Source: Dehalococcoidia bacterium (lineage in GTDB: Bacteria > Chloroflexota > Dehalococcoidia > Lucifugimonadales > UBA1127). From it: a stretch of DNA of 64,000 nucleotides. This document shows, piece after piece, positions 1-64,000 of the stretch. The notes below the pieces were generated by a model, which had not been told where the DNA came from, ran no database searches, and was given only the letters and a program-made list of their open reading frames with translations. The stretch spans positions 17,632-81,631 of the forward strand of contig DAOUJQ010000013.1 in the NCBI GenBank assembly GCA_034422455.1, in the 5' to 3' direction. Position numbers and translations under genes: made by a program. Position 1 is the stretch's first letter, and each line of letters starts with the position of its first letter.

Positions 1-484
1 GCTCCATCTTCACGCCGGAGAGGGTCGCAAAACTGCCCTCATAGTCGGCGGTGTCCTCCGTCCACAGCGCCTTCATGACGCGGATGCCCTCTATGAAGCG
101 GGCGACGCGGCGCTCCTCGGCGAGGCCGTAGGCCGGGTACATGCGGGTATTGGTGCCGAGGCCGAGACCGACGGTGAGCCGGCCTTCGCTCAGGTGGTCG
201 AGGGTGCCGATGGCTTTGGCGAACTGCACGGGGTTGCGCAGCGTGCTCACGAAGACGGATGCGCCGATGCGGATGCGCTGGGTGAGGGCGGCGACGTACG
301 ACAGCAGTCCCACCGGCTCCAGCGACGCGATGATGCCGGTGATCTGCTCGGCGACCCAGAGGTCATCGTAGCCGAGGGCCTCCGCGCGGGCCACGAACCG
401 GCGCACGAGGGCCATGTCGACAGCGCCGTCGGCGAACCCCTGCGGCACCGCGATGCCCAGCTTCACCCCGCTCTTCGTCAGCAT
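1..484 (-). CDS. LLM-class (luciferase-like) flavin/F420-dependent oxidoreductase, C-terminal part outside window
   Basis: Hand translation of the minus strand from ATG 484-482 gives MLTKSGVKLGIAVPQGFADGAVDMALVRRFVARAEALGYDDLWVAEQITG...LDHLSEGRLTVGLGLG. The pattern matches 739-1704 and 35087-35959. It is absent from the ORF track because the window edge cuts it. Confidence 0.75.
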   Translation of the reverse strand, partial: MLTKSGVKLGIAVPQGFADGAVDMALVRRFVARAEALGYDDLWVAEQITGIIASLEPVGLLSYVAALTQRIRIGASVFVSTLRNPVQFAKAIGTLDHLSEGRLTVGLGLGTNTRMYPAYGLAEERRVARFIEGIRVMKALWTEDTADYEGSFATLSGVKME

Positions 485-565
485 AGGCCCTCCTTGTGCG
501 GGGGTGATTGTAGCACGGGGGGAGGGGGGTGACGTCGTGCGGAGTAGGTTATGGACAGGGGTTGT

Positions 566-673
566 CTTCTGGTACCTCATCGAGAGGCACCAGAAGACCC
601 CTTCGACAGGCTCAGGGCGAACGGTCGAATTTGGCGGCGAACGTGGGGGCCCCTGCCTCCGCAGGGGCGACGG
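566..673. repeat. Hairpin-repeat cluster (C-like, D, B')
   Basis: Contains TCTTCTGGT...ACCAGAAGA, CCCCTTCGACAGGCTCAGGGCGAACGG (598-624) and GGCCCCTGCCTCCGCAGGGGCGACGG (648-673). Confidence 0.8.
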
Positions 674-738
674 TGAGTGGGAGGCCCTTCGCGGTTGACC
701 CTGCGTGTTGGCACGGCTAGGCTTCACGTGCTCCCAAA

Positions 739-1704
739 TTGCGCGAGGAGACAGCTGTGGCCCTTGCGAACCAGGCCAAGATCGGCATATCGCTGCCCCA
801 GGCCTTCCCGGACGGGCCGGTGCAGCCGGCGGTGGTCTCGCGGTTTGCCCAGCGCGCCGAGGACCTGGGCTACCACAGCCTGTGGGTGCAGGACCGGTTC
901 ATGGGGCGGACGACGTGGCTGGAGCCGCTGGGGCTGCTGTCGTTTGCGGCGGGGGTGACGTACGACATCCGGCTGGGCGTCGCGACGATGCCGCTGCCGT
1001 GGCACAACCCGGCGCGGCTGGCTAAATCGCTGGCGTCGCTGGACCAGCTCTCCGGCGGGCGGATGATCGCGGGGCTGTCGCTCGGCGGATATTACGTCAA
1101 CGAGAACCTGCCGGGCACGGCGCCGGAGCGTCGCGTCGCGGCCTTCAACGAGGCGCTGGAGCTAATGCAGCGGCTGTGGACGGAGGAGGACGTCACCATC
1201 GACGGCGCCTTCTGGCCGGTGCGCGACGCTACCCTCGACCCGAAGCCAGTGCAGACGGCGGGCCGCGGGCACATGCCGATCTTCCTCGGCGGCGGGCACC
1301 CCAACGCGATCCGGCGGGCCGTGCGCGTCGCCGACGGGTGGATCGGCGGCAGCTCGACGTCCATCGAGGCGTTCCGCGAGCAGGCGGCGATGGTGCAGGA
1401 CGCGCTGGACGCGGCGGGGCGCGACCGCGCGACCTTCACTATCGCCAAGCGGCAGTTCCTCGCGCTGGACGACAGCGTCGAGCGGGCGACCAAGCGCATG
1501 CGCGACTGGGCGGAGCGCAGCATCATGAACGCGGACCTGGGCGAGCGCGCCAGCCTGCGCGGCCCGAGCGGCGAGGTGGCGGCGGGCCTGCAGGAGATCG
1601 TCGACGCGGGGGCGGACCTGCTGGTGCTGAACCCCGTCGACGACCTGCTGGCGCAGGTGGAGCACCTGGCGCTGGTGATGGGGCTGGAGGACGACGATAG
1701 GTAG
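739..1704 (+). CDS. LLM-class flavin/F420-dependent oxidoreductase
   Basis: ORF track, 321 aa. Contains GYHSLWVQDRFMG...LDQLSGGRMIAGLSLGG, typical of luciferase-like monooxygenases. The true start may lie a few codons downstream. Confidence 0.85.
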   Translation: MREETAVALANQAKIGISLPQAFPDGPVQPAVVSRFAQRAEDLGYHSLWVQDRFMGRTTWLEPLGLLSFAAGVTYDIRLGVATMPLPWHNPARLAKSLASLDQLSGGRMIAGLSLGGYYVNENLPGTAPERRVAAFNEALELMQRLWTEEDVTIDGAFWPVRDATLDPKPVQTAGRGHMPIFLGGGHPNAIRRAVRVADGWIGGSSTSIEAFREQAAMVQDALDAAGRDRATFTIAKRQFLALDDSVERATKRMRDWAERSIMNADLGERASLRGPSGEVAAGLQEIVDAGADLLVLNPVDDLLAQVEHLALVMGLEDDDR

Positions 1705-1723
1705 GGTGGGCGCTATCGCGGCC

Positions 1724-1800
1724 CCGTTCATGCTTCGATTTCCCTCAGCACGAACGGTTTCCCCGCCCCTCTGGGTTCCTGCCTGCGCAGGAACGACGAG
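1724..1800. repeat. Modules A + B
   Basis: Contains CCGTTCATGCTTCGATTTCCCTCAGCACGAACGG (1724-1757) and CCCCGCCCCTCTGGGTTCCTGCCTGCGCAGGAACGACGAG (1761-1800). Confidence 0.85.
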
Positions 1801-1834
1801 AGGGTGTGCGACAGGAATTTGGAAGGAGGACACC

Positions 1835-2326
1835 ATGCCTGACCTGACACCACTCGCGGAGTCCGTGGGGGCGCTGCTGAAGGAGCGCGGCGAGAAGATC
1901 GCGATTGCCGACTCGTCGGCGGGCGGGCTGATCTCGGCGGCGCTGCTGTCGGTGCCGGGGGCGTCGGCGTACTACCTGGGCGGCATCGTGTCGTACACGG
2001 GGGTGTCGCGGCTGGCGCTGCTGGGGATCTCGGAGGACGACATGGCTCGCGCCGGGATGCGGGCGAGCACAGAGCCGTACGCGGCCCTCATCGCCAAGAC
2101 GCTGCGCGAAAAGATGGGCGCGACGTGGGCGCTCGCGGAGACGGGCGCCAGCGGGCCGACGGGCAACCGCTACGGCGACGACGCGGGGCACGCGTGCTTC
2201 GCCGTCGCCGGCCCCGTGGAGCGCGCGGTCACGCTGGAGACGGGCAGTGCAGACCGGGAGGCGAACATGTGGGCCTTCGCGCGCCGGGCGCTGGAGCTGC
2301 TGGAGGAGTGCGTGCGAGCGGCGTAG
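1835..2326 (+). CDS. CinA-family / PncC-type nicotinamide-nucleotide amidohydrolase domain protein
   Basis: ORF 1706-2326 trimmed to ATG 1835, which follows GGAAGGAGGA; the upstream part of the ORF only translates repeat modules. ADSSAGGLISAALLSVPGASAYYLGGIVSY is the CinA C-terminal domain pattern. Confidence 0.85.
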   Translation: MPDLTPLAESVGALLKERGEKIAIADSSAGGLISAALLSVPGASAYYLGGIVSYTGVSRLALLGISEDDMARAGMRASTEPYAALIAKTLREKMGATWALAETGASGPTGNRYGDDAGHACFAVAGPVERAVTLETGSADREANMWAFARRALELLEECVRAA

Positions 2327-2335
2327 GGGGCGCAT

Positions 2336-2596
2336 CGCCCTTCGATTTCCCTCAGGGCGAACGGAGGGGGGGCGGGCGACGTAGGTCGCGGGGTTTCTGG
2401 ATACCGGCATACGCCGGTATGAGGGGGCGGAGAGACAGAAGAGGGCGGTGGTCACCCCGCCCAGTACCACCCCTCTGGGCCCCTGCCTTCGCAGGGGCGA
2501 CGGGCGCTGTCGCGCCCCCGTTCATCCTTCGATTTCCCTCAGGACGAACGGAGGGGGAGGCGGGTTTGTCGGGGCCCCTGCCTCCGCAGGGGCGAC
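2336..2596. repeat. Densest mosaic: A, C, B', A, B'
   Basis: A lies at 2336-2364, C (GGGTTTCTGGATACCGGCATACGCCGGTATGAGGGGG) at 2391-2427, B' at 2471-2503, A at 2518-2551 and B' at 2572-2596. Confidence 0.85.
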
Positions 2597-2662
2597 AGGG
2601 GGTGCGTTGCCGTCGCCCGACGCCCTGTGTACCCTAGACCCATCCCGCAACAGGAGTGACCT

Positions 2663-3145
2663 ATGGTGAAGAGCGCCGCGAGCACCGTCGAGGAGTACAT
2701 GGCCGAGCTGTCGCCGGAGAGGCGCGAGGCCCTGGGCGTCGTCCGGGACGTCGTGCTGGAGAACCTGCCGGAGGGCTACGAGGAGATCATGGACTTCGGC
2801 ATGATCAGCTACGTCGTGCCGCTGGAGGTGTTCCCGAAGACGTACAACGGGCACCCCTTGATGTACGCCGCGCTGGCCGACCAGAAGAACCACATGGGCC
2901 TCTACCTGATGTGCCTGTACTCCCACCAGGAGAGCCTGCACTGGTTCGAGGAGCGGTACCGGGCCAGCGGCAAGAAGCTGGACATGGGGAAGTCGTGCGT
3001 GCGCTTCAAGCGGCTCGACGACCTGCCCCTCGACGTGGTGGGCGAGGTCATCGCCAAGACGCCGATGGAGAGCTACATCGCCTTCTACGAGGAGGCCCGG
3101 GCAGCGTACACGCCGCGGAAGCGTGCGCAGGCGAAAGCGAATTAG
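2663..3145 (+). CDS. DUF1801 (YdhG-like) domain protein
   Basis: ORF track, 160 aa. Contains STVEEYMAELSPERREALGVVRDVVLENLPEGYEE...MISY, typical of DUF1801. Confidence 0.75.
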   Translation: MVKSAASTVEEYMAELSPERREALGVVRDVVLENLPEGYEEIMDFGMISYVVPLEVFPKTYNGHPLMYAALADQKNHMGLYLMCLYSHQESLHWFEERYRASGKKLDMGKSCVRFKRLDDLPLDVVGEVIAKTPMESYIAFYEEARAAYTPRKRAQAKAN

Positions 3146-3147
3146 AG

Positions 3148-3182
3148 GCGTTCACCCTTCGATTTCCCTCAGGGCGAACGGG
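3148..3182. repeat. Module A
   Basis: GCGTTCACCCTTCGATTTCCCTCAGGGCGAACGG. Confidence 0.8.
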
Positions 3183-3211
3183 GGAACCCGGAGTGGTCAG
3201 CGAGGAGCGAC

Positions 3212-3520
3212 ATGCACATCCTGTTTGTGACCATCAACATGAAGCCGGAGCACCGCGAGCGGTACCTGGAGGAGATGCTCCTGAACGCGAAGGGCGCTCG
3301 CGAGGACGAGCCGGGCTGCCTGCGCTTCGACGTGGTGCAGGACGCCAACGACCCGAACACCATCCACCTGTACGAGGTCTACACGGACGAGGCGGCGTTC
3401 CAGGCGCACACGTCGGCGCCCCACTTCCTGCGCATGCGGGAAACGACGGCCGACTGGCGCGCGGGGCAGTCGGTGCACATGGGGACGAATTTGGCGCCGT
3501 CGGATGCGGAGTGGGGGTAG
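3212..3520 (+). CDS. Antibiotic-biosynthesis-monooxygenase (ABM/YgiN-like) family protein
   Basis: ORF track, 102 aa. Contains CLRFDVVQDANDPNTIHLYEVYTDEAAFQAHTSAPHF, a ferredoxin-like ABM domain signature. Confidence 0.8.
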   Translation: MHILFVTINMKPEHRERYLEEMLLNAKGAREDEPGCLRFDVVQDANDPNTIHLYEVYTDEAAFQAHTSAPHFLRMRETTADWRAGQSVHMGTNLAPSDAEWG

Positions 3521-3545
3521 GGGGAAGGTTAAGGCCGTTGAACGC

Positions 3546-3657
3546 GGGGTTCCTGGTTACCGGCATGCGCCGGTATGAAGGGTTGAGGGCGAATGGCTTC
3601 GGGAGCGACCCCGCCCACGCCCCGCCCCTCTGGGTTCCTGCCTGCGCAGGAACGACG
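3546..3657. repeat. Modules C + B
   Basis: GGGGTTCCTGGTTACCGGCATGCGCCGGTATGAAGGG (3546-3582) and CCCCGCCCCTCTGGGTTCCTGCCTGCGCAGGAACGACG (3620-3657). Confidence 0.85.
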
Positions 3658-3700
3658 ATTGGATTTGTGGGAACAAGTATGTTATGACAAGGAGAGTGTC

Positions 3701-4252
3701 ATGCCACGGGTGAAGCTGTTGACGGAGAAGACGGACGTTGGTGAGGACCAGCACGGAGAAATTGACGCGATTATCGAGACGCTGAACCGCGTCAGGGGGC
3801 CGTTCGGCGTGCTGCTGTACAGCCCGGGGCTGGCGCAGAAGGTCATGGAGGCCGGCGCGCACGTCCGCCTGAAGTCCACCCTGTCGATGGTCGAGCGCGA
3901 GCTGTGCATCATCGCCGTCTCCCGCGAGAAGGACGCGCGGTACGAGTGGGCGTCGCACGTCGCGACCGGCCGCCGCCACGGCATACGCGAGGAGGCCATC
4001 GAGGCCGTGCGCAACCGCGAGTCTGTCGACGGGCTGGAGCAGGACGAGCAGGACATCATCACCTACGTCCGCCAGCTCCTGCAGACCAACAAGGTGGAGC
4101 AGTCGCTGTTCGACTCGCTGGTCGAGCGCAAGGGCACACGCTGGCTGGTCGAGCTGACGGGCACCATCGGCCAGTACCAGTACATTTCGGCCATCAACAA
4201 CGCGTTCGACCTGCAGCCGGCTGAGGACGCCGACCAGCTTCCGGTGCCGTAG
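3701..4252 (+). CDS. Carboxymuconolactone decarboxylase (AhpD-like) family protein
   Basis: ORF 3593-4252 trimmed to ATG 3701 (MPRVKLL); the upstream part translates repeat modules. RELCIIAVSREKDARYEWASH matches the CMD-family helix pattern. Confidence 0.7.
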   Translation: MPRVKLLTEKTDVGEDQHGEIDAIIETLNRVRGPFGVLLYSPGLAQKVMEAGAHVRLKSTLSMVERELCIIAVSREKDARYEWASHVATGRRHGIREEAIEAVRNRESVDGLEQDEQDIITYVRQLLQTNKVEQSLFDSLVERKGTRWLVELTGTIGQYQYISAINNAFDLQPAEDADQLPVP

Positions 4253-4259
4253 CGCGTCG

Positions 4260-4670
4260 ATGGAAGCGCAGCGAGGGCAGTTCGCGGAGGGGCCGCTGCA
4301 GACGGAGTCGCTGTACACGCGCGTCGGGGGCATCCCGTACTTCACGGAGTTGGTGGAGCGCTTCTACGCGAGGGTGGAGGCCGACCCGGTCCTGCGTCCC
4401 ATCTACCCGGAGGACCTGGAGCCGGGGAAGCACAACCTCGCCATGTTCCTGGTGCAGCTGTGGGGCGGGCCGCCGTACTTCGCGATGGAGCGCGGCAGGC
4501 CGATGCTGCGCATGCGGCACCTGCCCTTCGCCATCGGGCAGGCCGAGCGCGACGCGTGGTTCACGCACATGCGCGACTGCGTGCTGGAGTCGGGCTGCGA
4601 CGAGGGCGACACGGCCATCCTCATCGACTATTTCGACAAGGCGTCCCAGTTCATGATCAACAAGGAGTAG
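4260..4670 (+). CDS. Group II truncated hemoglobin (GlbO-like)
   Basis: ORF track, 136 aa. Contains LYTRVGG...FYARVEADPVLRPIYPEDLEPGKHNLAMFLVQLWGGPPYF...RGRPMLRMRHLPF, the trHbO signature. Confidence 0.85.
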   Translation: MEAQRGQFAEGPLQTESLYTRVGGIPYFTELVERFYARVEADPVLRPIYPEDLEPGKHNLAMFLVQLWGGPPYFAMERGRPMLRMRHLPFAIGQAERDAWFTHMRDCVLESGCDEGDTAILIDYFDKASQFMINKE

Positions 4671-4681
4671 GGGCGGCGGCC

Positions 4682-4773
4682 CCGGTTCACCCTTCGATTT
4701 CCCTCAGGGCGAACGGGGGTCAGCCCCGCCCGCGCCCCGCCCCTCTGGGTTCCTGCCTGCGCAGGAACGACGG
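4682..4773. repeat. Modules A + B
   Basis: A lies at 4682-4716 and B at 4735-4773, ending 4 nt before the tam stop codon. Confidence 0.85.
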
Positions 4774-4777
4774 AGAA

Positions 4778-5554
4778 CTACCGGACGGCGACCATGAAGA
4801 TACGGCGGAAGGGGAAGATGGTTTTGCCGTCGGCCTGCTTGGGGTAGTGCGGGGCGACGCGTCGGCTGTACTCCTCGACGAATGCGGCGCGCTCGTCGTC
4901 GGTCAGGGGATCGAGGAGCGGGCGCAACGATGACCCGGACGTCCACGCGACGATGGGGTTGTCGCCCTCCAGCTGCTGGTGGTAGGTGGTCTCCCAGATG
5001 TTCAGGTAGCTGACCAGCGGGCGCAGGATGGCGTAGTACTCCTGCGAGGTCAGCACCGGGACGCCGCGCAGCAGCGGCGCAACGCGGTCGCGCCATGCCG
5101 GGTTCTGTGCCGTGTCCGACATGCTCGTGTGGCTGGGCTCGCGCCAGTTGTTGGGCACCTGGATCGCGAGCGCGCCGCCGGGCTTCACCGCCTCCACGAC
5201 GCGCGGCAGCAGCGTTTCGTGGTCGTCCAGCCACTGGAAGACGGCGTTGGAGTAGACGACGTCGCCGAGGGCTTCCGGCCGCCACGCCGTCAGGTCCGCC
5301 TCCACCCACTCGATGTCGCCGTGCTCGCTGCGGGCGCGCTCCAGCATGTCGGGCGAGCCGTCGACGCCGACGACCCTCGCGCCGGGCCAGCGGCGCTTCA
5401 GGTGGACGGTCGCGGTGCCGGGCCCGCAGCCGAGGTCGTACACCAGCCCCGGCCGGTCGATGGGCACCTGCGCCAGCAGGTCGAGGGCGGGCCGCAGCCG
5501 CTCGTTACCGAAGCTCAGGTAGACCTCTGCGTTCCAGTCGCTTGTGCTTGTCAT
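4778..5554 (-). CDS. tam: Trans-aconitate 2-methyltransferase-like SAM-dependent methyltransferase
   Basis: ORF 4778-5647 trimmed to ATG 5554 (MTSTSDWNAEVYLSFGNERLRPALDLL...VYDLGCGPG), which resembles a Tam-like N-terminus with SAM motif I. Confidence 0.8.
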   Translation of the reverse strand: MTSTSDWNAEVYLSFGNERLRPALDLLAQVPIDRPGLVYDLGCGPGTATVHLKRRWPGARVVGVDGSPDMLERARSEHGDIEWVEADLTAWRPEALGDVVYSNAVFQWLDDHETLLPRVVEAVKPGGALAIQVPNNWREPSHTSMSDTAQNPAWRDRVAPLLRGVPVLTSQEYYAILRPLVSYLNIWETTYHQQLEGDNPIVAWTSGSSLRPLLDPLTDDERAAFVEEYSRRVAPHYPKQADGKTIFPFRRIFMVAVR

Positions 5555-5693
5555 GGCGGGTATTGTAGCGGTTTTGCCGCATCGACGCGCAAGGATGCAC
5601 CACAACATCTGGCGCACGTTAATTGGAGGAAGACGTAGGGTTTCCACCGATGCCTAAACCCCGAATCTTGAACAATTGCTAGCAGTTTTATGA

Positions 5694-5722
5694 TTGACCA
5701 GGTGACTCTCGAGTGCTACAGT
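5694..5722 (+). promoter_or_regulatory. Sigma70-like promoter (TTGACC-17-TACAGT)
   Basis: TTGACC lies at 5694-5699 and TACAGT at 5717-5722 with a 17-nt spacer, just upstream of the 5745 gene in an AT-richer stretch. Confidence 0.5.
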
Positions 5723-5744
5723 TTGAGTGGAGTCGCTTACATTA

Positions 5745-6092
5745 ATGGACTTTTCACAGTCATATTGGCACCTTGCGGTCTTTGCCGTATTATTCTTTGC
5801 CGGGCTGGTCCTGGTGGTATGGCAGGCTGGAGAGAAGGCATCCCAGTTTGCCCTTGCCAATAACGTCATTCAAGAGATGGGCGCGGTCGTTGTTGTTTCG
5901 GCCGCCGTGGCAATCCTGAGCGTGGACGGTGCAAAGATGTTTGCTGAATCGTTTCTGCAGAAAAGATACCAGGATGGTCTGCAGGCTGGTCTGAAGGCGG
6001 GTGAGCGCAGGATCTTGGACACCCTTGTTAAGGAGCGCGTGATCACCGACGAACAGCGCAGGCAGATCGAGTCGGAGCGCAAAGAGAAGTAA
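5745..6092 (+). CDS. Hypothetical membrane protein (two hydrophobic segments, charged C-terminal tail)
   Basis: ORF 5727-6092, with the start moved to ATG 5745 because the predicted promoter would leave no leader for GTG 5727. I recognise no family. The region is AT-richer than its neighbours. Confidence 0.5.
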   Translation: MDFSQSYWHLAVFAVLFFAGLVLVVWQAGEKASQFALANNVIQEMGAVVVVSAAVAILSVDGAKMFAESFLQKRYQDGLQAGLKAGERRILDTLVKERVITDEQRRQIESERKEK

Positions 6093-6191
6093 GGCTCCGC
6101 TTCCACCCTGCGAGGAACCACGAGCGCCGTTGGCAGCTCGGACTGCCGGCGGCGCTTTTGTTATGACCCCCTACGCATGGGGCACTGCGCA

Positions 6192-6226
6192 CCTCTGGAT
6201 ACCGACATGCGCCGCTATGACGATGG
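6192..6226. repeat. Degenerate module C next to tRNA-Gly
   Basis: CTCTGGATACCGACATGCGCCGCTATGACGATGG. Confidence 0.55.
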
Positions 6227-6234
6227 CAGGTGGA

Positions 6235-6309
6235 TGGAGCGGGCGATGGGAGTTGAACCCACGACAACCTGCTTGGAAGGCAGGGGCTCTGCCGCTGAGC
6301 TACGCCCGC
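6235..6309 (-). tRNA. tRNA-Gly (anticodon UCC), CCA encoded
   Basis: The reverse complement reads GCGGGCGTAGCTCAGCGGCAGAGCCCCTGCCTTCCAAGCAGGTTGTCGTGGGTTCAACTCCCATCGCCCGCTCCA. It has a cloverleaf, anticodon loop CTTCCAA and T-loop GGTTCAACTCC. Confidence 0.92.
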
Positions 6310-6359
6310 TCGCAGCTATGTACCGGAGGGCGTTCCGGCCCTCACAGGCCGTGTATCGC

Positions 6360-6614
6360 CTAGAACCGCGGTTCCCTCGGCCGGGCCTCGTTGACGGTCA
6401 GCACGCGGCCGCCCATCTCCTGGCCGTTGAGCGCGTTGATCGCTGACTGCGCCGCGCCGCTCTCCGGCATCTCCACGAACCCGAACCCCTTGGACCGGCC
6501 AGTGTCCCGGTCCCGGATAATCGTCACGGATTCAACATCGCCGTGCCGGCGAAACACCTCTTCAATTTCCTCTTCCGTCGATGAGTACGGCAAATTGCCC
6601 AGATAGATCCTCAA
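6360..6614 (-). CDS. RNA-binding protein with RRM domain
   Basis: ORF track, 84 aa. Has RNP-2 IYLGNL and RNP-1 KGFGFVEM. Confidence 0.9.
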   Translation of the reverse strand: MRIYLGNLPYSSTEEEIEEVFRRHGDVESVTIIRDRDTGRSKGFGFVEMPESGAAQSAINALNGQEMGGRVLTVNEARPREPRF

Positions 6615-6719
6615 CCCTGTCTCCTTCTGCTGTTGGGTGCAACCCGGAAATGTGTCCAGGGGCTATACAACCCCCACCCTCAAGTATAGACGGTTCATAC
6701 GGAACGTCTAGGGGCCGAC

Positions 6720-7202
6720 TCATGCACTTGTCGTCGCATTCAGGTAATCGTGCAGGAGGTCCAGCGCGGCCTCCGCAGCGGCCCTGCGCGTTTGGTCCCG
6801 GTCGCCGGCGAAGTGGTGCGTAGTCACGGCGCGATGCCCGCCGGCGGTTGCGATGCCGACGTAGAACAGCCCGACCGGCTTGGTCTCCGTCGCGCCGCCG
6901 GGCCCGGCGATGCCGGTGTTCGACAGGCCGACGTCGGCGTGCATCGCCAGCCGTGCGCCCTCCGCCATCGCAGCCGCGACGGCCTCGCTGACGGCGCCGC
7001 CCGCGAACGCGGCTTCCGGCACGCCGAGCTGCTCCATCTTGGCCTCGTTGGAGTAGGCCGTCACGCCGCCGAGGAAGTACTGAGACGCGCCCGGCGGCGA
7101 GGAGAGCAGGTAGCTGAGCAACCCGCCCGTCGCGGACTCGCCGACGGCCACGGTGAGGCCTCGGGCTGCGAGGTCGGTCGCGAGCTGGTGCAGGTCCGCC
7201 AT
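6720..7202 (-). CDS. CinA-family / PncC-type nicotinamide-nucleotide amidohydrolase (second paralog)
   Basis: ORF 6720-7442 trimmed to ATG 7202 (MADLHQLATDLAARGLTVAVGESATGGLLSYLLSSPPGASQYFLGGVTAYSNEAK). It is paralogous to 1835-2326. Confidence 0.85.
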   Translation of the reverse strand: MADLHQLATDLAARGLTVAVGESATGGLLSYLLSSPPGASQYFLGGVTAYSNEAKMEQLGVPEAAFAGGAVSEAVAAAMAEGARLAMHADVGLSNTGIAGPGGATETKPVGLFYVGIATAGGHRAVTTHHFAGDRDQTRRAAAEAALDLLHDYLNATTSA

Positions 7203-7440
7203 GGGGGTATTGTAGACGGCGGAGTCGGTCGCACCCAAGCCATTCACCCTGCCACAGCCCCCTTGCCCCTGCGCCTTCGCCCTCGCTACCCTTCCCACAT
7301 GAATGCACTGCCCCGTCACCCGAAACCCATCACGGCGGCAACATTTGCGGTCATCCCCAGCTACGAGAATCGCCCGATTCGAACGCGCCGCGTTTTGGGG
7401 ACGATTCCGTATCTGCGCGCCGCCGCCTCGGATAGGAGCC

Positions 7441-7667
7441 ATTTCCCTTTTTTCGCTTTTTCTTCGTTTCCGTATCTGAGTTGTTCCCTTTCAGCTACGA
7501 GTCGATTTGGGGAATCGACCAGGTTGCAGATACGGTTCGATTTTGCGAACTTGCGCGCCGCAACAGTTGAAGACCTCGGGCTGTGGTTGCTTTGCGTGGG
7601 CGAAAGACGGACCCGTTGACCGGGCCCACCGGGCGGGCCAGGCCCCTGCCTGCGCAGGGGCGACGAG
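7441..7667. repeat. Degenerate E/F-related mosaic plus B'
   Basis: It shares GTTGCAGATAC, CTGAGTTG, GTTGAAG and GGCTGTGGTTG strings with elements E and F. B' (GGCCCCTGCCTGCGCAGGGGCGACGAG) lies at 7641-7667. Confidence 0.45.
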
Positions 7668-7713
7668 GGGGGTGTTGGGCTATAATGGCCCCAAGACCAC
7701 CCAAGAGGCGAGC

Positions 7714-8469
7714 ATGGACCTGGTGTTTGAGCGAGGGGAAGCGTCGGCCCCCAGGGGGCACGCCCTTCTGTACTTCCGGGAGATCGGCGGCGAGGGCAAG
7801 CTGTACGCCACCTACGTCGTCGTGCTGCCCATCGCCATCGACCTGGTCAAGTACATGCCGCCCTTCCTCGCCAACCAGATCCCGCAGGTGAACGCGCAGG
7901 AGATGTCCGCCTTCGCCTTCCCTCCCATGCCGGAGGCGGCGGCGGGCCACGCGCAGCTCGAGTCGCTGGCGGCCGCCCGCGGCGACGACCTCCTCTACGG
8001 CGGCGACATCTCGCCGTCGCAGGTGCAGGACATGCTCGTGCGCGTCAACGACCTGACGCAGGAGTACGCCGAGCGCTACCACAGCACGATGCAGCACGCG
8101 GCGCCGGTGGAGGAGCCGTCTACGCCGGAGGGCCTCCCCGGCCACGGCGTCAACGAGGTGCTCTTCGAGCTGATGAGCGACCGCGACCGGCTGGGCGAGC
8201 TCTCGAAGCTCACGGGCCGGCTGCGCTTCGCCGTCGAGGGCAACGACACGCGGCAGGTGCAGGAGGCGGAGGACGAGGTGCAGGTGCTGTCGCGCTACCT
8301 GCCGCAGCGGTACCAGATCGACGACCTGCTGCGGGCCGCCAAGGACCCCACGCGCAACGGCGGGGACCTGGCACAGCTCTACCTCGAACGGTGCTACAAG
8401 CTGGCGGACGAGGACTACCCGAGCCTGCAGGGGATAGAGGAGCGGATTCGGCAGCTGGAAGCGGGGTAG
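7714..8469 (+). CDS. Hypothetical protein
   Basis: ORF 7507-8469 trimmed to ATG 7714 (MDLVFERGEASAPRGHALLYF). Codon usage resembles the neighbouring genes. I recognise no family. Confidence 0.6.
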   Translation: MDLVFERGEASAPRGHALLYFREIGGEGKLYATYVVVLPIAIDLVKYMPPFLANQIPQVNAQEMSAFAFPPMPEAAAGHAQLESLAAARGDDLLYGGDISPSQVQDMLVRVNDLTQEYAERYHSTMQHAAPVEEPSTPEGLPGHGVNEVLFELMSDRDRLGELSKLTGRLRFAVEGNDTRQVQEAEDEVQVLSRYLPQRYQIDDLLRAAKDPTRNGGDLAQLYLERCYKLADEDYPSLQGIEERIRQLEAG

Positions 8470-8474
8470 GGGAT

Positions 8475-8520
8475 CGCCGGTATGAGGGGTTGAGGGCGAC
8501 CCTTCGACAATCTTCAGAGC
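8475..8520. repeat. Partial C + D-like
   Basis: CGCCGGTATGAGGGG followed by CGACCCTTCGACAATCTTCAGAGC. Confidence 0.55.
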
Positions 8521-8657
8521 CTGCCCCGCGCTTGATACGGGGGTGAACGGACTCCCGGCCCCGTTGACGCGCAACACCCATCGCATTACCCTGCTATCGT
8601 CCGTTGCTGTGTCCTGCGCAACCGCCGGACGCGGCTACAACAACAAGGAGGAGTTGA

Positions 8658-9977
8658 ATGCTCACACGCGAAGACAATGAGATGCTCACTCGGGTAGGGC
8701 CGGGGACGCCCATGGGCGAGCTCATGCGCGAGTACTGGATGCCCTTCGGCCTCTCCAGCGAGCTGCCGGAGGCCGACTGCCCGCCCGTCCGCATCATGCT
8801 GCTCTGCGAGGAGCTGGTCGCGTTCCGCGACACCGAGGGCAAGGTCGGCCTGGTCGACAACTACTGCCCCCACCGGCGGGCGAGCCTCTTCTTCGGCCGG
8901 AACGAGGAGTGCGGGCTGCGCTGCGTCTACCACGGCTGGAAGTTCGACGTCAGCGGCGACTGCGTCGACATGCCGTCGGAGCCTGCGGAGTCCAACTTCA
9001 AGGAGAAGGTGAAGATCAAGGCGTACCCCGTGCAGGAGCGCGGCGGCATCATGTGGGCCTACATGGGCCCGCGCTCGACGCCTCCGGGCCTGCCGGAGCT
9101 GCCGTCGAACATGATGGAGGACGTTGTCATCTCCGCGTACATGCGCCCGTGCAACTGGATGCAGGCGCTGGAAGGCGACATCGACACAGTGCACACGCTG
9201 TACCTGCACCTGGGCCTCACGCAGTACGACCAGACCCCGACGGGCAGCTGGGCGTGGTGGCACCTGCAGAACCGGGCGCCCCACTACGCGGCCATCGACA
9301 CGGACTTCGGCACGATGTACGGCGCGTACCGGCCCGCCATGGAGGGCATGAACTACTGGCGCTTCGCCAACTTCCTGATGCCCTTCTACGCCATGACGCC
9401 CCCCGGCGTCCTGGGCCTCGAGGACAAGTTCCGCGCCTGGGTGCCCATGGACGACACCCACACGCTGGCGATCTCCTCCAACACGAGGTCGCCGCTGTTC
9501 GGCCCGAACGGCGAACGGCCGAAGGGCAAGTGGGCGTCCGGCGCCACGGAGCTGCACCCGCAGGGCACGGGCTTCTTCGACCGGTTCGTGTGCGTGGCGG
9601 ACATGGACAACGACTTCCAGATCGACCGCGAGAGGCAGAAGACCGAGTCCTACGCGGGGCTGAAGAGCATCTTCCTGGAGGACCAGGCCGTCACCGTCAG
9701 CATGGACCCCATCGTCGACCGCGAGCAGGAGCGGCTGGGCACCAGCGACCAGATGATCATCCGCACGCGGCGCCGGCTGCTGCGGGCCGCCCGCTCGCTG
9801 CAGGAGGGCGAGACCCCGCCCGGCGTCGACACCCCCCATGTGTACGCCGTCCGGTCCGGCGGCGCGATGCTGCCCATCGGCTGCGACTGGTACGAGGCGA
9901 CGAAGGACTTCCGGGCAGGCTGGGTTGACCACCCGGAGCTGGACCGCGCCATCATCGGCGGCGTGCCGGCGGTGTAG
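8658..9977 (+). CDS. Rieske [2Fe-2S] aromatic-ring-hydroxylating oxygenase, alpha-subunit-like
   Basis: ORF track, 439 aa. The Rieske motif is CPHRRASLFFGRNEECGLRCVYHGWKF (CxH...CxxH) and an RBS AAGGAGGAG precedes the ATG. Confidence 0.85.
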   Translation: MLTREDNEMLTRVGPGTPMGELMREYWMPFGLSSELPEADCPPVRIMLLCEELVAFRDTEGKVGLVDNYCPHRRASLFFGRNEECGLRCVYHGWKFDVSGDCVDMPSEPAESNFKEKVKIKAYPVQERGGIMWAYMGPRSTPPGLPELPSNMMEDVVISAYMRPCNWMQALEGDIDTVHTLYLHLGLTQYDQTPTGSWAWWHLQNRAPHYAAIDTDFGTMYGAYRPAMEGMNYWRFANFLMPFYAMTPPGVLGLEDKFRAWVPMDDTHTLAISSNTRSPLFGPNGERPKGKWASGATELHPQGTGFFDRFVCVADMDNDFQIDRERQKTESYAGLKSIFLEDQAVTVSMDPIVDREQERLGTSDQMIIRTRRRLLRAARSLQEGETPPGVDTPHVYAVRSGGAMLPIGCDWYEATKDFRAGWVDHPELDRAIIGGVPAV

Positions 9978-10004
9978 AGGACGACGGTACTAGCGAACAA
10001 ATAG

Positions 10005-10044
10005 GAGCGGCCCGGCGGAGTTCCGCCGGGCCGCTCTCATTTTG
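10005..10044. terminator. Intrinsic terminator between the convergent Rieske and CDF genes
   Basis: GAGCGGCCCGGCGGA (10005-10019) pairs perfectly with TCCGCCGGGCCGCTC (10022-10036), followed by TCATTTTG. Confidence 0.75.
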
Positions 10045-10070
10045 CCTGTCGATGACGCCTGGAGGCCGCC

Positions 10071-11342
10071 TCACGATTGAGGCTGGAAGCGGGCCTGCAG
10101 GTGCTCGACGTGGTGGCGCTCCTCCGTGCACTCCGCGACGGAGAGCTCCACCTGGATCGTCACGTGGTTGAGCCCGTGGCTGTACACGATCTTCCGGAGC
10201 TGCTTCAGTATGTCCTCCTGGCGTCCGGCCTGGGTGGGGCTCACGAAGACGTGGGCCGTGAAGGCGTCGTAGCCGGAGGTGATGGTCCAGGCGTGGACGT
10301 CGTGGACCAGCGTCACGCCCTGCACGTCCTCCATCTCGCTGCAGATGTTGTAGATGTCCACGGTCTCCGGCGTGCCCTCCAGCAATACCTTGAACACCCG
10401 CATGAACAGGCCCCAGGAGACCTTGAGGATGAGCAGGCCGATGAGGACGCTCATGATGGGGTCGGCGATGTACCAGGTCGAATTGTCGTCGGCGAACGCA
10501 ACGATCAGGATGCCGGAAATGATGACGCCGACGGAGCCCATGAGGTCCGCCATGACGTGCTGGAAGGCGCCCTCCACGTTGAGGCTCTCTCCCGCCGCCC
10601 GGTGCAGCACCCACGCCGCGGCGATGTTGATGATGAGGCCGATGACGCCGACGCTGAACATCAGCGGGCCCTCGACCTCCGGCGTGTCGGAGAAGCGGTG
10701 GTAGGCCTCCAGGAAGATCCACCCGGCGATGAGCCACAGGCTCACGGTGTTGGCGAGCGCGGCAAGCACCTCCGTCCGGTAGAAGCCGAAGGTCGAACCC
10801 GCCACGGCCGGCCGGTTGGCGATCCACATGGCGAACAGCGCCAGCGCGATGGAGGCGGCGTCGGTCAACATGTGCGCGGCGTCCGCCAGCAGCGCGAGGC
10901 TGCCGGAGAGGATGCCGCCGACGACCTCCACGAACATGAACCCGCCAATGAGGACGAGCGCCAAAATCAGGCTCTTCTTGCTGGCCCCGCGCAGGTCATG
11001 GGCATGGTCATGGCCGCCGTGCCCATGGTGATGGTGACCGTGGCCCGCGTGGGCGTGGTCATGCTCATCGTGGTCGTGGTCCTCATGCTCGTGGTCGTGG
11101 TCATGCTCGTGGTCGTGCTCCGTGTGGTCGTGCCCCGCGTGGTCGTGGGCATGGTCATGCTCATGGTCGTGGCCCGCGTGGTCGTGGGCATGGTCATGCT
11201 CGTGATCGTGCCCCGCGTGGTCGTGCCCTTCATGGTCGTGAGCATGGTCGTGGTCGTGCTCCGCGTGGTCATGGTCGTGGCCCGCGTGGTCGTGGGCATG
11301 GTCATGCTCGTGATCATGGTCATGCCGGTGTTCAGTCGTCAC
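10071..11342 (-). CDS. Cation diffusion facilitator (CzcD/ZitB-like) transporter with a very long His/Asp-rich N-terminus
   Basis: ORF track, 423 aa, GTG start with GGGAAGGGATGG upstream. The C-terminal ~300 aa has the CDF pattern ([16 protein letters not shown]...[13 protein letters not shown]...). The first ~115 aa are HDHxH repeats. Confidence 0.9.
11031..11340 (-). repeat. Coding tandem repeat (His/Asp tract of the CDF gene)
   Basis: The core GCGTGGTCGTGGGCATGGTCATGCT recurs at about 11137, 11176 (39-nt period, or 13 aa: [13 protein letters not shown]) and 11284. Confidence 0.7.
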
Positions 11343-11359
11343 GTCTATCCATCCCTTCC

Positions 11360-11400
11360 CACAGAAACGAAAGCCCGGCGATGCATTCTTGCGCCGGGCT
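11360..11400 (-). terminator. Hairpin plus T-run between the His-rich gene and the CDF gene (terminator/attenuator)
   Basis: AGCCCGGCG (11372-11380) pairs with CGCCGGGCT (11392-11400). On the minus strand the hairpin is followed by TTCGTTTCTG. Confidence 0.55.
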
Positions 11401-11447
11401 CCCGTTTATCTCCCGCTACGGACGTGTCTGCCTAGCTACGCCGAAGC

Positions 11448-11705
11448 CTAGACTGCGTGGGCAACGTGGTGCGGGTCGTCTGCCGCCGCGCAGTGCTCGC
11501 CGCCGTGCTCGTGGCAGTGGATGTGGCCGTGCTCGTCCATGTCCTCCGGGCCCATGATGGCCTGGCAGGCCGCGTCGCCGTGGATGTGGCAGTGGCCGGC
11601 GCCGTGCTCGTGGCAGTGGACGCCGTCATGGGCGTGGCAATGCTCGCCTGCATGCTCGTGACAGTGGTCGTCATGCTCGTGACTGTGGTCGTGCGCTTCC
11701 GCCAT
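11448..11705 (-). CDS. Small His/Cys-rich putative metal-binding protein (HCH repeats)
   Basis: ORF track, 85 aa with 25 His and 7 Cys by my count. The motif HCH(E/A/I)H occurs five times. RBS is AAGGAGGGG. It lies directly upstream of the CDF gene on the same strand. Confidence 0.7.
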   Translation of the reverse strand: MAEAHDHSHEHDDHCHEHAGEHCHAHDGVHCHEHGAGHCHIHGDAACQAIMGPEDMDEHGHIHCHEHGGEHCAAADDPHHVAHAV

Positions 11706-11730
11706 CTCTACCCCTCCTTACGATTTCCTC

Positions 11731-11787
11731 TTTTGAGACTCACCGTTGACAACTGAAACGTACCGTTTTGAGACAATTGGTGTCAAC
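11731..11787 (-). promoter_or_regulatory. Promoter plus candidate operator of the His-rich/CDF locus
   Basis: On the minus strand TTGACA (11786-11781) is separated by 18 nt from TACGTT (11762-11757). The 7-bp inverted repeat GTTGACA 11745-11751 / TGTCAAC 11781-11787 flanks it. An inner AAACG-TAC-CGTTT and a direct repeat TTTTGAGAC at 11731 and 11766 are also present. Confidence 0.5.
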
Positions 11788-12095
11788 CCACTACGAGAAG
11801 ATGATACTAGGTCTAGTTATCGGGCCGGTCGCTCAAGGACGAGTATCAGTAATCCACCAGGTTGCACTCCAGCCACGAGCCGCAGGGGGTACTTGACGAA
11901 GGGGCCGGCATCCGCAATCCCCATGCTCCCCCGCAGGCGTCCAGGACCCGATTGCGGCGCCGGCTGATACCCATTCTCAGTAAATGGGCCGAAAAGAGCC
12001 GGAAGGCCTTGGAAACACGCCAAAAAACGGGCCTTCGCGGGCGTCAAAGGCCGTCGAAAACGGGCCGCCGATGTCCATCACCCAGGGCTCATGCC

Positions 12096-12101
12096 CTATA
12101 A
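12096..12101 (+). promoter_or_regulatory. Consensus -10 box (TATAAT) upstream of the selenoprotein gene
   Basis: TATAAT lies 33 nt upstream of ATG 12134. The -35 is weak. RBS GGAGGTGGGG lies at 12123-12132. Confidence 0.4.
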
Positions 12102-12133
12102 TGAGAGAAAGGACGACAACGGCGGAGGTGGGG

Positions 12134-13534
12134 ATGAAACAGAACAGGCCATCGTTCCGGGCCACGGCCCGATGGTCCGCGCTCCTGGCGCTTGCCGCCG
12201 CCCTCGGCGTGCTGGCGGCCGCCGCGTGCGGCCCAACCGACGACGCGACCGAGCCCTCGTCGTCACAGGAGGCCGCCGGGACCACGGAGACGTCCGGCAG
12301 CGACGCGACGACGGCCACGACGGACGCCGCCCCGAAACCGAGCGTCGAAGTCGGCCACGCCGTCGGGATGATGGCCCCGGACTTCACCGCGGAGACGGTG
12401 GCGGGCGACTCGATCACCCTGTCGGAGGTGACCGCGGGATCGCCGGTCCTCCTCTACTTCTTCACGACGTGGTGACCGACGTGCAATGCCGAGTTTCGGC
12501 ATCTGCGGTCGCTCTACCCCGGCTACCAGGACGACGTCGCCCTCATCGGCGTCGGCGTCGACCCAAGCGAGTCAGCCGACAAAATCTCGAGATGGGCCGA
12601 AAGGAACGGCTTTGATTGGCCCCTCACGGAAGCGGTCGGCAGCGCCCTGACCGACTACCGCGTGACGCAGCAATCCGCAGCCGTCGGCATCGACGCGGAC
12701 GGCATCATCGTGCTCCGCAAGAACGGCGGCCTCCAGGGCGAGGGCAAGTGGACGGAGTGGCTGGACACCCTGGGCGGTCCAAGGACTTCCGCGGAGCTGG
12801 AGGCTCCCTCCACCGCCGCCCAGGCGGCCCCGGCTCCCGTGGAAGCCGTCCCGACGCAGGCGCCAGCGCCGAGCCAGCCTTCGCCAACGGCCGCGCCCGC
12901 GCCCACAACAGCTCCGCCTCCTGCGGCTACGGCAGCTCCGGCCCCGACCACGGGCCCAGCGCCGACGGCAGCGCCTCCCCCGACGGCAATCCCAGCCCCG
13001 ACACAGGCGCCGCCTCCACCCCCAACGGCAACACCACGGCCCCGCCCGACATCGACGCCGACCCCCGCGCCAACGGCGACGCCGAACATTCCTGTCGGCC
13101 ACAACATCGGCCAGCGGGCGCCGGACTTCACCGTGACGGCGGTGAGCGGGGAGACGATCACGCTGTCCGAGGTTACGGCAACCGGCAAGCCCGTCCTCAT
13201 CTACTTCTTCGCGACATGGTGACCGACCTGCAATGCGGAGTTGCCGCATCTGCAGGGCCTCTACTCAGCCAATAGCGATGACGTGTTGATCGTGGGCATC
13301 AGCACGGACCCGGGCGACTCCGAGTCCCGCGTCCGAAGCCACGCCCGCAACAGGGGGATAACGTTCCCGATGGCGCCGCACGACCGCAGCATCGTGATCG
13401 ACTCCTACCGGGTGAGCGCGCAGTCCAGCGCCGTCGGCATCGACGCGAACGGGGTCATCCGGCTCCGCAAGGGCTACGGGCTGCAGGACGGGAACGAGTG
13501 GCGGAACTGGGTGGAGACGCTGACGGGCAGCTAG
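12134..13534 (+). CDS. Tandem two-domain TlpA/ResA-like thioredoxin-fold lipoprotein with two in-frame UGA (predicted selenocysteine) codons
   Basis: ORFs 11984-12475, 12662-13222 and 13241-13534 share one frame and are separated only by TGA at 12473 and 13220. The TGAs sit in YFFTTW-U-PTC and YFFATW-U-PTC, the redox CxxC position. A SECIS-like hairpin follows each. The signal peptide ends in a lipobox-like LAAAAC after ATG 12134. Confidence 0.75.
12482..12507 (+). promoter_or_regulatory. Bacterial SECIS-like hairpin 1
   Basis: Upper stem ATGCCGA (12486-12492) pairs with TCGGCAT (12496-12502) around loop GTT. Lower stem is TGCA/TGCG with a C bulge. The upper stem starts 10 nt after the TGA. 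Confidence 0.7.
13228..13255 (+). promoter_or_regulatory. Bacterial SECIS-like hairpin 2
   Basis: Upper stem ATGCGG (13233-13238) pairs with CCGCAT (13244-13249) around loop AGTTG. Lower stem is CTGCA/TGCAG with a C bulge. The spacer after the TGA is 10 nt. The stem differs from hairpin 1 by compensatory changes. Confidence 0.7.
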
Positions 13535-13537
13535 CCT

Positions 13538-13695
13538 CCGTTCATCCTTCGATTTCCTCTTTCGAGAACCTCAGGACAGGCTCAGGACGAACGGAAGGCT
13601 CCACACCGCCCCGCCCCTCTGGGTTCCTGCCTGCGCAGGAACGACGATTCTCCCTCCAAAACCCCTGGATACCGGCATTCGCCGGTATGAGGTGG
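13538..13695. repeat. Modules A/D hybrid + B + C
   Basis: The hybrid lies at 13538-13594, B at 13607-13646 and C (CCCCTGGATACCGGCATTCGCCGGTATGAGGTGGG) at 13661-13695. Confidence 0.85.
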
Positions 13696-13696
13696 G

Positions 13697-15070
13697 TTAG
13701 CCCCTCGCCAGCAGCGGGCGCAGGTCCTGGACGTTGGCGACGTCCTCGATGTGGAGGACGGCGTCGATGAGGCGTCCCGTCGCGTCCTCGCCCAGCACGG
13801 GCGCGATGAGGTCGCGGGCCTTGGCGCAGACTCCGTTGGTGTCGAGCGGGTTCTGCGCGGTGCCGGGAGCATACTTGGTGTGGTGGCTGACGACGCGCCC
13901 GTCCGTGGTGGTCACCTCGATAATGGCCTGCCGCGGGGCCTCTGGCATCACGAGGCTCGGCTCGGCCTGCAGCGTCACGCGCTCCTTCATCGCCAGCACC
14001 GCCGGGTCGCCCATGCGCTCGTAGGAGTGCGTCGACGTGAAGGAGACGCCGCCGTCGACCAGCGCCAGCGCGATGCAGTGCTGGATGTTGATGTCGGGCA
14101 TGGTGCGGTTGTTGACGACGCCCGCGCCGTCGGTCGGGAGCTTGGCGACGACGCTCTCGACGTCCGCGCCGGTGATGTTGTGGGCGCTCGTCAGCGTGAG
14201 CAGCGCGTCCAGCGCAGACTGTATGGGGTAGCCGACGGGGTAGGGCTTGATGGCGGTGGCGGTCACGGAGAAGCGCTCGCCCAGCGCGTCCGTGAGCTGA
14301 TCGGGGTCCGGATCCTGCGAGAATGCCTGCAGCAGGTTGTGTTCGCCGTCCAAGACGTTGGGGACGCCGGAGAAGCCCATCTGCACCATCGTGGCGGCGG
14401 TGACGCCGTTGCGCGCGCCCATGCCGGCGAAGTCGAACGCCTTCTCCACGTGCTCCTCGTCGCCGACCCACGCCCAGATGCCGGACGCCTGCTGGGCCGC
14501 GTAGGAGAGGACGTAGCGCATCTGCATGGCGTCGAGCCTTGCAAGCGATGCCGCGGCGCCAGTCGCGCCGAATGTCGCGCCGAACCCCTCGGCGCTGTGG
14601 TGGGCCGCCCGCAGCTTGTCGGCGTCCACGGCGAGGAGCATGCGGCAGGCCACGTCATAGCCGAGGGCGACGGCCCGGAGCATCGCGGTCCCGGACGCGC
14701 CCTCGCGCTCGGCCATCGCCCACGCGGCGGGCACGACGCTGCAGCCGGGGTGGGCCTTGGAGGAGGGATCGAAGTCGTCGGTCTCGTCGGCGTGGCCCAT
14801 CATGCCGTTGGCCAGGGCCGCGTTGGCGGCGGAGGTCACGATGTCCGTGGTCATCACCATCGCTTCCGGCGTGCCTCCGAGGGGGCGGACGTACTTGACG
14901 GCCATCTCGCCCGGCAGCAGCGTGCTGCCGGAGATGACGGCGGCGAGGCTGTCGAGGAGCCGGTGCTTTGCCTCCCGGTCGACGTCAGCGGGCAGGGCTC
15001 GGTCGCGGGCCTCCGCCATGTAGGCCGCAAGGGTTGCGGTGACGCCGGTGTTGGGTGTCGCCTGGGACAT
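13697..15070 (-). CDS. MmgE/PrpD family protein (2-methylcitrate dehydratase-like)
   Basis: ORF track, 457 aa. Contains AKHRLLDSLAAVISGS...NGMMGHADETDDF...AHPGCSVVPAAWAMAE, the PrpD-family pattern. Confidence 0.85.
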   Translation of the reverse strand: MSQATPNTGVTATLAAYMAEARDRALPADVDREAKHRLLDSLAAVISGSTLLPGEMAVKYVRPLGGTPEAMVMTTDIVTSAANAALANGMMGHADETDDFDPSSKAHPGCSVVPAAWAMAEREGASGTAMLRAVALGYDVACRMLLAVDADKLRAAHHSAEGFGATFGATGAAASLARLDAMQMRYVLSYAAQQASGIWAWVGDEEHVEKAFDFAGMGARNGVTAATMVQMGFSGVPNVLDGEHNLLQAFSQDPDPDQLTDALGERFSVTATAIKPYPVGYPIQSALDALLTLTSAHNITGADVESVVAKLPTDGAGVVNNRTMPDINIQHCIALALVDGGVSFTSTHSYERMGDPAVLAMKERVTLQAEPSLVMPEAPRQAIIEVTTTDGRVVSHHTKYAPGTAQNPLDTNGVCAKARDLIAPVLGEDATGRLIDAVLHIEDVANVQDLRPLLARG

Positions 15071-15150
15071 AGCGCTCCCTCTCAGTGTGATTTGGGGCAG
15101 GGGCCGCGCGTAGTATAGCGGCTGGCGGGCAATCGTGCGCTGCGGCTGCG

Positions 15151-15214
15151 CTTCCGGATACCGGCGAACGCACGTATGAGGAGTGGCCCTTCGACAGGCT
15201 CAGGGCGAACGGGG
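15151..15214. repeat. Modules C' + D
   Basis: CTTCCGGATACCGGCGAACGCACGTATGAGGAG and GGCCCTTCGACAGGCTCAGGGCGAACGGGG. Confidence 0.75.
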
Positions 15215-15226
15215 TAGTTGCAAGTG

Positions 15227-15264
15227 AAAGGGGCCGGTGCGCTTGCGCGCTCGCCGGCCCCTTT
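15227..15264 (-). terminator. Intrinsic terminator downstream of the cupin gene
   Basis: AAAGGGGCCGG (15227-15237) pairs with CCGGCCCCTTT (15254-15264). On the minus strand the stem is followed by TTTCACTTG. Confidence 0.6.
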
Positions 15265-15446
15265 CCCGCCGCCATCGATTGTGGTCCGCTCCGGCGCGAC
15301 TTCGGGAGGCCTGTCGCGGGCGCCCCCACCCCCTCTGCGGAGGCGCCCCGCGATTCCACGCGTCCCTATGCCGGCATTGCCTCACCCGAACAAGTGTACG
15401 CACAAGAATAGAACATGCATTCCGGGTTGTCAACACCCACGTGGGG

Positions 15447-15833
15447 CTACTCGCTCACGGACTCGGGGCGGGCGCCCTCCAGGTAGTGCGTGTGCTCCGC
15501 TGAGTAGGGGTCGAGGGCAGGGAAGAAGACAAGCAGGTGCGCCTCATCGTGGCCGGTCACCGTGAAGCCGTGCGCCGCGCCGGGCGGGATGACGACGGTG
15601 TGGTCGGGCCCGACGGTGTGCGTCCGGCCGTCCAGGCTGACCTGCAGCGTCCCCTCGAGGACGACGATGAGCTCGTCCACGGTGTGGGTGTGCAGGGGCG
15701 CCCCGGCGCCGGGCTCGGCGGTGTTGATGCTGAGGGTGCTGCTGACGCCCTGCTCGTGGCCGGCGATGTCCCACTTCCGGTAGCCGGGCCGCCACGGGGT
15801 CTCGGGCGCGTGCGAGTGATCGATGATTGGCAT
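15447..15833 (-). CDS. Cupin domain protein
   Basis: ORF 15447-16079 trimmed to ATG 15833 (MPIIDHSHAPE...); the upstream part translates element E. Motifs are GAGAPLHTHTVDELIVVLEG and VVIPPGAAHGF. Confidence 0.8.
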   Translation of the reverse strand: MPIIDHSHAPETPWRPGYRKWDIAGHEQGVSSTLSINTAEPGAGAPLHTHTVDELIVVLEGTLQVSLDGRTHTVGPDHTVVIPPGAAHGFTVTGHDEAHLLVFFPALDPYSAEHTHYLEGARPESVSE

Positions 15834-15932
15834 GGTCCACGCTCCTCGCCGGGGCGGACGCGCGCCCGGCCTGGATTTGGGGGTCATTGTACCGCACGGC
15901 GTGGTGGCCGGCGGCGCGGGGGTGAGGGTAGC

Positions 15933-16324
15933 GGGGATTCGTCTTGCTTTTCGTGTTGAAGCTGAGTTGGCACGTTGCAGATACAACACGGATATTACCC
16001 GAGGGGAAGCGAATCCCGGCCCTTCGACAGGCTCAGGACAGGCTCGGCGTCCGCTTCCCCCACCCCAGCCCTCCCCCACGAGGGGGGAGGGAGAACGGGT
16101 CGCGGCGCGGCTGTGGTGTTGTGGCAGCGGTGCATGGGACGAGGGTAGCGGGCGGGACGGCTTTCGCGCGAGGGGGTGGTGGCAGGGGAGCCCCGCTGCC
16201 GCCCCTCTGGGTTCCTGCCTGCACAGGGCCCTTCGACAGGCTCAGGGTAATCGGAGGGGGCTGGAGCGGCAGCCGCCGTTGGGCGCGGGGTTTCTGGATA
16301 CCGGCATGCGCCGGTATGAGGGGG
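15933..16324 (+). repeat. Composite repeat copy 1: E - D - F - B - D - C
   Basis: E lies at 15933-16017, D-like at 16020-16049, F at 16107-16188, B at 16199-16228, D at 16229-16255 and C at 16289-16324. It is colinear with 20059-20462. Confidence 0.8.
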
Positions 16325-16331
16325 AGGGGGG

Positions 16332-17291
16332 CTAGTAGCCGACGTCCTCCAGGAAGGATGGGTCGTCGCGCCACTCACCCCAGACCTGCACCCACACGTC
16401 GAGGTAGATGGGGCGGCCGAAGAGGTCCTCCATCTGCAGCCGCGCGGCCGTGGCGACCTCCTTCATCGCCGCGCCGCCCTTGCCGATGAGGATGCGCCGC
16501 TGGGTCGGCCGGCTCACGTATACGACCACGCGCAGGTAGTCCTTGGCGCGTTCCTTGCCGTCCGCCTCCAGGAACTCCTCCACCTCGACGGCGGTGTCGT
16601 AGGGGACCTCCTGGCCGAAGCGGCGAAAGAGCTGCTCGCGGACCAGCTCGGAGGCGAGGAAGCGCTCGGAGCGGTCGGTGAGCTCGTCGGCGGCGTACTC
16701 GGGGCCGCGCTGGGGCAGCCGCTCGACGAGCAGGCGCAGCAGCAGGTCCGTGCCGTCGACGTGGAGGGCGCTGATGGGCACGATCTCCAGCGACGGCGCG
16801 ATCTCGTGGTAGGCCTCCATGACGGGCAGCAGCAGGGGCTTGCTCACCTTGTCGATCTTGTTGATGGCGACCACGACGGGCGTGTCTTCCGCCGCGAGGG
16901 CCTTGAGGAGCGACTTCTCCGTTTCGCCGGGCGGCCTGGGCTCGGCGACCAGCAGCGCGAGGTCGGCGGCGATCATCGCCTCCTGCACGTGGCCGAGCAT
17001 GCGGCGGTCGAGGGCGTCACGGGTGCGGCGCATGTAGCCGGGGGTGTCCCAGAAGACGATCTGGTAGTCGTCGTGGGTGAGGATGCCGAGGAGCTGCTGG
17101 CGGGTCGTCTGCGGCCGGGGCGAGGTGATGGCGAGCTTCTCCTGCAGCAGCGTGTTGAGCAGCGTGGACTTGCCGGCGTTGGGCCTGCCGAGGATGGTGA
17201 CGAACCCCATCCTGTGCGCAGGCCGCCTAGGCCTGCGTCCGCGGGGGGAGCGCGTCCCGGCCGCGGCCCGCGTGTCTCCAGCCGACGCCAT
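16332..17291 (-). CDS. era: GTPase Era
   Basis: ORF track, 319 aa. Contains GFVTILGRPNAGKSTLLN (G1), DTPG and NKID, plus a C-terminal KH region. The Arg-rich 27-aa N-terminal extension is uncertain, and ATG 17210 is an alternative start. Confidence 0.9.
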   Translation of the reverse strand: MASAGDTRAAAGTRSPRGRRPRRPAHRMGFVTILGRPNAGKSTLLNTLLQEKLAITSPRPQTTRQQLLGILTHDDYQIVFWDTPGYMRRTRDALDRRMLGHVQEAMIAADLALLVAEPRPPGETEKSLLKALAAEDTPVVVAINKIDKVSKPLLLPVMEAYHEIAPSLEIVPISALHVDGTDLLLRLLVERLPQRGPEYAADELTDRSERFLASELVREQLFRRFGQEVPYDTAVEVEEFLEADGKERAKDYLRVVVYVSRPTQRRILIGKGGAAMKEVATAARLQMEDLFGRPIYLDVWVQVWGEWRDDPSFLEDVGY

Positions 17292-17314
17292 GGCGCGCCC
17301 AGCCGGCGGGCCGG

Positions 17315-17533
17315 CTAGAACTTCTCCCGCTTGAAGTAGGCCACGGTGGTGCCCGACGGGATGCCCAAGTCCTCTTCGTCGGACTCGTCTATGTACTCGG
17401 TCTCGGTGACGGCCACCAGCTCCCAGCCCGCTTCGCCGAGGTCGTTCATGAGCTCCTCGTACCCGGCAACCCTGTCAGCGCCGTCCTCGATCTCGTCGCC
17501 AAGCTCAATGACCCGGTATTCCCACTTCGGCAT
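17315..17533 (-). CDS. DUF4177 domain protein
   Basis: ORF track, 72 aa. MPKWEYRVIEL...AGWELVAV is the usual DUF4177 pattern. Confidence 0.7.
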   Translation of the reverse strand: MPKWEYRVIELGDEIEDGADRVAGYEELMNDLGEAGWELVAVTETEYIDESDEEDLGIPSGTTVAYFKREKF

Positions 17534-17597
17534 TGTTCACCCCTGCGCGTCCGGCGCGAGCCTGCCGCTGTCCTCGCGACGGGCGCTGTTTCGAATC

Positions 17598-18740
17598 CTA
17601 CAAGCTGTTGGCCAGCTGGTAGGCCTTGCCTTCCATCTTTATGTCAGGCGCGTAGACCAGGTCCGTCTGCTGCAGTTCCCGGACGTTGAAGGCCCCCACC
17701 ATTCCCATGCAGGCGCGGAGCGCGCCCGTCAGGTTCATGGTGCCGTCCGTGCGCGACGACGGCCCGAAGAGCACCTCCTTGAGGGTGCCCTTGGTTCCCA
17801 CGCGAATGCGCGTGCCCCGGGGCAGGGCCGGGTCCGGGGTCGCCATGCCCCAGTTGTAGCCGCGGCCGGGCGCTTCCACCGACTGGGCGAAGGGGGTGCC
17901 GAGCATGACGCCGTCGGCGCCGGCGACCATCGACTTGCAGAAGTCGCCGCCGGTGCGGATGCCGCCGTCGGTGATGATCGCCACGTACCGGCCCGTCCGG
18001 TGCAGGTACTCCTCCCTTGCCGCCGCGCAGTCCATCGTCGCGGTGACCTGCGGCACGCCGATGCCGACGACCTCGCGGCTGGTGCACGCAGCGCCGGGGC
18101 CGATGCCCACGAGGACGCCGTGGATGCCGTTCTCCATGAGCTCCAGCGCCACGTCGTAGCCGACGCAGTTGCCGACGATGACAGGGCGGCGGATCTGGTC
18201 GACGAGCTCGGAGAAGATGAGGCCGCGGTAGCTCTTGGAGATATGCCGCGCGGTGGTGACCGTCGACTGCACCACCACGACGTCCGCCCCGGCCTCGACG
18301 GCGATGGGGGCGAGCCGCTTGGCCCGCTGGGGCGTGATGGCGACGGCGCAGGCGACGTCGCCCGCCTTGATCTCCTGCACGCGCTGGGCGACCAGCTCGT
18401 CCTGCACGGGCTGCTGGTACAGGCGCTGCAGGAGCAGCGTCGCTTCTTCGATGGGCGTTTCCGCCACCTCCGCGAGTTTGTCGGCCGCGTCGGGGTAGCG
18501 GGTCCACAGCCCCTCCAGGTTCAGGACGGCCAGCCCGCCGAGCTTGCCCATCTTGACGGCAAAGTCCGGCGAGACGACGGCGTCCATGGCGGACGCCAGC
18601 ACGGGGATGGGGAAGCGGTGCTCACCAATGGTCAGACCCATATCTGCTTGCTCCGGGTTGATGGTCACCTGGCCGGGGACAATGGCCACCTCATCGAACC
18701 CGTAGCTACGGCGGACCTCCTTGAAATGGGGAACCCCCAT
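17598..18740 (-). CDS. GuaB3-type IMP dehydrogenase-related protein (no CBS pair)
   Basis: ORF 17598-18785 trimmed to ATG 18740, which follows GGAGAAAGGAAG. Contains RRSYGFDEVAIVPGQ...SAMDAVVSP...GIGPGAACTSREV. Confidence 0.85.
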   Translation of the reverse strand: MGVPHFKEVRRSYGFDEVAIVPGQVTINPEQADMGLTIGEHRFPIPVLASAMDAVVSPDFAVKMGKLGGLAVLNLEGLWTRYPDAADKLAEVAETPIEEATLLLQRLYQQPVQDELVAQRVQEIKAGDVACAVAITPQRAKRLAPIAVEAGADVVVVQSTVTTARHISKSYRGLIFSELVDQIRRPVIVGNCVGYDVALELMENGIHGVLVGIGPGAACTSREVVGIGVPQVTATMDCAAAREEYLHRTGRYVAIITDGGIRTGGDFCKSMVAGADGVMLGTPFAQSVEAPGRGYNWGMATPDPALPRGTRIRVGTKGTLKEVLFGPSSRTDGTMNLTGALRACMGMVGAFNVRELQQTDLVYAPDIKMEGKAYQLANSL

Positions 18741-18896
18741 AGGCCACTTCCTTTCTCCGGCGAATGATTTCGGGGAGTCTAGCAACGGGGTTTTTCGCCG
18801 TCAATTTGCTTTGCGTGCGCTTCCGGAGCACTTTTGAGCAGCGGCACGGCACCGGCCATGGTCCGCTTGGCAACCATCAGCCCGGCCCGTTCCGAG

Positions 18897-18971
18897 GAAC
18901 CCTTCGACAGGCTCAGGGCGAACGGGCCCTCCCCACACGCCTGGATATCGGCATCCGCCGGTATGGCGGGG
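18897..18971. repeat. Modules D + C
   Basis: GAACCCTTCGACAGGCTCAGGGCGAACGGG and CCTGGATATCGGCATCCGCCGGTATGGCGGGG. The C-to-T change in the C stem gives a G-U pair. Confidence 0.8.
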
Positions 18972-19064
18972 TGGGCGGCAAAAGTCAGGGGCCTGTCAAC
19001 AGGACAGGCCCCTTGCGCATTTGCCTTTGCCGCCATATGTGCTTTCGGCATTCCCATGGCGGGC

Positions 19065-19829
19065 TTACTCTCCCACCACCGGGTTTCGGAGCGTCCCGAT
19101 GCCCGGGATCTCCACCTCCACAACGTCGCCCGGATGCAGCTCGCTGGTCTGCCCCGGCGTGCCGGAATAGATGACGTCGCCCGGGTCCAGGGTGACGTAG
19201 CGGCTGATCTCGCTGATGACCGTGGGGATGTCGAAGATCAGGTCCTCGGCGTGGGCGTGGTTGTGCGTCTTCTCGCCGTTGACGGAGACCTGGATGGTGA
19301 AGTCGAAGGGGTCGATGTCGGTGTCGATGACCGGCCCCAACGGCCCGAAGGTGTCGGCGCCCTTGGCCCGCCACCACTGCATGTCCTTCTCCGGCCCGTT
19401 CTGCCAGTCACGCGCGCTCACGTCATTGCCGATGGTGTAGCCGAGCACGTAGTCCAGCGCCTCCTCTTTGGAGACCTTGCTGCACGTCTTGCCGATGACC
19501 ACCACCAGCTCGCCCTCCTCGTCCACGCGCCCCGCGCCGTCGGGCAGCACGATGTTCTCGCCGTCGGCGATGATGCAGTTGTGGGGCTTGTAGAAGCCCT
19601 CGACGCGCTTGGGCGCGGGCCGCTCGCCCAGGTGGGTGCTGTAGTTGAGGGCGATGGCGATGACCTTGCCGGGGTGGACCGGCGCGAGGATCTGGACCTC
19701 GTCCAGCGTGTGCGTGTGGTCGGTGATTTCGTATTCCTCGAAGGGCGACGTGGTGAGCTGAAACACCCTGCCGTCCTCGACCACGCCGTAGGCGACCTCG
19801 CCGTGGGCGTAGTACCTGGCGAACTGCAT
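19065..19829 (-). CDS. Fumarylacetoacetate hydrolase (FAH) family protein
   Basis: ORF track, 254 aa. Contains EGELVVVIGK...VLGYTIGNDVSARDWQ...GTPGQTSELHPGDVVEVEIPGIG. Confidence 0.9.
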   Translation of the reverse strand: MQFARYYAHGEVAYGVVEDGRVFQLTTSPFEEYEITDHTHTLDEVQILAPVHPGKVIAIALNYSTHLGERPAPKRVEGFYKPHNCIIADGENIVLPDGAGRVDEEGELVVVIGKTCSKVSKEEALDYVLGYTIGNDVSARDWQNGPEKDMQWWRAKGADTFGPLGPVIDTDIDPFDFTIQVSVNGEKTHNHAHAEDLIFDIPTVISEISRYVTLDPGDVIYSGTPGQTSELHPGDVVEVEIPGIGTLRNPVVGE

Positions 19830-19963
19830 ATACCCTCCTTATCGTCTATGCGTGGATATGTTGCAGAAGAGTATAACGAATTTCGTTACGCTGCCCAAGG
19901 GGGATTTTGGAGCAATTTCCGGCGAATGCCCGCCGGATGCTGGGCCGGCCGCCCTCCCTGTGG

Positions 19964-20003
19964 CCCCGCCCCTCTGGGTTCCTGCCTTCGCAGGAACGAC
20001 GAG
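19964..20003. repeat. Module B
   Basis: CCCCGCCCCTCTGGGTTCCTGCCTTCGCAGGAACGACGAG. Confidence 0.85.
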
Positions 20004-20058
20004 AACGGGGTTGGGGGGTGTGCGGGGCCGAATTGATTCCCGCGTCCGGTGTAGCTGC

Positions 20059-20462
20059 GGAGAATTGTTTTGTTTTTCGTGTTGAAGCTGCGTTGGCACG
20101 TTGTAGATACAAGACGAAAATTTTTTCATCCGGGGGGAACAATTCCCGGCCATCGGACATGGGGCCATACACGGCGGGGCGGTTGTGGTGTTGTGGTGGC
20201 GGTGCATGGGGTGAGGGTAGCGGAGAGGACGGCGTTCGCGCGAGGGGGTGGTGGCAGGGGGGTGCCCGTTCATCCTTCGATTTCCCTCAGGACGAACGGG
20301 GGAGGTTGGGGTCGCGAGCGTGTTCCGTCGCGGGGTTGCCCCGCCGCCGCCCTGCCCCTCTGGGCCCCTGCCTGCGCAGGGGCGACGAGAGGAGAGTTGG
20401 GCATTGCAGCCGCTGTTGGGTGCAGGGTTTCTGGATACCGGCATCCGCCGGTATGAAGGGGA
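20059..20462 (+). repeat. Composite repeat copy 2: E - F - A - B' - C
   Basis: E lies at 20059-20147, F at 20179-20261, A at 20266-20299, B' at 20355-20387 and C at 20425-20462. Confidence 0.8.
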
Positions 20463-20491
20463 GGAGCCGTAGAGGAACGGATTTGGCGCGG

Positions 20492-21148
20492 CTAGATCCC
20501 CGTGATGCGAATGGAGGAGTGGGCCTTGTAGATCCGGTTGATGTTGATGAGGAGCGACGTCAGGTGCTCGACGTAGCGGGAGTTGACCAGCGCGCCGCCG
20601 TCGACGGCCCGCACGCCCTTGATCGACTCCGCCAGCGCCATCACCTTTTGCTTGGCCTCACGGTCGTCGCCGCAGACCACCACGTCGCACTCGAGGGGAC
20701 GCAGGGGGATCAGCAGGTCTATGGCGCTGAGGTTATGGAAGGCGCCGACGACGGACGATTCCGGCAGCAGGTCGCGCGCCTCCTCGGCGGCGGACCCCGC
20801 CTCGACGGGCAGGGCCTGCGCGGAGCCCTTCGAGAACACCAGGGGTGCGACCACGTTGACGATGACCTTGCCGCGCAGGTGCGGTTCGAGGTCCGTGAGG
20901 GTGTCCCACTGCGCCGAGTACGGGACGGCGATGAACACGATGTCGCCCATGCGCGCGGCCTGCTCATTGTCGCCGCCGAGGACCGTTTGGGCCGGGTACG
21001 TTCCGGGCAGCAGCGCCCTCACATCGTCGGCGGCGGCCGTGCCCCGCTGCGGGTCCCGCGACCCGAGGAAGACCTGCTCGCCGACGATGGCGAACCGCAG
21101 GGCGAGTCCTCTTCCCTCAGGCCCCGTCCCGCCGATGAACGAGATCAT
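20492..21148 (-). CDS. NADPH-dependent F420 reductase (NpdG/FNO-like)
   Basis: Only the 3' part of ORF 20492-22252 is coding. The start is ATG 21148 (MISFIGGTGPEGRGLALRFA), which follows GGAGGATTGGAAGG. Rossmann motif is GGTGxxG. Confidence 0.85.
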   Translation of the reverse strand: MISFIGGTGPEGRGLALRFAIVGEQVFLGSRDPQRGTAAADDVRALLPGTYPAQTVLGGDNEQAARMGDIVFIAVPYSAQWDTLTDLEPHLRGKVIVNVVAPLVFSKGSAQALPVEAGSAAEEARDLLPESSVVGAFHNLSAIDLLIPLRPLECDVVVCGDDREAKQKVMALAESIKGVRAVDGGALVNSRYVEHLTSLLININRIYKAHSSIRITGI

Positions 21149-21346
21149 TCCGCCTTCCAATCCTCCGTTGTCAGCCATATCGGCCGTATAACCAGCATAG
21201 CAGGTTTTTTGTTCGCTATTTTCGTGATAAAGCAAAAACCAACGCCCGGCCTTGCGGGCCTCGAAGATTCTCCCAACTTCCAATGCAATGCGTTGACAGC
21301 TCCCTGGCCACCGTGGAACGCCAATCCGGCACGTGGGCGGTATGGT

Positions 21347-22312
21347 ATGCTGCCAAACATGGACCGGGCGGTTACGGCAAGAGACGCGCTTGTTCGACGT
21401 TCGATGCTTGTGGTGTCGCCGCTGGACGCGGAGGCCGTCGCCCGCGCCGCAACGTCGGGAGCAGACGCCATCGTCATCGAGCTTGCGCGGGGCCCCGCCG
21501 CCCACCGGCGCGGGGAGGCCCGCGCGGCCCTGCGCGAGACCGTCTTGCCGGCCCTCGCAGGCTGCTCGTCCGACGTGCTCCTCTGGACGGACCCGGACGG
21601 CATAGCAGACGACCTCGACGGCTGCGATGTCGTCGGACTCGCAGGCGTTGTCGTGTCCCTTGACGCACCGCAAGCCGTCGCCCCCATCGACGCCGCACTG
21701 GCGCGGTTTGAGGCGGCGCACGGCCTCGCGCCCGGCTCGTTGGGCATCGAGGTCGCGGTATCTTCGGTTACGGCATTCCACGCCTGGTGCGCAGCCGCCG
21801 CCGCAGGCGAGCGTATCGCAGCGCTGGTCCTCGACGAGCAGAACGTTACCCGGAACCCGGCCCTTTCGGCGCGGGCGCGGGAGGACCTGGCCGCCTACTG
21901 CCGCGGCGCGCTCGTGGTCAGCGCCAGGAGGCTCGGCATTCAGGCTCACGGGTCGGCGCCGTCCGGCACGGGCGTGCTCGCCGCGGCATACGCAACCGCC
22001 GCCCGGCGCATGGGGCTCCGGGGCGCCCTGTGCGCCGACCCGGCGGCTGTCCCGATGCTCAACGTGGCTTTCAGCCCCAGCGCAGACGAGGTGGAATCGG
22101 CGCGGCGCACATTGGACGCCATGGACGCCGCAGTCGCGGAGGGACGCGGCGCGATCAGCGCCTCGGCGGGCACGATGGCGGACCTCGCGAACGTGCGCCA
22201 GGCCCAGGCCGTCGTCGACCGGGCGGAGGCCATCCAGCTTCGCAACGCTCACCGCGAAGCCGCCGGCGGCGCTTCACCACCGGCGGAAGGGAGCGTATCC
22301 CGGTGGCCCTAG
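21347..22312 (+). CDS. CitE/HpcH-HpaI aldolase-lyase family protein, divergent paralog 1
   Basis: This is the 3' part of ORF 19907-22312, from ATG 21347. RRSMLVVSPLD...GADAIVIELARG aligns by eye with RRSLLFTPVN...ADVVVLDLEDS of the canonical paralog at 23706. The DLED and xxES/ETAxG acidic positions are replaced. Confidence 0.65.
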   Translation: MLPNMDRAVTARDALVRRSMLVVSPLDAEAVARAATSGADAIVIELARGPAAHRRGEARAALRETVLPALAGCSSDVLLWTDPDGIADDLDGCDVVGLAGVVVSLDAPQAVAPIDAALARFEAAHGLAPGSLGIEVAVSSVTAFHAWCAAAAAGERIAALVLDEQNVTRNPALSARAREDLAAYCRGALVVSARRLGIQAHGSAPSGTGVLAAAYATAARRMGLRGALCADPAAVPMLNVAFSPSADEVESARRTLDAMDAAVAEGRGAISASAGTMADLANVRQAQAVVDRAEAIQLRNAHREAAGGASPPAEGSVSRWP

Positions 22313-23697
22313 CCGACTACCTCCAACCCGGCGAACGCGTCGCGGCCGAGTGCGGTCGCGTCGTGGTCACCAATTCCCGGCTGATCAACTACAACCCGCG
22401 CTCCAGCGGGCTGGCGTTCCGGGACTTTCCCTACACCGCCGTGGCCGGGCTCAGGCTGATCCAGCGGCCGCGCTACACAACCGTGGTCCTGGGCGCCCTG
22501 ATCGCCGTGCTGAGCCTCCTTGCCGGGCCCGGCACGCCGCTTCAGCTCATCGCGGGCGGCATCGGCCTGGCGGCGGTCCTGCTGGGACTTGTGTTCGGCG
22601 AGCTGTCGCTGGAGATATCGACGCAGACCGGCGGCAGGAAGCCCTTCCGCTGGCAGCTCAGGGAGGTGGGCCGCCGCGAGAGCGAAGATCTGGTCACCGT
22701 CGCCCGCGACGCCATGCGCGGCGGCTATGACCCCATGCCGGCAGCCCAACCGACCCCCCTTGCGGCCGGGGGCCTAGGAAGGTCGGTCCTGCTCGTTCCC
22801 GCCGACCGGTCGGACCTCGCGCTGGAAGCCCTGGGCGGCGACGCCGACGTGGTGTGCCTCGACCTGACGACGCTGGTGCACCCGTCCCGGCGCGCGGCGG
22901 CACGAGAGATCGCCGCGAGGACGATCCCCGTGGCCCACCGCGCCCGCCGCCGCGCCTGGGCCCGCGTCGGCGCGGACGGGACCGCCGACGACCTCGCCGC
23001 CTGCGTGTGGCCGGGCCTGACCGCCGTGGCGCTCGCCGCCGAGTCGTCCGGCGACGTGCTCCGGCTCGCGGCGCACCTGAACGCGCTGGAGGCTGAGCGG
23101 GGCGTTCCGGAGCCCGTGCGCATCGTCGTTGTGGTGGAGACGGCCGCGGGGGCGCTGGCCCTGCGGGAGACGCTTAGCGCGAGCACGCGGGTCTGCGCGG
23201 CCATCGTCGCCACCCACGACGCCCTCGACCTGCCCGGCAAACCGGACGCCCGCTCGACGTGGACGTCGCTTGTGCCGCCGGCGCTACCCGACGCGGCGCA
23301 CCTGCGCGGGCGAATCGCCGCGGCCGCGGAGGAAACCGGCGTGCCGCTCTACGCGAGCCTTGCGACGGGCATAGCGCCCGGGGGTCTCGCCGAGGCGCTT
23401 GGCGATGACGCCGCCGACCGGCTCACCGACGCGGCGATCGTGGCACGGGCCAACGGGCACCGGGGCGCCGTCACGCTCCACGCCGAGGGCGTCGCGTCGT
23501 GCAACGCCGTCTTCCCGGCGGTTCTTCCGGTCAGCGCGCCCGCGGCAACGCCGTTGCCCACCGAGTACCAACCGGTCATCCCGTCGCACTTCGGCATTGG
23601 CGTGCCGCCGCAGCCTCCGGCGGAGCCTGCCGCCGCCCAGAACGGCGACAGCGGTGTCGCCGACGTTCACCAAGCCGGCAAGGAAGAGGAGACCTAG
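22303..23697 (+). CDS. PH-like domain + 2 TM segments fused to a CitE-like domain, divergent paralog 2
   Basis: This is the 3' part of ORF 21787-23697. GTG 22303 overlaps the upstream stop and GGAAGGGAG lies 10 nt upstream. The N-terminus DYLQPGERV...VVVTNSRLINY is followed by two hydrophobic helices. The C-terminal domain reads GRSVLLVPADR...DVVCLDLTTLV...VVVETAAG. Confidence 0.55.
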   Translation: MALADYLQPGERVAAECGRVVVTNSRLINYNPRSSGLAFRDFPYTAVAGLRLIQRPRYTTVVLGALIAVLSLLAGPGTPLQLIAGGIGLAAVLLGLVFGELSLEISTQTGGRKPFRWQLREVGRRESEDLVTVARDAMRGGYDPMPAAQPTPLAAGGLGRSVLLVPADRSDLALEALGGDADVVCLDLTTLVHPSRRAAAREIAARTIPVAHRARRRAWARVGADGTADDLAACVWPGLTAVALAAESSGDVLRLAAHLNALEAERGVPEPVRIVVVVETAAGALALRETLSASTRVCAAIVATHDALDLPGKPDARSTWTSLVPPALPDAAHLRGRIAAAAEETGVPLYASLATGIAPGGLAEALGDDAADRLTDAAIVARANGHRGAVTLHAEGVASCNAVFPAVLPVSAPAATPLPTEYQPVIPSHFGIGVPPQPPAEPAAAQNGDSGVADVHQAGKEEET

Positions 23698-23705
23698 AGA
23701 CCGCC

Positions 23706-24668
23706 ATGCCGCCTGTCAGACGCTCGCTGCTGTTCACGCCGGTCAACGTGCGCCGATTCGTCGAGGGCGCGTGGCGGCACTCGGCCGACGTGGTCGTGCT
23801 GGACCTGGAGGACTCGGTCGCGCCGGAGGAGAAGCCCGCCGCCCGCGCGATGGTTCGCGAGGCCATCGACCTCGTGCAGCGGGGCGGGTCGGAGGCCGCC
23901 CTGCGCGTCAACCACGACGCCGTTGAGTCGGACTGCGAGGCGGGCGTGTGGCCGGGGCTGTGCGCCATCGTCCTCCCAAAGGCGGACACAGCGGAGCAGG
24001 TCCGGCACCTGGACGCCGTGCTCTCCCGGCTGGAGGCAGCGCGCGGCATGCCCGCGGGAGGCGTCGAAATCATGCCCATGATCGAGTCGGCCGAGGGCGT
24101 GCGGAACGCCCACGCAGTCGCCGCGGCCAGCCTGCGCGTCAAGTCGTTCGGCGTGCTGGGCGAGGCCGACCTGACGGCGGACCTCGGCATTGCGTTCCAG
24201 GACCTGCACGAGGCCGACGTCCTGGCATACCCCCGCGCCGAGGTGGGGCTGGCCGCGCGGGCGCTGGGCCTCACGGTGAACGGCCGCGCGTGGACGCCCG
24301 GACGCTCCACCATCGCGGACTACGGCGACGCAGCCGGCATGGAGCGCTCCATGCGGGCGTCATGGGAAGCCGGCTGCCGCAGCTCGTTCTGCGTGCACCC
24401 CGCGCAGGTCGCCGCCGCCAACCGGGGGCTGCGGCCGTCGCAGGCCAACGTCGTGCGGTGCGCCGAGGCCATCCGGGCCTTCACGGATGCGCAGCAACGG
24501 GGCCTGCCCTACGGCGTCCTGCAGGGCGTCATGATCGACCTGAAGATCGCTCGCGCCGCAACGGCCGCCATCGGCTACGCGCTGGACTGCGCCGCCAGGG
24601 ACGCGGCCAAGCTGCTGCGGCGGCGAGAAATGGAGCGGGAGTTGGAGGGGAAGGATTTGACTCGCTAG
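23706..24668 (+). CDS. CitE-like (citryl/malyl/beta-methylmalyl-CoA lyase family) protein, canonical paralog 3
   Basis: ORF 23499-24668 trimmed to ATG 23706, which follows AAGGAAGAGGAG. Contains RRSLLFTPV...VLDLEDSV...MPMIESAEG...GEADLTADLG. Confidence 0.8.
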   Translation: MPPVRRSLLFTPVNVRRFVEGAWRHSADVVVLDLEDSVAPEEKPAARAMVREAIDLVQRGGSEAALRVNHDAVESDCEAGVWPGLCAIVLPKADTAEQVRHLDAVLSRLEAARGMPAGGVEIMPMIESAEGVRNAHAVAAASLRVKSFGVLGEADLTADLGIAFQDLHEADVLAYPRAEVGLAARALGLTVNGRAWTPGRSTIADYGDAAGMERSMRASWEAGCRSSFCVHPAQVAAANRGLRPSQANVVRCAEAIRAFTDAQQRGLPYGVLQGVMIDLKIARAATAAIGYALDCAARDAAKLLRRREMERELEGKDLTR

Positions 24669-24692
24669 CGCAATCGTTTACCATGGGAGTAC

Positions 24693-33592: not shown

Positions 33593-34264
33593 ATGTCAGA
33601 ATGGCTGGGCCGCGAGTACAACTACGCCGTGTGGCGGCCGTCGCAGGCCGAGTTCCAGCTGCTGAAGGAGATCCACCACGCGGGCGACGTCGCCCCCGAC
33701 TTCACGCTGCCCCTCCTCGACGGCGGCGAGCTGAGCCTCTCCGACCTGAAGGGCAAGCCCGTCGTCATCGAGTTCGGCTCCATCACCTGACCGCCATGCC
33801 AGGGGGAGTTCCCCCTCATGGACCAGCTGGCCCGCGACTACGCCGACCGCGCCCACTTTCTCTTCGTCTACGTGCGTGAGGCCCACCCGGACGACTTCCC
33901 GCAGTGGCCGGAGCACAAGACCATCAAGCAGAAGTTCGAGCAGGCGCGCCTCATGCGGGAGCGCCACGGCACGCCGCGCACCATCGTGGTCGACGACGTG
34001 GAGGGCACGGTGCACCGGGCGTGGAGCGGCATGCCCAACATGAGCTGGATCATCGACCACACCGGCCGCGTGTTCTTCAAAGCGGGGTGGACGGTGGAGT
34101 CCGACCTGCGCGCCGGACTGGAGGACTACTTCGACCTGAGGGAGCGCATGCGGGAGGGCTCGACGGCGCGCTACTACAAGGAGTACATCACCGCCACGCC
34201 GCGGATGCGCGAGGGCGGTGGCATGATGCGGCCGCAGCGCGAGCCCGCGGAGACCGGCGGGTAA
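33593..34264 (+). CDS. Deiodinase-like (DIO/Prx-like thioredoxin-fold) protein with one in-frame UGA (predicted selenocysteine)
   Basis: ORFs 33374-33790 and 33818-34264 share a frame across TGA 33788-33790. ATG 33593 follows AAGGAGGG. The motif VVIEFGSIT-U-PPC ... FLFVYVREAHPDD resembles the iodothyronine deiodinase active site FGSxTUPPF. A SECIS-like hairpin follows. Confidence 0.75.
33794..33821 (+). promoter_or_regulatory. Bacterial SECIS-like hairpin 3
   Basis: Upper stem AGGGGG (33801-33806) pairs with CCCCCT (33811-33816) around loop AGTT. Lower stem is CCATG/CATGG with a CC bulge. The spacer after the TGA is 10 nt. Confidence 0.7.
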
Positions 34265-34293
34265 GCCAACATACCTGCCAAGGCGGAAGAAAC

Positions 34294-34331
34294 CCCCGTT
34301 CGTCCTGAGGGAAATCGCAGGGTGAACGGGG
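34294..34331. repeat. Module A, reverse orientation
   Basis: CCCCGTTCGTCCTGAGGGAAATCGCAGGGTGAACGGGG. Confidence 0.8.
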
Positions 34332-34362
34332 GTTTTGCACTGTGCGTGAGGGAGAGGTTGCC

Positions 34363-34680
34363 CTATCCGGCGTGAGAGGAATCCCCATGATTGGGTTGAG
34401 CGCCCTGCTCACTATCCACCAGCCGCCCCGACAGATACCTGTGGACAACGTTAGAAAGCAGCGCCTGGCAGGAAACGCCCTCCTCCCTCGCCCTGGAATG
34501 CGCGAGTTGGAAGTCGCGCTCCGAAACCCGCAACTGTAGCCGCTTGCTCCTGGAGAGGGTGTTACGGGCCTTCTGCCTGGCATCCTCAATTTCCCGCTCC
34601 ATGTCGGGCACCGGGCGCAGTTCCCCTCTCTCGAATCGCTTCAATATATCGCGCTCCTCAGCGTCAAGCATCTCTTTCAC
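34363..34680 (-). CDS. brnA: BrnA-like (CopG/RHH) antitoxin
   Basis: ORF track, 105 aa, GTG start. KRLQLRVSERDFQLAHSRAREEGVSCQALLSNVVHRYLSGRL matches the BrnA ribbon-helix-helix C-terminus. Confidence 0.65.
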   Translation of the reverse strand: MKEMLDAEERDILKRFERGELRPVPDMEREIEDARQKARNTLSRSKRLQLRVSERDFQLAHSRAREEGVSCQALLSNVVHRYLSGRLVDSEQGAQPNHGDSSHAG

Positions 34681-34682
34681 GT

Positions 34683-34964
34683 TTACCCTCTCCGCCGATA
34701 GGTCCTGGTCGCTTTCCGGCTTGGAATGATCGTCTTCAGAAAACTTGTGCCGTCAGACTGTGCAACGAAGGGCACTAGATACAGGTACTCGTCAATCTCT
34801 ACGACATAGATTCGCTGGCCCGGATACCGTTCAGGGTTGGGATGGTCCAGCACCTCCAGCAAGCGACCCTCTTCTATGGCAGAGACAATCCTCCCAAATG
34901 AGATTCCCCGCTGTTCAATGAGCTGTCTATCTTTTGGCGTGCTCCACTCGAAGCCAGGAGGCAT
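34683..34964 (-). CDS. brnT: BrnT-like (DUF497) toxin
   Basis: ORF track, 93 aa. Contains FEWSTPKDRQLIEQRGISF...IIPSRKATRTY, a DUF497-like pattern. The toxin-first order and 2-nt gap to the antitoxin match brnTA operons. Confidence 0.6.
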   Translation of the reverse strand: MPPGFEWSTPKDRQLIEQRGISFGRIVSAIEEGRLLEVLDHPNPERYPGQRIYVVEIDEYLYLVPFVAQSDGTSFLKTIIPSRKATRTYRRRG

Positions 34965-35086
34965 GATTCAATATTCTTCCCCAGCAAGCCATTTGGCAAC
35001 CCCAGCGTTCCGATGCTTGCCAGTGTGGACAATCCTGAATAAGCCCAGAACGTCGCTAGCACTCGATACGGAGACGGCAGGGAAAG

Positions 35087-35959
35087 CTACCCCACGCGGT
35101 CCGCGACTTCCTTGAACCGCCGGATGACGTCGATGTGCTGGTCCGCCGACGTAAAGCCCGCGCCCATCGTGACCGCGTCGAGCTGCGTGGCGCCCGTCTC
35201 CTTCCACCACGCGATGGCCGCTGCCCACTCGCTCTCCGGTATGCGCGCCGGGTTGACGCGCCCGCAGACCACGATGTCCGCCGGGTCCCGGCCCGCCTCC
35301 CGAGCGTACTCTCGCATCTTCTCGATGTGCTGCCGGCCCGCCTCATCCATCTGGGCCTGCGGGAGCCAGCCGTCGGCAAGCGTCGCCACCCGGCGGAGCA
35401 CGGGATCGGCGCCGCCGCCCATCCAGATGGGGATGGGCCGCTGGACGGGCAGGGGGTTGATGCCCGCGCCGCTGACCGTGTGCCACCGCCCGGCGAAGTC
35501 GACCGACTCCTCCGTCCACAGCGCCCGCAGCAGCGCGACCTGCTCCTCCACGCGCCGGCCCCGGTTGTGGAAGTCCTGGCCGAGCGCCTCGTACTCGACG
35601 CGGTTCCACCCCAGCCCGATGCCCAGCCGCATCCGGCCGCCGCTCAGCACGTCGATGGCCGCAGCCTGCTTGGCGACGAGCGCCGTCTGTCGCTGCGGCA
35701 GGATGATGATGCCCGTCGTCAGCTTGATGGTGGTCGTCAGGCCCGCCAGGTAGCCAAAGAGGACAAAGGGCTCGTGGAATGCCGAGTCCATGGTGTACGC
35801 GCCGCCCCAGTCGGGGTGCTTGGCGGGGTCTGCGCCCAGCACGTGGTCGTAGGCCAGGATGTGCTCGTAGCCGAGCCCTTCGGCGGCCTGCGCGAACTCG
35901 CGGATTGCGCCGGGGTCGTTGCCAATCTCTGTCTGCGGAAAGATAACGCCGAGTTTCAT
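35087..35959 (-). CDS. LLM-class F420-dependent oxidoreductase
   Basis: ORF track, 290 aa. Contains MKLGVIFPQTEIG...GYEHILAYDHVLG...LSGGRMRLGIGLGWNRVEYEALG. Confidence 0.85.
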   Translation of the reverse strand: MKLGVIFPQTEIGNDPGAIREFAQAAEGLGYEHILAYDHVLGADPAKHPDWGGAYTMDSAFHEPFVLFGYLAGLTTTIKLTTGIIILPQRQTALVAKQAAAIDVLSGGRMRLGIGLGWNRVEYEALGQDFHNRGRRVEEQVALLRALWTEESVDFAGRWHTVSGAGINPLPVQRPIPIWMGGGADPVLRRVATLADGWLPQAQMDEAGRQHIEKMREYAREAGRDPADIVVCGRVNPARIPESEWAAAIAWWKETGATQLDAVTMGAGFTSADQHIDVIRRFKEVADRVG

Positions 35960-35983
35960 AGTTGCCTCCGTCCGTTGATTGGC

Positions 35984-36012
35984 CCCCTTCGGCTCCGCTC
36001 AGGGCGAACGGG
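35984..36012. repeat. Module D variant
   Basis: CCCCTTCGGCTCCGCTCAGGGCGAACGGG. Confidence 0.6.
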
Positions 36013-36069
36013 CGGGCGATTCACAGGTCGCCCCTGCAATGGGGGAAGCGGGCTTTGCCGTGCGCGGGC

Positions 36070-37344
36070 CTACCGGGCGCCGGCCGAGCGCATCCCGCTA
36101 CCGAGCACGCCCGGCAGCATCAGCGCGGCCAGCGTGCCGATGGCGTAGAAGGCCGCCGCGTACATGAAGAAGATGCCGACGCCGTACACGCTCGTGAGGA
36201 TGCCCAGCACGATGGGGGAGAGCGCGCCGAAGAGGGCGTTGACGCCCCACAGCAGCCCGATCATGCTGCCTTCCAGGTTCAGCCCCTCCGCCATGTCCAT
36301 CGACCCGGCCTGCGTCAGCGAGTTCACGGAGAACATGAAGATGCCCGCCAGCATCACCAGCGCAGCCAGCGCAAGGCCGTCGTTGAAGACGGTCATCGTG
36401 GACACGATGACGGTGCTGCACGCCATGATCATGAAGATGACCCTGCCGCGGCCCCAAGAGTCGGACAGCCGCCCGAAGAGGGGGCCGGTGAAGATGGCGA
36501 CGGCGGTGAGCAGCGACACGTAGAGGCCGATGGTCCACGCGTCCATCTCCAGCTCGCGCCGCAGGTAGATGGGCAGGAAGAGCATGACCGCGCCGTCGGC
36601 GATGCCCCGTACGCCGCCGACGAACAGCAGCGCCACGAACGACCTGTACCGGAACAGGTTCCCTATCGCGCCAAGCTGCGCGCCAAGGCTGCGGTTGCCG
36701 CCGTGGACCATCTGCTGCTTGCTGCCGCCGATGTTCCGCAAGTACAGCATGATGAGCACAGCCACGCCGAGGGCCAGCGGGAAGACGCCCCAGAGGACCG
36801 CCTGCCACGTGATGATGGCCAGCAGCAGGCCAAACACCACAGGGGCGATAGTCTCGCCGACGTTACCGGCGGAGCGGTGGAGCGACACGTAGAGGCCCCG
36901 TCGCTCCGGGACCCGCTGCGAGATGATGCCCAGCGCCGGCGGGTGCCAGATGGACCCGGCCGCCGCCGCAAACCCCAGCGCGATCAGGATGACGTAGTAG
37001 TTGGGAAAAACGCCGATGATGAGGTAGCCAAACCCCATCAGGCCTATGCTGCCCGCGAGGATGGGGCCGCGCAGGTGCTGGACGCGGTCGGTCAGGACGC
37101 CGCCGCCCATGCTCGCGACGCCGCTGGTGACGCGCCGCACGGCCTCCATGACGCCCGCGCCGATGGTGCCGATGCCGAGGGACTCCATCATGAACGGCAG
37201 CAGCACCAGGAAACCGCGGGTATACACGTGCTGCATCGTATGGGCGACGATCAGCCCCCATACGACAAAGAGGTCGCTCTGCCCGCCCTTGGACTCCCTC
37301 TTTTCTTCGAGCGCAACGGGCGTGGCGATGTCGGCTTGGGCCAT
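36070..37344 (-). CDS. MFS transporter
   Basis: ORF track, 424 aa with about 12 hydrophobic segments. Contains MFS motif-A-like GRLSDSWGRGRV. Confidence 0.85.
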   Translation of the reverse strand: MAQADIATPVALEEKRESKGGQSDLFVVWGLIVAHTMQHVYTRGFLVLLPFMMESLGIGTIGAGVMEAVRRVTSGVASMGGGVLTDRVQHLRGPILAGSIGLMGFGYLIIGVFPNYYVILIALGFAAAAGSIWHPPALGIISQRVPERRGLYVSLHRSAGNVGETIAPVVFGLLLAIITWQAVLWGVFPLALGVAVLIMLYLRNIGGSKQQMVHGGNRSLGAQLGAIGNLFRYRSFVALLFVGGVRGIADGAVMLFLPIYLRRELEMDAWTIGLYVSLLTAVAIFTGPLFGRLSDSWGRGRVIFMIMACSTVIVSTMTVFNDGLALAALVMLAGIFMFSVNSLTQAGSMDMAEGLNLEGSMIGLLWGVNALFGALSPIVLGILTSVYGVGIFFMYAAAFYAIGTLAALMLPGVLGSGMRSAGAR

Positions 37345-37487
37345 TCGGGTCTCCGTGGTGAGGCTCGGTAGCTACGTGACGATGCTACGGGCGCAGGCGC
37401 GGGAGTGTCAAGGCGGGAGGGGGGCTGGGCGACAATCCTACGTCCGGCACAGGCCAAGCGAATCGATAGCGCGATGTCCAGGAAAGT

Positions 37488-37521
37488 CCGTTCGTCCTGA
37501 GGGAAATCGAAGGATGAACGG
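37488..37521. repeat. Module A, reverse orientation (left flank of the GIY-YIG gene)
   Basis: CCGTTCGTCCTGAGGGAAATCGAAGGATGAACGG. Confidence 0.85.
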
Positions 37522-37566
37522 GGCGGGCGCAGCCCGCCGCCCGCGTCGCGCCCCAGAAGCGCCCGC

Positions 37567-37863
37567 TTAGCGCGGTCGGTCCGGTGTGCGACGCCTAGCG
37601 AGCTCCGACAGCGCTGACCAGTCACCGCGAATCAGGGCTTCCTTCTTTGCTCTTGACCACTTTTTCACTTGGAATTCGGCTGCGAGCGCCTCTTCGCGAG
37701 TATAGAAGGCCTCGGAATAGACGAGAATAACAGGGCGCCTGTTGGATGTGTATCCTGGCAGTTCCCCGTCCTGATGCGCCCCCAACCTGCTCTCCAGCGC
37801 GTCAGTGTGGCCCGTGTAGTAGGAGCCGTTGGCGCAGCGGAGAATGTACACCCAGAACGACAT
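37567..37863 (-). CDS. GIY-YIG nuclease family protein (UPF0213-like)
   Basis: ORF track, 98 aa. Contains WVYILRCANGSYYTGHTDALESRLGAHQ...E..KKWSRAKK. Confidence 0.85.
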   Translation of the reverse strand: MSFWVYILRCANGSYYTGHTDALESRLGAHQDGELPGYTSNRRPVILVYSEAFYTREEALAAEFQVKKWSRAKKEALIRGDWSALSELARRRTPDRPR

Positions 37864-37893
37864 TTGGTGGAAAGTCTAGCATTCCCGACCCCT

Positions 37894-37927
37894 CCGTTCA
37901 TCCTTCGATTTCCCTCAGGACGAACGG
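37894..37927. repeat. Module A, forward orientation (right flank of the GIY-YIG gene)
   Basis: CCGTTCATCCTTCGATTTCCCTCAGGACGAACGG, the exact reverse complement of 37488-37521. Confidence 0.85.
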
Positions 37928-38079
37928 AGGGGTCGACGTGACCACCATGGCCGCGTGCCGCATCCTCGTATAGCAAAATGAAAAGAGCAGGCCTATGCCT
38001 GCTCCTCCCACGCTAGGCCTGCACGGCCTATCCAATTCCAGCATAGTGAATAGCCCGTATGATGTCTACCAGTTGCCCC

Positions 38080-38682
38080 CTACCCGCTGATCGTCCCCTT
38101 GGTGCTGGGCACCTGGTCCGACTGGCGCGGGTCGACGGCGATGGCCGCCCGCAGGGCGCGGGCGAGGGCCTTGAACAGCGCTTCCGCCTTGTGGTGGCTG
38201 TTCTGCCCCGCCAGCACCGTCGCGTGCAGGTTGAAGCGGCCCTCCATCGCGATGGATTCCAGCGAGTGGCGCACCAGGTCCGCCGGCAGGCTCTCCACCA
38301 TGCCGCCCTCGATGGCGGTGTCCACAATGGCGTAGCTGCGCCCGCTCAGGTCGACGGCCACCTGCACCAGCGTCTCGTCGAAGGGCACCATCGAGTGCCC
38401 CATGCGCACGATGCCGCGGCCGTCGCCCAGCGCCTCGTGCAGCGCGCGGCCCACGGCGATGGACACGTCCTCGACGGTGTGGTGCCAGCCCGTCTTGTCG
38501 GCGTCGCCCTCTGCCTCGACCGTCAGGTCCATCAGCGAGTGGCGCGAAAGCTGCGACAGCAGGTGGTCGAAGAAGCCGTTGCCCGTGTTGACGTTGTATT
38601 GCCCGGTCCCGTCCAGGGACAGCTCGACGCTGACCCTGGTCTCCCTGGTCTCCCGCTTTATCGTGGCCGTTCTTGCTTCCAT
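38080..38682 (-). CDS. hisB: Imidazoleglycerol-phosphate dehydratase
   Basis: ORF 38080-39114 trimmed to ATG 38682 (MEARTATIKRETRETRVSVELSLDG...GFFDHLL...HHTVEDV...HHKAEALFKA). Confidence 0.92.
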   Translation of the reverse strand: MEARTATIKRETRETRVSVELSLDGTGQYNVNTGNGFFDHLLSQLSRHSLMDLTVEAEGDADKTGWHHTVEDVSIAVGRALHEALGDGRGIVRMGHSMVPFDETLVQVAVDLSGRSYAIVDTAIEGGMVESLPADLVRHSLESIAMEGRFNLHATVLAGQNSHHKAEALFKALARALRAAIAVDPRQSDQVPSTKGTISG

Positions 38683-38690
38683 GTCGCCAC

Positions 38691-39785
38691 CTACTTCATC
38701 AGGTCTGTGAGTGCGTTGATGAGGGCGTCGGTCTCCTCCGGCTTGCCCGCGGAGATGCGCAGGCACTCCCGGAGCCGGTCCTCGTTGAACCGCCGTACGA
38801 AGATGCCTCGCTTGGCCAGCAGCCCTTGCAGCTCCGCCGCGCGGCCGTCCGGGACCTCGCAGAGGAGGAAGTTCGCCTTGGACGGGTAGCAGCGGAGGCC
38901 CAGCGAGTCCTCCAACAGCCCGCGCATGCGCTCGCGCTCCTCCACCAGCGTCCGCACCCGCTGCAGCAGCTCGTCCGTGTCCTGCAGCGACGCGTCGAGC
39001 GCCGTCTGCGCCGCCACGCTGACGTTGTACGGCTGCTTGATGCCCATCAGGTGCTCCACCAGCCGCGGGTGCATGATGCCGTACCCCAGCCGCACGCCCG
39101 CGAGCCCGGCCCACTTGCTCAGGCTCCGCAGCACGACGAGGTTCGGGTATTCGTCGACGAGGTGGGCCGACGTGAAGCCGCAGAACTCGTGGTACGTCTC
39201 GTCCACCACGACCATCAGCCCCAGGTCCAGCAGCGCGAGGATGTCCGGCTCCGGCGACAGCGTGCCCGTCGGGTTGTTGGGGTTGCAGAGGAAGACGAGC
39301 TTGGCCCGGCCGTCGGCCGCCGCGGCGCGCACCGCGTCCATGTCGACGCCGAACGACGCATCGCGCGGCGCGTCCACCACCTCGGCGCCGGCGAGCTTCA
39401 GCGTGACGGAGTACATCCCGAACGTGGGCGTCAGGTTGATCGCTGTGTCGCCTGGGTCCATCGTCAGCCGCACGACGAGGTCGATCAGCTCGTCGCAGCC
39501 CGCGCCGGCGATGACGCTCTCGAACGGCACGCCCGCGTACGCCGCGAGCGCGGCCCGCACCTCGCGCTGGAACGGGTCGGGGTAGATGTTGTAGCCGGAG
39601 AACGCCCCCATCGCCTCAGCCACGCGCGGCGACGGCCCGTAGGGGTTCTCGCTGGCGTCCATCTTGATGACCTGCGACGCCGGGATCCCCTCGCGCTTGG
39701 CCAGCTCCTCCGGCGGCTCGACCGGCTTATACGGGTCGAGCGCGCGGACGAGAGGCCGCACCAGCTTGTCGACGTCGTTGTTCAT
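38691..39785 (-). CDS. hisC: Histidinol-phosphate aminotransferase
   Basis: This is the 3' part of ORF 38691-40820, from ATG 39785 (MNNDVDKLVRPLVRALDPYKP...DASENPYGPSP...SLSKWAGLAGVRLGY). The ATG overlaps the hisD stop (ATGA). Confidence 0.9.
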   Translation of the reverse strand: MNNDVDKLVRPLVRALDPYKPVEPPEELAKREGIPASQVIKMDASENPYGPSPRVAEAMGAFSGYNIYPDPFQREVRAALAAYAGVPFESVIAGAGCDELIDLVVRLTMDPGDTAINLTPTFGMYSVTLKLAGAEVVDAPRDASFGVDMDAVRAAAADGRAKLVFLCNPNNPTGTLSPEPDILALLDLGLMVVVDETYHEFCGFTSAHLVDEYPNLVVLRSLSKWAGLAGVRLGYGIMHPRLVEHLMGIKQPYNVSVAAQTALDASLQDTDELLQRVRTLVEERERMRGLLEDSLGLRCYPSKANFLLCEVPDGRAAELQGLLAKRGIFVRRFNEDRLRECLRISAGKPEETDALINALTDLMK

Positions 39786-41170
39786 CGCCCGTTCCCCGCT
39801 CGCCCTGGGCCTGTCGAAGGGCCGCGTCCCGCCGTTCGCCCTGAGCTTGTCGAAGGGTCCAGCCGCAGCCGCGCCGCCCGCGCGTGCCCCTCGAGGCCCT
39901 CGGCCTCGGCCAGCCGCGCGGCGTCCTCGCCCAGCGCGTGGAACGCCTCCGAGTCCAGCCCGATGACGTTGGTCACCTTCAGGAACTGGTGGACGCCCAG
40001 CGCGCTGTTGAACCGCGCCGTGCCGCCCGTCGGCATGACGTGGCTCGGCCCGGCAATGTAGTCGCCCGCCACCTCCGGCGAGGCCTCGCCGAGGAAGACG
40101 CCGCCCGCGTTGCGCACGCTGACCAGCAGCCGCTGCGGCTCCTCGACGAGGAGGCACATGTGCTCCGGCCCGTACAGGTTCGCGAGCGACATCGCCTGGT
40201 CCAGGTCGTCCACCAGCACGGCCATGCCCTGGTTCTCGACGGCCGCCGACGCGATGTCCCGCTTGGGCAGCGTGACGAGCTGCCGCTCGACCTCCGCGCG
40301 CACGCTCTCCAGCGTGTCCCGCGATGTCGTGATAAGCACCGGCGACGCCAGCGTGTCGTGCTCCGCCTGCGCCAGCAGGTCGGCCGCGCACACGACGGGG
40401 TCGACGGACGCGTCCGCGATGACCAGCGTCTCCGTGGGTCCGTACAGGCCGTCGACTGCCACCTCGCCGTACACCATCTGCTTGGCCAGCGTCACGAAGA
40501 TGTTGCCGGGCCCGCAGACGATGTCCACCTTGGGCACCGACTCCGTCCCGAACGCCATCGCGGCGATGGCCTGGGCGCCGCCAATCTGGAAGACCCGGTC
40601 GACGCCCGCGACGTACGCCGCGGCCAGCACCGCCGGGTTCGGGCCCGCTCCCTGCCGCGACGGCGTCGCCAGCACGACCTCTTCGACGCCCGCCACGCGC
40701 GCGGGCACTGCGGTCATCAGCACCGTCGAGGGGTAGGCGGCCTGCCCGCCGGGCGCGTAGACGCCGGCCCGGGCCATCGCCGTGAACTGCTCGCCAAGGC
40801 CCGTCGCGGGGTCCCGCCACGACCGGGGCATGCAGGCTTCGTGGAAGGCGCGAATACGGCCGGCGGCGGTGTGCAGCGCGCGCCGCAGCTCCTCCGGCGT
40901 CTCGTCATAGGCCTGCCGCAGCGCGGAGGCGGGGGCCTCCAGCGTGTCCGGCGCGCCGCCGTCGAGCATCCCGGCGTACCTGCGCACCGCGGCGTCGCCG
41001 CCGTCGCGCACGTCGTCCAGCACGCGCGACACCGCCTGCCGGGGCGTCAGCCGCTCGCCGAACAGCGCCTCGATGCGCTCCAGCGTCTCCGGCGACGCTG
41101 AGTCCCACACGCGAAGCGCGCCCCGTTCAAGCGCCTTCCGCCCGTTTTCATAGCCCACGACTACCCGCAT
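39782..41170 (-). CDS. hisD: Histidinol dehydrogenase with a repeat-encoded C-terminal extension
   Basis: ORF track, 462 aa. The body is typical HisD (GGAQAIAAMAFGTES...CGPGNIFV...AQAEHD). The last ~27 aa (DPSTSSGRTAGRGPSTGPGRAGNGR) are encoded by two D-type repeat modules. Confidence 0.9.
   Translation of the reverse strand: MRVVVGYENGRKALERGALRVWDSASPETLERIEALFGERLTPRQAVSRVLDDVRDGGDAAVRRYAGMLDGGAPDTLEAPASALRQAYDETPEELRRALHTAAGRIRAFHEACMPRSWRDPATGLGEQFTAMARAGVYAPGGQAAYPSTVLMTAVPARVAGVEEVVLATPSRQGAGPNPAVLAAAYVAGVDRVFQIGGAQAIAAMAFGTESVPKVDIVCGPGNIFVTLAKQMVYGEVAVDGLYGPTETLVIADASVDPVVCAADLLAQAEHDTLASPVLITTSRDTLESVRAEVERQLVTLPKRDIASAAVENQGMAVLVDDLDQAMSLANLYGPEHMCLLVEEPQRLLVSVRNAGGVFLGEASPEVAGDYIAGPSHVMPTGGTARFNSALGVHQFLKVTNVIGLDSEAFHALGEDAARLAEAEGLEGHARAARLRLDPSTSSGRTAGRGPSTGPGRAGNGR
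39796..39859. repeat. Two D modules (reverse orientation) inside the hisD 3' coding region
   Basis: CCGCTCGCCCTGGGCCTGTCGAAGGGCC and CCGTTCGCCCTGAGCTTGTCGAAGGGTC. Confidence 0.75.
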
Positions 41171-41233
41171 GGCTTTGGTCTTGCCCCCATCCTGACCTTC
41201 CCCTCGTTTGGGGGAAGGGAAATGCAGTCGGCG

Positions 41234-42268
41234 TCAGGCCTGGTTGCCGGCCACGGCGGCCGCCAGCCGCTCGTAGGCGTCGCACTGCGCGAAGAACAGG
41301 TACGACGGCTGCGAGATCGTGATGCCGTTGCCGCCGAACCCGCGCAGGTGCTCCACCGCGTCCAGCGCCCGGTCCCTCCCTACGAGGATGGTCACGCTGT
41401 AGAGGTCGTCGCCGCTGGGCTCGAAGACCGGCGCGACCGTCGGGCCCTCCAGCCCGGACAGGTCCCGCCGCTCGAGGATCAGCGCCGCGACGGCCTCCGG
41501 CGACGGCCCGCGCACGTTGGCGGCCACGCGGCAGTAGTCCTGCGCCCGCAGGTACCCCTCGGCGCGCTCCAGCACGGCCTTCACCAGCGCCATCTTGCCG
41601 CCGGACTCCCGCAGCGCGCGCCGGTTCGCGATGAAGCACGACTGCGACGACAGGATCGTGCCGTCCAGCAGCGTCTTCAGCCGGTTCTCGCGCAGCGTCG
41701 TGCCCGTCGCCGTGATGTCCGCGATGAGGTCCGCCTGCCCGATGGCCGGGGCCACCTCCAGCGTCCCGCTCGACGGCACGAGCTTCAGGTAGTTGATGCC
41801 CCTGGCGAAGAGGAACTGCTGCGTCAGGCGCGGGTACTTCGTCGCCACCCGCAGCTCCCGCCCGCGCTCCCGGAACTCCAGCGCGATGTCCGCAAGGTCG
41901 GCGGTCGTCGTCACGTCGAGCCACGTCTCCGGCACCGCCAGCGCCAGCTCGCAGCCGCCGAACCGCAGGTCGTCCATCACCACGAGGGCGTCGCCGCCCT
42001 CCTGCGACGACTCCCTGACCCGGTCGAGACCCGTGATGCCGCAGTCCGCCGTGCCGTCCTCCACCTTGCCCGGTATGTCCGAGGCCCGTTGGAAGAGCGT
42101 GTTGACGCCCGGCACCCCCGCTAGGCTGCCGGTGTAGCCCCGGCTGCTGACGCGGCGGTTACTCATGCCGCAGGCGCGCAGGAACTCCAGCGTCGGCTCG
42201 TACAATGCGCCGTCGCTGGGAATCGCGAGCCGCAGCTCGGTTGCGCCGTTAGAGCCAGGTGCGTTCAC
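41234..42268 (-). CDS. hisG: ATP phosphoribosyltransferase, long form with C-terminal regulatory domain
   Basis: ORF track, 344 aa. Contains LRLAIPSDGALYEPTLEFL...DIPGKVEDGTADCGITGLD...ADITATGTTLRENRL, plus a HisG_C-like tail. Confidence 0.85.
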   Translation of the reverse strand: MNAPGSNGATELRLAIPSDGALYEPTLEFLRACGMSNRRVSSRGYTGSLAGVPGVNTLFQRASDIPGKVEDGTADCGITGLDRVRESSQEGGDALVVMDDLRFGGCELALAVPETWLDVTTTADLADIALEFRERGRELRVATKYPRLTQQFLFARGINYLKLVPSSGTLEVAPAIGQADLIADITATGTTLRENRLKTLLDGTILSSQSCFIANRRALRESGGKMALVKAVLERAEGYLRAQDYCRVAANVRGPSPEAVAALILERRDLSGLEGPTVAPVFEPSGDDLYSVTILVGRDRALDAVEHLRGFGGNGITISQPSYLFFAQCDAYERLAAAVAGNQA

Positions 42269-43688
42269 TTGCGCCGTCCTCGTCCACTGCCACTATCGCG
42301 CGGAAGCCCTGCCTGCGGGCCTCCTCCTCGTCCGCCTCGCCGTTGAGGGCCACGGCCGCCGCCTCGCCGCCGAGCCGCAGCGACGCCACTGTCTGCAGCG
42401 CGGCGGCCACGGCCTTCGCGTTGCGGGGCGCGACGAGCGTCATCCCCCGGTCCCGCGAGTCCGCCGCCAGCGCACCCGCTTCAGTCAGCGCCTCCACGAC
42501 GGGTTCCAGGCTGTACGCGAAGCCGAGCGCGGGGATGTCCTCCTCGCCGCCGAGCGCCTTGACGAGCCCGTCGTAGCGGCCGCCGCCGGCCAGCTTGACC
42601 GCGCCGCCCCAGACCTCGAAGAGCGGGCCGGTGTAGTAGGCGATGCCGCCCGCCATGCCCAGGTCGACGGACACCTCGACGTCCTTTGCCCCGTGCAGCG
42701 CCAGCGCCGCCAGGCACGCGTCCAGCGTGTCCAGCGCCGTGGCGTCGAGGCCGTAGGACACGGCCAGCGACCGTGCGCTTGCCAGCGTCTCGTCCGGCGC
42801 GCCGTTCAGCCGGGAGATCTCGCTCGTGAAGACCAGCGCGCGCTCGAGCTGCTCCGCGCTGTCCGACGCCTGCAGCTTGCGCGCCAGCCGCTCCAGGATC
42901 TCCGCGGGCGTCCGCGCGCCGAACGTCGCCGTTGCGGAGGCGTCCACCGCCGCCAGGTGCTGCGCCAGCGCCGTCATACCCTGCCGCTCGACCTGTGCAA
43001 GCAGCCCGAGCTCGTTCGCCCGTGACCGCACGGCGTCGAGCTGCTCCGGTCCCTCCCGCAGCTGCCCGATCGAGTCGAGCAGGAAGTGCGTTGCCCGCTC
43101 GGACAGCGAGAACTGCCGCAGCATGCCCAGTACCGCGCCGACATCACCGACGACCAGCCGAAGCGGCCGCAAGCCCAACGACGTCAGCGCGCCGCACGCC
43201 GTCGCCATCACCTCGGCCTCCGCCGCGGCGCCGCCCGCGCCGATGAGCTCCGCGCCCACCTGCGTGAACTGCCGGCCGTGGCCCGCCTCGCCAGCCGTGT
43301 AGCGGAACACGGGCCCGGCGTACTGCCACCGCACCGGCAGCGCCTGCGACTCCCGCTCCTGCACGAAGAGCCGGATCACCTGCGACGTGAACTCCGGCCG
43401 CAGGCTGACGCTGTGCCCGCCCGGCTCCACGAAGCTGTACATCTGCGACGCCAGCTCGCCGCCGGACTTGCGCAGGAAGATGTCGGTCGGCTCCAGCACG
43501 GGCATGTCGACCGTCCGGTAGCCGCACAGCGACAGCGCCGCCTGCAGCTCGCTCTGCACGCGCAGCTTCAGCCGGCTCTCTTCCTCGAAGAGCGCCCGCA
43601 TGCCCGCGAGGGGACTGTTGCCCTGCGCCGCCACGATGCCTCCGTCGCTTACCCGTAGCTGGGTTGCGCCGCCCAAAACGGGCGACAT
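42249..43688 (-). CDS. hisZ: HisZ-like ATP phosphoribosyltransferase regulatory subunit (HisRS paralog)
   Basis: ORF 42249-43796 trimmed to ATG 43688. It has a class-II aaRS-like core (GYRTVDMPVLEPTDIF...LRPEFTSQV...FRYTAGEAGHGRQFTQVGAELIG) but lacks the HisRS motif-2 ErPQ. Confidence 0.7.
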   Translation of the reverse strand: MSPVLGGATQLRVSDGGIVAAQGNSPLAGMRALFEEESRLKLRVQSELQAALSLCGYRTVDMPVLEPTDIFLRKSGGELASQMYSFVEPGGHSVSLRPEFTSQVIRLFVQERESQALPVRWQYAGPVFRYTAGEAGHGRQFTQVGAELIGAGGAAAEAEVMATACGALTSLGLRPLRLVVGDVGAVLGMLRQFSLSERATHFLLDSIGQLREGPEQLDAVRSRANELGLLAQVERQGMTALAQHLAAVDASATATFGARTPAEILERLARKLQASDSAEQLERALVFTSEISRLNGAPDETLASARSLAVSYGLDATALDTLDACLAALALHGAKDVEVSVDLGMAGGIAYYTGPLFEVWGGAVKLAGGGRYDGLVKALGGEEDIPALGFAYSLEPVVEALTEAGALAADSRDRGMTLVAPRNAKAVAAALQTVASLRLGGEAAAVALNGEADEEEARRQGFRAIVAVDEDGASERTWL

Positions 43689-43890
43689 ACGCAATCCATT
43701 GTAGCTTAGGCAGGGCAGACCCTCAAACGGGGCGGGCAGCGGAGAGAGCCGGGAGCTAGTCGTTGCTGATGGTGACGTCGCCGGTCCGGCCGTCATACGT
43801 CATGGTGAAGTCACGGAGGGACGATCTGCCGAGGATGGCCGCGTATGGCAGTCCTGAATCAGACAACCGCGCGCCGAATACACTTGGGAG

Positions 43891-44094
43891 CTATTCTGCT
43901 TCCTCCTGCCGCTCCTTCTCCGGGAAAGTGATTGTAAAGACCCTCTCGCTCTCCCCACGGCCCATGTGAATCACGACCTTCATCACGTCGTCGCCCAGCT
44001 TCTCGCGCAGCTCATGCGCCGCTTGGCTTGCCCGGGCCAACGGGTTCAGCACCGTGTGCTTGTAAATCGTGAAGCTCAGGTTGTCCACGCCCAT
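43891..44094 (-). CDS. Hypothetical small protein
   Basis: ORF track, 67 aa in an AT-richer stretch. I recognise no family. Confidence 0.4.
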   Translation of the reverse strand: MGVDNLSFTIYKHTVLNPLARASQAAHELREKLGDDVMKVVIHMGRGESERVFTITFPEKERQEEAE

Positions 44095-44176
44095 CCCTCC
44101 ATTGGGGTTTGCGAAGTCAATTGCATTAATTCCAATTTAAATACGCTGTCAGGCCAATTTTACCATTCCTTTGCCC

Positions 44177-44986
44177 CTATTTCGAGTCTGTCCCTACCAC
44201 CGTCACCTCGCCGGCGTTCAGCGACACGACGCTCCCGTCGTCGCGCCGCAGCACAAGGTCGCCGTTGCGCTCCACGTCCACCGCGACGCCTTCCACGATG
44301 GCTCCCCCATCGCCGGCCCACGCAACGCGCACTCGCTGCCCCAGCGTGTCCAGCGACGCCTTCCAGCGTTCGTACAGCGCCTCATCGCTCGATTGGTCGA
44401 CGTACAGCGCGTCGAAGGCCCGCAGGAAGGCCCGCAGCACGGGTATTCGGTCCACCGGCCTGCTCAGGGCGGCGGCCAGGCTCGTGGCCTCGGCGGGCGG
44501 TTCCAGCTCCGCGCTCGGGTCGTGGTTCACGTTCAGTCCGACGCCGAGGACGGCATGGCCCTCGTCACCCTCCGCGGACGCCGTGCGCGCCTCGATGAGG
44601 ATGCCCGCCGCCTTGCGGCCGTCCACACGCACGTCGTTGGGCCACTTCACCGTCGCCGTCAGCCCGGTGGACTCGGCGATGGCCTCCACAAGCGACACGC
44701 TCGCGGCCATGTTCAGCAGGTGCAGCCGCTCCGCCGGTGGCCGCAGCACGATGGAGAAGGTCAGGTTCATGCCCGCGGGCGAGACCCATCGCCGTGCAAA
44801 TCTGCCCCGGCCGCTGCCCTGCCGCTCGGCGAGGACGACCGTGCCCTCCGGCGCGCCCCGCTCCGCCAGCCGCCGTGCCGTGTCCATCGTGCTCGCGACG
44901 GCTCGGTAGCATCGCACGCGGCGGCCCATCACGGACGTGGCGAGGTCTCGCTTGATTGCTCGGGCGGAGAGTGTGTCAGCGGTCAT
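44177..44986 (-). CDS. birA: Biotin--[acetyl-CoA-carboxylase] ligase
   Basis: ORF track, 269 aa. GRGRFARRWVSPAGMNLTFS is the BirA biotin-binding loop. Confidence 0.85.
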   Translation of the reverse strand: MTADTLSARAIKRDLATSVMGRRVRCYRAVASTMDTARRLAERGAPEGTVVLAERQGSGRGRFARRWVSPAGMNLTFSIVLRPPAERLHLLNMAASVSLVEAIAESTGLTATVKWPNDVRVDGRKAAGILIEARTASAEGDEGHAVLGVGLNVNHDPSAELEPPAEATSLAAALSRPVDRIPVLRAFLRAFDALYVDQSSDEALYERWKASLDTLGQRVRVAWAGDGGAIVEGVAVDVERNGDLVLRRDDGSVVSLNAGEVTVVGTDSK

Positions 44987-45008
44987 TGCGCTGTTCTCAG
45001 GCGAAAGG

Positions 45009-45400
45009 GGCCGGTGGGCCTGTAAGCCGAGTTCTGTCCCCGGCCGCCATCAGTTTACGCCCCGTCGCCGGGACTTCCTCCTCATGCGCAGCCGGGTGGC
45101 GGCCATCCCTCTAGCCCTGCCGTTGCCGGCAGGGTCGTGCGGCCAACCCGGGGGCGAGCCGGGCGCTCATGGCCCCCCTATTTGGCCTTGCTCCGGGTGG
45201 GGCTTGCCCGCCGCCGTGTCACCACGGTCGGCCGGGAGCTCTTGCCTCCCGATTTCACCCTTACTCCGGCGGACCGGAGCGGTATGTTTCTGTGGCGCTT
45301 TCCGTCGGGTTGCCCCGCCTGGGCGTTACCCAGCACCCTGCCCGGAGGAGCTCGGACTTTCCTCTCCGACGAATCGGAGCGGCCACCCGGCCCACCGGCC
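45009..45400 (-). ncRNA. rnpB: RNase P RNA (bacterial type A)
   Basis: The minus strand contains GAGAGGAAAGTCCGAGCTCC (P4 5' half), GGAGTAAGGGTGAAA and ACAGAACTCGGCTTA (P4 3' half). P1 forms between GGCCGGTGGGCC (5' end, complement of 45389-45400) and GGCCCACCGGCC (3' end, complement of 45009-45020). Confidence 0.88.
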
Positions 45401-45440
45401 CCGCCTTTATTCTAGCAGGGACGGACTGCGCACGCCGGGA

Positions 45441-45884
45441 TCACCCGAACAGCTCAATGCTCGCGGCGAGGAAAGCGGCCTGCACCGCAACGCCGCCAGC
45501 CACCGCGACCGCCCCCGTGGCCAGCGGCAGCCGCTGCTTGCTCTGCACCGCCTTCTGCACGCCGTGCGCCGAGCAGCCCGCGATGAGGATGGTGAGAAAG
45601 ACCTCGAAGTTGGTGTAGCTCCCGGACGCGATGTCCGACAGCCCCAGCAGGTACGCCCATATCACTGCCATGACCGCGAACCACACGCCGAGAACACCGA
45701 CGGCCGCCCACGTGGCCGCGGCACGCCATCGCGGGATGAGTGCGAAGGCGAGGACCAGCGGAAGCGCCTGCACGAGGTGGCGCGGCAGGGTGTCGCTGAC
45801 GATCCCCACAACGATGAGCGCTGCGGCCACGACGAAGAGGCAGACGGCCACCTGCCTGGACTCCCACGAAATCTCAGGGTTCAC
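45441..45884 (-). CDS. Hypothetical integral membrane protein
   Basis: ORF track, 147 aa with four or five hydrophobic segments. I recognise no family. Confidence 0.55.
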   Translation of the reverse strand: MNPEISWESRQVAVCLFVVAAALIVVGIVSDTLPRHLVQALPLVLAFALIPRWRAAATWAAVGVLGVWFAVMAVIWAYLLGLSDIASGSYTNFEVFLTILIAGCSAHGVQKAVQSKQRLPLATGAVAVAGGVAVQAAFLAASIELFG

Positions 45885-46006
45885 TGCTGACCTCGTACTC
45901 AGGCTGGGTGCGTGGGCTCATAGCCGGCTGGTCGCTGGAAACCGGCTGATTGGGGAGAGATAACCGGCGAAGGCCAAGCGCTCGTGCTGGGAGCGGCGCA
46001 GGACCG

Positions 46007-46705
46007 CTACCCGTGGTACAGGTACCGCCCGCAGCTGCCGCACCGCACGGGCTGGTGGGACGTCCGCACCAGCTGCTGCTCGTGCGATGGCACGGACATG
46101 CCGCAGCCGCCGCACATGCCGCGCGCGATCTTGACGATGGCCTGGCCCCGGCTCGACTCCAGGTTGCGGAAGGCCTTCACCTCCACCGCCGTCAGCGCCG
46201 CCTCCGCCTGGTCCCGGGCCTGGGCCACCTCCGTTGCCTGCTCCTGCAGCCGCTGCTGGCGCTCCTTCAGCGAGGGCATCTCCTGCTGCCAGCGCGCCTG
46301 CGCCTCCTCGTGCTCTGCGCTCAGGTCCGCGGACTTGGCCTCGGCGGCCTCCACCTGCTCCATCTTGGTCAGGAGCCGCTCCTCGAGGCCCCCCTGTTTC
46401 TCCCGGAGGAAGCCGATCTCCTTTTGAAGGGCAAACAGGTCCTTGGAGGCTGTGGTGGCGCCGCTGTAGAGCCGCTGCTCCAGGCCCTTGATGCGGGAGG
46501 CCGTGTCCTGCACGTCGTCGTCCAGTTTGGTCTGCTCGCCCCTGAGCACGGTCAGCGCCCGCTCCGCCCGCGCGGACAGCGCCTCCGTGCGGTCGACCGC
46601 TTCGTCGCGTGCGATGCGGGCGGCAACGTCTTCCAGGTCACCCCTGCACTTCCTGAGGGCCAGTTCCAGTTCCTGGAGCCTGTACAGGTCCTCGATCGTC
46701 GCCAT
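46007..46705 (-). CDS. C4-type zinc-ribbon / coiled-coil protein (COG1579-like)
   Basis: ORF 46007-46861 trimmed to ATG 46705 (MATIEDLYRLQELE...). It has a long coiled coil and C-terminal CGGCGM...CGSCGRYL. Confidence 0.75.
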   Translation of the reverse strand: MATIEDLYRLQELELALRKCRGDLEDVAARIARDEAVDRTEALSARAERALTVLRGEQTKLDDDVQDTASRIKGLEQRLYSGATTASKDLFALQKEIGFLREKQGGLEERLLTKMEQVEAAEAKSADLSAEHEEAQARWQQEMPSLKERQQRLQEQATEVAQARDQAEAALTAVEVKAFRNLESSRGQAIVKIARGMCGGCGMSVPSHEQQLVRTSHQPVRCGSCGRYLYHG

Positions 46706-47154
46706 ATGCGTCACACTCGAAGGTCCGGGCTTCTGGAGAGTGGGCAACATTCTAGGAAGCCCCCATAGCAGTGTCAACGAGCGGGACTTCCCCTCAAACG
46801 GCCGCTCATCCCTTTGCCGCGACGGGCGGTCGGGACCAATTTTCTTCCCGGCGATACCCAAGTGCGCCCTTCATTCGTTTGCACAGCTATGCGGGCCCCT
46901 GCGTGACCTGCCCCGCCGCCGCCGTGCCGATTGCTCCTCAGGGGAGGGAACCCGCGCTGGACACTTGCGTTTTCTTTTGGGCAATGGGTTGGTACCATGG
47001 GAGCAATAGAGCAGTGACGTTGAGTCAGGATGAGTAGAGCTGCGTGCGGCATGGCAATCTTTTGGAAGCCGTACACCAGGGGCGGTCTTTCACCCGCTCG
47101 CTGTGACACTGCCTTCCGCCCACCCTGCGCTTTATGCGAAGAAGGGATGACGTT

Positions 47155-48540
47155 ATGACAAGAGTTCTAACGGCGGTGTTGCTTCTCCTATTGCTTTCGG
47201 CGTCGCTGCTGGCGTGTTCCGACGAAGCATCCGAGAGCGAGGCAGCTCCCGCGCCAACCCCAATTCCGTCAATGGCGGCAGTCGAGCCCGCTCAGCCGGC
47301 GCCCGCGCCTACCGCGGCCCCGGCTCCCACGGCAAGGCCTGCCCCCGAACCAACGGCCCGGCCGACACAGGCGCCCGCTCCCCCACCTCCGCCGACCCCA
47401 ATGCCCGCGCCGACGCCCTCGCTCTCGCAAATCCTCAGCCACGCGAGCCAGGCCATCGTGCAGGTCACCTCTTCCGGCGGGACCGGCTCCGGGACCATCT
47501 TCGACCCGCTTGGCTACGTCGTGACGGCGGAGCACGTAGTCGGCTCCGATGCTTCCGTGATGGTGCTCCACCACAACGGCGACGAGGAGCGCGCGCTGGT
47601 GGTGGGCCGCGACGAGGTCCGGGACCTGGCCGTGCTGAAGATCAGCGGCAGCGCTGACCTCAAGTGGCTGCCCCTGGGGAACCTGGAGGACGTCGAGGAA
47701 GGCGACCCCGTAGTCACCCTGGGGTACACGCCCTTCAACGAGGCCACCACCAGCACCGACGGCATCGTGTCGAAGATCCTCCAGTATGAGGAGGACCAGT
47801 TCACCTACCTGCAGACCGACGCCACGTTCCACCAGGGCCAGAGTGGCGGCCCCGTGATGACCCGCGACGGCATGGTCGTGGGCCTCGTCAGCCGCGCTCC
47901 CGCGACGACCAGCCCGCTCGTGACCCTCGGCTGGGCCATCGCGATGGACAAGCAGGCCCGGGACCTGATTGGGCGACTCCAGCAGGGAGAGGTGAACCTG
48001 GTCCCCATCCCGCCCGGACCGGGCCACTCCCACCGGAACCCGGCGCCGCTCGGCTACTCCGTGCGCGTGCTCAGCCGGTACTTCGACGGCAGCCCCCTCG
48101 CGCACGACATCACCGTGCTGCAGGTCCTCCGCGGCGAGCCGGCGTGGCGGATCATCCGGCAGGCGTACAGGTTCAACCTCCCGCCCACGCCGGGCTCGGA
48201 GTACATGCTCGCCTGGATCCGCATCGACTACGCCTCCGGGCCGGAAGGGCACACGGACTGGGTCAACCAGCTTGACTTCGGCCTGCTCTCAAGCCAGGGG
48301 CATGACTACATCATTCCCTTCGGTGTCCGCCCGCCGCAGCCCTTCCTGAGCGCCCGGCTTTACCCCGGCGCCCGCATCGAGGCGTGGACCATCTGGCAGG
48401 TGAGCGTCGACGATCCTGCGCCAATGCTGGTCTTTGGGCTGGACTCCTTCTACAGGGCCGGCAAGGGCTACTTCATGACAGGCGAGCAACCGGCGGACGA
48501 TGCGGCGGCAAGCTCTGACCGGAATGAGGTTTCCAGTTGA
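47155..48540 (+). CDS. Secreted trypsin-like (S1C) serine protease lipoprotein with an uncharacterised C-terminal domain
   Basis: ORF 47134-48540. The start is ATG 47155 and the lipobox is LLAC. The triad context is TAEHVV, RDLAVLKI and GQSGGPV. A P/A/T-rich linker follows the signal peptide. Confidence 0.8.
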   Translation: MTRVLTAVLLLLLLSASLLACSDEASESEAAPAPTPIPSMAAVEPAQPAPAPTAAPAPTARPAPEPTARPTQAPAPPPPPTPMPAPTPSLSQILSHASQAIVQVTSSGGTGSGTIFDPLGYVVTAEHVVGSDASVMVLHHNGDEERALVVGRDEVRDLAVLKISGSADLKWLPLGNLEDVEEGDPVVTLGYTPFNEATTSTDGIVSKILQYEEDQFTYLQTDATFHQGQSGGPVMTRDGMVVGLVSRAPATTSPLVTLGWAIAMDKQARDLIGRLQQGEVNLVPIPPGPGHSHRNPAPLGYSVRVLSRYFDGSPLAHDITVLQVLRGEPAWRIIRQAYRFNLPPTPGSEYMLAWIRIDYASGPEGHTDWVNQLDFGLLSSQGHDYIIPFGVRPPQPFLSARLYPGARIEAWTIWQVSVDDPAPMLVFGLDSFYRAGKGYFMTGEQPADDAAASSDRNEVSS

Positions 48541-48660
48541 TCCGGCGCACCGGCAACGTGACCGCAGTGCGCCATGACCGCGACAGTCTCATGTCCATAG
48601 CACGGGGGGCCGCGGGCTCCCCGTGGTCGGCGATGCCGGACCGGCTGTAAGGAGAAGCAG

Positions 48661-49425
48661 ATGTTCAAGTCGAATTCAATGGGAATGTTCAGCCTCGTAT
48701 TCCTGCTGCCGGCGATTACGCTGGCGGTCGGCATAGGCGTCGGATACCTGCTGTTCCAGACCGGGACGGCTGAAGCAGCCTCCAATCTGGACGCCAGCCG
48801 TGACCGCGTCGTCAGGCTTGAGGCCTCCATTGGCGACAAGGACGCCCGATACCGGGAACTTCTGGCCGAGGTGGCCGGCTACAAGAGGGAAATCGCCGGC
48901 GTGACGGCCACCAACGAAACCCTCCGCGAAGAGCTCGACCGCAAGGGGACCGACATCGAGTCGGCTGAAGAGACCGGCAAGGACCTGCAGCAACAGCTGA
49001 ACGAGGCGCAGGGACGCATTCGCGCGCTGGAAGCCCAGATCGGCGCCGAGGCCGACCTGACGGCACGGCTCGATCAGATCCGGGAGGTGATTTCGCCCCT
49101 GGAGCAGGACAGGCTGCTGCTCGTTGAGCTCCGCAAGGACACGCCGGACGTCCTCGAAGAAGCGCAGGATTACTGGGAGACCATCAAGGAACTGGCGATC
49201 GCCGCAGACCCGACGCTGGGCGCCAAGGTCGACCGCGTCATCCGTTTCCTCCCCACCTACTTCGAGTGGTTTGATGGGGAGTATTCGAGCAACTGTGAGG
49301 CCTTGCAGGCATTCTTCGACACGGGCGCCGTCGAGTTCGGCAGGCTCTCGGGCGACCTGCAGAGCGACATCTTCCTGCTGCTCATCAACAGAATTGACGC
49401 CGCGGCGGGCGAGCTGGAAGGCTAG
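48661..49425 (+). CDS. Membrane-anchored coiled-coil protein, hypothetical
   Basis: ORF track, 254 aa. It has an N-terminal TM helix followed by heptad-like charged repeats. RBS is AAGGAGAAG. Confidence 0.6.
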   Translation: MFKSNSMGMFSLVFLLPAITLAVGIGVGYLLFQTGTAEAASNLDASRDRVVRLEASIGDKDARYRELLAEVAGYKREIAGVTATNETLREELDRKGTDIESAEETGKDLQQQLNEAQGRIRALEAQIGAEADLTARLDQIREVISPLEQDRLLLVELRKDTPDVLEEAQDYWETIKELAIAADPTLGAKVDRVIRFLPTYFEWFDGEYSSNCEALQAFFDTGAVEFGRLSGDLQSDIFLLLINRIDAAAGELEG

Positions 49426-49488
49426 CGCCCGGCCGCGCCTGGACACGCAGGCCGGCCCATCACACGGAGTTTGAAAGGGGAGCATGGC

Positions 49489-51981
49489 ATGAAGCGGAGC
49501 ATCTCGCTGGGGCTAGGGATGATGGCGGTCGTCCTGCTGCTGACGGCGGCGCCCGACGCCGCGCTGGCGCAGGCGCCGGAAGACGACGCGGCCGGCGGCG
49601 ATGTGCCGGAGGCCGTCACCCCGTTCATCCACTCCGTCCAGAACAACGTCAACCCGGCTCCCTTCACGTACCTTACGCCCTTCACGGAACTGCTCTCCAG
49701 CACCATCGGCATCATGGCGCGCGGCCTTGATCCGCGCGGGACGGTCCCCCTCGCCTATCAGGGCAGGAGCAACAACGCTCCGCCTCCCGGCCTTGCGTGG
49801 GAAGCCCTGCCAGAGGTCTACGTCGCGCCCAACATGCCGCCCAACGCGCCCGCCACCCAGGGCGCCGGCCTCGTGCCCTTCCGCGACCCGGCCCCCGCCT
49901 TCAGCCGCAACATCCTCATTCCGCGGGACTTCTCCAGCTCGCCGATCCAGACGGAGCCCCACATCGCGGTGAACCCGAACGACCCTGACCACCTGGTCAT
50001 GGGCTCCGTCGACTACAACTTCCCCAACGTCAGCATCTACGTCTCCATCGACGGCGGCGTGACGTGGGAAGGCCCCTCGCAGCCGCCGTACCTTGCCGAC
50101 GACCTCGGCGCGGGCGGCGACCCCGTCGTCGCCTTTGACCGCGACGGCAACGTCTACGTCATCTTCATCTCCATCGGCGTGGAGGAGTTTACCGTGGGGC
50201 AGGCGGCCGACCAGGCGACCGTCTCCAGCATCGGCATCACCAAGTCCGAGGATGGGGGGCGCACCTGGAGCGAGCCGATATCCGCGACCCGCAGCAAGAT
50301 CGGCAGGGACCTCAGTCCGGGCGAGCGGGGACGCTTGGAGGGGACCGTCTCCCTCGGCTTCCTGGACAAGCCGTGGATGACCATCGGCCCCAGCGCGGAC
50401 GACCTGAGCAAGGACGCCATCTACATCACCTACACGGAGTTTGAGTCCGTCTATCCCATCGTCTTCCCCTTTGCCGGCAACTTCCCCTTCTTCGGCATCC
50501 CCGTGCTGGAGACCTCCATCAAGGTGGTCAGCTCGGTGGACGGCGGAAGGAGTTGGAGCGACCCTCAGCTCGTGAGCCCCGTTGTCCGGCGGATATTCGC
50601 CCGGGGCAGCGGCTCGGAGGAGGGGACGTCGGAGGAGACGCAGGAGCTCCAGGACTCGACCACCGACGCCGAGGGCACGCAGCGGGTGCTGCAGGGTTCC
50701 CAGCCCCAGGTTGCCACTGACGGCACGCTCTACGTGACCTGGCTCGACTCCACCGACGACGACTCCATGGAGGGCCTCGCCGAGAACTACGTCGCCCGCT
50801 CGGAAGACGGCGGCGAGACGTTCGGCAAACCCGTGCGCACCGGCGTCTTCAACGAGCCCGGCTTCCGGCCCCGCAACGGCTTCTTCCGCTACTGGGGCTC
50901 CGCCTTCCCGCAGATAGCCACCGGCCCCGGCGACGAGGTCTACATCGTCTACACCGCCAGGCCGCCCGACTCCACGGTCGATGACGGCGACATCTACTTC
51001 ACCCGCTCCAAGGACCGCGGAGAGACGTGGACGCGCCCCAGGGCCCTGAACGGCGACGAGACCCATAACCTGCAGTTCTTCCCCAGCATCGCCGCCTCGC
51101 CCAACGGCGACCTGCACGTCATGTGGGGCGACTTCCGCGACGACCGCTCCCAGACGCGCTACCACATCTACTACACCACTTCGACCGACGAGGGCGACAC
51201 CTGGGGCTTCCGCGACGAGGAGCTGGACATCGACACGCCCGACACCCGCGTGACCGACTTCCACTCCAACGCCAACAGAGGCTTCCCCGGCGGCGTCTTC
51301 ATCGGCGACTACTTCTCCATCGCCGCCTCCGATGAGGACGTGTACCTGACCTGGGCGGACACCCGGCTCGGCGAGTTCGGCCCCATCAACCAGAAGATCG
51401 GCTTCACCCGGCGCTCGCAGATCCAGTCGCCGGAGGTCTTCCTGAACCCGCCCGCCGGTCCCGGCGGCCAGCCGGTCACCCTGCAGGGGTTCAACTTCCA
51501 GCCGGACATCAACGTGCTCATCCGCGTGGGCGGCGTCTCCGTCGCGACGGAGCGCACCAACGAGCTTGGCCGGTTTACCAGCCAGGTGTTCATACCGATC
51601 TCCGGCGAGGGGGCCCACGCGATCGACGTCTTTGACGATTCGGGCAACTTCGCAACGTCCTCCTTCTACATGGAGTTCGGCTTCGACAACATCCAGGACA
51701 CCCAGGAAGAGCTTGTGGACAAGGTGGGGGCGTTGGAAAGCCAGCTGGCAGGGCTGGCGGGCCTTGCGGACACCCTGACCGCGCCGCCTCCCGCGCCGGC
51801 CCCGGAGGAGAGGGAAGAGCCCGCGATGGAGATCGTCGTCCCCGAGATTCCGGCTCCTATCGTGGAGATCACGCAGGCGCCGTGGTGGCTGCTGGCGCTG
51901 GCCATTGCCGTCACCGCTGCTGTCGTTGGCGGCCTCGCGTACCTGGCGGGCAAGCGGCCCCAGGCGCCAACCGGCGCATAA
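49489..51981 (+). CDS. Secreted BNR/Asp-box repeat (sialidase-fold-like) protein with IPT-like domain and C-terminal TM anchor
   Basis: ORF 49471-51981. The start is ATG 49489, which follows AAAGGGGAG. At least six SxDxGxTW boxes are present (SIDGGVTWEG, SEDGGRTWSE, SVDGGRSWSD, SEDGGETFGK, SKDRGETWTR, STDEGDTWGF). Confidence 0.8.
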   Translation: MKRSISLGLGMMAVVLLLTAAPDAALAQAPEDDAAGGDVPEAVTPFIHSVQNNVNPAPFTYLTPFTELLSSTIGIMARGLDPRGTVPLAYQGRSNNAPPPGLAWEALPEVYVAPNMPPNAPATQGAGLVPFRDPAPAFSRNILIPRDFSSSPIQTEPHIAVNPNDPDHLVMGSVDYNFPNVSIYVSIDGGVTWEGPSQPPYLADDLGAGGDPVVAFDRDGNVYVIFISIGVEEFTVGQAADQATVSSIGITKSEDGGRTWSEPISATRSKIGRDLSPGERGRLEGTVSLGFLDKPWMTIGPSADDLSKDAIYITYTEFESVYPIVFPFAGNFPFFGIPVLETSIKVVSSVDGGRSWSDPQLVSPVVRRIFARGSGSEEGTSEETQELQDSTTDAEGTQRVLQGSQPQVATDGTLYVTWLDSTDDDSMEGLAENYVARSEDGGETFGKPVRTGVFNEPGFRPRNGFFRYWGSAFPQIATGPGDEVYIVYTARPPDSTVDDGDIYFTRSKDRGETWTRPRALNGDETHNLQFFPSIAASPNGDLHVMWGDFRDDRSQTRYHIYYTTSTDEGDTWGFRDEELDIDTPDTRVTDFHSNANRGFPGGVFIGDYFSIAASDEDVYLTWADTRLGEFGPINQKIGFTRRSQIQSPEVFLNPPAGPGGQPVTLQGFNFQPDINVLIRVGGVSVATERTNELGRFTSQVFIPISGEGAHAIDVFDDSGNFATSSFYMEFGFDNIQDTQEELVDKVGALESQLAGLAGLADTLTAPPPAPAPEEREEPAMEIVVPEIPAPIVEITQAPWWLLALAIAVTAAVVGGLAYLAGKRPQAPTGA

Positions 51982-52070
51982 ACGCATGACAGGCTGAGTA
52001 TCATGGAGGCCCGACCGGCAGGACGCCGGGTCTCCGGGGAAATGCCGAGAGCGGAAGAGGAGGAGGGCAC

Positions 52071-54677
52071 ATGCAGGCCCGTCGAGTCCGATGGTTGCTG
52101 AGTCTGGGCGTCGTCTTGCTCCTCGCCGTCGCGTGGGGCGCCGGAAGCGCGCTCGCGGCGGAGCCTGGGCAGTCGCAGAAGGGCCCCGCGGTGGACAAGG
52201 TCTACTTCAAGGCCTTCCACGTCGACCGCGCCCCGCTCGACCTCGAGCAGGGCAACATGGACCTCTACCTCTTCGGCCTCAAGACCGCCGCCGCCACGGA
52301 GCTCCGCGACTCGGACGACCTCCAGATCTTCGAGGCCCCGGCCACCACGCTGTCCATCATCCTGAACCCGGCCGAGGCGCCGGAGGGCCAGCTCAACCCC
52401 TTCTCCATCCGTGAGGTCCGCTGGGCCGTCCAGCACCTCATCAACCGCGACTTCGTGGCGGGCGAGATCTATCGCGGCATGGCCGACCCCATGGTCACCC
52501 ACGTCAGCCCCTCGGACTTCGACCAGCTCACCGTCTTCGACCTCATCCGCGAGCTGAACATCCGCTACGACCCCGAGTTCGCCCGCGGCCTCATCCAGTC
52601 GGCGATGACCGGCGCCGGCGCCGAGATGCGCGACGGCGTCTGGCACTACAATGACCGCCCCATCCGCCTCAAGTTCATCATCCGCATCGAGGACGAGCGC
52701 CGGGAGATCGGCGACCTCCTCCGCGCGGAGCTGCGCGAGGCCGGCTTCCAGGTGGACCCCGTCTACCAGAACTTCGCTCCGGCCATCCTGACCGTCTACT
52801 CCTCCAACCCCCAGGTCTTCGACTGGCACCTCTACACGGAGGGGTGGGGCCGCTCCGCCCCCGTCCGCTATGACTACTCCTCCATCAACCAGTTCACCGC
52901 CCCCTGGACCGGCGGCATGCCCGGCTGGCGGGAGGCCGGCTTCTGGCAGTACGAGAACGAGGAGCTCGACGCGATCGGCCAGCGCATCTTCACCGGCGAG
53001 TTCAGCAACCTGGAGGAGCGCAACCAGCTCTACGAGCGGGCGACGCGCATCGCAGTCGAGGAGTCCGTCCGCCTCTGGGTCGCGACGGTGCAGAACAGCT
53101 TTGCGGCCAACAGCGGGCTGACGGGGGTCACGCAGGACCTCGTGGCCGGCCCCAAGGCGCCCTGGACCCTGCGCGAGGCCGAGGTCCCCGGCCAGAGCGA
53201 GCTCACCGTCGGCCACCTGTGGGTGTGGACGGAGCGCACCACGTGGAACCCCGTCGGCGGCTTCGGCGACGTCTACAGCACGGACATCTGGCGCAACATC
53301 GCCGACCCGGCCATCTGGAACCACCCCTTCTCCGGCGTGCCGCAGCCCGTCCGCGCGTCCTTCGACATCGAGACCGCCGGCCCGTCGGGTAAGCTGTCCG
53401 TGCCCTCGGACGCTGTCATCCTCGACCCCGGGTCGGACGCGTGGGTCCGCGTGCCCGGCGGCACGCAGGCCACCAGCAAGGTGACCTTCGACTACAGCAA
53501 GTATTTCTCCGCCGACTGGCACCACGGCATAGACATCACCATGGCGGACGTCCTCTACTCCATCTACCAGAGCTTCGACATGACCTACGACACGGAGAAG
53601 TCGAAGATCGAGCGCGCCATCGCCGTGACGGCCAAGCCCTTCCTGGACACCTTCAAGGCCATCCGCGTCGTGGACGACAACCGGCTGGAGGTCTACGTCG
53701 ACTTCTGGCACTTCGAGGAGAACTACATCGCCTCCTACGCCAGCCCCTCGGCCGTGTCTATGCCGTGGGAGGTCCTCGCGGCCATGGACGACCTCGTCTT
53801 CGCGCAGCGCCGCGCAGCCTACAGCGACACCGCCGCCGCCCGCTTCGACGTGCCGTGGATCAGCCTCGTGCAGGACCGCGACTCCCGCCTCGTGCGTACC
53901 ACGCTGCTGAAGTTCCAGCGCGAGGACACTCTCCCGGAGAGCGTCTTCACCGTCAACGGCAGGAGCTACGCCTCGGCGAGTGAGGCGCAGGCCCGCTACC
54001 AGGCCGTCATCGACTGGTTCAAAGAGCACAACCTCATGGTCATCAGCAACGGCCCGTTCATGCTCACGCGCTACGACCCGCCGGCCCAGTTCGCCGAGCT
54101 GACGGCCAACCGCCACCCGGACTACCCCTTCTCCAGGGGCGACTTCAGCTTCGGCGAGGCCGAGCTCGTGCGGCTCTCCGACACGCCGTCGGCGCCGCTG
54201 CAGATCGGCGCGGCGAACACGCTCACCGTGCAGGTCGACGGCCCCGGCGCCCTCGGCCTCCAGTACACCCTGTTCGACCCGGCGGAGAACCGCGTCGTGG
54301 CGATGGGCCAGGCGCAACCCGGCGCGGGCGGCGCGTTCACCATCGCGCTCGACCAGTCCATCGGCGACAACCTGCAGCCCGGCCTGTACCAGCTCTTCCT
54401 CGGCGGCTACAGCGACGCCGTTTCCAGCATGACCCAGCGCCGCATCGACCTGGAGGCCTCGCTGGACGCCCCGGCCCCCACCACGCCCACGACGCCGTCG
54501 ACGGACACGGCGCAGCCGGAGGCCACCTCCGCCCCCGCCGAGCAGCCTGAGACCCGCACGCCGACCCAGCAGGACACGGGCGGCGGCTGCGGCCGCGCGG
54601 AGGGCACGGACTCCGTCTACGCGTTGGCTGCGCTGGCGTTGGTGGGGCTGGTGTTCCGGCGGCGGATCTGGCGGTAG
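52071..54677 (+). CDS. ABC transporter substrate-binding protein (family 5, Opp/Dpp-like), enlarged, with a C-terminal anchor-like signal
   Basis: ORF track, 868 aa. It has a signal peptide and SBP_bac_5-like regions. The C-terminus reads GGGCGRAEGTDSVYALAALALVGLVFRRRIWR. Confidence 0.8.
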   Translation: MQARRVRWLLSLGVVLLLAVAWGAGSALAAEPGQSQKGPAVDKVYFKAFHVDRAPLDLEQGNMDLYLFGLKTAAATELRDSDDLQIFEAPATTLSIILNPAEAPEGQLNPFSIREVRWAVQHLINRDFVAGEIYRGMADPMVTHVSPSDFDQLTVFDLIRELNIRYDPEFARGLIQSAMTGAGAEMRDGVWHYNDRPIRLKFIIRIEDERREIGDLLRAELREAGFQVDPVYQNFAPAILTVYSSNPQVFDWHLYTEGWGRSAPVRYDYSSINQFTAPWTGGMPGWREAGFWQYENEELDAIGQRIFTGEFSNLEERNQLYERATRIAVEESVRLWVATVQNSFAANSGLTGVTQDLVAGPKAPWTLREAEVPGQSELTVGHLWVWTERTTWNPVGGFGDVYSTDIWRNIADPAIWNHPFSGVPQPVRASFDIETAGPSGKLSVPSDAVILDPGSDAWVRVPGGTQATSKVTFDYSKYFSADWHHGIDITMADVLYSIYQSFDMTYDTEKSKIERAIAVTAKPFLDTFKAIRVVDDNRLEVYVDFWHFEENYIASYASPSAVSMPWEVLAAMDDLVFAQRRAAYSDTAAARFDVPWISLVQDRDSRLVRTTLLKFQREDTLPESVFTVNGRSYASASEAQARYQAVIDWFKEHNLMVISNGPFMLTRYDPPAQFAELTANRHPDYPFSRGDFSFGEAELVRLSDTPSAPLQIGAANTLTVQVDGPGALGLQYTLFDPAENRVVAMGQAQPGAGGAFTIALDQSIGDNLQPGLYQLFLGGYSDAVSSMTQRRIDLEASLDAPAPTTPTTPSTDTAQPEATSAPAEQPETRTPTQQDTGGGCGRAEGTDSVYALAALALVGLVFRRRIWR

Positions 54678-54798
54678 CCCCCGCCCTCTCATACCGGTGC
54701 ATGGGCCCCCCCGTACCCCGATACGGGGCCGGCATCCAGAAACCCCGCGCCCAACGGTCGCCCCGTTCGTCCTGAGGGAAATCGAAGGATGAACGGGG
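54678..54798. repeat. Expanded C (reverse) + A (reverse)
   Basis: CCCTCTCATACCGG...CCGGCATCCAGAAACCCC (54678-54749) and CCCCGTTCGTCCTGAGGGAAATCGAAGGATGAACGGGG (54761-54798). Confidence 0.8.
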
Positions 54799-54842
54799 CG
54801 CATCTGGCGGTAGCGTTTGGCGCTCCGGAGAGGCCGTACCAA

Positions 54843-54871
54843 TTGACCCCGCACTCCCGGAAGACTAAACT
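54843..54871 (+). promoter_or_regulatory. Sigma70-like promoter (TTGACC-17-TAAACT) of the two-gene cassette
   Basis: TTGACC lies at 54843-54848 and TAAACT at 54866-54871. Confidence 0.5.
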
Positions 54872-54960
54872 CCATCGGCTGGGCGGCCCTTGCCGCTGTG
54901 CATTGCCTGTCAGTGCACACACGGTATTCGGCGCGGGTTGCCAATGAAGGAGAATGTGCT

Positions 54961-55335
54961 ATGGGTATGCGCTACAGTGGCGTGTCCCGGGTTCCACGCA
55001 ATCGAATACCGGACGGCCTGCATTTCCCTCTGGAAACCGAGTGTGCGTTGACATCGTTTCGGAGGGAGGTCCTGAATTCAATTTATCGTACCGCGCTCGA
55101 CCTGTCCGGAGAGCGTCTGGCATCCGCCGGAGTCTCACTGACCAGTACGCCTGACGAGGAAGAATCCTCGCACCTGGACTTGACGCTAACCCTGAACGCC
55201 GACTGGGACGCCGCGCAAGAGTTGGCTCAGGGCATCCTCGACAGGGTGAGCGACTGGTCCAAGGAGTGGTCGGAAGAAGAACGGCAAGACTACGGTCGGT
55301 GGATATACTTCGGCGTAATTCCGGCTGGCCTGTGA
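54961..55335 (+). CDS. Hypothetical protein (cassette gene 1; possible degenerate MNT-like fold)
   Basis: ORF 54898-55335 trimmed to ATG 54961, which follows GAAGGAGAA. It is AT-richer. SSHLDLTLTL loosely resembles the SDIDL strand of minimal nucleotidyltransferases. Confidence 0.5.
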   Translation: MGMRYSGVSRVPRNRIPDGLHFPLETECALTSFRREVLNSIYRTALDLSGERLASAGVSLTSTPDEEESSHLDLTLTLNADWDAAQELAQGILDRVSDWSKEWSEEERQDYGRWIYFGVIPAGL

Positions 55336-55757
55336 AGCCTATTGAGATCTATCGCCTGGGTGTGGCGGAAGCTCCGAACGCCTCTTCGGAAGCGCAGCAA
55401 CGAATGCTTGTCGGACGCGTGTACTATGGGCTGCACCACGAGGCTTGCTGCCGGTACTTCCGCGACGAGCCGACTTCCATCCCTTTGACCCGAACTAGCA
55501 GGCACATTGACCTTTGCACACGGTACAACGCCTTGAGCGACTCCAGGGCTAGGAGGGTTGGACAACTGCTCAATGACCTGCGCGTGCTTCGCTCACAAGC
55601 CGACTATGAGCTTGGGCAAATCTCGTATAGGGGCCGAACGCTGACCGGGGCTGGGTGCTTGGATACGGCGCTTCGGTTGGGACGGGAACTCTTGCAGCAT
55701 CTTGATTCTTACTTCCCCGGCGAGGCATCCGACAGCTGCAATTGCCCTACGCAGTAG
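55332..55757 (+). CDS. Hypothetical all-helical protein (cassette gene 2; possible HEPN-like)
   Basis: This lies in the frame of ORF 55266-55757. GTG 55332 overlaps the upstream stop (GTGA). LRVLRSQADYE resembles the RxxxxY/H motif of HEPN domains. Confidence 0.45.
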   Translation: MKPIEIYRLGVAEAPNASSEAQQRMLVGRVYYGLHHEACCRYFRDEPTSIPLTRTSRHIDLCTRYNALSDSRARRVGQLLNDLRVLRSQADYELGQISYRGRTLTGAGCLDTALRLGRELLQHLDSYFPGEASDSCNCPTQ

Positions 55758-55907
55758 TTCAACCAATGTTCACGGAGTAACTGCCACCACCCCCTTTCCC
55801 CGCCGCTCTCCTCCCCTCTACCCTCTTCCCATGAGCGCCAGAATCATCGGTCCCGAACAGCAGGACGCCACCCTCTTCCCCTGCTTGCTGCGGCCGCCTG
55901 ATCGGCC

Positions 55908-56025
55908 GGGAATTGTTTCTGCTGGGCGCGATTTTTTGTGTCGTAGCTGAAGTGCGCCACATCGGCTACAAGACGAAGACCAAACAGAACGCCCCTCAGC
56001 TACGAAAAACGAAGATACAATTCCC
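55908..56025 (+). repeat. Element E, third clear copy (118 nt), upstream of the ABC permease genes
   Basis: The termini GGGAATTGT (55908-55916) and ACAATTCCC (56017-56025) pair. An inner perfect 10-bp inverted repeat is TCGTAGCTGA (55941-55950) / TCAGCTACGA (55996-56005). It shares the TTTT(C/G)TGT...GCTG...ACAAGACGAA core with copies 1 and 2. Confidence 0.7.
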
Positions 56026-56072
56026 CGCTCGCCAGATAGGAGAGCGCCGGCTCTGGGCCGTCCGCTATACTG

Positions 56073-57170
56073 GTGCCGGCGGCCCCGCCCCCATCACCCT
56101 TACGGAGGAGCCCGTTGGCCCTTGTCCGCACCCTCGGCCTGCGCGCCGCGACACTGCTGGGCGTCCTGCTCACCGTGCTCGTCCTGCTGGTGGTCACCCT
56201 CGGCTCCACTGGCTTCTCCGACCGCATCCTGACCGCCGTCATCAACGAGGAGATCCGCGCCCTCCGCACGGCGCAGGCCACCCAGGCCCGCGACACCGAG
56301 GCCCTCGAGCAGGCGATTGAGGTCCGCCGCCAGGAGCTCATCGAGTTCTACGACCTCGACAAGGCGTGGTGGCAGCGCATGCCCGCCACCGTCTACCGCG
56401 TCATCACCCTCGACCTCGGCGAGGCCCGCACGCTGCGCAGCTCCGACGGCAGCCGCCGCGTGTCCGACATCGTGCTGGAGCGCCTGCCCAACACCGCGTT
56501 GCTGCTGACGACGAGCCTCGTCATCACCGCCGTCATCGGCCTCGCCGTCGGCGTCAAGATGGCGACGCGCGTCGGCACCCGCCTCGACCGCGTCGTGTCC
56601 TTCGGCGCCGCCGTCTCCTTCGCCCTGCCCGCGTGGTGGACGGGCATCCTGCTGATCCTGCTTCTGTCCTTCCAGTTCAACGTCCTGCCGAGCGGAGGCA
56701 TGTTCAGCACCCCGCCCCCCGAGGGCGGCATCGCCCGCTTCTTCGACCTGCTGAAGCACGCGATCCTCCCCATCATCACCCTCGTGCTCGTCAGCGTCGG
56801 CCCGTACCTCTACTCCGTGCGCACGATGACCCTGAACGTCGCGCAGGAGGACCACGTGCTCGTCGCCCGCGCCAAGGGCCTTGCCGAGAGCGCCGTCATG
56901 CGGCAGCACATCCTGCGCGTGGCCGCCCCGCCCATCGTCACGGGCCTCATCCTCAGCCTTGTCGGCTCCCTCGGCGGCTCCATCCTCGTCGAGACCGTCT
57001 TCAACTGGAACGGCATGGGCCGCCTCTACTTCGAGGCCGTCGCCGGCACGCCCGACGAGGGCCTCATCGTCGCCCTCACCTTCATCTTCACGCTCATGTA
57101 CGTGGCGGCCCGGTTTGTGTTGGAGGTCCTCTACCTCCTGCTTGACCCAAGGGTACGGTACACCGGATGA
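56073..57170 (+). CDS. ABC transporter permease (DppB/OppB-like)
   Basis: ORF track, 365 aa, GTG start. Has an EAA-like loop (VARAKGLAESAVMRQHILRVAAPP). Confidence 0.9.
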   Translation: MPAAPPPSPLRRSPLALVRTLGLRAATLLGVLLTVLVLLVVTLGSTGFSDRILTAVINEEIRALRTAQATQARDTEALEQAIEVRRQELIEFYDLDKAWWQRMPATVYRVITLDLGEARTLRSSDGSRRVSDIVLERLPNTALLLTTSLVITAVIGLAVGVKMATRVGTRLDRVVSFGAAVSFALPAWWTGILLILLLSFQFNVLPSGGMFSTPPPEGGIARFFDLLKHAILPIITLVLVSVGPYLYSVRTMTLNVAQEDHVLVARAKGLAESAVMRQHILRVAAPPIVTGLILSLVGSLGGSILVETVFNWNGMGRLYFEAVAGTPDEGLIVALTFIFTLMYVAARFVLEVLYLLLDPRVRYTG

Positions 57171-58606
57171 ACACCAGCCTCAGCGGAGCAGTGCGTGTCC
57201 TGGTGGGCAGCTCCATCGGCAAGGCGGGGCTCACCCTGCTGGCCTTCCTGGTCGCCGTGTCCGTATGGGTGCTGGTCACCTACCCGCTCGACTTCGGCAC
57301 CCGCGAGTGGAGCAACCCGGCCGTGTGGGCCGACAACCCCAAGGCCGTGCCGCCGACGTGGGTGAACGTCCTGCCCGGCTCCGACCACGTCGCCCACGCC
57401 ACCCTCGAGTCCGGCCCTCCCGCCGAGGTGAAGCAGGCCGGCAACGTGAAGGCGGAGACCTACCGGCTGCCCCTGTCGCACACCTTCAACGCCTTCCCCA
57501 CCTTCGTGTCCTTCTCGCTCGACACTGTGACGTTCAGCGGCCGGCCGCCGCTGATCACCCTGTCGCTGGAGCGGCCCGACGGCGGCACGGTGCGCCTCGT
57601 GCAGCACGTGCCCACCGGCGGGCGCGACGGCGAAGCCGCCCCCTTCGTGCGCTACCTCGACACGCCCCTGCGCGTCCTGCTCGGCACGGACGAGACCGTC
57701 CGCTCCGCCCTCGCCGATTACCACAACGAGCGCTACGGCACGTCGTTCGACGAGCGCGACCTGCGCGGCTTCGGCGACCACGCCGCCTTCGGCACGCCCG
57801 TCCCCGGCGGCGACGTCGCCTTCGAGCCGCTGCAGGGCGAGTACACCTTCGTCGTGGAGGCCACCTTCGCCAACGCCGACGACAGCCTTGACGGCGTCAG
57901 GATCGTGGTCGGCGGCGACGTCTTCGGCGGCATGGGGTCGGACTCGCAGGGCCGCGACCTGTTCGTAGGCCTCCTCTTCGGCTTCCCCGTCGCCCTCTTC
58001 ATCGGCCTGCTGGCCTCCACCCTGACGACGGCCATCGGCGCGTCGCTCGGCATCATGAGCGGCTACCTCGGCGGCTGGGTCGACACCGCCATCCAGCGCC
58101 TCGCCGACGTGGTGGCGAACGTGCCCCTGCTGCCCATCCTGATCTTCATGGTCATCGTCCTCGGCTCCAACCTGTTGCTCATCATCCTTGTGCTCGTTGC
58201 GTTCAGCTGGCCCGGCCTCACCATCCTCATCCGAAGCATGGTGCTGCAGCTCCGCTCCGGCCAGCTCGTGGAGGCGACGAAGGCCCTTGGGGCGTCCCAG
58301 CGGCGGGTCATGCTGCGGCACATCTTCCCGCAGACGGCGCCCTACGTCTTCGCGCAGATGATCTTCTTCACGCCCGCCGCCATCCTCGCCGAGGCCGGCC
58401 TCAGCTTCCTCGGGCTCGGCGACCCGTCCATCCCCACGTGGGGGCAGATACTGGAGCAGGGCTTCCGCACCGGCGCGGTGTACGTCGGCTACTGGTGGTG
58501 GGTGCTGCCGCCAGGCCTGCTCATCGTCCTTACGGCGATGGCCTTCGTCCTCCTTGCCCTCGCCATCGAGCCCGTCCTGAACCCGCGCCTCCGCACCATG
58601 CGATAA
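57167..58606 (+). CDS. ABC transporter permease (DppC/OppC-like) with a long extracytoplasmic N-terminal region
   Basis: ORF track, 479 aa. The ATGA overlap with the upstream permease suggests coupling. The EAA-like loop is EATKALGASQRRVMLRHIFPQTAP. Confidence 0.9.
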   Translation: MNTSLSGAVRVLVGSSIGKAGLTLLAFLVAVSVWVLVTYPLDFGTREWSNPAVWADNPKAVPPTWVNVLPGSDHVAHATLESGPPAEVKQAGNVKAETYRLPLSHTFNAFPTFVSFSLDTVTFSGRPPLITLSLERPDGGTVRLVQHVPTGGRDGEAAPFVRYLDTPLRVLLGTDETVRSALADYHNERYGTSFDERDLRGFGDHAAFGTPVPGGDVAFEPLQGEYTFVVEATFANADDSLDGVRIVVGGDVFGGMGSDSQGRDLFVGLLFGFPVALFIGLLASTLTTAIGASLGIMSGYLGGWVDTAIQRLADVVANVPLLPILIFMVIVLGSNLLLIILVLVAFSWPGLTILIRSMVLQLRSGQLVEATKALGASQRRVMLRHIFPQTAPYVFAQMIFFTPAAILAEAGLSFLGLGDPSIPTWGQILEQGFRTGAVYVGYWWWVLPPGLLIVLTAMAFVLLALAIEPVLNPRLRTMR

Positions 58607-58665
58607 CGCCGCAAATCCCCCGTGGGATCGCGCGTTCCGCATGCCCGTTGCCGTATACTGTCCCC

Positions 58666-58941
58666 ATGCTCTTCCGCGTCACCGAAGCCGCCCTTGAAGC
58701 CCTCCTCGAGGGGCGCATCGCCGAGAACCACCCCTCCGGCCAGGTCATGCGCGTCATCTGGGACGGCGACGACCTCGCCTTCGAGATGGACGAGCCGGAC
58801 CTCCTCGACATGGTCTTCCGCTGCGACGGCGAGCCCGTCCTCCTGGTCGACCCCGACATGAACGCCGACCTCGGCGACATGACCCTCGACGTCGCCGCCG
58901 ATGACGAGGGGTTCAGCTTCTTCCTCATGCCAACCGACTAG
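58666..58941 (+). CDS. Small HesB/IscA-fold-like protein lacking the Cys ligands, hypothetical
   Basis: This lies in the frame of ORF 58438-58941, from ATG 58666. MLFRVTEAALEALLEG...VLLVDPDMNADLGDMTLDV resembles the IscA-like beta-sandwich pattern. Confidence 0.45.
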   Translation: MLFRVTEAALEALLEGRIAENHPSGQVMRVIWDGDDLAFEMDEPDLLDMVFRCDGEPVLLVDPDMNADLGDMTLDVAADDEGFSFFLMPTD

Positions 58942-58958
58942 CCGCCGCGCGCCGCCCT

Positions 58959-58982
58959 CCGTTCGCGCTGGGCCGTCGAAGC
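58959..58982. repeat. Module D variant (reverse)
   Basis: CCGTTCGCGCTGGGCCGTCGAAGC. Confidence 0.5.
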
Positions 58983-59107
58983 ACGCCCGACCTTGACACC
59001 CCTCCGGCGCTTGGCGAACCTATCGTCCACCGAAATGGCCTCCTGCGACCCGCGACGGGTCAGGGCCGCCGGCCTGCGGGCCTCACACCACGCAAAGGAG
59101 AGACGAC

Positions 59108-60184
59108 ATGGGCTTCGCCGTGCACGGAAACCACGGGGTGACCTACTGGGAGAAGGACCGCACCTTCAACGGCGTCACGCTCTACAGCACCTTCGGCAGC
59201 CCCAGGACCAGGCTCATCAACATGGACGGAGACGTGGTGCACGAGTGGACAGCCCCGGACCCCGCCAAGCCCTTCTTCGGCTACCTCCGGGACAACGGCA
59301 ACCTCCTCGTCCGGTGCTTCGACGGCTCGGAGCCGTACACCTACGGCGGCAACGGCGGCGTCCTCGTGGAGCTCGACTGGGACAGCAACGTCCTCTGGCG
59401 CTACGACAACCCGGTCATCCACCACGACCACATCGTCCTGCGCAACGGCAACATCATGGTCATCGGCTGGGAGCCCCTCACGTCGGAGGAGAAGGACCTG
59501 GTGCAGGGCGGCTACGAAGAGCTCGACGACGAGGGCAACCTCAAGGAGATGCTCTGCGACTTCCTCCTGGAGCTGACGCCGGACCGGCAGGTCGTCTGGG
59601 AGTGGCACGGGAAGGACAGGCTGGACCCCGCGCAGGACGTCATCTGCCACATGGACACCCGCAACGAGTGGACGCACTGCAACGCCGTCCTGGAGCTGCC
59701 GGACGGCAACATCTGCCTCAGCTTCCGGCAGACGAGCCAGCTCATCTTCATCGACAAGGCGACCGGCGATGTCTACTGGCGCTTCGGCCCCGGCGAGCTC
59801 TTCCACCAGCACAACCCCACGCTGCTGGAGAACGGCAACCTCCTGGTCTTCGACAACGGCGAGCACCGGCCGAGGCCGTCGGCAACCTCGCGCGTCGTGG
59901 AGCTTGACCCCGCCACGAAGGAGATCGTATGGGAGTACAAGGGCGACCCCACGGCCTCCTTCTACAGCACGCACATCAGCGGCGCCCAGCGCCTCCCCAA
60001 CGGCAACACCCTCATCTGCGAGGGCCGCCCCGGACGGTTCTTCGAAATAACGCCGGAAAAGGACCTCGTCTGGGAGTTCATGAACCCGGAGATCCTGGAG
60101 TTCCGCGAGGAGAAGTTCAACCGCGCCGTCTTCCGCGCCCGCCGCTACGCTGTCGACGGCCCGGAGGTGCGCGGCCGCGTATAG
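59108..60184 (+). CDS. Arylsulfotransferase (ASST)-like beta-propeller protein, paralog 1
   Basis: ORF track, 358 aa. It has repeated xNGNxLx blades (DNGNLLV, RNGNIMV, PDGNICL, ENGNLLVFDNG, PNGNTLI) and HHDH. There is no signal peptide. Confidence 0.7.
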   Translation: MGFAVHGNHGVTYWEKDRTFNGVTLYSTFGSPRTRLINMDGDVVHEWTAPDPAKPFFGYLRDNGNLLVRCFDGSEPYTYGGNGGVLVELDWDSNVLWRYDNPVIHHDHIVLRNGNIMVIGWEPLTSEEKDLVQGGYEELDDEGNLKEMLCDFLLELTPDRQVVWEWHGKDRLDPAQDVICHMDTRNEWTHCNAVLELPDGNICLSFRQTSQLIFIDKATGDVYWRFGPGELFHQHNPTLLENGNLLVFDNGEHRPRPSATSRVVELDPATKEIVWEYKGDPTASFYSTHISGAQRLPNGNTLICEGRPGRFFEITPEKDLVWEFMNPEILEFREEKFNRAVFRARRYAVDGPEVRGRV

Positions 60185-60285
60185 CCGCCCGACGCTCGCC
60201 CGTTCTTGACATTCGCATGGCCGAGGGCGCACCTTGCCGCCATTCCCCCCACCCGACCCGTGCAATACGGGGAAGGAGATCGCAC

Positions 60286-61359
60286 ATGGGCTTCCCGATC
60301 TACGGCCCGAAGGGCGTCACGCACTGGGACAGGGAGAACGCCTACCCCGGCGTCACGCTCTACACCACCATCGGCGGCGAGCGAGTGCATCTCGTCGACA
60401 TGGACGGGATGGTGGTCCACGAGTGGACGCCGCCGGAGGGGATGAAGCCCTTCTACGGCTTCCTCCGCGACAACGGCAACCTCCTCGTGCGCTGCCACAC
60501 CGGCACGGAGCCGTGGCAGATGGGCGGCTTCGCGGGCATCATGCTGGAGCAGGACTGGGACGGCAACGTCCTCTGGCGCTACGACAACCCGGTCATGCAC
60601 CATGACCACATCGTCCTGCGCAACGGCAACATCATGGTCATCGGCTGGGAGGTCATACCGCCGGAGGTGGCGGCAAGGGTGCAGGGCGGCGTGCTCTCGG
60701 CCCCGGACGGCGGTCCGGGCGAGATGCTTGGCGACTTCCTCCTGGAGCTCACGCCCGACAAGGAAGTCGTATGGGAATGGCACGGCCACGAGAAGCTGGA
60801 CCCGGCGCAGGAGGTCATCTGCCCCCGTGAGGCCCGCCACGAGTGGACCCACTGCAACGCCGTCATCGAGCTCGCCGACGGCAACATCTGCCTGAGCTTC
60901 CGGCAGACCAGCCAGGTCATCTTCATCGACAAGGCCACGGGCGACGTCACCTGGCGCTTCGGCCCCGGCGAGCTCGTCCACCAGCACAACCCCACGCAGC
61001 TCGCCAACGGCAACCTGCTCATCTTCGACAACGGCGAGCACCGCCCCGGCCCCGGCATGTACTCCCGCGTCGTGGAGGTCAACCCGGCCACGGAAGAGAT
61101 CGAGTGGCAGTTCCGCGGCGACCCGGCGCTCTCCTTCTTCAGCAACGGCATCAGCAGCGCCCAGCGTCTAGCCAACGGCAACACCTTCATCTGCGATGGC
61201 CGCACGGGCCGCCTCTTCGAGGTCACGATGGACGGCGACGTCGTCTGGGAGTTCATCAACCCGGAGGAGGCCCCCTGGCGCACCGAGAAGCGCAACCGCG
61301 CCGTCTTCCGCGCCATCCGCTACCCCGTCGACGGCCCGGAGGTGCGCGGCCGGGTGTAG
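60286..61359 (+). CDS. Arylsulfotransferase (ASST)-like beta-propeller protein, paralog 2
   Basis: This is the 3' part of ORF 59929-61359, from ATG 60286, which follows GGAAGGAGA. It is colinear with paralog 1. Confidence 0.7.
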   Translation: MGFPIYGPKGVTHWDRENAYPGVTLYTTIGGERVHLVDMDGMVVHEWTPPEGMKPFYGFLRDNGNLLVRCHTGTEPWQMGGFAGIMLEQDWDGNVLWRYDNPVMHHDHIVLRNGNIMVIGWEVIPPEVAARVQGGVLSAPDGGPGEMLGDFLLELTPDKEVVWEWHGHEKLDPAQEVICPREARHEWTHCNAVIELADGNICLSFRQTSQVIFIDKATGDVTWRFGPGELVHQHNPTQLANGNLLIFDNGEHRPGPGMYSRVVEVNPATEEIEWQFRGDPALSFFSNGISSAQRLANGNTFICDGRTGRLFEVTMDGDVVWEFINPEEAPWRTEKRNRAVFRAIRYPVDGPEVRGRV

Positions 61360-61482
61360 CTGATCCGACGCAGCAGCATCGCCTCCGTTCAACGGCCTTG
61401 ACACCCTTGGCAGGCTCGGCGAACCTAGCGCGCAATCCTTTGGCCAGGTTACGCGCACGATCGGCCCGAAAGGAGCGGACAC

Positions 61483-64000: not shown

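Follow-up and report, generated by a model that had tools for sequence, protein, structure and literature searches.

A lineage-restricted foldback repeat linked to a promoter-like module in high-GC Dehalococcoidia genomes

The kinds of sequence that come closest to the repeat described here, element E, are the GTAG-tagged REPs and REPINs, the larger palindromic repeats and MITEs (ERIC, Correia, RUP), and putative mobile promoters. Correia/NEMIS, RUP and ERIC elements are non-coding and 70–300 bp long, have ends that pair with each other, and can carry promoter elements that face outward. They are listed among the palindromic repeats (PMC3733652), as are the REPs, which are marked by a tetranucleotide tag, GTAG (or CGTC), at one end of the palindrome (PMC3733652). 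REPINs are hairpin-forming doublets of REPs that are mobilised by RAYT transposases (PMC3733652, PMC3116915), and putative mobile promoters are upstream segments of 50–100 nt, at least 80% identical, that stand before non-homologous genes of one genome (Matus-Garcia et al. 2012, PMC3488235). Element E is a real repeat family restricted to one lineage, and what sets it apart from all of these is the fixed coupling of an AT-rich, 90-nt compound hairpin to a putative leaderless-type promoter.

Three related copies of E are present in the window, the 64-kb stretch of DNA (~68% GC) that was analysed, as the first-pass annotation had proposed. A covariance model of E, termed R1, was run over the 64 kb with its filters off; it scored copy 1 (15933–16019, plus strand) at 77 bits (77.4, E ~1e-17), copy 2 (20059–20149, plus strand) at 88 bits (88.4) and copy 3 (55906–55994, minus strand) at 60 bits, and beyond these three main copies it returned no match above 15 bits in the window. 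A 35-column consensus pattern, derived from the alignment columns that the three copies have in common, matched the three claimed sites only, with 0.00 matches expected in a 64-kb window, and the 39-nt core common to copies 1 and 2 is identical at 37 of its 39 positions. The three copies had been described as lying in the same orientation, but copy 3 runs opposite to the other two: R1 gives it 60 bits on the minus strand and 21.6 bits on the plus strand, and an nhmmer profile of copies 1 and 2 gives 29.5 bits (E=3e-8) on its reverse complement versus 12.6 bits. In full, copy 3 spans 55906–56029 on the minus strand, the segment 55995–56029 being a partial duplication of the 5' half together with the outer P1 arm, in which GGGAATTGT pairs with ACAATTCCC. 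This internal partial duplication of ~35 nt explains both the extra length of copy 3 and the perfect 10-bp inner stem that had been ascribed to it.

A "scrambled relative" that had been suspected at 7441–7620 is weakly confirmed as a degenerate fourth copy at 7436–7520 on the minus strand (R1 15 bits, E ~0.2–0.9, more exactly 0.23–0.85; nhmmer E=0.07–0.2), which we accept mainly because a copy of the companion module described below adjoins it at 7245–7304 (E=3e-5). With the orientation of copy 3 corrected, all four copies share the same polarity relative to the adjacent gene, these genes being the cupin, FAA-hydrolase and ABC permease genes and an ORF that starts at 7716. Copies 1 and 2 do lie upstream of minus-strand gene starts, namely the cupin ATG at 15833 and the FAA-hydrolase start at 19829, whereas the earlier figure of about 50 nt between copy 3 and the permease genes was imprecise: the copy ends ~44 nt before the first possible ORF start (GTG at 56073) and ~85 nt before the permease start used by homologues.

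The closest relatives of the window are MAGs labelled Dehalococcoidia or Chloroflexota, and counting the three in the window, strong R1 matches number 11, with one in locus L004, two in L003 (L3A and L3B), four in L016 and one in L019. Intact copies have a terminal helix, P1, of up to 12–13 pairs and an inner helix, P2, of 13–17 pairs that encloses a conserved 13-nt loop containing TGGCRC. In copy 1, P1 is formed by GGGATTCG(T)CTT / AAG-CGAATCCC and P2 by CGTGTTGAAGCTG / CAGATACAACACG around the 13-nt loop AGTTGGCACGTTG, and the predicted fold has an energy of -34.8 kcal/mol (z -2.3); in copy 2 the corresponding helices are GAGAATTGTTTT / GGAACAATTCCC and TTTTCGTGTTGAAGCTG / TAGATACAAGACGAAAA, and copy 3 folds with z ~ -4 on either strand. 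The terminal pairings reported in the first-pass annotation (GGGATTCG/CGAATCCC, GAATTGTT/AACAATTC and GGGAATTGT/ACAATTCCC), like its inner stems, are present both in the sequence and in the predicted folds. A GTAG tag lies immediately 5' of P1 in copy 1 (15928–15931) and at 20051–20054 in copy 2, and the L003 copy L3B, the L004 copy L4B and the L019 copy likewise carry it, the distance to P1 in these five copies being 2–8 nt. GTAG precedes the inner arm in copy 3; GTGG or GTGA stands in its place in each of the four L016 copies, and the L003 copy L3A has no tag.

Support for the two helices comes from several comparisons. In a model-fitted alignment of the 11 copies, 79.5% of cells hold complementary bases, versus 40–48% with slid partners, 12 pairs have changed on both sides, and the covariation score was reached by 5 of 500 shuffles; an unfitted MAFFT alignment gave similar values (77.1% paired, 10 pairs changed on both sides). 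RNAalifold, whose prediction is independent, recovered P1 and P2 from the eight intact copies on either strand (-7.6 versus -5.9 kcal/mol), and from all 11 copies, three degenerate ones included, it recovered neither the helices nor any consensus fold. The cores of copies 1 and 2 are 89% identical, their arms only 67%, with complementarity kept, and across the family the arm sequences differ between copies (GGGATTCG, GAATTGTT, GGAGGTTGTTTCC) while inverted ends of 8–13 bp are found in each intact copy. Compensated arm changes can also arise in the absence of selection, through template switching at quasipalindromes. Conservation of the inner arms and loop extends to their sequence and is not confined to pairing. 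In 10 of 11 copies the more stable fold is that of the G/T-rich strand (the plus strand in copies 1 and 2), and 35 G.T pairs were counted against 18 A.C pairs. This asymmetry is suggestive only, since it was the G/T-rich strand on which the alignment was fitted, and since the L016 copies, four in number, are interrelated.

The copies of E are real, but E is not the complete unit that it had been taken for; it is the foldback part, ~90 bases long, of a larger non-coding repeat of 230–300 bases. An alignment with extended flanks, covering all window copies and the Dehalococcoidia MAG relatives, revealed a second conserved block at 60–140 nt from E and on a constant side. Every E has this module on its 3' side, including the L019 and 7.3-kb copies, both of which were outside the HMM seed. 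On the strand opposite to that of copies 1 and 2, the module reads CTG(A/C)CAC, a -35 hexamer, N18, TAC(C/T)(C/G)T, N6 and ATG or GTG, and it points into E. The -35 variants are TCGCGC, TTGCCC, TTGTGC, TAGCGC and TTTCCC, or T(T/C/A)(G/T)(C/T)(G/C)C in summary, and in all aligned copies, ten orthologues among them, the start triplet, the spacings and three positions of the -10 hexamer (T1, A2 and T6) are invariant. A -10 hexamer with a start codon six bases on is characteristic of the leaderless transcripts of GC-rich bacteria, and because the module has this arrangement we read it as a putative sigma-70-like promoter with a leaderless-type start that would direct transcription into E. Followed in the direction of this putative promoter, the unit consists of CTG(A/C)CAC, the promoter, N6 and ATG or GTG, a variable spacer of 60–140 nt, E, and a GCTAC tag.

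The full promoter pattern occurs four times in the window, each time beside a copy of E, with 0.045 occurrences expected, a count that is partly circular because the pattern was derived from those copies. The copy 1 module (16109–16192, minus strand; HMM E=3.3e-12) is directed toward E and the cupin gene, with -35 TCGCGC at 16171–16166, -10 TACCCT at 16147–16142 and ATG at 16135–16133. That of copy 2 (20182–20262, minus strand; E=4e-11) has the same two hexamers, TCGCGC at 20243–20238 and TACCCT at 20219–20214, followed by ATG at 20207–20205. On the plus strand, the copy 3 module (55775–55873; E=2.2e-14) points into E and then toward the permease genes (-35 TTTCCC, 55795–55800; -10 TACCCT, 55819–55824; ATG, 55831–55833), and the module of the degenerate copy (7245–7304), which was not in the seed, also matches the pattern (-35 TTGCCC, 7263–7268; -10 TACCCT, 7287–7292; ATG, 7299–7301). 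The modules lie ~300–380 nt from the gene starts, and those genes have promoters of their own; at copies 1 and 3, the distance from the end of E to a -10-like hexamer of the following gene is ~35 nt.

The family is distributed patchily. A scan of a genome collection found one pattern match in each of two Dehalococcoidia MAG genomes, and in L003 and L004 the unit has two hairpins and lies at different, unrelated sites. Among the syntenic loci of eight relatives (Era protein 81–90% identical), six (L013, L014, L015, L017, L018 and L020) have no unit at the copy-1 or copy-2 sites, L019 has a single unit at the copy-2 site, and in L016 the interval from the Era gene to the PrpD gene holds a tandem array of four units with REP clusters in between. 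At the copy-3 site, the more distant relatives L031–L036 (58–60% GC, permease 90% identical) have adjacent binding-protein and permease genes and no unit, five of these six loci spanning the junction, and L021–L030 (permease 93% identical) have kept the module together with a vestigial E, such as GGGGATTGTTTC or GGTTGTTTTCC, in which R1 found no match over 210 kb. The copy number looks low, with four in the 64-kb window and none in ~330 kb of relatives.

Where a site is shared between genomes, E has decayed. Copy 2 and its L019 orthologue are only ~40–46% identical in E, which is the level of neutral spacer, and 67% identical in the module, and the E cores of different genomes are 79% identical. 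E is therefore not conserved at orthologous positions, neither in L019 nor in the ten copy-3-site relatives, which counts against the structured-RNA option of the first-pass annotation. Window copies 2 and 3 have arms of the sequence AATTGTT, those of L004, L016, L019 and L026 read GGTTGTT, and as far as these alignments go the arms track the genome, not the locus. The intergenic regions of the window are packed with GC-rich REP-like palindromes, and the units lie within such GC-rich REP clusters, where intergenic sequence varies most. Among the relatives, the intergenic flanks are too diverged for a clean empty site to be aligned base by base. A metagenome scan with GCTGNNNTGGCACRTTGYAGAWAC gave only matches of low GC (38–45%), taken as chance, and a scan of viral contigs found nothing.

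Like REPs and REPINs, E is intergenic, is predicted to form a long imperfect hairpin in ssDNA or RNA with G.T pairs in its stem, bears at one end a GTAG tag in some copies and a degenerate form of it (GTGG) in others, and has compensated stem variants that define subfamilies; it also occurs in clusters and tandem arrays that include flanking DNA, is patchy among relatives, and decays in copies that do not propagate. Unlike them, it is AT-rich and forms one compound hairpin of ~90 nt, with helices of 12 and 17 pairs and the conserved 13-nt loop, instead of two GC-rich REPs of 20–40 nt, its copy number looks low against tens to hundreds per genome, it is always coupled to a promoter-like module, and the gene tables of the loci examined list no RAYT gene. 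With Correia/NEMIS, RUP and ERIC it shares the size of the unit, pairing ends, a transcript fold, unrelated neighbours and variable presence. It differs from these in lacking a target-site duplication and an identified autonomous insertion sequence, in having terminal repeats that differ between copies of one genome, and in carrying its putative promoter in a separate module that points into the hairpin and not outward. By a hand count on the alignment, the copy 1 and copy 2 modules, which stand before the cupin and FAA-hydrolase genes, agree at 88% of positions over 84 nt. By this similarity they fit the description of putative mobile promoters, from which they differ in being tied to a structured hairpin, in their distance of ~300–380 nt from the gene starts and in standing before genes that have promoters of their own.

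The first-pass annotation had offered a structured RNA or a MITE as candidate identities, and neither is a full match: the fold holds in the intact copies, but the locus is not conserved and several canonical MITE features were not seen. Copies of E do occupy non-orthologous sites with a presence that varies between relatives, as is expected of a MITE, and the empty copy-3 site of L031–L036 and the tandem array of L016 agree with this. On the other side, in every copy the ends of E and those of the whole unit lack adjoining direct repeats, inverted repeats were not found at the ends of the whole unit, no terminal-repeat sequence shared by all copies, of the sort that a MITE transposase binds, was seen, no parent insertion sequence was seen, and the unit is larger than first described and carries the promoter-like module. 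The gene tables of ~0.7 Mb of loci contain neither a transposase nor a RAYT gene. We do not file E as a MITE or a REPIN, because no transposase, target-site duplication or high copy number was found.

The explanation that we tentatively favour, giving it somewhat less than an even chance, is that the unit is a lineage-specific palindromic repeat of the REPIN, MITE or ERIC kind that carries a putative promoter within an uncultured, high-GC clade of Dehalococcoidia. We infer a propagating element because the family is conserved but its individual loci are not, and a selfish, non-autonomous repeat is favoured because of the patchy sites, the tandem amplification, the location in variable, REP-rich spacers and the genome-specific arms. 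Such a repeat would be copied to new intergenic sites or amplified there in tandem. Its hairpin would be a cis-acting structure, formed in ssDNA or RNA, of which a trans-acting factor may recognise one strand, as RAYTs do with REPs; the pairing asymmetry, the 5' GTAG tag and the compensated arm variants would fit this single-strand recognition. Tandem amplification and gene conversion could also spread the unit with no need of transposition. After insertion, the hairpin would decay neutrally, and the putative promoter that the unit brings along, facing the downstream gene, would act as a mobile promoter whose promoter part tends to be kept. That the module outlasts a decayed E suggests that the host may keep this part, comparable to what has been proposed for putative mobile promoters (PMC3488235).

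Several other readings have to be weighed against the selfish repeat. The unit might encode a multicopy non-coding RNA, the main rival, which we regard as unlikely, albeit credible: the putative promoter of the module would fire at the A of the ATG and yield a transcript of ~150–250 nt, with a C-rich 5' tail followed by the E fold, to serve as a small RNA (with the conserved loop AAYGYGCCAA as a site for a protein or as the seed) or to form a structured 5' leader of the downstream gene. The strict linkage of a promoter-like module to E, its direction into E, and the -10 positions T1, A2 and T6, six-base spacing and ATG/GTG that are invariant in the aligned copies all agree with such a transcript; P1 and P2 are predicted on the module strand too, the unit and the next gene point the same way at six of eight sites, and the tandem copies of L016 recall small-RNA gene families, which can be arranged in tandem. 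But the module strand is the one that folds worse in 10 of 11 copies, its would-be wobble pairs belonging to the rarer class, and the scan found no terminator after E on this strand. E is not kept at orthologous sites, the neighbouring genes (cupin, FAA hydrolase, peptide/nickel-type ABC permease) are unrelated in function and keep conserved promoters of their own, and no Rfam family matches. The nested inverted repeats could instead work at the DNA level, as operators for a DNA-binding protein (a transcription factor or a nucleoid protein) acting on the putative promoter of the module or on that of the gene next to it, with the arms GGTTGTTTYC / GRAAACAACC and TTGTAGCTG-N13-CAGMTACAA. Duplex recognition would account for the conservation of the inner arms and loop beyond what pairing demands, for the occurrence of the arm motif in both orientations, direct and inverted, in L003, L004 and L026, and for arms that are specific to a genome, as expected from co-evolution with a protein, and the ~35 nt that at copies 1 and 3 separate E from the -10-like hexamer of the following gene would suit it. 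We nevertheless consider an operator improbable, since the arms of copy 1 differ from those of copies 2 and 3 within one genome and yet pair, the arm motif is absent elsewhere in the window, the neighbours have no common function, most orthologues lack the element, and a strand asymmetry of pairing is unexpected for a site in duplex DNA.

Two further readings turn on the start codon of the module. In one, which we hold to be very improbable, the unit is a convergent sense/antisense pair comparable to IS10 RNA-IN/RNA-OUT or a type I toxin-antitoxin system, in which the module would drive a short leaderless ORF and an internal promoter of E (TTGGCA, 17–18 nt, GAtAtT, on the strand of copies 1 and 2) an antisense RNA. 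The internal promoter was flagged by the scan in copy 1, copy 2 and the L004 copy, but not in the four L016 copies or copy 3, and although the ATG or GTG six bases past the -10 is invariant, the peptides that begin there are non-hydrophobic and unrelated between copies and orthologues, their lengths vary, and the frame in which they enter E is not constant, with one L016 copy frameshifted. The toxin ORF of a type I toxin-antitoxin locus is short, hydrophobic and conserved, with an antisense RNA overlapping it; this identity was rejected on account of the unrelated, non-hydrophobic peptides. In the other, E would be part of a small protein gene, a leaderless ORF running through E and encoding peptides such as RLVSAMCQTSYKT in L003, L004 and L016. 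One frame is indeed open through nearly all copies and is in phase with the ATG in three genomes; its relation to the ATG differs in window copies 1–3 and in L019, one of the L016 paralogues is frameshifted, the differences among these paralogues are mostly non-synonymous, and a profile of the open-frame translations of E found nothing among 5.8 billion proteins. E has 44–54% GC, versus 85–97% GC at third codon positions in the genes of this genome. With frames that are not conserved, a frameshifted copy and a low third-position GC, E was rejected as coding sequence, and the small-protein reading, to which we give hardly any credence, is largely refuted.

Comparison with known systems removed a number of other identities. 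As had been noted before, E belongs to no known RNA family: Rfam 15 returned only RNase P and a tRNA over the whole window at gathering thresholds, and for all copies together with L003 and L004 at E≤10 it gave sub-threshold chance matches only. The sigma-54 consensus is TGGCAC-N5-TTGC, with its GG and GC 12 nt apart; the core of E, TGGCAC(G/A)TTGC, has one base between the two blocks, so the spacing is wrong for a sigma-54 promoter. Integron attC sites have outer repeats of the form 5' RYYYAAC ... GTTRRRY 3' and lie at the 3' ends of gene cassettes. The arms of E (...TTGTT 5' / AACAA... 3') show the reverse arrangement, and its neighbours are housekeeping genes in conserved synteny. In an intrinsic terminator, a G+C-rich stem with a short loop is directly followed by a run of U. 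E was likewise rejected as such a terminator, none being called on P1 or P2 in any copy; the P2 stem is A/U-rich with a loop of 13 nt, and a run of T follows 0–7 nt past it. Also rejected was a role of E as regulator of the FAA-hydrolase gene, whose promoter and operator-like TAACGAAATTCGTTA palindrome are kept in all relatives, with or without E.

A self-propagating cassette of promoter plus hairpin that is new as a kind seems unlikely to us, though credible. It could be a strand-specific element mobilised through ssDNA, with an enzyme of the HUH or another type recognising the GTAG-tagged compound hairpin of 90 nt, or else a new multicopy Dehalococcoidia family of structured RNA that is homogenised within genomes; were it true, a leaderless-type promoter would be distributed to unrelated genes either way. 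Repeats and regulatory RNAs have hardly been explored in uncultured Chloroflexota, and if confirmed the unit would give a concrete example of a small repeat that delivers promoters, in a lineage that lacks genetics. On the side of annotation, a covariance model for E used with the module HMM would clean up the gene models of these MAGs, where gene callers at present translate straight through the units and produce "hypothetical proteins" of 201 aa and ~250 aa.

GC-rich, REP-like palindromes of at least four abundant families fill the intergenic regions of the window. Copies of one family lie, for example, at 1750-1798, 3609-3657, 13598-13646, 16186-16234, 19953-20001 and 20339-20387, those of another at 2388-2424, 16285-16321 and 20422-20458, and those of a further family at 593-624, 15181-15212 and 18894-18925. 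One REP-like family reads CGTC-GTTCCTGCGCAGGCAGGAAC on the reverse strand and corresponds to the CGTC-tagged REP type described previously (PMC3733652). Units containing element E, a hairpin of ~90 nt, are always surrounded by such palindromes. In L016, a relative syntenic with the region of E copies 1 and 2, the spacer between Era and PrpD (10972-14192) is expanded to 3.2 kb and consists of four tandem repeats, each an E unit plus a REP cluster, with a period of ~450-900 bp. Gene callers report ‘proteins’ of 252-254 aa across this spacer.

Close to E copy 2, the minus-strand promoter of the FAA-hydrolase gene contains a perfect palindrome, TAACGAAATTCGTTA (19874-19888), positioned between the -35 (TTGGGC) and -10 (TATACT) elements and kept in all nine of the genomes compared. 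It is probably a repressor operator. Next to copy 3, a lower-GC insert of ~0.9 kb (54898-55757) separates the solute-binding-protein gene from the E unit and carries two overlapping ORFs, of 145 and 163 aa, neither with a Pfam match. Relatives of the L024 type do not have this insert, and those of the L026 type carry a different one in its place.

Cumulative GC skew rises along the window until ~30 kb and then falls, and the segment at 30001-31000 has a GC content of only 52.6%. The skew turn and low-GC zone at ~29000-31000 may mark a replication terminus, or some other type of strand switch; alternatively, it may be an inserted element. In the three intact E copies, the G/T-rich strand is plus on the left side of this zone and minus on the right.

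Three plus-strand genes of the thioredoxin fold have an in-frame TGA in place of the first Cys of a CxxC motif, at 12473-12475 (FFTTW*PTCNAE), 13220-13222 (FFATW*PTCNAE) and 33788-33790 (FGSIT*PPCQGE), a pattern that makes them candidate selenocysteine (UxxC) proteins. In relatives, counterparts of the first two of these genes are broken by gene callers into short AhpC-TSA fragments.

An Rfam scan of the window matched class A RNase P RNA (45007-45398, minus strand) and one tRNA (6238-6309, minus strand), with no other match. At L004, a Dehalococcoidia MAG locus with E at an unrelated site, a DUF3800-VI RNA match (7440-7486) was sub-threshold, at 28.6 bits versus an Rfam gathering score of 35. 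DUF3800 genes are present in the loci syntenic with the window.

The minus-strand gene for a cation-efflux (CDF) transporter (10071-11405) encodes a long His/Asp/Glu-rich repeat region, which at the DNA level is made up of GTGGTCGTGGTCATGC-type tandem repeats (11014-11325). Three tandem, paralogous arylsulfotransferase-like genes (58997-62553), with a period of ~1.18 kb and DNA identities of 70-86%, are kept as a triplet in relatives.

What the first reader, a model, noticed from the sequence alone, without database searches (positions are those of the whole stretch)
33593..34264. Deiodinase-like thioredoxin-fold gene with an in-frame UGA in a TUPPC motif
ORFs 33374-33790 and 33818-34264 share a frame across TGA 33788-33790. 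Read through from ATG 33593 (RBS AAGGAGGG), the product contains KGKPVVIEFGSIT-U-PPCQGEF...AHFLFVYVREAHPDD. This closely mirrors the iodothyronine deiodinase active-site block (FGSxTUPPF ... IYIxEAHxxDGW). The sequence before the TGA is only the N-terminal half of a thioredoxin fold and the sequence after it supplies the rest. A hairpin follows the TGA at the same spacing as at the two sites in 12134-13534. This is a second, unrelated selenoprotein candidate in the window.
Basis: partly seen in the sequence, partly recalled or inferred. Interest (0 to 1): 0.72.

Follow-up and report, generated by a model that had tools for sequence, protein, structure and literature searches.

The report
Bacterial deiodinase-like selenoprotein gene
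This is one intact gene for a deiodinase-like redox enzyme whose internal TGA "stop" almost certainly encodes selenocysteine; the call is correct, but the selenoprotein family has been known from marine bacteria since 2005.

Summary
ATG 33593 (RBS AAGGAGGG) opens a 223-codon frame with one in-frame TGA (33788-33790) and stop TAA 34262-34264. With U read as C, the product passes Pfam T4_deiodinase (61.4 bits, cutoff 27). Its best solved relatives are mouse Dio3 and Dio2.

- In 56 distinct homologous loci (marine Dehalococcoidia/SAR202, Ktedonobacteria, Acidimicrobiia, Rokubacteria) the same codon is TGA. In 17 Terriglobia loci it is TGT or TGC.
- Both halves are equally conserved, and gene callers everywhere split the gene into 65 + ~148 aa.
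- A hairpin 13 nt after the UGA covaries (81.6% paired, 0/500 shuffles). It has a near-invariant G in a 3-4 nt loop and is absent from the Cys forms, so it behaves as a bacterial SECIS.
- A full-length Cys homolog folds as one thioredoxin-fold domain across the site.
- Sec forms carry UxxC; Cys forms carry CxxT.

This matches the "deiodinase-like protein, PF00837, UxxC" family of Zhang, Fomenko and Gladyshev (2005).

Sec machinery is not in the window and could not be inventoried genome-wide. The substrate is unknown.

Verdict: a real selenoprotein gene, correctly interpreted, and a new member of a known kind, so interest is low to moderate.

The parts
33581..33588 (+). Shine-Dalgarno-like AAGGAGGG, 4 nt upstream of the start codon
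   Evidence: Read directly from the sequence. Gene callers on orthologous contigs start the 65-aa ORF at the equivalent ATG.
33593..34264 (+). Complete coding sequence of the deiodinase-like selenoprotein: 223 codons including Sec66, stop TAA
   Evidence: Translation; Pfam PF00837 61.4 bits vs cutoff 27; full-length alignment to Cys homolog P0003 starting MALWFGREYNF vs MSEWLGREYNY; both halves conserved in about 80 loci.
33788..33790 (+). In-frame TGA, proposed Sec66 codon (catalytic residue, equivalent to Dio2 Sec130)
   Evidence: TGA in 56 distinct homologous loci and TGT/TGC in 17. It aligns with the Sec-to-Cys position of the Dio3 and Dio2 crystal constructs.
33797..33799 (+). TGC, Cys69: the +3 partner of Sec66 (UxxC redox motif)
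   Evidence: Cys at +3 in 55 of 56 Sec forms; Thr at +3 in 17 of 17 Cys forms. The motif is listed as UxxC for this family in PMC13188914 and PMC9312934.
33794..33821 (+). Bacterial SECIS-type hairpin inside the ORF. Lower stem 33794-33798/33817-33821, 2-nt bulge, upper stem 33801-33806/33811-33816, loop AGUU 33807-33810. The family consensus helix is 33801-33807/33811-33817.
   Evidence: MFE fold. RNAalifold consensus: 6 of 7 pairs show compensatory changes. 81.6% of cells paired vs 61.6% in shuffles, covariation 0.514 vs 0.157, 0/500 shuffles as high, and slid controls 38-57%. Loop G (alignment column 21) is present in 55/56 Sec loci. Pairing averages 6.3/7 in Sec loci vs 2.6/7 in Cys loci.
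33869..33889 (+). Y93-V-R-E96-A-H98-P: the deiodinase YxxEAHP block (Dio2 Tyr157, Glu160, His162)
   Evidence: Ungapped HMMER alignment to Dio2 and Dio3. These columns are invariant in alignment A1. Their role as a proton relay is taken from PMC11592359.
33914..33916 (+). His108 codon, aligned with the second conserved deiodinase His (PQH in Dio3; Dio2 His182)
   Evidence: alignment (PEH vs PQH); invariant in A1. The loop between H98 and H108 is 7 residues shorter than in Dio3.
34289..34336 (+). Long, near-perfect hairpin 25 nt after the stop codon, ending in UUUU; possible terminator (function not shown)
   Evidence: Fold -37.6 kcal/mol, z -3.41. The simple terminator scan did not flag it because its loop and stem fall outside the scan's pattern.

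Best explanation
Window 33593-34264 is one gene, not two. It encodes a 223-residue, probably cytoplasmic, deiodinase-like thioredoxin-fold selenoprotein (Pfam PF00837).

UGA 33788-33790 is decoded as selenocysteine (Sec66). The in-ORF hairpin 13 nt downstream (33801-33817, with a small G-containing loop) acts as a bacterial SECIS, which would recruit SelB with Sec-tRNA(Sec) to the ribosome.

Sec66 sits at the N-terminus of helix alpha1, directly after strand beta1 (FGSIT-U-PPC). With Cys69 it forms a UxxC redox pair. The likely chemistry is as follows:
1. The selenolate attacks an oxidised or halogenated substrate.
2. The resulting Se-X intermediate is resolved by Cys69 to an intramolecular selenenylsulfide.
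3. A thiol reductant such as thioredoxin regenerates the enzyme.

The deiodinase hydrogen-bond and proton-relay residues (Ser63, Thr65, Tyr93, Glu96, His98, His108) are retained.

Shown here: the gene structure, the Sec/Cys pairing across homologs, hairpin covariation, a single-domain fold, and family membership. Inferred: actual Sec insertion, the selenenylsulfide cycle, cytoplasmic location, and the substrate.
For: - Frame and motif.
- Family: PF00837 at 61.4 bits against a cutoff of 27. Dio3 and Dio2 are the best PDB sequence hits and the best structural hits to the model of Cys homolog P0003.
- Sec/Cys pair: TGA in 56 distinct loci across several phyla, TGT/TGC in 17 Terriglobia loci, plus the full-length Cys protein P0003.
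- Conservation on both sides of the TGA is equal. For example, at about 50% divergence the N-terminal part is 60% identical and the C-terminal part 51%.
- About 70 database homologs are 130-165-aa fragments starting at the first Met after the TGA. This is the signature of gene callers stopping at a Sec codon. Orthologous contigs show the same 65 + 148 aa split.
- SECIS: covariation; G in the loop in 55/56 Sec loci; the hairpin is absent from Cys forms.
- Two further UGA sites in an independent Trx-like gene of the same window have the same hairpin. A model built from the deiodinase-like sites finds them at ranks 4 and 5 of 128 kb searched.
- TGA is not a general sense codon here. Only the 13220 and 33788 sites show coding-like sequence on both sides of a TGA.
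- The family is described in the literature with the same motif.
Against: - No selA, selB, selD or tRNA-Sec is in the 64-kb window or in the fetched loci, and the genome could not be inventoried.
- The hairpin at this site alone is not more stable than shuffled sequence (z -0.43).
- Part of the hairpin's conservation is forced by conserved codons (Glu71, Pro74).
- No Rfam SECIS model matches.
- No biochemical data exist for any bacterial member, so the catalytic cycle and substrate are inference.
Confidence: 0.88

Rival explanations
1. Two separate genes or a pseudogene. The TGA would be a true stop, giving a 65-aa N-terminal peptide, with an independently initiated 148-aa protein from ATG 33818. 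Alternatively, it would be a dead gene.
For: This is how automatic gene callers annotate it everywhere. Met76 is conserved in most Sec-form homologs. No Sec machinery was seen in the window.
Against: - The TGA is conserved at the identical codon in 56 distinct loci down to about 37% protein identity, with both flanks under equal constraint and always in frame. A pseudogene would not behave this way.
- Cys homologs are single continuous proteins.
- The model shows strand beta1 (before the site) and helix alpha1 (after it) belonging to one domain. Neither fragment would be a complete fold, and the catalytic residue would be missing.
- The 27-nt gap between the two ORFs encodes the conserved PPCQGEFPL segment.
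Confidence: 0.04
2. UGA is recoded, but not as selenocysteine. It would be read as Trp, Gly or Cys through an altered genetic code or near-cognate read-through.
For: The stop-codon usage of the window is unusual for a 67% GC genome: TAG 25, TGA 7, TAA 6. This could hint at pressure against TGA stops.
Against: - Only two to three TGAs in 64 kb have coding sequence on both sides. All sit at the redox-active position of thioredoxin-fold U-P-x-C motifs and are followed by the same hairpin. A reassigned codon would be scattered through many genes.
- The homologous residue is always Cys, never Trp or Gly.
- The covarying hairpin with a conserved loop G is the SelB-type signal.
Confidence: 0.03
3. 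A rival at the level of function. The enzyme would be a genuine reductive dehalogenase (aryl deiodinase or debrominase acting on marine organohalogens), not a general thiol/peroxide oxidoreductase.
For: - All six deiodinase hydrogen-bond and proton-relay residues are kept.
- Deiodinases are the closest solved relatives by both sequence and structure.
- The peroxiredoxin-type conserved Arg is not in the aligned position. This is my reading of the alignment, not a computed test.
- Several host MAGs come from sponges or open ocean, where halogenated aromatics occur (record titles).
Against: - The substrate-clamp residue Dio3 Arg275 aligns with Met150.
- Loop D, which covers the substrate in deiodinases, is 7-10 residues shorter and lacks the conserved Trp.
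- The +3 Phe of animal deiodinases is replaced by Cys, giving a classical UxxC dithiol-type motif.
- ResA/TlpA-type thiol-disulfide oxidoreductases score nearly as well structurally.
- The discoverers of the family proposed a generic redox role.
- Cys-form genes in Terriglobia neighbour DsbA-like and peroxiredoxin-like genes.
Confidence: 0.12

Closest known systems
Prokaryotic deiodinase-like selenoprotein family (Zhang, Fomenko & Gladyshev 2005, Sargasso Sea; GOS 2008; listed as 'Deiodinase-like protein, PF00837, UxxC' in the 2022 and 2026 reviews)
   Same: - PF00837 homology.
- An in-frame UGA aligned with Cys in homologs.
- A UxxC motif.
- A bacterial-type SECIS with a small G-containing apical loop just downstream of the UGA.
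- Marine origin.
- Sec and Cys forms both exist.

   Different: Nothing essential differs. This is an additional, unannotated member in a marine Dehalococcoidia (SAR202-related) genome.

The points below are detail added here that I did not find in the passages I read. They are not a departure from the family.
- Sec forms are the rule across dozens of Dehalococcoidia MAGs, sometimes as two paralogs.
- Sec pairs with Cys at +3, while Cys forms have Thr at +3.
Animal iodothyronine deiodinases Dio1-3 (structures 4tr3, 9h48)
   Same: - Thioredoxin/peroxiredoxin-like fold.
- An FGSxT-U-PP active-site strand-helix junction.
- A YxxEAHP block and a second conserved His, which together are the proton-relay residues.
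- Sec as the catalytic residue.

   Different: - No N-terminal membrane anchor.
- Loop D / the Dio insertion is 7-10 residues shorter and lacks the conserved Trp.
- The +3 residue is Cys rather than Phe.
- The position aligned with Dio3 Arg275 is Met.
- The SECIS is a bacterial in-ORF hairpin, not a 3'-UTR kink-turn element.
- Thyroid hormones are not an expected substrate.
TlpA/ResA/DsbE-type thiol-disulfide oxidoreductases and their Sec-containing 'thiol-disulfide isomerase-like' relatives (such as the 12134-13534 gene in this window)
   Same: Same fold superfamily, with the redox motif (C/U)xxC at the start of helix alpha1. Structural scores are nearly equal to those of the deiodinases. The SECIS shape and spacing are the same.
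   Different: Those proteins are secreted or lipid-anchored and have WCxxC-type motifs. They lack the YxxEAHP...H block. Here PF00837 outscores AhpC-TSA/Redoxin (61 vs 47 and 41 bits).
NCBIfam NF038285 'deiodinase family protein' (hypothetical equivalog, 347 positions)
   Same: Local similarity over the catalytic domain (106.9 bits).
   Different: The score is far below the model's cutoff of 250, and the match covers only profile positions 177-325. This protein is not a member of that equivalog.

Membership tests
Prokaryotic deiodinase-like selenoprotein (PF00837, UxxC) | Significant match to Pfam T4_deiodinase | tested here: met
   61.4 bits against a gathering cutoff of 27, E 1e-16, covering residues 11-165.
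Prokaryotic deiodinase-like selenoprotein (PF00837, UxxC) | In-frame UGA at the catalytic position, aligned with Cys in homologs | tested here: met
   TGA in 56 distinct loci and TGT/TGC in 17; P0003 has FGSLTCPNC.
Prokaryotic deiodinase-like selenoprotein (PF00837, UxxC) | UxxC redox motif | tested here: met
   U66-P-P-C69 in the window; Cys at +3 in 55/56 Sec forms.
Prokaryotic deiodinase-like selenoprotein (PF00837, UxxC) | Host genome has Sec machinery (selA, selB, selD, tRNA-Sec) | not testable with these tools
The only evidence is indirect: three UGA/hairpin sites in two genes of this window, and Sec-containing formate dehydrogenases reported in other marine Dehalococcoidia.
Bacterial SECIS element | Stem-loop directly downstream of the UGA, within the ORF, with a small apical loop about 16-37 nt from the UGA that carries a conserved G. 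Criteria are as summarised in PMC1088965 and from my knowledge of bSECISearch. | tested here: met
   The helix starts 13 nt after the U of UGA. In the window's own fold the loop AGUU (33807-33810) begins 16 nt after the UGA; in the family consensus the 3-nt loop (33808-33810) begins 17 nt after it. G at alignment column 21 in 55/56 loci.
Bacterial SECIS element | The structure is maintained by compensatory changes | tested here: met
   6 of 7 pairs show double changes; covariation 0.514 vs 0.157 in shuffles (0/500); slid controls at most 0.21. Caveat: related sequences and codon constraints inflate such scores.
Bacterial SECIS element | Binds SelB and directs Se-dependent read-through | not testable with these tools
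   This needs an experiment.
Iodothyronine deiodinase (animal Dio1-3) | Catalytic Sec in FGSxT-U-PP, plus the Ser/Thr/Tyr/Glu/His/His relay | tested here: met
   S63, T65, U66, Y93, E96 and H98 align ungapped with Dio2 S127, T129, Sec130, Y157, E160 and H162. H108 aligns with the PQH His of Dio3.
Iodothyronine deiodinase (animal Dio1-3) | Full-length Dio insertion / loop D with its conserved Trp, and the substrate clamp (Dio3 Arg275) | tested here: not met
   A 7-residue deletion relative to Dio3 lies between H98 and H108. P103 sits at the Trp position and M150 at the Arg275 position (alignment; residue roles).
Iodothyronine deiodinase (animal Dio1-3) | N-terminal transmembrane anchor | tested here: not met
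   The N-terminus MSEWLGREYNYAVWRPSQAEFQLLKEIHHAG has no hydrophobic segment (by inspection).
Iodothyronine deiodinase (animal Dio1-3) | Reductive deiodination activity | not testable with these tools
   This needs a biochemical assay.
NCBIfam NF038285 deiodinase_rel | Score at or above the curated cutoff | tested here: not met
   106.9 bits against a cutoff of 250, with a partial profile match.

The most novel reading that the evidence does not exclude
The Sec-dependent deiodinase-like enzymes that are near-universal in marine SAR202-type Dehalococcoidia could be true corrinoid-independent reductive dehalogenases. They would act on natural iodo- or bromo-aromatics such as halophenols and halotyrosine derivatives from seawater and sponges. 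If so, deiodinase chemistry would predate thyroid signalling, and this class of bacteria would have a second, unrecognised route to dehalogenation. The evidence does not exclude this: the full deiodinase proton relay is conserved. It does not favour it over a generic UxxC thiol/peroxide oxidoreductase role.
Probability: 0.1. Interest if true: 0.72.

Novelty: new member of a known kind. Interest (0 to 1): 0.27.

Why it matters
The practical point is annotation. In every related genome and metagenome examined, this gene is split into a 65-aa and a ~148-aa 'hypothetical protein'. The selenoproteome of marine Dehalococcoidia is therefore systematically under-called.

With the two-Sec thioredoxin-like gene at 12134-13534, the window shows that this organism invests in selenium-based redox enzymes.

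Scientifically, the bacterial deiodinase-like family remains uncharacterised biochemically. Retention of the whole deiodinase relay alongside a UxxC motif makes it a tractable model for how deiodinase chemistry evolved from peroxiredoxin- or thioredoxin-like ancestors. The existence of the family, its motif and its SECIS are not new.

Tried and rejected
- **Structure prediction of the window's own product.** I modelled the full-length Cys homolog P0003 instead, with both window halves as rows of the alignment.
- **Rfam.** No SECIS family matched at gathering thresholds over the window, or at E <= 10 over 33750-33880. Only chance-level hits appeared.
- **Promoter and terminator scan.** No + strand promoter-like site lies upstream of the gene and no terminator was called. 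The long hairpin after the stop was found only by folding.
- **Search for Sec machinery.** For a 64-kb window this says nothing about the genome.
- **Other hits of the SECIS covariance model.** 40716-40688 (-) is out of frame with its ORF by my own arithmetic. 48559 (+) lies in short intergenic sequence after a stop. Both were rejected as Sec sites.
- **Neighbourhood analysis for a conserved partner.** A Gfo/Idh/MocA oxidoreductase neighbours the gene in 23 loci of two clades, but in different arrangements and from a large paralogous family. The ORF calling was noisy in this high-GC DNA. I draw no functional link.
- **Altered genetic code.** Considered and rejected.
- **Literature.** No paper describing deiodinase-like selenoproteins specifically in Chloroflexi/SAR202, and no biochemical characterisation of a bacterial member, was found.

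Full report
**1. Observation**

The coordinates are exact.
- AAGGAGGG lies at 33581-33588 and ATG at 33593.
- There is a single in-frame TGA at 33788-33790, and the stop is TAA at 34262-34264.
- The two mechanical ORFs, 33374-33790 and 33818-34264, share a frame.
- The read-through product is 223 residues and contains ...KGKPVVIEFGSIT-U-PPCQGEFPLMDQLARDYADRAHFLFVYVREAHPDDFPQWPEH...

A hairpin follows the TGA. Its lower stem is 33794-33798/33817-33821, its upper stem 33801-33806/33811-33816, and its loop is AGUU. On its own this hairpin is not more stable than shuffled sequence in this 67% GC window (z -0.43 to -1.08). The single-sequence observation is therefore real but not significant without comparative data.

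**2. What the protein is**

With U replaced by C, the product passes the Pfam gathering threshold for T4_deiodinase (PF00837: 61.4 bits, cutoff 27). Weaker AhpC-TSA and Redoxin hits follow.

NCBIfam's 'deiodinase_rel' model NF038285 matches only locally and far below its cutoff (106.9 vs 250). The protein is not that equivalog.

The best solved relatives by sequence are mouse Dio3 (4tr3, E 2.6e-11) and Dio2 (9h48, E 1.4e-10). The Dio2 alignment is ungapped from FGSxT(U/C)PP through YxxEAHP. It places S63, T65, U66, Y93, E96 and H98 on Dio2 S127, T129, Sec130, Y157, E160 and H162. The Dio3 alignment places H108 (PEH) on the PQH histidine.

These are the residues described as the deiodinase proton-relay and hydrogen-bond network (PMC11592359). 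They are invariant in my family alignment.

Differences from animal deiodinases:
- The loop between H98 and H108 (loop D / the Dio insertion) is 7 residues shorter than in Dio3 and lacks the conserved Trp.
- The Dio3 Arg275 position is Met150.
- The +3 residue is Cys instead of Phe.
- There is no N-terminal membrane anchor.

**3. One gene or two**

A search of 5.8 billion predicted proteins returned about 70 homologs of 130-165 aa that begin at the first Met after the TGA (MDQ...). It also returned a few full-length proteins.

P0003 (237 aa, 49% identical over 97% of the query) reads FGSLTCPNCQ, so it has Cys at the U position. Orthologous Tara Oceans and other contigs show the same 65-aa + 148/149-aa split in the same gene neighbourhood: IspH, a Gfo/Idh/MocA oxidoreductase, the split gene, a luciferase-like monooxygenase, and an MFS transporter.

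A scan of one genome per species found 271 genomes encoding a relative, of which 79 loci were fetched. The host of the window is evidently a marine Dehalococcoidia (Chloroflexota) close to MAGs OZ220679.1, OX638292.1 and sponge-derived bins (93-96% identity). More distant copies occur in SAR202 bins.

In every locus where the motif was found, I read the codon at the U position.
- 56 distinct sequences have TGA. They come from Dehalococcoidia/SAR202, Ktedonobacteria, Acidimicrobiia, Rokubacteria and others.
- 17 sequences, all Terriglobia, have TGT or TGC.

The 65 residues before the TGA and the 134 after it are conserved to the same degree at every level of divergence. Examples are 97% and 91%, 60% and 51%, and 41% and 42%. 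This is incompatible with a pseudogene, or with a real stop followed by an unrelated gene.

AlphaFold2 on the Cys homolog, with both window halves in the alignment, gives one confident domain (mean pLDDT 83.7; above 90 for residues 40-200). Strand beta1 (residues 71-76) ends just before the Cys, and helix alpha1 (residues 81-96) starts at the CxxC. Foldseek against the PDB ranks Dio3 first and Dio2 fourth (TM 0.76 on the target, rmsd 2.3 Å). ResA/TlpA-type oxidoreductases score close behind.

The tool did not accept the window's own read-through product, so the fold evidence is by proxy.

**4. The recoding signal**

I aligned 40 distinct 48-nt segments anchored on the UGA (ungapped).

RNAalifold predicts a 7-bp helix at columns 14-20/24-30, which is window 33801-33807/33811-33817, with a 3-nt loop. 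Six of the seven pairs show compensatory double changes.

For the 8-pair version of the helix:
- 81.6% of cells are paired, against 61.6% in column shuffles (0/500 reach the observed value).
- The covariation score is 0.514, against 0.157 in shuffles.
- Sliding the 3' partner by 1-3 columns drops pairing to 38-57%.

The first loop base (column 21) is G in 55 of 56 Sec loci. Sec loci form 6.3 of the 7 pairs on average, while the Cys loci form 2.6.

Some of this conservation is imposed by conserved codons (Glu71 GAG, Pro74 CCN), and relatedness inflates shuffle statistics. However, the outer pairs switch among AU, UA, CG and GC along with different amino acids.

The helix position, small loop and loop G fit the bacterial SECIS description used by the discoverers of this family (PMC1088965). 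No Rfam model matches.

The two in-frame TGAs of the tandem thioredoxin-like gene at 12134-13534 (FFTTW-U-PTC and FFATW-U-PTC) carry hairpins of the same shape and spacing (z -3.3 and -2.9). A covariance model trained only on the deiodinase-like sites recovers them, starting exactly at their UGAs, as hits 4 and 5 in the whole window (E 0.18 and 0.25).

TGA is not a general sense codon. A scan for TGAs with coding-like composition on both sides returned only 13220 and 33788.

**5. Mechanism**

*Shown:* a single gene; a UGA that alternates with Cys codons in homologs; a covarying SECIS-type hairpin; a thioredoxin/deiodinase fold with the U at the N-terminus of helix alpha1; and a UxxC motif in 55/56 Sec forms, whereas all 17 Cys forms have CxxT.

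*Inferred:*
- SelB with Sec-tRNA(Sec) is recruited by the hairpin and inserts Sec66.
- The selenolate attacks the substrate.
- Cys69 resolves the Se-X intermediate to a selenenylsulfide.
- A thiol system reduces the selenenylsulfide.
- The protein is cytoplasmic, since the N-terminus has no signal-peptide-like segment.

The substrate is unknown. The conserved deiodinase relay leaves reductive dehalogenation open. The UxxC motif, the shortened loop D, the missing Arg clamp and the near-equal structural similarity to ResA/TlpA favour a generic thiol/peroxide redox role. That is also what the family's discoverers suggested. Cys-form genes in Terriglobia neighbour DsbA-like and peroxiredoxin-like genes, a redox context (noisy ORF calling).

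**6. Comparison with what is known**

Deiodinase-like selenoproteins with bacterial SECIS elements, together with Cys homologs, were reported from the Sargasso Sea in 2005 (4 Sec sequences, Pfam00837). They were found again in the GOS data (22 Sec, 21 Cys). The 2022 and 2026 reviews of prokaryotic selenoproteomes list them as 'Deiodinase-like protein, PF00837, UxxC'.

The window's gene meets every sequence-level criterion of that family. I found no paper assigning the family to SAR202/Dehalococcoidia, and none characterising a bacterial member biochemically.

**7. What remains open**

The Sec machinery is open. No tRNA-Sec and no selA/B/D-like sequence (with approximate probes) is present in the window or the fetched flanks.

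Indirect support is limited to two things:
- Three UGA/SECIS sites in two genes of this window, conserved across many MAGs.
- Literature reports of Sec-containing formate dehydrogenases in other marine Dehalococcoidia, and of SelA and SelB in sponge symbiont bins.

**8. Verdict**

The feature is a real but already-known kind of selenoprotein gene, mis-annotated as two ORFs in public data. It is a new member of a known family, of low-to-moderate interest. Its residual value is as an uncharacterised enzyme family that keeps the deiodinase catalytic relay.

Noticed in passing
window 12134-13534 (+), TGAs at 12473-12475 and 13220-13222: A secreted or lipoprotein-like protein has two tandem thioredoxin-fold (AhpC-TSA/Redoxin) domains joined by a Pro/Ala/Thr-rich linker. 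Each domain has an in-frame TGA in a W-U-P-T-C motif followed by a SECIS-type hairpin (z -3.3 and -2.9). It is probably a two-Sec 'thiol-disulfide isomerase-like' selenoprotein.
   Followed up: partly
whole window (38 long coding-like ORFs): Stop-codon usage is dominated by TAG (25 TAG, 7 TGA, 6 TAA) in a 67% GC genome, where TGA is usually the commonest stop. This may reflect avoidance of TGA stops in a Sec-decoding organism, or it may be a lineage trait. The count comes from crude ORF calling.
   Followed up: no
window 34363-34964 (-): Two small genes sit between the selenoprotein gene and the luciferase-like monooxygenase. One is a weak BrnT-toxin match (27.8 bits, below cutoff); the other is a 104-aa ORF with no Pfam hit. 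Orthologous contigs L001 and L003 lack them, and there the monooxygenase gene follows directly. This looks like an inserted toxin-antitoxin module.
   Followed up: partly
window 34289-34336 (+): A 48-nt near-perfect hairpin (-37.6 kcal/mol, z -3.4) lies just after the stop codon and ends in UUUU. It may be a terminator or the edge of the inserted toxin-antitoxin module.
   Followed up: partly
loci L015/L047 (OZ253478.1), L025/L049 (QEVV01000003.1), L016/L028 (CAZPYZ01): Several Dehalococcoidia/SAR202 genomes carry two diverged deiodinase-like paralogs, each with the TGA and the hairpin.
   Followed up: no
loci L057-L084 (Terriglobia): The Cys forms have CxxT rather than CxxC. They extend about 238 residues beyond the Cys, with a C-terminal hydrophobic segment. 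They are often flanked by DsbA-like and peroxiredoxin-like genes. By contrast, Sec forms almost always have Cys at +3.
   Followed up: partly
window 10071-11342 (-) and 11448-11705 (-): A cation-diffusion-facilitator-like transporter has an extremely His/Asp-rich N-terminal repeat ([11 protein letters not shown]...). An adjacent 85-aa His/Cys-rich ORF lies just upstream of the two-Sec thioredoxin-like gene. Together they look like a metal-handling cluster.
   Followed up: no
window 45007-45398 (-) and 6235-6309 (-): Bacterial RNase P RNA class A (254.5 bits) and tRNA-Gly(UCC). These are the only Rfam/ARAGORN RNA genes in the window.
   Followed up: no
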